Source of the DNA: a virus
Lineage: Duplodnaviria > Heunggongvirae > Uroviricota > Caudoviricetes
DNA length: 7,937 nucleotides
Strand: one strand, 5' to 3'
IMG/VR virus record: IMGVR_UViG_3300001919_000129
This document shows, piece after piece, positions 1 through 7,937 of this stretch. Positions within the stretch are counted from its first letter, which is position 1; the number at the start of each line of letters is the position of its first letter. Both the position numbers and the translations under genes were made by a program. The notes beneath the pieces were generated by a model. The model ran no database searches. It had not been told where the DNA came from and saw only the letters and a program-made list of their open reading frames with translations.

Positions 1-1
1 T

Positions 2-1300
2 ACGCTTCAGCTTATCAGGCAGAACAATGATATTGAGCGTTCAGGCGCTAACAATGTTGGGCTGACTGCTTTGCAAGGCCTTTCAGGTATTGCGGGGGTG
101 TTTCAGCAGGAAAAGCAGGCTCAGCGGCAGAAAGAATTTCAGCAGGCATACGCTAATGCTTATGCGTCTGGTGATCGCGGTGCTTTGCGTCAGTTGGCTA
201 CTCAATATCCAGACCAGATTGAATCCGTTCGTAAAGGCATGGGATTCATTGATGAAGATCAGCGTAATTCTATCGGCACCTTAGCGGCTGGCGCACGCCT
301 TGCGTCATCGTCTCCAGAAGCAATGCAATCATGGCTGCAAAACAACGCCAAGGAACTGACTCGCGTCGGTGTTGACCCCAACAGCGTTGCTCAGATGTAT
401 CAGCAGAATCCTTCAGGATTTGGTGAGTTTGTTGATCACCTTGGGATGGCTGCTCTTGGTCCGATTGATTACTTCAATGTTCAGGACAAGATGGCTGGTC
501 GTGAGATTGATCGCGGAAAACTTGCAGAGACAATCCGCAGCAATCAGGCTGGCGAGGCGCTAACAGCACGAGGCCAGAACATCACGATGCGCGGGCAGGA
601 CTTATCTGCTTCTACTGCGCGACGCGGGCAGGATTTGGCAATGCAGCGAGCGTCAACAAGAGGAACCGCTGGGAATGATGAGCGTACAGTTCAGTTATCA
701 GATGGCAGAACTGTAACGGTAGGCGGGAAGCTTCACGGCGCTGGGGCTAATGCGTTCTACGAAGGCATCGACAACGAGGGGAATATGGTTCGCGTTCCTG
801 CCAGTTCAATCGCAGCGCCTGCAACATCGTCTGCATCAGCACAAAACTATGCCATGAAGAAGGATATCGACGCGATCGCAAATGCAGACGCTTCTGCTCT
901 CGATTTCATGACAGGAATGACAGGCGGTGCAGGTAATCCAGCAATTGGTGCTGATGTTCGCAGCCGATTAACAGGAAAAGAGCAGCGCCAGTTATATAAC
1001 TCAGCACAACGTATTCAGGGCAGAATGCAGAATCAGGGTGTGGCGGCAGCAAGGGACATGGGTGCCAGTGGTATTAACACCGTTGCAGAAGCGAAGATGT
1101 ATTTTCAGGGGATGCCGCAGGTTGACTATTCAAGCCCGGAGGCTATGCAGCAGTCGATTCGTGAGATTCAGGAATACACCAACAATTACAACCAACAATA
1201 TAACGTTAATGTTGGTAAATCTCAGCGGCAGCAATCTCAACCTGCACAGGTATCACAGCCAGCAGCCAGCAGTAACTTTTCTTCACTATGGGGTGATTAA
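2..1300 (+). CDS. Virion ejection (internal) protein, P22 gp20-like by position; 5'-truncated by the window edge
   Basis: Reading frame is open from position 2 with no upstream stop, so the start at 71 in the ORF track is an internal TTG. Stop TAA at 1298-1300 overlaps the next start (TAATG). Assignment is by synteny, immediately upstream of a about 665-aa gp16-like gene and the tailspike. Protein is Q/A-rich with internal repeats. Confidence 0.6.
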
Positions 1301-3297
1301 TGGCTAAAGCATGGAAAGATGTTATCGCCTCTCCACAGTATCAGGCGTTAGCACCAGAACAAAAAGCGCAGGCTCAGGAGCAATACTTCAATGAAGTCGT
1401 TGCCCCGCAAGCCGGAGAAAATGCAGAGCAGGCTAAGCAAGCTTTCTATGCTGCCTATCCATTGCCATCTGTGCAGCCAGTGGAGACACAACAACCAGTA
1501 TCACAGCAACAACCACAGCAAAGTGGATTTATGTCGGATCTTGGTGAAGCCGTGAAAGAAACTGGTCGCGGACTGGTGCAGACTGGCGTGAACGTGGCAA
1601 ACATACCTGCATCAGTTGCCGATGCTGTAACAAGCGCGGCAGCTTGGGCTGGCGGTAAACTCGGCATTGGCGATGGTACATATCAACCAGCGCCACGAGT
1701 AACAACGCAGGGATTAGAGCAGGACTTTGGCCTTCAGCAAGGCGCGCTGACTCCACAAACTACAGAGGGCAGGGTATTTGCTGAAGCATTGCCTTACCTC
1801 ACTCCTGCTGGCGTTGAGAGAGCGGCAACACAGGCACCAACACTTGCTGGTCGAATTGCTCAGGGGGCAACTCGCCTTCTCGCTGAAAACGCAGTTGGAT
1901 CACTTGCTGCAAATAGTGCGAAAGATGATGCGGAAGCACTCGCCACCGATTTAGGCGTTGGTGTGCTGGCTGGCGGTGCTATTAACGCTGCCGGACGTGG
2001 ATTAGGTGCTGCTTATCGTGGCGTTCGTGGTTCTATTGCGCCAGAAGCGCAGCAGGCTATCAGATTTGCAGAGCGTGAAGGAGTTCCTCTGCACACCACA
2101 GACCTGTTACAACCAACTTCCCGCGTCGGAAAAATGGCGCAGACTACAGCAGAAAATATCCCTCTGGCTGGCACAAGCGGAATGAGAGCAACGCAACAGG
2201 AAGCGAGAAGCCAGTTGGTGCAGAGATTTGCTGATAAATTCGGCGAGTACGATCCGGCAGTTGTTATTGACAGCCTTAAAGCGAAAACATCAGGAATTCG
2301 TCGTGCTGCCGGTAATCGACTGGAGCAGGTTCAGAATGCTATGGCTGGAGTAAACATTCAGCCTGTGCGAGCAATTCAGCAGATTGATACTGAGATATCT
2401 AACCTGCAGAAGCTTGGTAAGGTCGCTGATAACGAGACGATTTCAAAACTTCAATCCTATCGTGATGAGCTTATTCGCAATGCTGGTCCTGATGGTCCGG
2501 TAAATCTGGATTTGAAGCAATTAAGCGATCTGCGCAGCCAGTTCAGAATGGACGTGAAGGGGGAACGACCAGTGCTACCAAACCGTTCCGATGCTGCCAT
2601 TCAGCGCGTTTACAAGGCAATGACCGACGATATCAATGGTGCCATTGGGCAGAATCTTGGCAACGATACTCTCCGTAAATATCAGCAGGCCAATGCCGTC
2701 TATGCTGACGAAGCAGCGAAACTAAAGAATACCAGGCTGAAGAATGTTCTCATGAAAGGCGATCTGACGCCGGAAGTTGTCAACAACATGCTATTCAGCA
2801 AGAACAAATCGGAAATTAAGACTCTGTATAACTCAGTTGGTCGTGTTGGCAGGGCGCAAATGCGCAATGGCATCATTGGAAAGGCGATGGAGAAATCAGG
2901 TGGTTCCCCTGACCAGTTCCTTCGACAGCTTAACATCCTGCAAAACCAGACTGGCATCACATTTAAAGGTCAGGATGCTGCTTATCTGAAAGGATTGAAA
3001 AACTACCTTCAATCCACGCAACAGGCAGCAAAAGCGGCAGTAACAACACCAACAGGGCAGCAAACCATCCCGTTCATTATCGGGTATGGGACGGCAATGA
3101 ACCCGGCGACAACTGGCGCAGCGGTAAGCTACGGACTTCTTACTCGCGCCTATGAGAGCGAGCCATTCAGAAATGCAATGCTCCGAATGGCAAACACACC
3201 ACGCGGATCGACAGCGTTTGAGAAAGCCATGCAGCAAGCGCAAAAAGCGATTAATGCACTGACGCAGGGTGCTAAGTCTGATTCGTTGTCAGAATAG
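1300..3297 (+). CDS. Virion ejection (internal) protein, P22 gp16-like by position and size (665 aa)
   Basis: Long uninterrupted ORF, ATG overlapping the upstream stop (TAATG), GGGGTG Shine-Dalgarno-like motif just upstream. Size and position match the last ejection-protein gene of P22-like phages. Has a Q/P-rich linker near the N-terminus. Not verified by search. Confidence 0.6.
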   Translation: MAKAWKDVIASPQYQALAPEQKAQAQEQYFNEVVAPQAGENAEQAKQAFYAAYPLPSVQPVETQQPVSQQQPQQSGFMSDLGEAVKETGRGLVQTGVNVANIPASVADAVTSAAAWAGGKLGIGDGTYQPAPRVTTQGLEQDFGLQQGALTPQTTEGRVFAEALPYLTPAGVERAATQAPTLAGRIAQGATRLLAENAVGSLAANSAKDDAEALATDLGVGVLAGGAINAAGRGLGAAYRGVRGSIAPEAQQAIRFAEREGVPLHTTDLLQPTSRVGKMAQTTAENIPLAGTSGMRATQQEARSQLVQRFADKFGEYDPAVVIDSLKAKTSGIRRAAGNRLEQVQNAMAGVNIQPVRAIQQIDTEISNLQKLGKVADNETISKLQSYRDELIRNAGPDGPVNLDLKQLSDLRSQFRMDVKGERPVLPNRSDAAIQRVYKAMTDDINGAIGQNLGNDTLRKYQQANAVYADEAAKLKNTRLKNVLMKGDLTPEVVNNMLFSKNKSEIKTLYNSVGRVGRAQMRNGIIGKAMEKSGGSPDQFLRQLNILQNQTGITFKGQDAAYLKGLKNYLQSTQQAAKAAVTTPTGQQTIPFIIGYGTAMNPATTGAAVSYGLLTRAYESEPFRNAMLRMANTPRGSTAFEKAMQQAQKAINALTQGAKSDSLSE

Positions 3298-3387
3298 CCT
3301 TTCAAACACCAGGAACGTGCAAAAACCAAATATGTAGAACGCGAGGTTTATCGTATCCCTCTGCATAGGCGATACCTTTGCTGATTG

Positions 3388-3873
3388 TTATCTGATGTTA
3401 CTGCTACTGTTGCATGTTACCGTGTTTCCAAATCCTGAATTGCAGTTTGTATATGTGTCAACTCGTGTTGGGTAATGTTGAGTTATAACAGGCTGGCGCG
3501 CTTTTTGCTCGATCGCTTGCATTGTGTTTACAGCCTGATAATTCAATAAAGCCTGCTGGAATGCTTGGCTTTGTGCTATTTGTTGGGCTTGTTCTTGGCT
3601 TTGTAATTGAACATAAAGATTCTGAAGCTCAAGTCTTGCCTGTGCGTCACTTATCTTGCCTTCATTGACACCTTGCCCGAGCATCTTTGCAGCAAGGACA
3701 TACAGCTTAGGTGTTGGTGCTGATGCCATGCGTGAGTCGTTCTTCACACTGGCATCAAGGCAATTAGCCATATCGCTAAGCTTTTGATAGCGTTGTTCGC
3801 AACTTGCTTGATAGTCACTTACTTTTGCGCATCCAACCAGCAGAAGCGGGATAATTAACAGTGATTTTTTCAT
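3388..3873 (-). CDS. Predicted lipoprotein (161 aa), function unknown, in the sieA-equivalent slot
   Basis: Start chosen at ATG 3873 (MKKSLLIIPLLLVGC...) because AAGGAG lies about 10 nt upstream; the ORF-track start at 3909 adds 12 residues before the signal peptide and has no SD. N-terminus is a classic signal peptide ending in a lipobox LVGC, with Ala at +2 (not an inner-membrane retention residue). Mature part has a Q-rich helical-looking segment and four further Cys. Sits 70 bp downstream of mnt on the same strand. Confidence 0.7.
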   Translation of the reverse strand: MKKSLLIIPLLLVGCAKVSDYQASCEQRYQKLSDMANCLDASVKNDSRMASAPTPKLYVLAAKMLGQGVNEGKISDAQARLELQNLYVQLQSQEQAQQIAQSQAFQQALLNYQAVNTMQAIEQKARQPVITQHYPTRVDTYTNCNSGFGNTVTCNSSSNIR

Positions 3874-3943
3874 ATGGTTAACTCTCCTTAGTTTTTCACA
3901 GGATATCATGAAGGCTATGCCATTTTAGCCGGAAACTAGATTT

Positions 3944-4210
3944 CTATGTTTCCTTTTTATTATTGCTATACATGGTCTTAAGCGTTTCAAAAACCATTTT
4001 CTTAACCATATCAGATTGTTGTTCTGCCATACGCTCTGCATCGTCAATGTAAACGGATGCAGAGCTTTGTTTAGCCAACGATTCTTCAATCGCTGCAATT
4101 ATCTCTGAGTTCAGCGATCTGTTATTCATCTTCGCACGCTGCTTAATTTTCGCGTGGAGTTCATGCGGAAGTCTCAAGTGAAACTGCGCCTCGTCGTATT
4201 TACTGTACAT
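3944..4210 (-). CDS. mnt: Mnt-family ribbon-helix-helix transcriptional repressor (88 aa)
   Basis: Aligns along its full length with P22 Mnt as I recall it: N-terminal RHH strand QFHLRLP versus HFNFRMP, the RSLNSEI helix versus RSMNSEL, and C-terminal DDAERMAEQQSDMVKKMVFETLKTMY versus NDAERLADEQSELVKKMVFDTLKDLY. Start set at ATG 4210 (MYSKYDE...) to match the P22 Mnt N-terminus; an in-frame ATG at 4243 is an alternative. Confidence 0.85.
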   Translation of the reverse strand: MYSKYDEAQFHLRLPHELHAKIKQRAKMNNRSLNSEIIAAIEESLAKQSSASVYIDDAERMAEQQSDMVKKMVFETLKTMYSNNKKET

Positions 4211-4331
4211 CCTTGATGCCTCACCAGTTGGGTGGAATGGCATCGTAACCTACTGGATAAATACTCAATAGTACCATTTCGGTATGCAATCACATCATGG
4301 TTGCATCATATCATTCGTCTGGAGTAATGAA
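4211..4331. promoter_or_regulatory. Divergent control region between mnt (leftward) and tailspike (rightward); candidate operator and promoters
   Basis: AT-rich 120-bp spacer between divergent genes. Inverted repeat ATGCAA (4284-4289) / TTGCAT (4301-4306); short palindrome TACTCAATAGTA (4262-4273); TATCAT at 4309-4314; GGAG SD at 4321-4324 for the tailspike. Exact -35/-10 elements could not be fixed by eye. Confidence 0.4.
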
Positions 4332-6515
4332 ATGTCAGATATCACCGCAAATGTTGTGGTAAGCATGCCTTCGCAACTCTTCACTATGGCGCGTTCTTTT
4401 AAAGCGGTTGCCAATGGCAAAATTTATATCGGAAAAATTGACACTGACCCGGTAAATCCAGAAAACCAGATCCAGGTTTATGTGGAGAACGAAGATGGCT
4501 CTCATGTTCCTGTTTCGCAACCAATCATCATTAACGCTGCCGGATATCCGGTATATAACGGACAGATTGCCAAATTCGTTACCGTGCAAGGCCATTCTAT
4601 GGCTGTTTATGATGCATATGGTGCTCAGCAATTCTATTTCCCTAATGTGCTGAAGTATGATCCAGACCAATTTAAGAACCAATTGCTTATACTAGATGAA
4701 ACAGCACAGGATTTTAATCAGACAAAACCTTACATTATTCAAAGCGTTTCTCAGTTGCTGCAGAAAGACTTTACTGGTATTGAAAAAATAACAGTTTTCA
4801 CATACATGAACCAGCACGGAATAAAAGTGAAATCTGAATGGTATGTTGGATTAGAGAAGATAGATAATACTTATTCACTCAATCTTCCAAATGGTTATTT
4901 TGCTAATTTAATCCTTACATCTGAGATGGACTATTCAGAGTTTGGCTTTGGAAGTTCAGACCCGGAAAAAAATTCCGCAGCGATTGCCGAGGCTTGTAGA
5001 GTTGCTCGCGCAAATCAGATTATGAGCAAACTCACATTCCCGTCAGGAGTTTACTTTTCTGATAAGTTTGATTTAGATGTTGATCGCCGTGGTTTTATTT
5101 TTTCAGGAGCTGGAAATGACGCAACAATAATCATGTCAACGTCATCTAACATATCGATGCACCATGTGGGAATTGATCCTCGCGACAGGAGCAGAGATCG
5201 TCTCCACTGGCACCAAACAGTTGAAGGTTTCACCGTAAATGGAAACATTTCTAATAATGGCGCTAGTGCATCAGCAAGAGCCGTATACACAGCTCCTTAT
5301 GCTACTATTAGAAATAAATCAATTGATCACCGCATCAGTAATTATGATCTTTTACATCTGGTTATTAATTGGCATGGTCATTCGCAAGGAACAACAAATG
5401 GCTCCACCAGAACTAAGTATGGTGTTCGCGTTAGAAATAACTCTATCAAATTAATGGGTTACATTGGGAGCAGCGCTAACAATCAGTGTACTTTGTCTAT
5501 TGAAGGTATGAGCACAACCCTGACATCTACAGCATATGTAAATGACAACACTGTTACTGTTGCTGATGCTTCTGGTTTTGATACGTTGTTTGAAATTGCA
5601 TTCACCAATTCAACTGGAGGTGTAGAGACACGTCGTATCACAGCAATCTCGGGAAACGTTATAACACTTGATAGACCAATGACGTCTGAGTTCCAGTCTG
5701 GGACTAAGGTTGAAGTTCCCATTATTGGGACGTCAGTAATTTCAAGTACAATTGAAACTGGTGAGATAAGAATTGGTGACAGTCAGGCAACTTATATCGC
5801 AGGAAACTACAGCGAAGAGGCAAAGATGTATATAACAAAATACGTTAGAGCTTTGACTGTCACTGGAACATCAACAGCAGAGGCTTCACCGGCTATTACA
5901 ATTGAAGTAGACAGGCGTTCATCTATAAAAATTGAAGGAAATGACACTACGTTTTCTATCTCGGTAAACATAACAGACCGTTCTGGAAGTGTTGGTGAAC
6001 GCATTGACCTATACAATGCGCCTAAGCTGGATATTAAAATGAACACTCGTGCTCAAAATTCAATTATCTTGAATGGGGTATATGGATTCAGCAGCCTTCG
6101 TATTGAAAAGACGTTCGATTCTGTTTCTCAGGATGAAAGATTTAACCGGATGACTTTCTCTGGCTTCAATCACGTTGCACCTGCTGGAGGTTCAGTCACT
6201 GAAGTTATGAAATTTTTTCAGGATGCTACACAGTTCGGGTTTGATGGTTACACGTTTGACCTGGATATTACGTGCAGGAGGGATGGTGCTTCTGCAGCTG
6301 TTACGCCTGGCATACTGAAGCGATACGGGACATCATCAGCTGCACCAGTTGCACAAAATTCTGCTCCAGTAAGTCTTTTTTCAGACTTTAATGAGATAAA
6401 TGGCTATAATGTCTTTATTGGCGCATCTGGTAATAGAGGTACAGTGCAAGTAAGGCCAAATCCAACATCACAAATAAAATCAACTATAAATGGCACTGTT
6501 ACTTCCATAATATAG
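4332..6515 (+). CDS. Tailspike protein (727 aa): P22 gp9-type N-terminal head-binding domain fused to a divergent receptor-binding domain
   Basis: Start at ATG 4332 ([10 protein letters not shown]...) with GGAG 7 nt upstream; the ORF-track start at 4284 is an in-frame upstream ATG inside the control region. Residues 1 to about 114 (through [10 protein letters not shown]) match the P22 gp9 N-terminal domain nearly residue for residue from memory. Downstream sequence is unrelated to P22 gp9 and visibly more AT-rich. Confidence 0.9.
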
Positions 6516-6534
6516 TTTGCATAGGGAAATTGAG

Positions 6535-6583
6535 ACAAAAACGGGACACACAAAGCTTTGCACTGGATTACAAGGCTTTGTGT
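6535..6583 (-). terminator. Candidate intrinsic terminator for the integrase gene
   Basis: Read on the minus strand, a stem ACACAAAGC (6548-6556) / GCTTTGTGT (6575-6583) with an 18-nt loop is followed by GTTTTTGT (complement of 6535-6542), about 20 nt past the int stop. Confidence 0.4.
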
Positions 6584-6595
6584 CATTCGATAGCT

Positions 6596-6617
6596 AAGGT
6601 GGATCACTCCACCTTTT
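6596..6617 (+). terminator. Candidate intrinsic terminator for the tailspike gene, overlapping the int stop codon
   Basis: Perfect 8-bp stem AAGGTGGA (6596-6603) / TCCACCTT (6608-6615) with 4-nt loop TCAC, followed by TT; the U-tract is short, so strength is uncertain. The complement of the int stop (6604-6606) lies in the loop. Confidence 0.3.
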
Positions 6618-7761
6618 CATCAAGCCAGTCCGCCCACCACTGCATCATTTCTCTGCGCTTATCGAGATACTGAGCATGGTTGTAAATCCCGCGCACAGAT
6701 CCGCCGTTGGCATGTGCCAGTTGCACTTCAATAGCATCAGCAGGCCATTCGTGCTCGTTCATAATCGTGCTGAATTCATGCCTGAATCCGTGACCGCTTT
6801 CCAGCCCTTCATAGCCAATTTGTTTGATCACAAGCAATACCGCGTTCTCGCAGATTGGCTTCTTCTTATCGTTGCGCCCGGCAAAAACAAACTCTGACAC
6901 TGGTTTAGTGATTGAGCTTAGCGTAGTGAGAAGTTCAATCACCTGGTCTGACATCGGTACTACATGAATCTTGCGGCCCTTCATCACACTGGCGTCGATG
7001 GTGATAATCCTGTTTTCAAAATCGACGTTCTTCCATAGCATGGAACGAAGCTCTTTTGTTCTGAGGGCTGTGTAGCGTAAAACTTTAGTCGCAATAAGCG
7101 ATACGATACTTCCTGAAAATGTTGCCAGTGCTTTATTGAATGCTGGGATCTGGTCGGCAGGTAAAAACGGGAAGTTCTTCTTGCGGTATCCCTTCATGGC
7201 GTCAGCAAGGTCAGGTGCCGGGTTATATTTAGCCCTACCGGTGACAATAGCGTAACGGAAAACCTCGCCGCATCTTCTGCGTGCTTTGTTGGCTCGTTCC
7301 ATTGCACCGCGATCTTCAAATCTGCGGATTACTTCCAGCAGTTGCATCGGCTCAATATCCTGAATTTCAAGGCCGCCGATGATAGGTAAAATGTCGTCAT
7401 CAAACATTTTTGCAAGTTCAGTTGCATAGCCTACTGACCAGACTTGCTTCTTGTGCTCGTACCATTCCTTGTAAATCGCACTAAATGAATTGTTGTTAGA
7501 CGAAGCCTTTTTCGCCTTTACCGGATCGATGCCAACCGAGATGTCTTTCCTCGCAGTCCATGCTTTATCCCTTGCCTCCTGCAAAGTCATAAGCGGATAT
7601 TTTCCGACGGTCAGGATTTTCTCCTTACCGTCAATCTTGTAGCGAAGCTGCCATACCTTTTTCCCGGATACAGGGACATAAAGGTACAGGCCATTACCAT
7701 CGAGAAGGCGATATGGTTTTTCTTTCGGCTTTGCTGCTTCAATCTGCTTAACGGTGAGCAT
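6604..7761 (-). CDS. intS: Tyrosine recombinase, P4/IntS-type phage integrase (385 aa)
   Basis: N-terminus MLTVKQIEAAKPKEKPYRLLDGNGLYLYV is the typical arm-binding (DUF4102-like) start of P4-family integrases, and the C-terminus carries catalytic-domain hallmarks (HGFRHEF..., VQLAHANGGSVRGIYNHAQY). Start set at ATG 7761; the ORF-track start at 7797 is a GTG that would fall at or upstream of the predicted transcript start. The intS symbol is assigned by family, size and tRNA adjacency, not by search. Confidence 0.88.
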   Translation of the reverse strand: MLTVKQIEAAKPKEKPYRLLDGNGLYLYVPVSGKKVWQLRYKIDGKEKILTVGKYPLMTLQEARDKAWTARKDISVGIDPVKAKKASSNNNSFSAIYKEWYEHKKQVWSVGYATELAKMFDDDILPIIGGLEIQDIEPMQLLEVIRRFEDRGAMERANKARRRCGEVFRYAIVTGRAKYNPAPDLADAMKGYRKKNFPFLPADQIPAFNKALATFSGSIVSLIATKVLRYTALRTKELRSMLWKNVDFENRIITIDASVMKGRKIHVVPMSDQVIELLTTLSSITKPVSEFVFAGRNDKKKPICENAVLLVIKQIGYEGLESGHGFRHEFSTIMNEHEWPADAIEVQLAHANGGSVRGIYNHAQYLDKRREMMQWWADWLDEKVE

Positions 7762-7797
7762 GGGTAAAAATCCGGTGGGTAAAATTATTTTATCCAC

Positions 7798-7922
7798 TTT
7801 TTACCCGTCATGGAGTGCGGCTGTCAACGATCTGACGCGAACCATGACGAACTGCGAATCTACGGAAGGCTTGATATTCAGGGGATTTTGCGGACTGGTA
7901 CGGATGGGAGCGAACTGATAAA
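7798..7922. promoter_or_regulatory. attL arm region with candidate integrase promoter and repeat elements
   Basis: On the minus strand there is a perfect -35 TTGACA (complement of 7822-7827), then a 17-18 nt spacer and a weak -10 (GTAAAA/TAAAAA, 7798-7804). Inverted repeat CGTCATGG (7806-7813) / CCATGACG (7842-7849) flanks the -35. Repeated (G)CGAA(C/T) motifs occur at 7837, 7848 and 7855. Confidence 0.35.
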
Positions 7923-7937
7923 TGGTGTCCCCTGCAG
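7923..7937 (-). tRNA. argW: 3' end of a tRNA gene, probably tRNA-Arg (argW); truncated by the window edge
   Basis: The complement of 7923-7937 reads CTGCAGGGGACACCA, i.e. an acceptor-stem 3' strand, discriminator and CCA, matching my recollection of the argW 3' end. Only 15 nt are visible; the rest lies beyond the window. Confidence 0.45.

Follow-up and report, generated by a model that had tools for sequence, protein, structure and literature searches.

When the place that P22 gives to sieA is held by a different gene, does that gene do similar work? The question is raised by the stretch of DNA analyzed here (the window, 7,937 nucleotides), whose setting is an E. coli P22-like prophage without arc and ant and whose minus strand encodes a 161-aa protein at 3388-3873. 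The gene is framed as follows:

1300-3297, plus strand: gp16 ejection protein, Sf6 type (PHROG 770, E 4e-239), the left border of the slot and convergent with the lipoprotein gene
3388-3873, minus strand: prolipoprotein coding sequence, 161 aa, PHROG 6067 (function unknown), based on the ORF, the PHROG match, homologues, and dN/dS
3944-4243, minus strand: mnt-type Arc-family repressor (Pfam Arc, E 1e-14, and Repressor_Mnt, E 4e-12), 70 bp upstream of the lipoprotein gene and co-oriented with it
4332-6515, plus strand: tailspike with a P22-type head-binding domain (Pfam Head_binding, E 2e-67), the right border of the slot; its start, MSDITANVV, is preceded by GGAG
3369-4315, unstranded: cassette of the lipoprotein gene, mnt, and the control region, absent from Sf6 and vB_EcoP-683R2, in which the flanks are homologous

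The ORF, the lipobox, the orientation, and the slot all confirm what an earlier note on this DNA had read there, a 161-aa lipoprotein between gp16 and mnt. The ORF list gives a longer frame (3388-3909), but the real start is the ATG at 3873. Homologues from other genera all begin MKK or VKK, and the 12-codon upstream extension is not conserved, because similarity to phage Gally ends at 3890. A ribosome binding site is suitably placed:

3882-3889, minus strand: Shine-Dalgarno sequence AAGGAGAG, 8 nt 5′ of the ATG at 3873, marking the end (3890) of the Gally-shared DNA

The protein matches PHROG 6067 over its full length (PHROG scan, E 4e-109). Against close alleles, dN/dS is 0.08-0.17, leaving out the Providencia allele, in which a one-codon insertion shifts the comparison out of register; against other genera, pN is 0.13-0.31 although synonymous sites are saturated. 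This ORF is a real gene under purifying selection.

Comparison with the P22 and E. coli HS maps shows that its position in the sieA slot is exact. In P22, gp16 is followed by sieA (with PsieA) and then by mnt, both facing gp16; in HS, SieA-B comes directly after gp16, again facing it. Between the O104:H4 and HS prophages, gp16 is about 97% identical up to 30 bp before its stop codon, and beyond that junction HS continues into SieA-B, whereas O104:H4 continues into the lipoprotein gene. The slot may also stand empty. The gp16 of the window is 98.2% identical to the Sf6 gene 13 protein, and gp16 of Sf6 and vB_EcoP-683R2 is 98-99% identical, yet in these two phages gp16 and the tailspike gene are only 164 bp apart, with no gene in the gap. 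Their homology to the window ends at 3368 and restarts at 4316 (junctions 3368/3369 and 4315/4316). HF4s and IME10, like Sf6 and 683R2, have the same gp16 type without the lipoprotein. The gp16-mnt slot is an envelope-cargo site; its other occupants include a second lipoprotein (Gally), a Rap1a-family periplasmic immunity protein (Tatumella), and membrane proteins (Providencia and Tatumella).

The lipoprotein gene is a moron, cargo that P22-like prophages carry as an independent unit; it runs opposite to the late operon and is found paired with at least three gp16 types and at least three mnt alleles. Presence or absence between homologous phages, as seen against Sf6 and 683R2 with their near-identical gp16 and empty slot, bears out the earlier proposal of a moron. 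Base composition also deviates from that of the ejection genes (GC 0.432, against 0.507 for gp16 and 0.51 for gp20), although mnt (0.42) and tailspike (0.403) are equally AT-rich, so that the AT-richness first attributed to the region holds against gp16 and gp20 but does not set the gene apart from its other neighbors.

The protein itself divides into four parts:

3829-3873, minus strand: signal peptide and lipobox, residues 1-15, MKKSLLIIPLLLVG-C, by sequence reading; Cys15 is the predicted lipidated first mature residue, followed by Ala at +2
3586-3822, minus strand: predicted N-terminal helical bundle, residues 18-96 (AlphaFold2 pLDDT 94-98), holding most of the invariant positions; Cys25 and Cys38 are conserved
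3499-3585, minus strand: predicted Gln-rich helical stalk, residues 97-125, the free part of a 50-residue helix (76-125; pLDDT 87-97)
3397-3459, minus strand: predicted C-terminal beta-hairpin, residues 139-159, with strands at 139-146 and 152-159 (pLDDT 54-79) and conserved Cys144 and Cys154

The N terminus, MKKSLLIIPLLLVGC (MKK-SLLIIPLL-LVGC), has two Lys, an uncharged h-region, and the lipobox L-V-G-C, with Cys15 and Ala at +2; it makes a canonical lipoprotein signal, MKKSLLIIPLLLVG/C, with Lys at +3. The PROSITE PS51257-type rule asks for a positively charged n-region, an uncharged h-region, and a lipobox [LVI][ASTVI][GAS]C with the Cys within roughly residues 15-35, and the 161-aa protein conforms to it. 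Cys15 is invariant in A1/A2, and the lipobox is kept in 239/260 family members; the signal peptide, lipobox, and Ala at +2 noticed earlier are all legible here. At +2, the family has A in 179 members, T in 17, V in 12, S in 9, and others; Asp occurs in 0/260. On this reading, signal peptidase II should cleave the precursor and Cys15 should be lipidated. The Lol-avoidance signal (Asp at +2) is absent, as the rule for outer-membrane lipoproteins requires, and because +2 is Ala rather than Asp, Lol sorting to the inner leaflet of the outer membrane is predicted.

The AlphaFold2 model (pLDDT 87.5), which used a 135-sequence alignment, places a long helical stalk after a bundle of four helices and ends in a hairpin with a disulfide. 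An earlier model, based on 46 close sequences, reached only pLDDT 64, and a Foldseek search with it gave no match in PDB or BFVD at E<0.001. The signal peptide is the only hydrophobic stretch of the protein, the model otherwise being a soluble bundle and stalk. Most of the 241 remote clusters match within the bundle, and the sequence of the Gln-rich stalk differs among genera. In the hairpin, the motif is T-N-C-x3-4-G-N-x-V/T-x-C, with C154 invariant; a C-x(n)-G-x(n)-C terminus is found in 148 family members, and exactly four Cys follow the lipid Cys in 181. Four conserved Cys would be fitting for two periplasmic disulfides. The Q-rich helical segment and the Cys-containing tail of the earlier note thus reappear as the predicted helix 76-125 and as C144 and C154.

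That leaves the family to which the protein belongs. Neither the lipoprotein nor 135 relatives match any Pfam entry. NCBIfam gave only GspK below threshold (19.6 bits against a cut-off of 130), PADLOC had no match for the lipoprotein, and a PDB sequence-profile search found no relative of it. A structural- or lysis-protein homologue, which the earlier note named as counting against its reading, was not found. PHROG 2952, "minor tail protein" (E 0.005, residues 43-132), was rejected as a compositional match over the Gln-rich helix. There are 94 homologous clusters in Enterobacterales, within a larger lipoprotein family, unannotated and counting at least 241 clusters, which has chromosomal members too. 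Since the remote relatives occupy ordinary chromosomal, non-phage neighborhoods, the ancestral role of the family was not phage exclusion. Some broader-family members adjoin defense-type genes (TIR, SLATT, and DUF4365); contexts are heterogeneous, and no partner gene conserved across the remote members was found. Nor did we find a published study of this protein or an experiment on any family member.

How often the slot is filled in this way can be judged from complete genomes. The lipoprotein is present in 186 of 5426 E. coli genomes, each time in the gp16-mnt slot, while HS1-type sieA is found in 21 of the same genomes; the lipoprotein is about nine times commoner. It fills 190 of the 1336 P22-type tailspike loci in these genomes (about 14%), and in one genome the gene is a pseudogene. 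Carriers include O104:H4 outbreak isolates, large-genome STEC, and the Crohn's-associated strain LF82. Phages with the gene in the same slot span at least 12 genera (Escherichia, Salmonella, Citrobacter, Serratia, Klebsiella, Cronobacter, Yersinia, Pectobacterium, Morganella, Providencia, Proteus, and Tatumella), and a scan of species-representative genomes gave only 5 lipoprotein loci. Among isolated P22-like phages, sieA is known only from those infecting Salmonella. The same gene was thus to be found in the gp16 slot of P22-like prophages, where the earlier note had suggested looking, and never alongside SieA: none of 80 IMG/VR lipoprotein contigs has SieA A or B, even at a tblastn E of 10, and the 5 phage records with the lipoprotein do not overlap the 41 with SieA. 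Such mutual exclusivity could reflect allelic replacement at a recombination hotspot, with no shared function needed.

Expression in the prophage state, also anticipated earlier, is borne out for the 96% identical ortholog in Gally, a prophage of E. coli LF82 (LF82_138/GALLYPH_13), for which RNA-Seq data are available (PMC9928086 S1 Table). In LB, its log2(fpkm+5) is 6.29/5.96, 4.5 times the prophage median, ranking it second among Gally genes, after the C2 repressor; the adjacent gp16 stays silent (3.6 to 4.1), as do late genes (PMC9928086 S1 Table). In the LF82 study the gene was not classed as a moron, since its value came out slightly below the 5-fold threshold used there. The value rises to about 8 in DMEM (about 4-fold) and to 10.3 in macrophages at 1 h (about 16-fold), and the neighboring second lipoprotein gene of Gally rises with it in both (PMC9928086 S1 Table). 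Induction of this kind is expected of a host-adaptation gene and counts against exclusion; together with the chromosomal relatives, it fits a non-exclusion envelope role equally well.

For the promoter, there is more than one candidate. A consensus scan of the window called no promoter and no terminator at the lipoprotein gene; one candidate element lies before the start codon:

3900-3908, minus strand: candidate extended -10, TGATATCCT, 26 nt before the start codon, not called by the consensus scan of the window

Two Tatumella prophages have similar elements, TGnTAT..CT, at an equal distance, and clear sigma-70 promoters precede the gene where it occurs in Serratia, Klebsiella, and Morganella. 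The mnt-lipoprotein gap has only hairpins without a U-tract and no predicted intrinsic terminator, and read-through from mnt into the lipoprotein gene is possible. The earlier note had proposed cotranscription from Pmnt. Both genes do lie on the minus strand, as it said; Pmnt is only one possibility, given the separate promoters elsewhere, the Yersinia and Morganella prophages that carry the lipoprotein gene with no mnt at all, and Gally, in which an antisense gene lies between the lipoprotein gene and mnt and lipoprotein RNA in LB is about five times mnt RNA (PMC9928086 S1 Table).

What, then, might the protein do? From the slot and the mutual exclusivity with SieA, we tentatively put forward superinfection exclusion at the envelope as its likeliest function, ahead of a role in envelope protection or host adaptation. 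Because the gene sits in the P22 sieA slot and its near-identical ortholog is expressed from the prophage, it is a good candidate for a new route of phage blocking. SieA offers the precedent, blocking DNA delivery via gp16/gp20 (PMC10883804). We imagine that the mature lipoprotein would sit on the inner leaflet of the outer membrane, with the bundle, stabilized by a disulfide, a free stalk of about 30 residues, and the small hairpin, likewise disulfide-bonded, projecting into the periplasm. Once a P22-like virion adsorbs, it might interfere from the outer-membrane or periplasmic side, either with the conduit built by ejected gp7/gp20/gp16 or with an outer-membrane component that the conduit needs, and the phage DNA would be kept out of the cytoplasm. 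The lipoprotein would then be a functional alternative to inner-membrane SieA rather than a relative. Similarity to the known exclusion proteins SieA, Cor, Llp, Ltp, and HK97 gp15 was found neither in sequence nor in fold. That the lipoprotein founds a new class of exclusion factor, tethered to the outer membrane and stopping the ejection conduit of short-tailed phages with a stalk and disulfide knob, is a bolder proposal and rather unlikely.

A possible, if less probable, reading is lysogenic conversion without phage exclusion: the protein would shield the host envelope or adapt it, whether as an inhibitor or decoy for peptidoglycan hydrolases or toxins from outside (lysozyme, T6SS amidases, or bacteriocins) or by conferring serum or host-defense resistance like Bor/Iss/TraT. 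The roughly 4-fold and 16-fold increases in ortholog RNA, shared with the neighboring lipoprotein gene, point this way, as do the chromosomal members of the broader family and those beside TIR, SLATT, and DUF4365, and in a Tatumella terrea prophage the neighbor in the slot is a Rap1a-family T6SS-amidase immunity protein (PF18602, E 1e-13). However, deletion of the whole of Gally left LF82 survival in macrophages unchanged at 6 or 24 h (PMC9928086), the protein has no homology to MliC/PliC/Ivy, Rap1a, Bor, or TraT, and in none of the contexts examined does an effector or toxin gene adjoin it. The sole experimentally characterized occupant of this exact slot, SieA, is moreover an exclusion protein.

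It seems improbable that the protein serves the phage's own cycle rather than the lysogen, sparing progeny DNA from lysing cells and debris or aiding or timing ejection or lysis. The gene does always adjoin ejection-protein genes, and the predicted stalk and knob at the outer membrane loosely recall o-spanins. P22 sieA, for its part, is up-regulated on induction (PMC10883804). Yet the gene runs opposite to the late operon and is transcribed when late genes are not. It also turns up freely beside gp16 of unrelated types and is dispensable, being absent from Sf6, 683R2, HF4s, and IME10 and a pseudogene in one E. coli genome; ordinary lysis cassettes are present elsewhere in Gally and HS1. Least of all do we expect a mere passenger, a bacterial lipoprotein gene acquired at a recombination hotspot without a selected phage function. 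Chromosomal relatives, mosaic junctions that hug the ORF (3369 and 3890), and the pseudogenized copy are what such an origin would leave, but strong purifying selection (dN/dS 0.08-0.17), conservation across at least 12 genera with saturated synonymous sites, retention of the same slot in phages of the 12 named genera, and regulated expression all argue against it.

If exclusion is indeed the function, the gene would open a second way, by a different mechanism, to study the passage of the gp7/gp20/gp16 conduit through the envelope, and it would bear on phage-therapy host range. Should the new class also prove real, it would be the outer-membrane counterpart of SieA and the commonest sieA-slot occupant in E. 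coli, and the family, at least 241 clusters strong and in many cases chromosomal, would amount to a widespread, unrecognized envelope-level antiphage defense. If the protein does something else, it would still be a prophage lipoprotein that pathogens switch on in macrophages. In both cases, this locus gives a first functional foothold in a large lipoprotein family that has neither a Pfam entry nor a solved structure.

Among known systems, SieA of P22 (types A, B, and C; PHROG 7745; Leavitt et al. 2024, PMC10883804) is the closest in setting: it too follows gp16 directly, runs opposite to the late operon, and lies on the side of immI where mnt is, and it is of similar size (164-212 aa, compared to 161 aa). 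Both are expressed from the prophage (for the lipoprotein, judging from the ortholog) and located in the envelope (predicted, for the lipoprotein), and they are mutually exclusive in every genome examined, alternating beside about 97% identical gp16. The resemblance stops at the protein. As the earlier note had surmised, this is not a SieA homologue: BLASTP gives no alignment at E<=100, the PHROGs differ (7745 and 6067), and the cytoplasmic motif FxRYPxEAxxFNK, present in HS1 SieA-B, is absent from the lipoprotein. SieA is a polytopic inner-membrane protein, whereas the lipoprotein has one cleavable signal and a predicted place on the outer membrane; SieA has been shown to exclude phages, which for the lipoprotein is a candidate function.

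Cor (phi80/N15/HK022) and T5 Llp, the analogy first offered for this gene, are small lipoproteins that sit in the outer membrane and block the receptor FhuA. Here too there is a phage-encoded lipoprotein with an outer-membrane sorting signal that would act at the envelope against an incoming phage, but it is twice as long and has a bundle, stalk, and hairpin plan. The analogy finds no support in sequence or fold: the PHROG scan gives only phrog_6067, and the family profile touches Llp (8a60_B) only via the signal peptide (E 0.18). P22-like phages bind O-antigen and are not known to need FhuA. For T5 Llp, the proposed role is to keep progeny from wasting DNA on lysing cells or debris. An Rz1-type o-spanin, whose gene would sit in the lysis cassette within or beside that of the i-spanin, was also considered and rejected, the gene lying antisense between gp16 and mnt, outside the separate lysis cassettes of Gally and HS1. 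Rap1a (PF18602) matches neither the lipoprotein nor its 135 relatives, only the neighboring gene in Tatumella terrea.

Lambda Bor/Iss and F-plasmid TraT are mobile-element lipoproteins that confer serum resistance, TraT also acting in surface exclusion via OmpA. We found no sequence relationship to them; the likeness is that of outer-membrane lipoprotein morons (as predicted here) expressed from a resident element, and in LF82 DMEM also induces Bor, encoded by the prophage Perceval (PMC9928086). HK97 gp15, an exclusion protein of the inner membrane, is also encoded by a moron and has homologues in bacteria (Cumby et al. 2012, PMC3594210). It differs in protein family, membrane, and phage type, and exclusion is only a candidate function here, but the two share a history: in both cases a phage seems to have co-opted a gene of a kind that bacteria ordinarily carry, now a prophage moron.

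The window represents the right-hand end of an E. coli prophage, P22-like (Lederbergvirus) and lacking arc and ant. Its genes are arranged as follows.

71-1300, plus strand: gp20 (Pfam Inj_translocase)
1300-3297, plus strand: gp16 (PHROG 770), of the Sf6 type, 98% identical to the Sf6 gene 13 protein
3388-3873, minus strand: lipoprotein gene
3944-4243, minus strand: mnt-type Arc-family repressor (Pfam Arc and Repressor_Mnt)
4332-6515, plus strand: tailspike with the P22 head-binding domain
6604-7797, minus strand: IntS-type integrase

For the lipoprotein gene, we rejected the longer 173-codon frame from the ATG at 3909 found in the ORF list. The true start is at 3873, because AAGGAGAG lies 8 nt 5′ of that ATG, all homologues begin with MKK or VKK, and similarity to the closest phage ends at 3890. 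This is a genuine gene under purifying selection; dN/dS was 0.08 against the allele of Gally (a prophage of E. coli LF82) and 0.17 against that of O104:H4, and in comparisons with other genera synonymous sites were saturated whereas non-synonymous differences reached only 13-31%. Elsewhere in the window, a PHROG annotated “transglycosylase” aligns with gp16 over residues 162-384 (E 2e-31), and gp16 of the Tatumella and Klebsiella relatives has a true SLT domain fused at its N terminus. The tailspike has a conserved P22 head-binding N terminus and is matched by PHROG 8280 (“colanic acid degradation”) up to residue 580. Its receptor-binding part is rare, as no complete E. coli genome covered at least 80% of the window.

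In P22, gp16 is followed by antisense sieA with its own promoter, a terminator, antisense orf59a and mnt, and then arc, ant, and gene 9 in the direction of gp16. E. coli HS has a type-B sieA (212 aa, motif FNRYPGEARKFNK) directly 3′ of gp16. The earlier note placed the lipoprotein gene in this sieA slot, and we found it in the same gp16-flanking position in every readable context: phages Gally, vB_EcoP-720R6, VSe13, Proteus phage Brookers, and Salmonella MS2 LVA; E. coli O104:H4 C227-11, two large-genome STEC-like strains, and JNE131328; Serratia, Klebsiella aerogenes, Yersinia ruckeri, Morganella, Providencia, and two Tatumella species; and all of the best 80 of 128 IMG/VR viral contigs encoding relatives. 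SieA and the lipoprotein are mutually exclusive. SieA of type A or type B was detected in none of those best 80 of 128 contigs (tblastn up to E 10), and the phage records with SieA (n = 41) and with the lipoprotein (n = 5) did not overlap. The surroundings are mosaic, with a neighbouring gp16 of Sf6 type in 38, P22/HS type in 23, and another type in 13 of the best 80 of 128 contigs, and with three mnt alleles, arc and ant being present or absent. The gp16 genes of the O104:H4 and HS prophages are 97% identical until the last 30 bp ahead of the stop codon, past which HS carries SieA-B and O104:H4 the lipoprotein; the two are thus allelic alternatives at a single slot. In Sf6 and vB_EcoP-683R2, with gp16 98-99% identical, the slot is empty (164 bp); relative to these, the window has a 947-bp cassette (3369-4315) of lipoprotein gene, mnt, and control region.

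Among 5,426 complete E. coli genomes, the lipoprotein gene was present in 186 (190 places) and HS1-type sieA in 21. Given 1,336 P22-type tailspike head-binding loci in complete genomes, the lipoprotein therefore fills about 14% of them. The JNE131328 copy (locus L012, 4001-4471) contains an internal stop and carries a pseudogene annotation, which shows that the gene can be lost. The slot region forms an envelope-cargo hotspot. In a Tatumella terrea prophage, the gene flanked by mnt and the lipoprotein gene (locus L005, 5604-5942) specifies a secreted protein of 112 aa that matches Pfam Rap1a (PF18602, E 1e-13), an immunity family for T6SS peptidoglycan-amidase effectors. Gally has a second, unrelated 139-aa lipoprotein in the corresponding place (GALLYPH_14/LF82_139; locus L001, 4447-4866; antisense; MKRIIGVVAGAILLSGC; PHROG 6823), with a weak PEGA-domain match and a counterpart in about 10 of the best 80 of 128 IMG/VR contigs. 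Other slots hold a 153-aa membrane-anchored protein (Providencia; L006, 5519-5980), a 112-aa multi-pass membrane protein (Tatumella morbirosei; L007, 6440-6778), and a 104-aa protein in the orf59a position (O104:H4; L009, 4511-4825).

The N terminus, MKKSLLIIPLLLVG-C-AKV, is a textbook lipoprotein signal with signal peptide, lipobox, and Ala at +2, as had been proposed; a lipobox occurs in 239 of 260 relatives, none with Asp at +2. By sequence rules, the protein is probably lipidated at Cys15, sorted by Lol to the outer membrane, exposed to the periplasm, and disulfide bonded. An AlphaFold2 model from a deep alignment (pLDDT 87.5, pTM 0.64) predicts helices at 18-28, 32-45, and 53-70 and a single 50-residue helix, 76-125, the first part of which would close a four-helix bundle while its Gln-rich remainder projects freely, followed by a Pro-containing linker and a beta-hairpin (139-146/152-159). 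In the phage clade, conservation of the bundle is high, and the stalk and C terminus come in two variants, ...TNCNSGFGNTVTCNSSSNIR versus ...TTNCTTYGNQTRCQSY.

The protein family is new to annotation. Pfam, NCBIfam, and PADLOC searches returned no family, the matching PHROG, 6067, is annotated “unknown function,” none of 135 members matched Pfam, and our literature search found no paper discussing the lipoprotein, which the LF82 study lists only as “hypothetical.” Searched against 1.84 billion representative proteins, the family profile recovered 241 clusters at E<=1e-3, mostly lipoproteins of 125-140 aa that share one layout. After the lipobox come the conserved core, GC-A/T-x-V-x-x-Q-x-x-CE ... 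C-L ... KLY-x-L-x-A ... G-x-I-S ... A-R-x-x-LQ-x-x-Y, a linker that varies, and, at the C terminus, T-x-C-x3-G-x4-C, often with a final Tyr or Arg. Some remote members clearly belong to the chromosome: the neighbours of one are a Zn-peptidase gene and earP, next to the bio operon, and another is flanked by dsbB and ycgN-minCDE. The phage gene therefore appears to have been co-opted from a lipoprotein family that is widespread in bacteria; such co-option has been described for other morons (PMC3594210). Further remote members lie near mobile or defence-type genes (serine recombinase and Prim-Pol; ThsB-TIR and SLATT; a TIR gene; DUF4365). The dsbB-ycgN copy adjoins a DNA polymerase III theta-like (HolE/Hot) gene (locus L017, 5438-6411), and such genes also occur near the tailspike/integrase end of Proteus and Morganella P22-like prophages (L002, 2513-2806; L023, 295-597; L024, 772-996); therefore, this “chromosomal” copy may be a prophage remnant. 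An Alphaproteobacteria MAG encodes a 295-aa member (P0230; L014/L015, 6001-6888) with two tandem bundle domains and one C-terminal Cys hairpin, adjoining a copper-resistance cluster and a ThsB-TIR/SLATT/QueC island.

The lipoprotein gene follows mnt after 70 bp, and no terminator is predicted in that interval, so readthrough from Pmnt is possible; in Brookers and Providencia the gap upstream of the gene shrinks to 14-17 bp. The gene nonetheless seems independent of mnt: Yersinia and Morganella prophages carry it without mnt, Serratia and Klebsiella have upstream an antisense Bro-N gene and a good putative promoter (TTGTCA-15-TGtTAAAAT), and in Gally the second, antisense lipoprotein gene intervenes. 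A candidate extended -10, TGATATCCT, is found at 3900-3908, 26 nt before the start codon, with similar elements equally far from the start in two Tatumella prophages.

Strand-resolved RNA-Seq of LF82 (two replicates, log2[fpkm+5]) covers the 96% identical Gally ortholog, LF82_138/GALLYPH_13 (Misson et al. 2023, PMC9928086, S1 Table). In LB stationary phase it stood at 6.29/5.96 (mnt, 3.87/3.57), or 70 normalised versus a prophage median of 15.6, second among Gally genes to the C2 repressor and just below the authors' 5-fold moron cut-off of 78. It rose to 7.9-8.2 in DMEM and, in macrophages, to 10.29/10.30 at 1 h and 8.70/8.54 at 6 h; convergent gp16 stayed at 3.6-4.1 in all conditions (PMC9928086). 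The authors report “the five rightmost genes” of Gally up 6- to 40-fold in macrophages; by S1 Table order these are genes 13-17, and so include the lipoprotein gene. RNAs of mnt, tailspike, and gene 17 also rose there, and GALLYPH_14 was induced more strongly than GALLYPH_13 in DMEM and macrophages (log2 about 10-11); deleting Gally left macrophage survival of LF82 unchanged (PMC9928086).

The lysogen expression anticipated in the earlier note thus holds for the near-identical LF82 ortholog, rather than for the window copy. Together with presence or absence relative to Sf6 and 683R2 and with composition, it bears out the gene as a moron; the AT-richness relative to the ejection genes is real (GC 0.432 vs 0.507 for gp16), but mnt and tailspike are equally AT-rich. 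Some 90 bp separate mnt from the first codon of the tailspike gene; they contain the inverted repeat ATGCAATCA/TGGTTGCAT (4284-4306), which could be the operator of the window Mnt, suggesting that, in this prophage lacking arc and ant, Mnt controls something other than an antirepressor. In Gally, upstream of GALLYPH_13 (L001, ~4900-5000), AGTTAA-N5-CATTTA loosely resembles a PhoP box and might be linked to macrophage induction.

The lipoprotein gene is an envelope moron carried by the prophage, and the characterised occupant of its slot is an exclusion gene. We tentatively favour, at somewhat under even chances, an envelope-level exclusion factor, the outer-membrane/periplasmic counterpart to SieA's inner-membrane role. 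By analogy with the SieA mode of action (PMC10883804), the lipoprotein would stop the gp7/gp20/gp16 conduit delivering DNA or, alternatively, mask an outer-membrane component that the conduit needs. Envelope protection or host adaptation, the main rival, is possible though rather unlikely; induction of the ortholog in DMEM and macrophages, the adjoining Rap1a-family immunity gene in one prophage, and the chromosomal relatives speak for it. A part in the phage's own cycle seems quite improbable for a dispensable, antisense gene that combines freely with unrelated gp16 types, and the degree of constraint contradicts a functionless passenger, which we consider very improbable. The earlier note's observation is confirmed, and its interpretation as a superinfection-exclusion or lysogenic-conversion factor partly supported.

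This is a well-founded candidate, cheap to test, from a well-studied phage group; the gene is common in pathogenic E. coli and offers an initial way into a large lipoprotein family that is as yet uncharacterised. The lipoprotein is related to none of Cor, Llp, Bor, and Rap1a. [quoted passage not shown]

Follow-up and report, generated by a model that had tools for sequence, protein, structure and literature searches.

A predicted operator and a probable third specificity class for the orphan Mnt-family repressors found beside the tailspike gene of P22-like prophages

What does a Mnt repressor do in a prophage that has neither arc nor ant? The question is raised by the 7,937-nt stretch of viral DNA analyzed here, which we call the window. 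It is the right end of a P22-like (Lederbergvirus-type) prophage (Table 1), and mnt is the only immI gene between its gene 16 homologue and its tailspike gene. The original prediction, made from the letters of this DNA, described an orphan mnt with an altered DNA-recognition strand and offered three possible roles: autoregulation of an mnt-lipoprotein operon, control of a tailspike promoter, or repression in trans of the Pant promoter of an incoming phage. We favor, with a probability of about 0.6, a reading in which a functional Mnt tetramer, representing a third specificity class, is the self-regulating core that survives from immI and binds a single dyad at its own promoter, Pmnt. The sequence comparisons themselves show family membership, an intact protein architecture, a unique and conserved dyad, conservation of Pmnt, decay of Pant, and the absence of arc and ant.

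The orphan status of the gene, with a gap of about 120 bp to the tailspike gene, stands as first described. The tailspike protein begins with MSDITANVV at ATG 4332, preceded by the Shine-Dalgarno sequence CTGGAG at 4319-4324, so that the gap between mnt and tailspike spans 4211-4331, or 121 bp. Neither arc nor ant is present in this gap or elsewhere in the window, and no Arc or Ant homologue lies within 3 kb in the 83 loci of the window's class described below. The same holds for the entire length of two complete relatives, phage Sf101 and the prophage of E. coli B7A, where an arc/ant module elsewhere under the same operator is likewise absent and the operator occurs once in each. No tRNA gene was found in the window, including its end. 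In related E. coli genomes (L005, L244) the prophage site is a tRNA-Arg gene (argW) between torI and yfdC, the CPS-53/KplE1 site. Much of the prophage has been deleted in strain ZY22049, yet mnt, the lipoprotein gene and the tailspike gene are retained.

Table 1. Features of the window, with positions numbered from its first nucleotide
Feature	Position	Strand	Remarks
gp20-like injection protein	71-1300	+	
gp16-like protein	1300-3297	+	
Lipoprotein gene	3388-3873	-	lipobox LLVGC (MKKSLLIIPLLLVGC)
mnt gene	3944-4210	-	88 aa plus stop; Mnt-family ribbon-helix-helix repressor, QFHLRLP class
C-terminal tetramerization helix DDAERMAEQQSDMVKKMVFETLK	3977-4045	-	PF11423, PDB 1QEY
Recognition beta-strand codons Q9-F10-H11-L12-R13-L14-P15	4166-4186	-	from alignment
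N-terminal arm MYSKYDEA	4187-4210	-	replaces the MARDDP/MGRDDP arm of the other two classes
Shine-Dalgarno GAGG	4219-4222	-	8 nt before ATG 4210; homologous to P22 mnt GGAG
Decayed Pant remnant, ATGGCA, 17 bp, AATACT	4237-4265	+	aligns with P22 TTGACA-17-TATATT
Pmnt homologue	4242-4268	-	-35 TTGAGT (4263-4268), 15-bp spacer, -10 TACGAT (4242-4247)
Predicted Mnt operator AGTACCATTTCGGTATG	4270-4286		aligned position of P22 Omnt (AGGTCCACGGTGGACCT)
Inverted repeat/hairpin ATGCAATCA / TGGTTGCAT, 9 bp	4284-4306	+	tailspike leader, directly right of the operator
Tailspike gene	4332-6515	+	P22-type head-binding domain, Pfam Head_binding PF09008, E=2e-67
IntS-type integrase	6604-7797	-	

This arrangement is common in E. 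coli and Shigella prophages. The module of mnt followed by tailspike occurs in phages Sf101, IME10, Gally, vB_EcoP-720R6 and VSe13, and in at least 105 of 5,426 complete E. coli genomes when at least 80% of a 1.4-kb query must be covered. The gene is an ordinary representative of a known family, and its arrangement was described before. Villafane 2008 (PMC2629481) recognized a variable "ant moron" between genes 16 and 9, listed ST64T, ST104 and Para1 as carrying mnt only, and drew the E. coli B7A prophage in figure 3; that prophage carries exactly the window's module. The phage L genome paper (Zaworski 2020) described an mnt-only "ant moron" as well. The novelty implied for the arrangement in the original prediction was therefore overstated. 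The Sf101 paper makes no mention of an mnt gene. Mnt homologues are widely mislabelled as "partition protein ATPase" or "putative chromosome segregation ATPase", for example in Sf101 (L002, 2974-3267), in the RefSeq entry for P22 mnt (L004, 3520-3771), and in PHROGs 795 and 2685. What is new here is a predicted cognate operator together with a clean three-class specificity pattern, a modest addition that provides a concrete operator prediction for a common and often misannotated prophage repressor.

The protein itself (translated from the minus strand of 3944-4210 as MYSKYDEAQFHLRLPHELH...DDAERMAEQQSDMVKKMVFETLKTMYSNNKKET) belongs to the Mnt family, as the original prediction held, and it has the tetramerization helix. 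All four profiles and structures agree on this: Arc (PF03869, E=1.1e-14), Repressor_Mnt (PF11423, E=3.9e-12), PDB 1MNT (E=5.7e-19, residues 6-78 of the 88-aa protein) and PDB 1QEY, the Mnt tetramerization domain (E=1.2e-6, residues 56-83). A ribbon-helix-helix domain with the x-F-x-x-R-x-P beta-strand is present at the N-terminus, and by homology the protein is expected to form a tetramer from two ribbon-helix-helix dimers joined via the C-terminal helix. An Arc repressor identity can be ruled out, as this is an 88-aa protein with the Mnt C-terminal domain rather than a dimer-only protein of about 53 aa. A longer ORF of 99 aa, starting at ATG 4243, was considered as an alternative gene model; the phage L/Gally class does not maintain its frame, and its start would lie upstream of the predicted transcription start. 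The loss of that frame, the PGAP gene call of 88 aa and the GAGG Shine-Dalgarno sequence make the 88-aa model (3944-4210) the better one. The Sf101 annotation (L002, 2974-3267) is an N-terminally extended ORF that matches the 99-aa form of the window.

In a MAFFT alignment, the recognition strand QFHLRLP stands opposite HFNFRMP of P22 Mnt and QFNLRWP of Arc, exactly as the original prediction had placed it, and it does not match P22 Mnt. Residues Q9, H11 and R13 align with the base-contacting positions of both repressors. These contacts are made by Gln9, Asn11 and Arg13 in Arc and by His6, Asn8 and Arg10 in Mnt, as established in work from the Sauer laboratory. Of the three positions that face outward, two are changed from P22 Mnt (H to Q and N to H), which bears out the earlier claim that two base-contacting positions had changed, and one of three differs from Arc (N to H).

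To place this strand among its relatives, we compared 235 mnt loci from viral contigs and species-representative genomes and tabulated the strand, the neighboring genes and the upstream DNA of each. The genome-contig scan contributed 8 loci, and three Pseudomonas matches were short Arc-like proteins rather than Mnt. The P22 class (n=82) combines the strand HFNFRMP with the arm MARDDP (82/82) and the operator GGTCCAC-N-GTGGACC (75/82), and almost always has arc/ant nearby. The phage L/Gally class (n=66), into which phages L and ST160 fall, combines QFNLRLP with MGRDDP (66/66) and AGACCAC-N-GTGGTCT (65/66), and never has arc/ant nearby. The window class (n=83), also never accompanied by arc/ant, combines QFHLRLP (with T or S found at the last position as well) with the arm MYSKYDEA (82/83; the remaining locus has MVYSKYDEA) and the dyad TACC-N5-GGTA (82/83). 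Strand, N-terminal arm and operator thus vary jointly, although the three classes are three lineages, so that this covariation amounts to three data points and not to a statistical sample. In all three classes, 66-71 nt separate the center of the operator from the mnt ATG. The distance to the tailspike start is 130-140 or about 420 bp in the L class and typically about 121 bp in the window class.

The pattern of operator changes is ordered. In both orphan classes, the outer bases of the half-sites depart from P22 symmetrically. The L class shows a variable base (A, G, T or C) at the center of the operator, between constant half-sites. In the window class the inner bases are asymmetric, and this change coincides with the different N-terminal arm: MYSKYDEA and the inner operator bases change together. 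Since a different dyad occupies the Omnt position and goes with the QFHLRLP strand in 82 of 83 loci, the specificity of the window protein very probably differs from that of P22 Mnt, in agreement with what was first proposed. The three naturally occurring sets of Mnt and operator offer a test case for DNA reading by a beta-sheet, to be set beside the Arc/Mnt specificity swaps. Phage CUS-3 (L241, 2211-2740) has ant without arc, and its mnt is present as a tandem pair of paralogues whose strands read QVNLRLP and HFNFRMP; upstream of its first paralogue, a direct repeat (ATGCGTACC, two copies) is found where the dyad would be expected.

Positions 4211-4290 of the window are homologous, by DNA alignment, to the region of P22 that comprises mnt, Pmnt/Pant and Omnt. 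Within the dyad found at the Omnt position, the half-sites are GTACC (4271-4275) and GGTAT (4281-4285), and the center, at 4278, is 68 nt from the mnt ATG and at about -43 relative to the predicted start of Pmnt. The motif TACC-N5-GGTA is present as a single copy in the window, where 0.125 would be expected by chance, and as one copy each in the whole Sf101 genome and the whole B7A prophage. Near-matches in those two sequences occur at or below the level of chance, and a second operator was not found in either. The Serratia marcescens relative is included among the loci that keep the dyad. On these grounds the dyad is most likely the site bound by this Mnt.

A search of 2.9 million viral contigs recovered the exact 17-mer of the operator in 118 stretches. 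We examined 80 of these, and in 77 of 78 evaluable matches the 17-mer adjoins a window-class mnt; the lone outlier (L279) is the start of an unrelated gene and a chance match. These counts bear directly on the proposal that resident Mnt acts in trans, repressing the Pant of superinfecting P22-like phages and so sparing the resident prophage Ant-mediated induction. The idea is conceptually attractive for a prophage that itself has no ant, and P22 Mnt is made in lysogens. The proposed target is nevertheless missing from the sample: the 17-mer lies beside ant in none of the 78 evaluable viral-contig matches, the loci of the QFH and QFN classes have no arc/ant nearby, and those phages in the sample that do bear ant use the P22-type operator. 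Repression in trans of an incoming Pant thus finds no support, and we judge it very unlikely to be what this protein does.

The promoters point instead to the gene's own expression. The leftward promoter aligns with the annotated Pmnt of P22 and its transcript is predicted to start near 4235. The operator abuts the -35 of this promoter. Upstream sequences of the window class fall into 33 distinct haplotypes; all of them carry the -10 TACGAT unchanged and the TTG of the -35, and the operator is almost unchanged among them. In a position weight matrix (PWM) scan for which P22 served as the control, Pant (16.7 bits) and Pmnt (14.3 bits) of P22 were the top two matches, and in Gally (11.7 bits) and VSe13 (9.2 bits) the Pmnt homologue alone stands out. 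The Pmnt of the window scores 8.2 bits, about equal to one non-homologous match and near the background median of 7.6. This modest score and the 15-bp spacer suggest that it may be weak. Compared with P22 and VSe13, 2 bp are deleted from the Pmnt spacer of the window class (4248-4262). A length of 15 bp is unusually short for sigma-70, and the VSe13-like and Serratia relatives keep 17 bp.

The rightward promoter has fared differently. The Pant-equivalent of the window scores 6.8 bits, below the background median of 7.6 and against 16.7 for P22 Pant. Its -10 has not been retained by VSe13-like or Gally-like loci, and the element is missing from the other orphan haplotypes. Nor does the intergenic alignment of the window show conservation of the Arc operator sequence. 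Neither a simple consensus scan nor the PWM scan with its P22 control found a rightward tailspike promoter above background, and a Mnt-controlled rightward promoter for the tailspike gene was rejected as the main role for want of such a candidate. The suggestion that Mnt controls a tailspike promoter is accordingly unsupported in its original form, with the Pant-equivalent below background and not conserved across the orphan classes. As only Pmnt is conserved and the operator abuts its -35, autoregulation fits best of the three roles that had been offered.

The other half of that role, an mnt-lipoprotein operon, holds only in part. The lipoprotein gene begins 70 nt downstream of mnt and has its own Shine-Dalgarno sequence, AAGGAG. 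No terminator-like site was found between the two genes, which makes co-transcription from Pmnt likely where both are present. The lipoprotein is found in only about half of the window-class loci, however, and is hence an optional cargo; an obligate operon is wrong. It belongs to PHROG 6067, to which no function is assigned there, and it has no Pfam match. It is a candidate lysogen-expressed moron, possibly with a role in superinfection exclusion. The lipoprotein gene occupies the slot of P22 sieA, and it also adjoins some mnt genes of the Gally and P22 classes.

It is also conceivable that Mnt governs the tailspike gene by another route. Bound at its operator about 46 bp upstream of the tailspike start codon, it might control tailspike expression either by repressing a weak promoter derived from Pant or by acting, together with convergent transcription from Pmnt, as a roadblock to read-through; the tailspike would then be off in lysogens, or its dose would be tuned during lytic growth. 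The geometry lends itself to this idea, as the position of the operator is invariably between late operon and tailspike gene, 46-60 bp before the tailspike start, mnt and its operator stay beside the tailspike gene even where there is no cargo gene at all, and the start site predicted for the window's ATGGCA-17-AATACT falls on the operator. Villafane 2008 (PMC2629481) also speculated that Mnt and Arc affect read-through from the late operon into the tailspike gene. The P22-like phages Sf6, APSE-1 and HK620, however, have no mnt according to the same source (PMC2629481), and they evidently do without it. The rightward promoter scores below background, and VSe13-like and Gally-like loci have not kept it. 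Inserts of 300-600 bp or more separate operator and tailspike in several loci, and the DNA on the right-hand side of the operator has been exchanged freely. On balance, we regard control of the tailspike gene as unlikely.

Inserts of at least 550 bp between operator and tailspike are found in loci L035, L036, L043, L059, L085 and L046. In E. coli M160133 (H41), an HNH endonuclease gene is annotated inside the matched stretch, and in Kapi1 an HNH endonuclease gene directly precedes the tailspike gene. We would give a similarly low standing to an extension of the same idea, in which Mnt and its operator form a tailspike gate linked to lysogeny and the HFN, QFN and QFH classes prevent cross-regulation among co-resident P22-like prophages. 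If this were true, bound Mnt and the opposing transcription from Pmnt would set whether the tailspike is made, and how much of it.

The tailspike leader contains the hairpin that adjoins the operator on its right. In 95.6% of cells its pairing is intact; the variants include one compensatory pair (in Escherichia sp. E1V33, L086) and four wobble-to-Watson-Crick changes, in which U.G becomes C-G or U-A. This covariation is statistically weak (14/500 shuffles), and folding energies of the mnt leader and the tailspike leader, expressed as z-scores, were not significant. P22 and the L class have another hairpin (CCGTAGCC..GCTGCGG) at the same place, which may be the "boundary sequence" annotated in CUS-3.

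A more skeptical account would hold that the locus is a non-functional relic, a recently stranded fragment of immI kept only because it is linked to other genes and shared by recent descent. For the mnt of phage L, the genome paper (Zaworski 2020) named this as a possibility. The Pmnt spacer of 15 bp in the window could be read as decay, and so could the pairwise dN/dS of the window class, which at 0.33 (36 distinct alleles) is higher than the 0.13 found in each of the other two classes. The R13I alleles of two IMG/VR loci (L042 and L046) add to this case; their strand reads QFHLILP, the otherwise invariant arginine is lost, and these are probably dead alleles with an inactivated protein. A dN/dS of 0.33 nevertheless indicates purifying selection, somewhat relaxed. 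The ORF is intact in more than 80 loci despite mosaic flanks (the C-terminus of gp16 has 34% or 99% identity, and the head domain of the tailspike 53-100%), whether the lipoprotein is present or absent. The dyad and the -10 are kept in the Serratia relative, although its protein is only 62% identical. The changes relative to P22 are symmetric in both half-sites, and in the L class the central operator base is free to vary while the half-sites are fixed. Against this evidence a relic seems quite improbable.

The boundaries of the retained block lead back to the reading that we favor. The DNA to the right of the operator has been replaced outright in VSe13, in loci L032, L051 and L078, and in the Serratia locus L087, which places a mosaic junction just right of the operator. 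Where this right-hand DNA is replaced, the block from mnt to the operator stays whole, Serratia included. Judged by these sequence comparisons, the conserved unit is mnt, Pmnt and the operator. In Serratia marcescens (L087, 783-3431), the Mnt relative, with 62% identity and the same operator, is followed by two convergent antirepressor-like genes with ORF6N and Bro-N domains, which in turn diverge from a further ribbon-helix-helix-like ORF. At the equivalent place in VSe13 lies a 96-aa fragment annotated as "antirepressor". There are hints in these two loci that ant-like genes formerly lay downstream of window-class mnt.

We propose the following course of events for the self-regulating repressor. 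An immI of the P22 type would have lost arc, ant and sar, and its rightward Pant would have decayed, leaving mnt, Pmnt and the operator. Derivation from such a fuller immI, like DNA binding, the sign of the regulation and co-transcription of the lipoprotein gene, is what we infer from the arrangement of the locus. Each prophage genome would offer Mnt a single binding site, the dyad AGTACCATTTCGGTATG at 4270-4286. Transcription from Pmnt in the lysogen would cover mnt, together with the downstream lipoprotein gene where it is present, and Mnt would feed back on its own Pmnt. The tailspike would be made by read-through from the late operon, with no local promoter of its own. Pure autoregulation does not explain why a repressor that targets only itself persists, above all where there is no cargo, as in roughly half of the loci. 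Our findings sharpen the question raised for phage L, namely why P22-like phages retain mnt after the loss of ant.

Comparison with known systems places this repressor closest to those of P22 and its relatives. P22 Mnt (immI; 1MNT, 1QEY) has the same two-domain architecture and is 47% identical to the window protein; its gene occupies the same slot, between the gene 16 homologue and the tailspike gene, in the same leftward orientation, with a homologous Pmnt and Shine-Dalgarno sequence and a dyad 66 nt from the start codon as against 68 in the window. P22 Mnt differs in strand, arm and operator (HFNFRMP, MARDDP and GGTCCAC-N-GTGGACC, against QFHLRLP, MYSKYDEA and TACC-N5-GGTA) and in the Pmnt spacer (17 bp, against 15 bp). 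Compared with the complete immI of P22 (mnt-arc-ant-sar), the window lacks arc, ant, sar and the Arc operator, and its Pant is decayed, whereas the Pant of P22 is strong, rightward and overlapped by Omnt, with the Arc operator between its hexamers. P22 Arc (1PAR, 1ARR) shares with the window protein the ribbon-helix-helix fold and, within the strand, the first residue (Gln) and the Arg (QFNLRWP, against QFHLRLP). Arc is, however, a 53-aa dimer without the tetramerization helix that the window protein has, and it binds TAGA boxes between the -35 and -10 of Pant, an operator that the window lacks. The orphan Mnt proteins of L, ST64T, ST104, ST160 and Gally have the same layout as the window, with mnt, Pmnt, a dyad operator and the tailspike gene, and they too have no arc/ant and a decayed Pant. 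They differ from the window in strand (QFNLRLP), operator (AGACCAC-N-GTGGTCT) and arm (MGRDDP), with about 50-58% protein identity and other cargo genes.

Follow-up and report, generated by a model that had tools for sequence, protein, structure and literature searches.

Does an immunity repressor directly control a virion structural gene when the two genes face each other across a short spacer? A 7,937-nt stretch of viral DNA, hereafter called the window, raised this question because a sequence-only reading had placed its tailspike gene under an Mnt-controlled promoter, with two palindromes in the spacer as candidate operators. An open reading frame (ORF) map and domain searches identified the window as part of a P22-like (Lederbergvirus) prophage, namely the right end of its late operon. 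Genes for a gp20-like injection protein (71-1300) and a gp16-like injection protein (1300-3297) lie on the plus strand and are followed on the minus strand by a lipoprotein ORF (3388-3873) and an mnt-family repressor gene of 88 aa (3944-4210), the latter identified by Pfam, PDB and alignment with P22. The plus-strand tailspike gene (4332-6515; Pfam and ORF table) encodes 727 aa with a P22-type head-binding domain, and a gene for a P4-type integrase (6604-7797, minus strand) lies beyond it. The epsilon34 paper describes a variable 'ant moron' between genes 16 and 9 (PMC2629481). The window carries the mnt-only form of such a moron, as the ORF map and domains place mnt between the gp16 gene and tailspike without arc or ant. 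No arc or ant ORF was found in the ORF table downstream of the operator described below, and the tailspike start codon lies 46 nt past that operator. An Rfam search detected the sar RNA family in P22 and not in the window.

The Mnt protein consists of an N-terminal Arc-like ribbon-helix-helix domain (Pfam PF03869 Arc, 1.1e-14) and a C-terminal tetramerisation domain (PF11423 Repressor_Mnt, 3.9e-12). It is encoded by an intact ORF and shares 47% identity with P22 Mnt, and its best matches among solved structures in the PDB are 1MNT (5.7e-19) and 1QEY (1.2e-6). Alignment of the N-terminus with P22 Mnt and Arc begins at the ATG at 4210-4208 and not before. A longer mnt start at 4243 was rejected; the extension is not conserved and has no counterpart in P22 Mnt or Arc, and relatives are annotated with 84-86 aa. 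The likely mnt Shine-Dalgarno (SD) sequence, GGTGAGG (4219-4225, minus strand), was read from the sequence; it ends 8 nt before the ATG at 4210 and falls inside a CCTCACC block conserved in relatives. We also observed that mnt of Sf101 and IME10 carries the mistaken annotation 'partition protein ATPase' or 'chromosome segregation ATPase', and the Sf101 genome paper makes no mention of mnt. At the other end of the spacer, the Pfam Head_binding match (2.1e-67) covers tailspike residues 1-113, and since this alignment begins at residue 1 the tailspike start was assigned to 4332 rather than to an upstream in-frame ATG at 4284. The tailspike SD sequence GGAG (4321-4324, plus strand), likewise read from the sequence, lies 7 nt before the ATG at 4332 and was invariant across all leaders compared. 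The spacer limits of 4211-4331 given in the sequence-only reading are therefore right, because mnt starts with the ATG at 4210 and tailspike at 4332. The same reading had called the spacer AT-rich, which is not a distinctive property because its GC content of 42.1% compares with 40.4% in mnt and 40.3% in the tailspike gene.

We compared the spacer with those of Sf101, IME10, VSe13, JEP4, ST160, ST64T, L and 720R6, in all of which the mnt-only layout was seen and mnt faces tailspike directly. The reference was the mnt-arc spacer of P22, in which promoters and operators are annotated. The P22 control region aligned with the window via a common CTCAATAG block, with the operator next to it at an identical offset. 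CAAT was common to all compared spacers and CTCAAT to many of them, and a 17-bp dyad follows directly. This 17-bp element is AGGTCCACgGTGGACCT in P22, where it is annotated as the mnt operator, AAGACCACcGTGGTCTT in ST64T, L and ST160, and AGTACCATTTCGGTATG at 4270-4286 of the window. In the alignment AGTACCATTTCGGTATG thus stands opposite the annotated P22 mnt operator CTCAAT-AGGTCCACGGTGGACCT and AAGACCACCGTGGTCTT of the ST64T-type phages. From its correspondence to the P22 Omnt position and its conservation, we predict that AGTACCATTTCGGTATG, to which no strand is assigned, is the Mnt operator, with a core of GTACC-N5-GGTA at 4271-4284. The Pmnt −35 TTG is the complement of the common CAA and therefore abuts the operator at a distance of 1 nt in every phage compared, the same geometry as in P22. 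Among 12 protein-anchored spacers, the conserved islands included the Pmnt −10, the −35 TTG, the operator and the arms of a hairpin at 4214-4245, and conservation collapsed 3′ of the operator. These alignments indicate that the 121-bp spacer is a homologue of the Pant/Pmnt/Omnt control region of P22 that lacks arc and ant, and that Pmnt and the operator, but not Pant, appear to be under constraint. The homology to the P22 switch on which the sequence-only reading relied was borne out, as the spacer is an immI control homologue that places a putative Mnt operator directly upstream of tailspike with neither arc nor ant between them.

The roles of the recognition-strand residues are established for Arc (Gln9, Asn11 and Arg13) and for Mnt (His6, Asn8 and Arg10). 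Mnt proteins with the strand H-F-N-F-R (P22 and epsilon34) pair with AGGTCCACgGTGGACCT, those with Q-F-N-L-R (ST64T, L, ST160 and 720R6), which is the same strand as that of Arc, pair with AAGACCACcGTGGTCTT, and those with Q-F-H-L-R, the class to which the window belongs, pair with GTACC..TTT..GGTA. The motif GTAC(C/T)-N-TTT-N-GGTA was found in 12 of 12 protein-anchored loci, including those of Escherichia sp., Buttiauxella, Serratia and Citrobacter. When IMG/VR was scanned with the operator pattern, 116 usable contexts were obtained, and every Mnt-like gene adjoining the motif in these contexts encoded Q-F-H-L-R. A divergent Mnt beginning MEELETQFHLR also has this strand, and with it the best dyad, a near-perfect AGTACCAtttTGGTACT. 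The operator of the window is a poor dyad, with 4 of 8 symmetric pairs versus 6 or 7 of 8 in some relatives, which come near the perfect 17-bp dyad AGTACCAtttTGGTACT. The operator and the Pmnt elements were invariant in Escherichia, Shigella, Salmonella, Buttiauxella and Serratia relatives, whereas the flanks diverge; in one Citrobacter relative, mnt is interrupted by a stop codon and the operator is degraded to GTACTA. We predict that the operator represents a third specificity class, GTACC-N5-GGTA(C/T), matched to Q-F-H-L-R and bound by Mnt. A single copy of this operator is present in the window, and likewise in the complete 38.7-kb genome of Sf101; no second operator was found in either with up to 2 mismatches, and no distant target is therefore evident. 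Among 84 distinct IMG/VR contexts, none combined this operator class with an intact arc-ant module.

Sigma-70 promoters were scored with a simple position matrix and with the P22 sites as controls; with so crude a matrix, a genuine but weak promoter can come out at 7 bits. P22 Pant (TTGACA-17-TATATT) scored 16.5 bits and P22 Pmnt (TTGAGA-17-TATCAT) 14.2 bits. At the position of P22 Pant, the window contains ATGGCA and AATACT separated by a 17-bp spacer (4237-4265, plus strand). This Pant vestige scored 7.2 bits, which was the best rightward score in the window but is at background because about 5.7 sites per kb per strand reach at least 7 bits there (about 0.9 reach at least 9 bits). A consensus scan of the window spacer revealed no rightward promoter site, and no mnt-only relative that was scored had a rightward score above 7.2 bits. 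The Pant −10 position of these relatives reads TATATC, TGTATC or TGCATC in the ST64T-type phages and CAAATC in those with the same Mnt and operator, such that the essential final T is absent. The P22 arrangement, in which the operator overlaps a strong rightward Pant, was not found, since the homologue scores 7.2 versus 16.5 bits and is unconserved in relatives. We conclude that decay has brought the Pant homologue down to background level. The proposed Mnt-controlled tailspike promoter was not supported, the homologue being equally weak in every mnt-only relative, and the earlier remark that convincing sigma-70 hexamers could not be assigned holds for the rightward strand by both the consensus scan and the matrix scores.

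On the leftward strand, the elements of Pmnt appear clearly conserved in relatives. The −10 homologue TACGAT (4242-4247, minus strand) lies at the position of TATCAT in P22 Pmnt. Read as ATCGTA on the plus strand, it was invariant in 12 of 12 protein-anchored loci, including those of Buttiauxella and Serratia, and its TA..AT pattern is kept across the three Mnt classes. The −35 homologue TTGAGT (4263-4268, minus strand) was assigned from the invariant CAA and the P22 geometry. A 2-bp deletion in the window, Sf101, LAM_HS and L018 shortens the spacing between these elements to 15 bp, versus 17 bp in most relatives. The window homologue, TTGAGT-15-TACGAT, scored 7.5 bits, whereas most relatives scored 8.6 to 10.7 bits; TTGTTG-17-TACGAT, found in most of the window class, scored 8.6 bits, TTGTGG-17-TATGAT of ST64T 10.3 bits and TTGAGG-17-TAAGAT of 720R6 10.7 bits. 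With its 15-bp spacer and 7.5 bits, Pmnt of the window would be a very weak promoter. The top scores in the spacer belonged to two other leftward candidates, ATTTCA-17-TATGAT with an extended-10 TG (4305-4333, minus strand; 9.25 bits) and the overlapping CTGACA-17-AATGAT (4338-4310, minus strand; 8.7 bits), the sequence of which is confined to this leader type. A further extended-10 candidate, TACTAT (4273-4268, minus strand), overlaps the operator. The real leftward promoter in the window may be the 4333-4305 candidate or the extended-10 TACTAT instead of the Pmnt homologue.

The two palindromes proposed as operators were then judged by their distribution. The smaller one is present at 4262-4273 as TACTCAATAGTA, with 4-nt arms around CAAT; written as TACTcaatAGTA, and without an assigned strand, it takes in the Pmnt −35 together with the operator's first 4 nt. 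The palindrome has been lost from VSe13, JEP4, EC571, A28, LAM_HS and L019-L022, which read AATCAACAATCGTA or similar. With 4-nt arms and no conservation it was rejected as an operator, and from these comparisons it is best regarded as a chance feature. The larger inverted repeat is also present as described, with ATGCAA at 4284-4289 and TTGCAT at 4301-4306. It extends to 9-nt arms, ATGCAATCA (4284-4292) and TGGTTGCAT (4298-4306), with one T.G position and a 5-nt loop. When the 121-bp spacer was shuffled 2000 times with its dinucleotides preserved, an inverted repeat of 9 nt or longer with no more than 1 mismatch arose in 17% of cases, and a perfect inverted repeat of 6 nt or longer in 39%. 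Neither repeat exceeds chance in the single sequence (P about 0.17). Both palindromes are missing from most Q-F-H-L-R relatives, whereas AGTACCATTTCGGTATG occurs in all of them, which argues against the palindromes as Mnt operators.

On the plus strand, the larger repeat would form an RNA stem-loop of the tailspike 5′ leader (4284-4306), a 9-bp stem including one U.G that ends 14 nt before GGAG and whose left arm overlaps the right edge of the operator. The stem appeared in both the minimum-free-energy and centroid folds, and in the 17 distinct variants compared for this leader type pairing held in 98% of cells, with 3 of 500 shuffles reaching the observed paired fraction or covariation score. 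Changes within the stem consisted of C-G to U.G at one pair, which occurred three times, a U.G / U-A / C-G series at another, and one compensatory change, G-C to U-A, seen in both Escherichia sp. E1V33 and an IMG/VR contig. Because the changes that preserve G.U pairing keep the plus-strand RNA helix and break the DNA dyad (they leave A.C mismatches on the minus strand), the repeat is better read as an RNA stem-loop. This support comes from closely related sequences with a single compensatory event. The single-sequence folding energies were indistinguishable from those of shuffles (z-scores of -1.2, for the fold with the 4284-4306 stem, and -0.5). The repeat is absent from VSe13, JEP4, EC571, A28, LAM_HS, L019 and L021, all of which have the same Mnt recognition strand, and its right arm corresponds to TTGCATC, a motif of the conserved tailspike leader (CCTTGCATCTGGAG in P22) that a deletion has moved next to the operator. 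It was rejected as an Mnt operator on comparative grounds, namely its absence from relatives and the RNA-type changes. An intrinsic terminator was rejected as well because no U run follows the A/U-rich stem; the sequence after it is CAUAUCAUUCG, without a U-tract, and terminator scans were silent.

Most P22-like phages carry a different leader hairpin at this place, CCGUAGC-cau-GCUGCGG and variants, which ends 15 nt before GGAG. Its compensatory changes were G-C to A-U three times and to U-A twice, and C-G to G-C three times and to A-U once. The two hairpins are alike in being plus-strand stem-loops of 7-9 bp at a near-equal distance from the SD sequence with wobble or compensatory pairing, but they are unrelated in sequence, and in the window the left arm overlaps the operator edge. 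As the stem-loop of the window occupies the place of an unrelated covarying hairpin in other P22-like phages, we conclude that 4284-4306 is probably a leader RNA element of the plus strand that affects mRNA stability, processing or translation, and not a protein site as had been suggested. A search of the spacer against Rfam 15 returned only chance-level matches with E above 1, and nothing in the window reached a gathering score; neither leader hairpin matched an Rfam family, and no published description of either was found in the literature searched. A wider RNAalifold run over the leader and first codons gave no usable structure, as the divergent leaders aligned poorly. RNAalifold also identified a two-part hairpin or palindrome, GAUGCC-U-CACC-aguug-GGUG-gaau-GGCAUC (4214-4245, plus strand), with outer arms at 4215-4220 and 4239-4244, that overlaps the Pmnt −10 and the mnt 5′ UTR. 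In 17 distinct relatives 12 pairs were kept in this element, and its U.G and G.U variants pair only on the plus strand.

The link between a repressor and a structural gene had been considered unusual, yet the layout is published. An mnt-only arrangement has been described for ST64T, ST104 and L (PMC2629481, PMC8022706), and ST64T, ST104 and a Paratyphi prophage carry only mnt in the ant moron (PMC2629481). The stretch from mnt to tailspike (3944-4400) is 100% identical to that of E. coli strain JX2, and 254 of 5426 complete E. coli genomes contain at least 80% of this query. The region is therefore an ordinary, widespread mnt-only variant of a known system and layout, in which the specificity class is new. 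P22 immI resembles it in the orientation of mnt, in the CTCAATAG block followed by the 17-bp operator 1 nt from the Pmnt −35, in the place of the Pmnt −10 and in the two-domain architecture of the repressor. Unlike P22 immI, the window is without arc, ant, sar RNA and the Arc operator, its Pant has gone from 16.5 to 7.2 bits, the gene downstream is tailspike itself, and GTACC-N5-GGTAT is paired with Q-F-H-L-R where P22 pairs GGTCCAC-G-GTGGACC with H-F-N-F-R. The ant morons of ST64T, ST104, L, SE1 and ST160 likewise have mnt divergent from tailspike and neither arc nor ant; their spacers measure about 120-146 bp, and they too contain a single dyad operator, conserved Pmnt elements and a weak vestige of Pant. 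They differ in that their Mnt has Q-F-N-L-R with AAGACCACcGTGGTCTT, in the tailspike leader and its hairpin, and in that the window also has a lipoprotein gene downstream of mnt. The closest likeness is to the Lederbergviruses Sf101 (Shigella) and IME10 (E. coli), in which mnt, spacer, operator and leader hairpin are kept at 96% nucleotide identity, whereas the tailspike receptor-binding domain and neighbouring genes differ. No transcription-start or functional data for mnt-only phages were found in the literature searched.

We favour, with moderate confidence, the reading that a P22-like prophage of the mnt-only type carries here a cut-down version of the P22 immI control region, and that tailspike is expressed by late read-through. 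Such a region would have retained mnt, the leftward Pmnt and a single 17-bp operator, and would have lost arc, ant and the strong Pant that in P22 overlaps the operator and drives arc and ant. Because Pant has decayed and arc and ant are gone, tailspike is most likely transcribed by read-through from the late operon, which would run across mnt in the antisense direction. Consistent with late read-through, terminator scans found no plus-strand terminator-like site between the end of gp16 (3297) and the tailspike start (4332). Mnt itself probably acts on its own promoter, as suggested by the position of the operator; bound at this sole site it would most likely regulate the transcript of its own gene, on which the downstream lipoprotein gene is probably included, and would also silence any residual rightward initiation. 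If Pant is dead, continued selection for a tight match between operator and protein has no ready explanation, a point that runs against reading the region as a cut-down switch. Selection on this match needs a target, and no other operator exists in a complete relative genome, a point in favour of a Mnt-repressible rightward promoter at the Pant position (ATGGCA-17-AATACT, with a start near 4272) that would drive tailspike directly. In that case a structural gene would be shut off by the immunity repressor in lysogens, and tailspike could be made early on infection. The hexamers there have a 17-bp spacer and keep the key −10 bases A2 and T6, and, as in P22, the start site would lie under the operator. 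The epsilon34 authors also considered that the ant moron may affect the amount of late transcription reaching the tailspike gene, and hence tailspike levels (PMC2629481). We nevertheless regard such a promoter as unlikely, given its background score, the silent consensus scan, a register that arises only in the subtype with the 2-bp deletion, and the missing final T in relatives with the same Mnt and operator and in ST64T-type phages alike.

Bound Mnt might instead act as a roadblock or gate that throttles read-through into tailspike, for which no local promoter would be needed and by which retention of the operator after the loss of Pant would be explained, an idea raised for P22 (PMC2629481). 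The single operator does lie on the only path of late transcription into tailspike, and the Mnt family forms tight tetramers, the tetramerisation domain being present here. This argument is purely positional, however, and a Serratia relative has a terminator between the operator and the next gene. Late complexes modified by a Q-type antiterminator, and polymerases trailing behind them, usually displace bound repressors, and we judge a roadblock to be distinctly unlikely. That the spacer and mnt are a decaying, functionless immI remnant was raised by the authors of the phage L study (PMC8022706). The loss of Pant, arc and ant would fit such decay, as would the imperfect dyad and 15-bp Pmnt spacer of the window and the Citrobacter relative in which mnt and operator are both damaged. 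But the mnt ORF is intact, the operator and Pmnt elements are invariant across five genera while the flanks diverge, and three classes keep matched protein-operator pairs, all of which makes a mere remnant very improbable. It is more improbable still that ATGCAATCA/TGGTTGCAT is a DNA operator for Mnt or another dimeric regulator. Although no dyad in the spacer is larger, and although this one reaches over the right edge of the predicted operator and is kept in all close relatives, it is absent from other phages with the same recognition strand, its right arm is leader sequence brought near by deletion, its G.U changes keep RNA pairing at the cost of DNA symmetry, and it is not significant against shuffles. 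Finally, Mnt might have been kept through repurposing, with the sole operator serving as a gate from the late operon to tailspike by roadblock or by repression of a weak promoter; this we consider doubtful. Equally speculative is the extension in which Mnt and a structured leader (4214-4245, the operator dyad and 4284-4306) would together set the amount of tailspike in lysogens and after induction.

Reading the region as a reduced immI switch explains an interval that is left blank in genome annotations and whose mnt is often mislabelled 'partition protein ATPase'. The additions made here are modest, namely a third operator and strand class, apparent constraint on Pmnt and the operator but not on Pant, and the leader hairpins, and their practical impact is modest as well. 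Q-F-H-L-R with GTACC-N5-GGTAC would be a third natural pairing of Mnt strand and operator, useful for the problem of recognition by Arc/Mnt ribbon-helix-helix proteins, and the small covarying hairpins of tailspike leaders are flagged as elements outside the Rfam families. The results also sharpen the question raised by the phage L and epsilon34 papers of what role mnt has once arc and ant are lost; with conserved Pmnt elements, a decayed Pant and a single operator, this question is directly testable. If repurposing were true, an immunity repressor would have been turned into a regulator of a virion structural gene.

Inspection of the tailspike region revealed an in-frame ATG at position 4284 (window 4284–4331), which causes the mechanical ORF list to begin the tailspike gene 16 codons too early. 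We rejected this codon as the translation start; the real start is at 4332. The portion of the tailspike beyond the 113-residue head-binding domain is encoded at 4671–6515 on the plus strand, and Pfam gave no match for these ~600 residues. We also found that the receptor-binding part of the protein is unlike that of Sf101 and other relatives. Thus the host-range module has been exchanged at the domain boundary.

Some relatives carry an insertion near the 5′ end of the tailspike gene. In E. coli PK8568 (1866–2375 of its locus) and two other loci (L057 and L139), a minus-strand HNH/NUMOD-type endonuclease gene is inserted directly after tailspike codon 5 (ATGTCAGATATCACC|), and beyond it come a fresh leader and then a new tailspike start. 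The same junction is interrupted in JEP4, where ~300 bp are inserted after ATGACAGAT and no endonuclease gene is annotated. The junction following the first tailspike codons looks like a recurrent point of insertion or module exchange.

Two hairpin-like elements were identified, one in the mnt 5′ region of the window and one in the tailspike leader of other P22-like phages. The former is a two-part hairpin or palindrome at 4214–4245 (GAUGCC-U-CACC-aguug-GGUG-gaau-GGCAUC), with the mnt start codon on one side and the −10 element of Pmnt, the leftward mnt promoter homologue, on the other. It lacks a U-tract and is conserved in 17 distinct relatives as well as in the ST64T-type phages, and its variants contain U·G and G·U combinations that pair on the plus strand only. 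The latter is a 7-bp stem-loop (CCGUAGC-cau-GCUGCGG and variants, with several compensatory changes) found in most P22-like phages, including ST64T, P22, the relatives L016 and L019, and many IMG/VR loci. It is located ~40–25 nt before the tailspike ATG and ends 15 nt upstream of the Shine-Dalgarno sequence; Rfam contained no family for it.

In one relative, from Citrobacter sp., an in-frame stop occurs at mnt codon 5 (MYSK*, around 1501) and the operator is degraded (GTACTA versus GTACCA), which looks like joint decay of the Mnt protein and its site. In the Serratia marcescens relative, the sequence AAGCCAGCC-taac-CGCTGGCTTTTTTT, a clear rho-independent terminator, is present ~90 nt to the right of the predicted Mnt operator, between the operator and the next gene, which does not encode a P22-type head-binding tailspike.

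The mnt homologue of Sf101 (14284–14577) carries too long a start and the label ‘partition protein ATPase’ or ‘chromosome segregation ATPase’, as it does in several RefSeq phage records; this annotation error has spread via PHROG-based naming.

Downstream of mnt, across a gap of 70 nt that contains no terminator, lies a lipoprotein ORF (3388–3873, minus strand). Its product has a signal peptide and an LLVGC lipobox, and the ORF is preceded by a strong AAGGAG ribosome-binding site; it matched phrog_6067, which is annotated ‘unknown function’, but no Pfam family. This gene probably shares a transcript with mnt, and this could be a reason that Pmnt has been retained.

Follow-up and report, generated by a model that had tools for sequence, protein, structure and literature searches.

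A P22-like tailspike gene from a human-gut metagenome contig, with a receptor-binding cassette related to those of virulent phages

The tailspikes of the P22-like phages P22, Sf6 and HK620 are trimers, present as six per virion and docked by their head-binding domains. The anchor/cassette modularity of P22-like tailspikes, and their exchange of modules with the Ackermannviridae, is well documented (in parts of the E. coli tailspike survey PMC10408124, and in the discussion of P22 and Det7 in PMC10791037). For one member of the latter family, the Agtrevirus AV101, a glycan target has been assigned by experiment, with TSP4 shown to recognise and degrade the E. coli O159 O-antigen: purified AV101 TSP4 produces translucent zones on O159 strains only, and it cuts the plating of AV101 on an O159 host by approximately 5 logs (PMC10791037). 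The AV101 authors found relatives of TSP4 in virulent phages only, with no prophage relatives (PMC10791037), and O159 is absent from the text of PMC10408124. Consequently, while the mosaic phenomenon itself is textbook, the P22-like prophage version of an O159-type cassette that we describe here is new. The gene in question, at positions 4332-6515 of the DNA analysed, belongs to a temperate phage or prophage of P22-like (Lederbergvirus) type and encodes its tailspike; we hold with very high confidence that this protein is a P22-like mosaic whose beta-helix receptor-binding cassette has been exchanged.

Genomic setting and head-binding domain

A human-gut metagenome contig (ENA ERZ964370, run SRR1201870) contains the window (the whole stretch of DNA analysed, 7937 bases) at 100% identity; with its 38,019 bp, this contig amounts to approximately one whole P22-like genome. 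According to the open reading frame list, Pfam matches and gene calls, the order of genes in the window is gp20-like, gp16-like, a lipoprotein-like ORF (minus strand), Mnt-like (minus), tailspike (plus) and int (minus):

Up to 1300: 3' part of a gp20-like ejection-protein gene, which extends past the left end of the window
1300-3297: gp16-like gene
3388-3873 as called, or 3388-3909, minus strand: small lipoprotein-like ORF (161 aa, phrog_6067)
3944-4243, minus strand: Mnt/Arc-family repressor gene, an immI remnant (PF03869 and PF11423, gene calls), upstream of and divergent from the tailspike gene
4321-4324, plus strand: ribosome-binding site GGAG, read directly from the sequence, 7 nt before ATG 4332
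4332-6515, plus strand: tailspike gene (ORF list), 727 aa plus a TAG stop (6513-6515)
6604-7761, minus strand: IntS-type tyrosine integrase gene (Pfam, gene calls), convergent with the tailspike gene

As in P22-like phages generally, the tailspike gene stands at the end of the late region, with the ejection-protein genes and the immI remnant before it and int/att beside it, and the exact 727-aa protein is present on 14 public contigs, in a P22-like late region every time. Assemblies with the identical protein include GCA_902846545.1, GCA_053260735.1, ERR4095043, SRR31115714 and SRR17192197. In E. coli lysogens the same arrangement adjoins the tRNA-Arg gene argW and yfdC, both beyond int. There are no tRNA genes inside the window; argW lies approximately 160 nt beyond int in the lysogens, and the equivalent spot falls just past the window end.

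Only 88 nt (6516-6603) separate the stop codon of the tailspike gene from that of the integrase gene, and no gtr, oac or other O-antigen-modification genes are found between them. The same position is occupied by gtrABC in P22, by an O-antigen modification protein in HK620 and by a glucosyltransferase-domain protein in the LR-28 prophage, whereas the window has none of these. Consequently, no serotype conversion of the lysogen is to be expected from this region. Within the spacer, two 9-bp arms (6548-6556 and 6575-6583) form an inverted repeat around an 18-nt loop.

On the other side of the tailspike gene, the lipoprotein-like ORF (MKKSLLIIPLLLVGC...) occupies the position that sieA has in P22. 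It matches phrog_6067, for which no function is annotated (E 5e-109), has no Pfam match and is kept in all six of six related loci; it could encode a superinfection-exclusion or other lysogen-expressed lipoprotein. Further upstream, the gp16-type ejection protein varies among loci that encode an identical tailspike protein (L003-L008, gp16 homologues at approximately 6427-9054): it has 665, 797 or 875 aa, and an SLT lytic-transglycosylase domain is present in some and missing in others, so that mosaicism in the ejection-protein genes is independent of the tailspike gene. Similarity of the window to several of these loci is lost between approximately 450 and 1590. The gp20-like ORF listed as starting from TTG 71 is a truncation artefact, its homologue in a related locus (L007) starting 88 nt before the window.

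Within the tailspike gene we distinguish the following parts, where "body" refers to residues 115-727:

4332-4673, plus strand: head-binding (virion-attachment) domain, aa 1-114 (PF09008, PDB matches, and identities to P22, HK620 and LR-28)
4669-4672, plus strand: recombination junction, codons 113-114 (...DPDQF), holding the last bases similar to other P22-like tailspike genes
4674-4727, plus strand: linker, aa 115-132, present only in P22-like carriers of the cassette (alignment), with pLDDT 34-52 for body residues 1-20
4728-4949, plus strand: predicted small N-terminal beta domain of the cassette, aa ~133-206, with strands at body residues 20-86 (domain ~20-90) and pLDDT >85
4962-5012, plus strand: predicted capping alpha-helix, aa 211-227, body residues 97-113 (AlphaFold model, DSSP)
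5028-6113, plus strand: predicted right-handed parallel beta-helix, aa ~233-594, body residues ~119-480, presumed to be the O-antigen binding/cleaving part
5772-6021, plus strand: internal exchange patch, gene nt 1441-1690 (segment-wise identities)
6141-6512, plus strand: predicted C-terminal beta-sandwich, aa 604-727, with model strands at body residues 490-612

Although the open reading frame extends upstream to an in-frame ATG at 4284, every relative begins with MSDITANV, which corresponds to ATG 4332, and this is also the called start in six public contigs. The start codon is thus ATG 4332 and not 4284, and the gene is intact to its stop at 6513-6515. Residues 1-113 match Pfam PF09008 (Head_binding) over profile positions 1-113 of 113 (E 2e-67), and in the PDB the domain matches Sf6 gp14 (7sg7, E 9e-66), as well as P22 gp9 (1lkt/2xc1) and CUS-3-type spikes. 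A first-pass annotation made from the DNA sequence placed the end of this domain accurately, at residue 114 (nt 4673), while its description of an almost exact match to the N-terminal domain of P22 gp9 was an overstatement: identity to gp9 is 75% at the amino acid level (86/114) and 71% at the nucleotide level, and the domain is closer to Sf6 gp14, HK620 and E. coli prophage alleles (90-97% nt) than to P22, with identities of 93-97% nt to HK620 and LR-28.

Relatives of the body and its probable glycan target

The body comprises 613 aa, in line with the approximately 610 aa originally proposed. On its own it has no match among Pfam, NCBIfam and PHROG families or among PDB sequences, and a profile of the cassette family retrieves from the PDB sequences only the PF18668-type N-terminal anchors of other carriers, never the body. 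The full-length protein has phrog_8280 ("tail spike protein with colanic acid degradation activity") as its best PHROG match, but this label stems from the shared head-binding domain only, since no PHROG is hit by the body by itself, and we therefore set it aside as uninformative.

Relatives of the body are found instead among the receptor-binding proteins of unrelated virulent phages. Amino acid identity is 77.9% to the C-terminal module of AV101 TSP4 (WJJ54146.1) over body residues 36-613 (94%), 78% to a spike of the Kuttervirus LPST94 and 73% to those of the phapecoctaviruses Ro121c4YLVW and P3322; for the T7-like Kayfunavirus ST31, whose matching protein is the tail fibre, it is 69%. These alignments cover 94-98% of the body. 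More distant matches, at 36-42% identity, come from proteins of other E. coli phages and of a Vibrio phage. In a search of a large protein collection, the cassette (42-78% aa identity) was found behind at least five N-terminal anchor types:

Anchor type 1: PF09008, in P22-like prophages (cassette identity 86-99%)
Anchor type 2: PF18668, in Ackermannviridae and Phapecoctavirus-type spikes
Anchor type 3: PF18668 with PF03906 (T7 tail-fibre N-terminus), in T7-like fibres
Anchor type 4: an 843-aa Citrobacter type, without a Pfam domain
Anchor type 5: a PF03160-containing type

The core common to all anchor classes starts, by alignment, at aa ~132-133. This combination of one cassette with many anchors, and of kin in unrelated virulent phages, bears out the initial suggestion that the body is a horizontally exchanged receptor-binding module. 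With AV101 TSP4 the window shares the receptor-binding module (78% aa) and DNA patches of 94-96% identity at gene nt 973-1115 and 1354-1440; however, TSP4 is a protein of 1092 aa, in which an N-terminal region (approximately 430 residues) serves to build the branched spike complex of the Ackermannviridae, whereas the window has the 114-residue P22 head-binding domain. LPST94, Ro121c4YLVW/P3322 and ST31 likewise possess the same cassette (69-78% aa, GC 0.40-0.42, GC3 ~0.30-0.32), but behind PF18668 or PF18668 with PF03906 anchors and in phages of virulent lifestyle. The reverse is true of the tailspikes of P22, Sf6 and HK620, which share the head-binding domain, the same genome position and a beta-helix body, yet whose bodies have no detectable sequence similarity to that of the window and only 8-10% identity in structural alignments.

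Full-length matches to the gene occur in three complete E. coli genomes: those of isolate 44 and of a sibling obtained from the same source (NZ_CM194531, NZ_CM194529; 95.7% nt), and that of EC17CM7 (96.5% nt). Between isolate 44 and the window, 63 of the 94 mismatches are concentrated within gene nt ~1441-1690. In this patch (5772-6021) the window allele is 92% identical to LPST94 and 75% to AV101, while for isolate 44 the identities are 91% with AV101 and 90% with ST31; EC17CM7 resembles the window here, both having 91-92% identity to LPST94. Elsewhere, EC17CM7 is 97-100% identical to the window in the body but only 88-93% in the anchor, and a further patch, at gene nt 1890-2075 (window 6221-6406), is divergent in EC17CM7 alone. 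At gene nt 973-1115 (window 5304-5446), each of the three prophage alleles has 96% identity to AV101. From such tract-wise allele differences it follows that the cassettes of temperate and virulent phages still exchange short tracts, of approximately 90-250 nt. Amino acid differences between the alleles are few (17-19) and mostly conservative.

As to what the body recognises, three independent links point to O159. The first is the activity of AV101 TSP4 described above. The second is the genotype of isolate 44 and its sibling, in which PGAP annotates O159-family wzx/wzy, and whose O-antigen clusters contain GDP-fucose pathway genes, with an NAD-dependent epimerase gene nearby, beyond gnd and ugd. 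The third is that the O159 cluster, found in 17/5426 E. coli genomes, is present (99.6% identity) in strain ST130, which shares its name with the stated host of phage ST31, this genome and host being connected by strain name only. Carriers of the tailspike gene make up 2/17 of the O159-genotype complete genomes against 1/5409 of the others (Fisher p=3e-5, or p=0.006 when isolate 44 and its sibling are counted once). On this evidence, which comes from relatives of the tailspike and from their hosts, the window itself being from a metagenome contig, we consider the E. coli O159 O-polysaccharide to be the probable substrate of this tailspike, bearing in mind that 78% identity to AV101 TSP4, the sole tested homologue, does not guarantee the same specificity.

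The main alternative, to which we give a clearly smaller though appreciable chance, is that a tailspike of the same kind here acts upon another glycan, such as the rare rhamnose-containing O-antigen of EC17CM7, a related O-antigen, capsule or colanic acid. Counting against O159, the EC17CM7 lysogen is not O159, and has instead a different, rare rmlBDAC-containing O-antigen cluster (its wzx/wzy occur in 2/5426 genomes, neither record with a serotype name); in addition, one related cassette comes from a phage isolated on an O121 STEC (Ro121c4YLVW) and another from a Salmonella phage (LPST94). The modest identity to TSP4, the exchange patches by which the alleles differ (gene nt 1441-1690, and 1890-2075 in EC17CM7) and the colanic acid label of phrog_8280 could also be read in this way. 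However, that label is due to the head-binding domain alone, the allele differences are mostly conservative, and the three links to O159 are independent of one another. Moreover, O-antigen clusters are themselves exchanged, so a lysogen may switch serotype after gaining a prophage. O159 O-polysaccharide thus remains our favoured target.

Several further observations concern these host genomes and the published record. The prophage of isolate 44 is a remnant, in which a gp16 fragment follows almost immediately on a small-terminase gene (locus L018, NZ_CM194531.1, 926-1704); its head and tail genes have therefore been deleted, while the tailspike, Mnt-like and int genes are intact. The frameshifted O159 wzy of isolate 44 was considered as a phage-escape mutation and rejected, as the same 1015-nt "frameshifted" annotation is found in ST130; it is therefore generic to O159 annotation rather than specific to the lysogen, and represents either a general property of the O159 cluster or an artefact of the annotation model (locus L015, 29170-30184; locus L017, 501-1515). 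In EC17CM7, wzzB, the O-antigen chain-length regulator gene, is interrupted by IS26 (locus L014, 20228-22033), which would alter the distribution of O-antigen chain lengths. Finally, the discussion of PMC10791037 remarks that LPST94 TSP1, a relative of AV101 TSP4, "may recognize O8", whereas the results of the same paper assign TSP4 to O159; the O8 remark looks like an internal slip.

Predicted structure and mode of action

An AlphaFold2 monomer model of residues 115-727, built with 40 homologues (mean pLDDT 88, pTM 0.83), predicts that the body folds as a right-handed parallel beta-helix, as in P22-like tailspikes, followed by a C-terminal beta-sandwich. Both elements had been guessed from the length of the body, as a beta-helix depolymerase with a C-terminal domain, and both appear in the model. 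The small beta domain modelled between linker and helix, of approximately 70 residues, is an addition relative to the tailspikes of P22, Sf6 and HK620. Within the beta-helix, polar residues invariant among the 40 homologues are (full-length numbering) R253, D263, H292, Q295, K329, H333, N337, D339, N370, E475, E495 and D559.

The model was compared with solved beta-helix depolymerases (Klebsiella K2-2 TSP, 8iq9; CBA120 TSP2, 5w6p/6w4q; Pantoea WceF, 6tgf) and with further beta-helix enzymes (AlgE4 and the alginate epimerase/lyase structures 2pyg/8ja4, and GH28 polygalacturonases). Identity to all of these is 8-15% and TM-scores are 0.3-0.4, and no family or catalytic motif is transferable from them; nor could catalytic residues or an enzyme family be assigned to the body from Pfam, PHROG, NCBIfam or PDB sequences. 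The predicted fold would fit hydrolysis and beta-elimination alike.

We propose that residues 1-114 would dock the spikes, as trimers, to the virion's tail hub, and that these residues are followed by an 18-residue linker and then by a cassette of 595 residues, predicted to consist of the small beta domain, capping helix, beta-helix and C-terminal beta-sandwich. The beta-helix would bind the host O-antigen and probably cleave it, allowing the particle to reach the outer membrane, whereupon the needle and the ejection proteins encoded upstream (gp20-like and gp16-like) would open the envelope. In this scheme, trimer formation is presumed by analogy with the characterised P22-like tailspikes, and we infer both catalysis beyond binding, through hydrolase or lyase chemistry and with indirect support from the translucent zones and plating inhibition seen with AV101 TSP4, and the O159 specificity of this particular allele.

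It is also conceivable, if improbable and less likely than a change of glycan target, that the body binds O-antigen without depolymerising it, either as a binding-only spike or as an esterase that removes O-acetyl groups. The failure to assign catalytic residues or an enzyme family would be in keeping with such a role, and deacetylating tailspikes of similar overall shape are known; one deacetylating spike is the subject of PMC6989608.

The junction, base composition and exchange of the cassette

The boundary between anchor and body is sharp at the level of homology. Local DNA alignments of the gene end at window positions 4669 (LR-28), 4671 (P22) and 4672 (HK620), so that within a few bases an identity of 93-97% to other P22-like genes gives way to sequence that no longer aligns, and BLASTP against P22 gp9 aligned residues 1-114 only, with no alignment at E < 0.5 after residue 114. 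The junction near 4675 postulated in the first-pass annotation, and the body's lack of relation to P22 gp9, were therefore both well founded. Similarly, 1112/5426 complete E. coli genomes match the start of the gene, with matches that end at gene nt 329-354, and only three match it over its full length. A junction after a ...DPDQ(F/Y) motif is shared with the tailspikes of P22, Sf6 and HK620, and the cassette was in all probability acquired by recombination just past the conserved ...YDPDQF motif.

Base composition provides a less distinct picture, and the AT-rich body and compositional break at 4675 that had been proposed hold only in part. GC falls to 0.326 (p ~0.011 versus either neighbour) in a local AT-rich trough at 4674-4931, which overlaps the region of the small beta domain and contains the AT runs that had been singled out, and GC3 drops from 0.412 in the head-binding part to 0.312 in the body (p=0.039). 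However, the difference in bulk GC (0.430 versus 0.398) is not significant (Fisher p=0.28), and a likelihood change-point scan within the gene finds no significant break and none near 4675, its best position being 6370, with a score reached by 314/500 shuffles. Consequently, composition alone could not have located the junction. The largest compositional step of the window lies at approximately 3273, where the gp16-like gene, and with it the GC-richer stretch of ejection-protein genes (0.51), comes to an end. AT-richness is thus a weak argument for transfer, and it is the homology break that carries the case.

The composition of the cassette is nevertheless similar across its carriers, with GC of 0.40-0.42 and GC3 of 0.30-0.32 in the window, AV101, Ro121c4YLVW and LPST94, versus GC of 0.44-0.46 and GC3 of 0.38-0.42 in the spike bodies of HK620, LR-28 and P22. 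That the gene diverged in place, with neither the junction nor the low GC a sign of transfer and the dip a product of amino-acid content, is hardly credible: although the bulk GC difference and the change-point scan are in its favour, it must contend with the loss of alignable sequence within a few bases, with a body 69-78% identical to genes of unrelated virulent phages, and with a cassette composition that recurs in each carrier and is set apart from the P22, HK620 and LR-28 bodies in GC3.

As a mosaic of a P22-like anchor and an exchanged receptor-binding cassette, this tailspike changes no current view. It adds one more clean case of anchor/cassette modularity, in which the junction can be placed to within a few bases and the cassette itself contains small exchange patches, and it extends the O159-type cassette, so far described in virulent phages only, to temperate P22-like prophages. 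E. coli O159 includes enterotoxigenic and Shiga-toxin-producing strains, and at 727 aa the tailspike is a small and easily expressed candidate reagent for recognition of the O159 antigen.

Follow-up and report, generated by a model that had tools for sequence, protein, structure and literature searches.

The window, by which we mean the whole stretch of viral DNA analysed (7,937 nucleotides; IMG/VR record IMGVR_UViG_3300001919_000129), carries towards its right-hand end the gene intS, read on the minus strand (6604-7761, start ATG 7761). Pfam matches and identity to the E. coli K-12 protein identify its 385-amino-acid product as a tyrosine recombinase: the domains Arm-DNA-bind_3 (the N-terminal arm-DNA-binding domain), Phage_int_M and Phage_integrase are all present, and 384 of 385 residues are identical to K-12 IntS. 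Elsewhere the window consists of a P22-like late region, which encodes an injectosome protein, a Mnt/Arc repressor and a tailspike with the P22 head-binding domain, and its gene layout is that of the Sf6 and HK620 genomes.

Between intS and the end of the window lies a short intergenic segment. Counterparts of the DNA from 7600 to 7937 occur at the intS/argW junction of about 1900 of 5426 complete E. coli genomes and are 96-100% identical to it (100% in E. coli W4, 97.9% in K-12 MG1655). Sf6, HK620, CUS-3, IME10, HK633 and other phages match the region at 96-98.5%, more distant phages of Klebsiella, Erwinia and Salmonella at 68-77%. Positions 7762-7937 almost certainly constitute the int-proximal att arm of an IntS/argW-type module, the type of KplE1, Sf6, HK620 and CUS-3, and would represent attL if the DNA is that of a prophage.

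The arm is closed by the 16-bp recombination core CTGCAGGGGACACCAT (7922-7937, minus strand), which a sequence check resolves into the 3' end of the tRNA-Arg gene argW plus one base. It equals the 16-nt KplE1 core as published, which includes the argW 3' end, and is annotated elsewhere as the attL core of CUS-3 and the attP core of Sf6 and HK620. The outer core edge coincides exactly with the end of the window, and the body of argW lies beyond 7937. The W4 and K-12 annotations place a tRNA-Arg at what would be 7923-7997 in window coordinates; it shares the strand of int and lies 161 bp upstream of the int ATG. ARAGORN found no tRNA in the window, which holds only 15 nt of one; these are the final 15 nt of the tRNA, which attP carries as well.

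The initial annotation, made from the letters alone, had taken the rightmost 15 nt for a tRNA 3' end, had placed int against the tRNA but pointing away from it, and had likened the arrangement to that of KplE1 at argW. This geometry is supported as far as the window reaches: 7922-7937 is the reverse complement of the argW-derived core, and transcription of int leads outward from that end, with the tRNA upstream on the same strand in W4 and K-12. The likeness goes further than had been proposed, as the alignment reveals the same module (97.9% of the DNA, all but one residue of IntS).

How far can work on the K-12 locus be carried over to the window? Alignment with K-12, Sf6, HK620 and CUS-3 places only four differences between K-12 and the window within 7741-7937, at 7868, 7856, 7855 and 7836. 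All four fall outside the excisionase pentamers, the -35, the spacer, the -10, the arm-type sites, the leader and the start codon, and from 7835 to 7741 the window equals K-12 without a single substitution. Because the mapped elements are identical, the published K-12 starts and operators can be read directly on the window; by extension from the K-12 work, the start sites, the repression and the roles of the operators would hold for the window copy too.

Conservation was assessed in a comparative set of 30 sequences that covers about 200 nt upstream of the ATG and comprises 22 loci, the window, K-12 and six phages. The 22 loci were drawn from IntS-homologue loci, one genome per species. Escherichia, Citrobacter, Klebsiella, Erwinia, Pantoea, Edwardsiella, Xenorhabdus, Tatumella, Serratia and other genera are represented, and the IntS homologues in the set are 58-100% identical where measured. 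Mean column identity across the 30 sequences is 0.53-0.58 in the spacers and 0.73-0.96 in the known sites.

The PintS promoter and the start of intS

In K-12, the integrase promoter PintS has the -35 hexamer TTGACA and the -10 hexamer TAaAAa (Panis et al. 2010, PMC2951348). The window carries this -35 on the minus strand at 7822-7827, where the plus strand reads TGTCAA, followed after an 18-nt spacer by TAAAAA at 7798-7803 (minus strand), the K-12 sequence; with a 17-nt spacer instead, the -10 hexamer would read GTAAAA. The promoter goes by the name of pX in Sf6 and of 'prophage excision' promoter in HK620. The Sf6 record has the feature 'pX; putative int promoter used for excision' over window 7799-7828, and the HK620 record has its 'prophage excision' promoter over window 7778-7827; both intervals take in the -35.

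In K-12, primer extension placed the transcript starts at 2464536 (T) and 2464537 (A), whether the promoter was chromosomal or plasmid-borne (PMC2951348). The K-12 ATG can be placed at 2464567, because the ends of the cloned fragment, -223 and +64, are also stated as 2464344 and 2464630 (PMC2951348). The starts lie at -31/-30 from this ATG and therefore correspond to T 7792 and A 7791 on the minus strand of the window, where both bases match; transferred by identity, they would leave a leader of 30-31 nt. Mutation of the TAAA within the -10/P'1 element of K-12 brought expression down to the promoter-less level (PMC2951348).

The hexamer TTGACA is not significant by itself (7 copies in the window versus about 3.9 expected), and a generic promoter scan left the TTGACA/TAAAAA pair uncalled, its -10 being without the final T. 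We consider the promoter real because it is conserved and because its mapping is published, not on account of hexamer statistics. All 30 of the 30 relatives have TTGAC, at a fixed distance from the ATG; the mean column identity of the -35 across these sequences is 0.96.

The mapped starts also settle where translation begins. An ATG codon occupies 7761-7759 and a GTG codon 7797-7795, both on the minus strand. As the transcript starts fall downstream of GTG 7797, ATG 7761 is the start codon. Its equivalent is the annotated start in Sf6, HK620, CUS-3, W4 and K-12. In the 30-sequence alignment ATGCT.AC is kept in all relatives, and the stretch from GTG to ATG contains frame-breaking indels. GTG 7797 was rejected as a start because the mapped mRNA begins downstream of it and because of these indels. 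We advise that int be annotated from ATG 7761, not from GTG 7797, and that a 54-codon open reading frame on the plus strand across the region not be annotated as a gene.

From sequence inspection it had been proposed that a minus-strand TTGACA at 7822-7827, with a weak -10 17-18 bp further on, drives int, that the transcript starts at or just downstream of GTG 7797, and that ATG 7761 is the true start codon. The proposed hexamers are those of the mapped PintS, and the K-12 starts, at 7792/7791, agree with the predicted position and leave GTG 7797 out of the mRNA.

Integrase and excisionase sites at the promoter

The arm-type site P'1, GGGTAAAA at 7799-7806 on the minus strand, overlaps the -10 and is probably the operator for IntS autorepression. 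The overlap is described for K-12, where TAAA is common to all P' sites; the K-12 mutations in P'1 that weaken IntS binding also damage the -10, so that repression is not cleanly assigned (PMC2951348). Mean column identity of P'1 is 0.89 in the 30 sequences, and GGG.A.A of the P'1/-10 element is invariant in 30 of 30 relatives, again at a fixed distance from the ATG.

A repeat search returned three more arm-type-like octamers. GGATAAAA at 7788-7795 (minus strand; identity 0.80) covers the transcription start, GGGTAAAA at 7777-7784 (plus strand; identity 0.82) has the opposite orientation to P'1, and a further GGGTAAAA at 7762-7769 (plus strand; identity 0.80) directly adjoins the ATG. From their sequence and from the statement on TAAA we infer that these octamers may correspond to numbered P' sites. 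The 'attP' repeat_region of the HK620 record, window 7761-7786, takes in the two octamers at 7777-7784 and 7762-7769. The flanks of the four copies have nothing in common beyond (T/C)GG(G/A)TAAAA.

Five pentamers for the excisionase TorI are present, all on the minus strand, arranged in two blocks of which the second adjoins the -35, and identical to K-12. The first block holds I1, GTTCG at 7911-7915 (mean column identity 0.77), and I2, GTCCG at 7891-7895 (0.73). The second holds I3, GTTCG at 7848-7852 (0.78), I4, GTTCG at 7838-7842 (0.82), and I5, GATCG at 7828-7832, which abuts the -35 and has the K-12 sequence. The K-12 blocks I1;2 (2464409-2464436) and I3;4;5 (2464472-2464499) translate into window 7919-7892 and 7856-7829 (PMC2951348). 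TorI repression in K-12 needs only I4 and I5, beside the -35, and mutation of I3 has little effect on it; PintS is repressed about 5-fold by IntS and about 5-fold by TorI (PMC2951348). Repression by these two proteins, which the initial annotation had cited for KplE1, is thus published for the K-12 sequence, and the window matches that sequence at the elements concerned. As to the source of the excisionase, the window terminates at the core; in Sf6 and HK620 the excisionase gene sits just past it, and in a prophage it would be found at the end opposite to int.

In distant lineages all arm-type copies shift together (GGGTAAA to GGGCATA, TTTACCC to TATGCCC), and the pentamers change together as well (GTTCG to GTTAC or GAAC). 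Such concerted change is to be expected if the repeats are genuine binding sites and evolve along with the proteins that bind them. The cross-genus comparison of 30 sequences shows that the promoter, the arm-type sites and the excisionase sites vary in step with the lineage of the integrase, and it provides independent sequence support for all three classes of published site. A search with the IHF consensus WATCAANNNNTTR, allowing at most 1 mismatch, gave a sole match in the region, at 7791-7803 on the plus strand, which is at chance level (12 found versus 10.3 expected).

Other sources of int transcription and the repeat around the -35

Could int in a prophage be transcribed mainly by read-through from argW, with the TTGACA promoter in a secondary role? 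The tRNA and int are co-directional, with the tRNA upstream; the minus strand from 7922 to 7762 has no predicted terminator-like site, and the intervening RNA is without significant structure (fold z = -1.29). Against this, strong gfp expression, from the same starts and in a -10-dependent manner, was obtained with an attL fragment from which the argW promoter and the initial 13 nt of the tRNA were missing, and the two PintS starts were the main products of primer extension on the chromosome (PMC2951348). That TTGAC and the -10/P'1 block stay unchanged from genus to genus also points to selection on PintS. We therefore regard read-through as a very unlikely main source of int mRNA; a minor share of int transcription in the chromosome may still come from it. 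A role of the region at the RNA level, be it as a read-through hairpin, an RNA family or a terminator, was rejected on the same fold score, on the lack of a terminator-like site and on an Rfam search of the region that gave no match at E <= 1.

A second alternative concerns the control of PintS. The initial annotation had drawn attention to an 8-bp inverted repeat that brackets the -35, as the place where an autoregulatory or arm-type site would be expected. The repeat is there and is perfect, with the arms CGTCATGG at 7806-7813 and CCATGACG at 7842-7849 (both as read on the plus strand) and 28 nt between them. The proposed function is not supported: the arms are conserved no better than background, and they fall mostly between the published operators, which are I4 (7842-7838), I5 (7832-7828) and P'1 (7806-7799). 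The arm at 7806-7813 is situated in the promoter spacer and has only its last G in common with P'1; it is not an extension of that site, because the flanks of the four arm-type copies are unalike. The arm at 7842-7849 consists of the 5-nt spacer between I3 and I4, together with the final two bases of I3 on one side and the initial base of I4 on the other. The repeat is also upstream of the mapped start and so is not part of the int mRNA. We do not consider either arm supported as functional.

Might the repeat nevertheless be a dyad operator in its own right, through which IntS, the excisionase or a host regulator controls the -35? Its perfection and the location of the dyad centre, at the upstream edge of the -35, speak in favour. 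An 8-mer repeat bracketing that fixed position arises in 0.6% of dinucleotide shuffles, in a test that is post hoc, and among the 30 relatives the arms in register are complementary at 4.5 of 8 positions on average, as opposed to about 2 when slid. However, 11% of dinucleotide shuffles of the 176-nt segment 7762-7937 contain one or more 8-mer inverted repeats, and the excess of inverted repeats in the region (4 observed, 0.15 expected) was traced to the arm-type sites. Shuffles that preserve column composition already pair 61% of positions, compared with the 65% observed, and the complementarity in register stems mostly from other sites, namely the CGC tail of GTTCGC and the GCG before GGGTAAA. 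Where the arms extend outside known sites, mean column identity is 0.55-0.61, equal to that of neutral spacers (0.53-0.58). Arms 36 bp apart from centre to centre are, as a general rule, ill-suited to a simple dimeric repressor.

Functional relatives likewise fail to keep the repeat intact. HK620, by the literature a viable, integrating phage, and CUS-3 each have one uncompensated mismatch within it. Of a wider sample of 119 IMG/VR viral contigs, defined by an exact match to the 18-mer around the -35, only 62 have the perfect repeat, and 40 are alike in one uncompensated C-to-A change in the spacer between I3 and I4; compensated variants were not seen among the 119. From P'1 to the ATG, by contrast, 110 of these contigs agree in all 48 nt. 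The half-sites are thus neither conserved nor compensated in functional relatives, as those of a dyad operator should be, and we consider it exceedingly improbable that the repeat acts as one. The perfect CGTCATGG/CCATGACG dyad belongs to the E. coli/Shigella group.

Just downstream of the -35, a conserved GCCGCAC (7815-7821) stands unexplained. Together with the weak dyad that most relatives retain (CGC...GCG plus AG...CT), it could conceivably mark an extra protein contact that tunes PintS or intasome assembly, an idea to which we give very little credence; such a contact might involve a host factor or a particular bridging geometry of IntS and TorI.

Virtually no weight can be given to the promoter of the original 1991 Sf6 int/oac record X59553, which annotates ATGACG (7811-7806) and AATAAT (7789-7784) as minus_35 and minus_10 signals with a start near 7777: this is the only pair that a generic sigma-70 scan returns in 7500-7937 (9/12 match, 16-nt spacer), but one site compares with 0.6 expected by chance, the ATGACG positions are poorly conserved (0.61 in 30 sequences), the later Sf6 and HK620 genome records place the promoter at TTGACA, and in K-12, where the sequence is identical, primer extension detects only the starts equivalent to 7792/7791, on chromosome and plasmid, while the TAAA mutation in P'1/-10 (7803-7798 region) abolishes the activity of the attL fragment (PMC2951348).

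A probable self-repressed integrase promoter and its relatives

PintS, as mapped in K-12, is accordingly the promoter to which we return. At this promoter, sigma-70 RNA polymerase would use TTGACA (7827-7822) and TAAAAA (7803-7798) and would start at 7792/7791, giving an mRNA with a 30-nt leader that is translated from ATG 7761. Because the promoter lies within the recombination site, the recombination proteins would double as repressors. IntS would occupy the GGGTAAAA sites through its N-terminal arm-binding domain and, at P'1 over the -10, would exert the roughly 5-fold autorepression. The excisionase, TorI or HkaC, would bind the GTTCG-type pentamers cooperatively, with I4 and I5 at the -35 accounting for its own repression of about 5-fold. 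Repression by both proteins would therefore keep integrase low and buffered in the lysogen and would leave excision to be set by the supply of excisionase. Identity to the K-12 locus and conservation of the elements make us highly confident that this whole mechanism would apply to the window, and none of the data speak against it.

The window's PintS corresponds to the integrase promoter already characterised as self-repressed in K-12, and it contributes little that is new. It is a textbook-level case of an integrase promoter inside attL, worked out on a virtually identical sequence. The PintS/attL region of KplE1 (CPS-53) has the same core, five TorI pentamers, -35, -10, arm-type repeats, leader and start codon, and differs from the window in the four substitutions outside the mapped elements. 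The neighbourhood of int is another matter: the window has a P22-like tailspike, Mnt and injection proteins there, whereas K-12 has the O-antigen conversion gene yfdG of the defective KplE1 remnant. The KplE1 attL/PintS system is reportedly treated by Panis et al. 2007 (J Biol Chem) as well.

Sf6 (AF547987) and HK620 (AF335538) are 97-98% identical in DNA, their annotated promoter intervals cover the same TTGACA/TAAAAA pair, and they have in common with the window the order tailspike, int, att. Their records represent the attP of the free phage, where hkaC (Sf6 gene 18) and a second, upstream promoter, which the HK620 record describes as cII-activated, are located past the core. The Sf6 and HK620 genome sequences are said to originate from Casjens et al. 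2004 and Clark et al. 2001.

Does this mode of control extend beyond the IntS/argW type? In the satellite phage P4, as described in PMC2951348, int lies beside att and is negatively controlled by Int and the excisionase Vis, as in KplE1. P4 Int is stated there to bind at comparable positions relative to the start (Piazzolla et al., via PMC2951348). P4 is a different element, likened by description, and Vis is proposed in the same account to act on the int mRNA and not on DNA (PMC2951348).

Phage lambda resembles the window in having a tyrosine integrase with arm-type and core-type binding and in the need to control the ratio of integrase to excisionase. Lambda int is expressed from PL, with N antitermination and sib, and from PI, which is activated by cII. 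Its transcript also carries xis and comes from promoters on the far side, and the gene is oriented towards att. Unlike its lambda counterpart, int in the window is oriented outward from the junction; it would be uncoupled from the excisionase gene and, in a prophage, would be driven by an autoregulated promoter of its own inside attL.

Recognition sites of integrase and excisionase in distant IntS lineages

Do the arm-type repeats bound by IntS and the pentamers bound by the excisionase TorI change in concert? We compared seven loci encoding more distant IntS homologues (L030, L031, L032, L033, L037, L022 and L010) with window positions 7762-7856 in alignment A2, which comprises 30 sequences upstream of int. 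In these lineages GGGTAAA is replaced by GGGCATA in all four arm-type repeats together, and the excisionase pentamer GTTCG becomes GTTAC or GAAC. The int promoter differs as well, with TTGACT at the -35 (TTGACG in L022) and CATATT at the -10 position. The exception is Salmonella phage g341c, which carries the new arm-type repeats, yet retains GTTCG/GATCG at the pentamers I4 and I5. This combination of new arms and old I4 and I5 suggests, at the level of sequence, that integrase-arm and excisionase specificities reassort independently.

Immediately downstream of the -35, the seven spacer bases GCCGCAC (minus strand, window 7815-7821) show a mean column identity of 0.81 over the 30 relatives. 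The partial text of Panis et al. 2010 (PMC2951348) assigns no binding site to this stretch. These bases are altered too in the GGGCATA lineages, for instance to ACGCCGG.

Possible variant attachment sites among the relatives

Three of the aligned loci depart from the common arrangement upstream of int. At about 1335-1400 of the Xenorhabdus hominickii locus (L027), a tandem array of AAATCCCTT units fills the position that belongs in other loci to the tRNA core together with the distal excisionase pentamers; the promoter and the proximal pentamers are kept. In Mixta mediterraneensis (L023), the argW core is replaced by a different tRNA-like end (…GGATTCGAACC…), with promoter and pentamers kept, and in Rosenbergiella nectarea (L035) a tRNA-like sequence lies nearer to int than in other loci. 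As judged from the alignment, the latter two arrangements may represent att-site switches or a shortened attL.

The right end of the window and small reading frames across the att region

The right end of the window, position 7937, is the exact outer edge of the 16-bp core, which suggests that the source record owes this end to trimming at a predicted prophage boundary or to linearisation at att. The CUS-3 record likewise opens with 'attL core' at bases 1-16.

A plus-strand GTG ORF of 54 codons (7754-7918) runs antisense to the whole attL regulatory region and is unlikely to be a gene. Some phage records annotate a 'hypothetical protein' that overlaps it, Chronis gp28 being one example. On the minus strand, a small ORF annotated in Sf6 (gene 17) and HK620 (hkaB) extends from about 7878 outward across the attP core, and would be split by integration.

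Tailspike and neighbouring reading frames

The Mnt/Arc repressor (3944-4243) is adjoined by a minus-strand ORF of 173 aa (3388-3909), for which a Pfam search returned no match, as for the 665-aa ORF at 1300-3297. The tailspike (743 aa; 4284-6515, plus strand) has a Pfam match in its N-terminal P22 head-binding domain only. Since the best phage match covers just 62% of the window, the receptor-binding part of the tailspike may be divergent.
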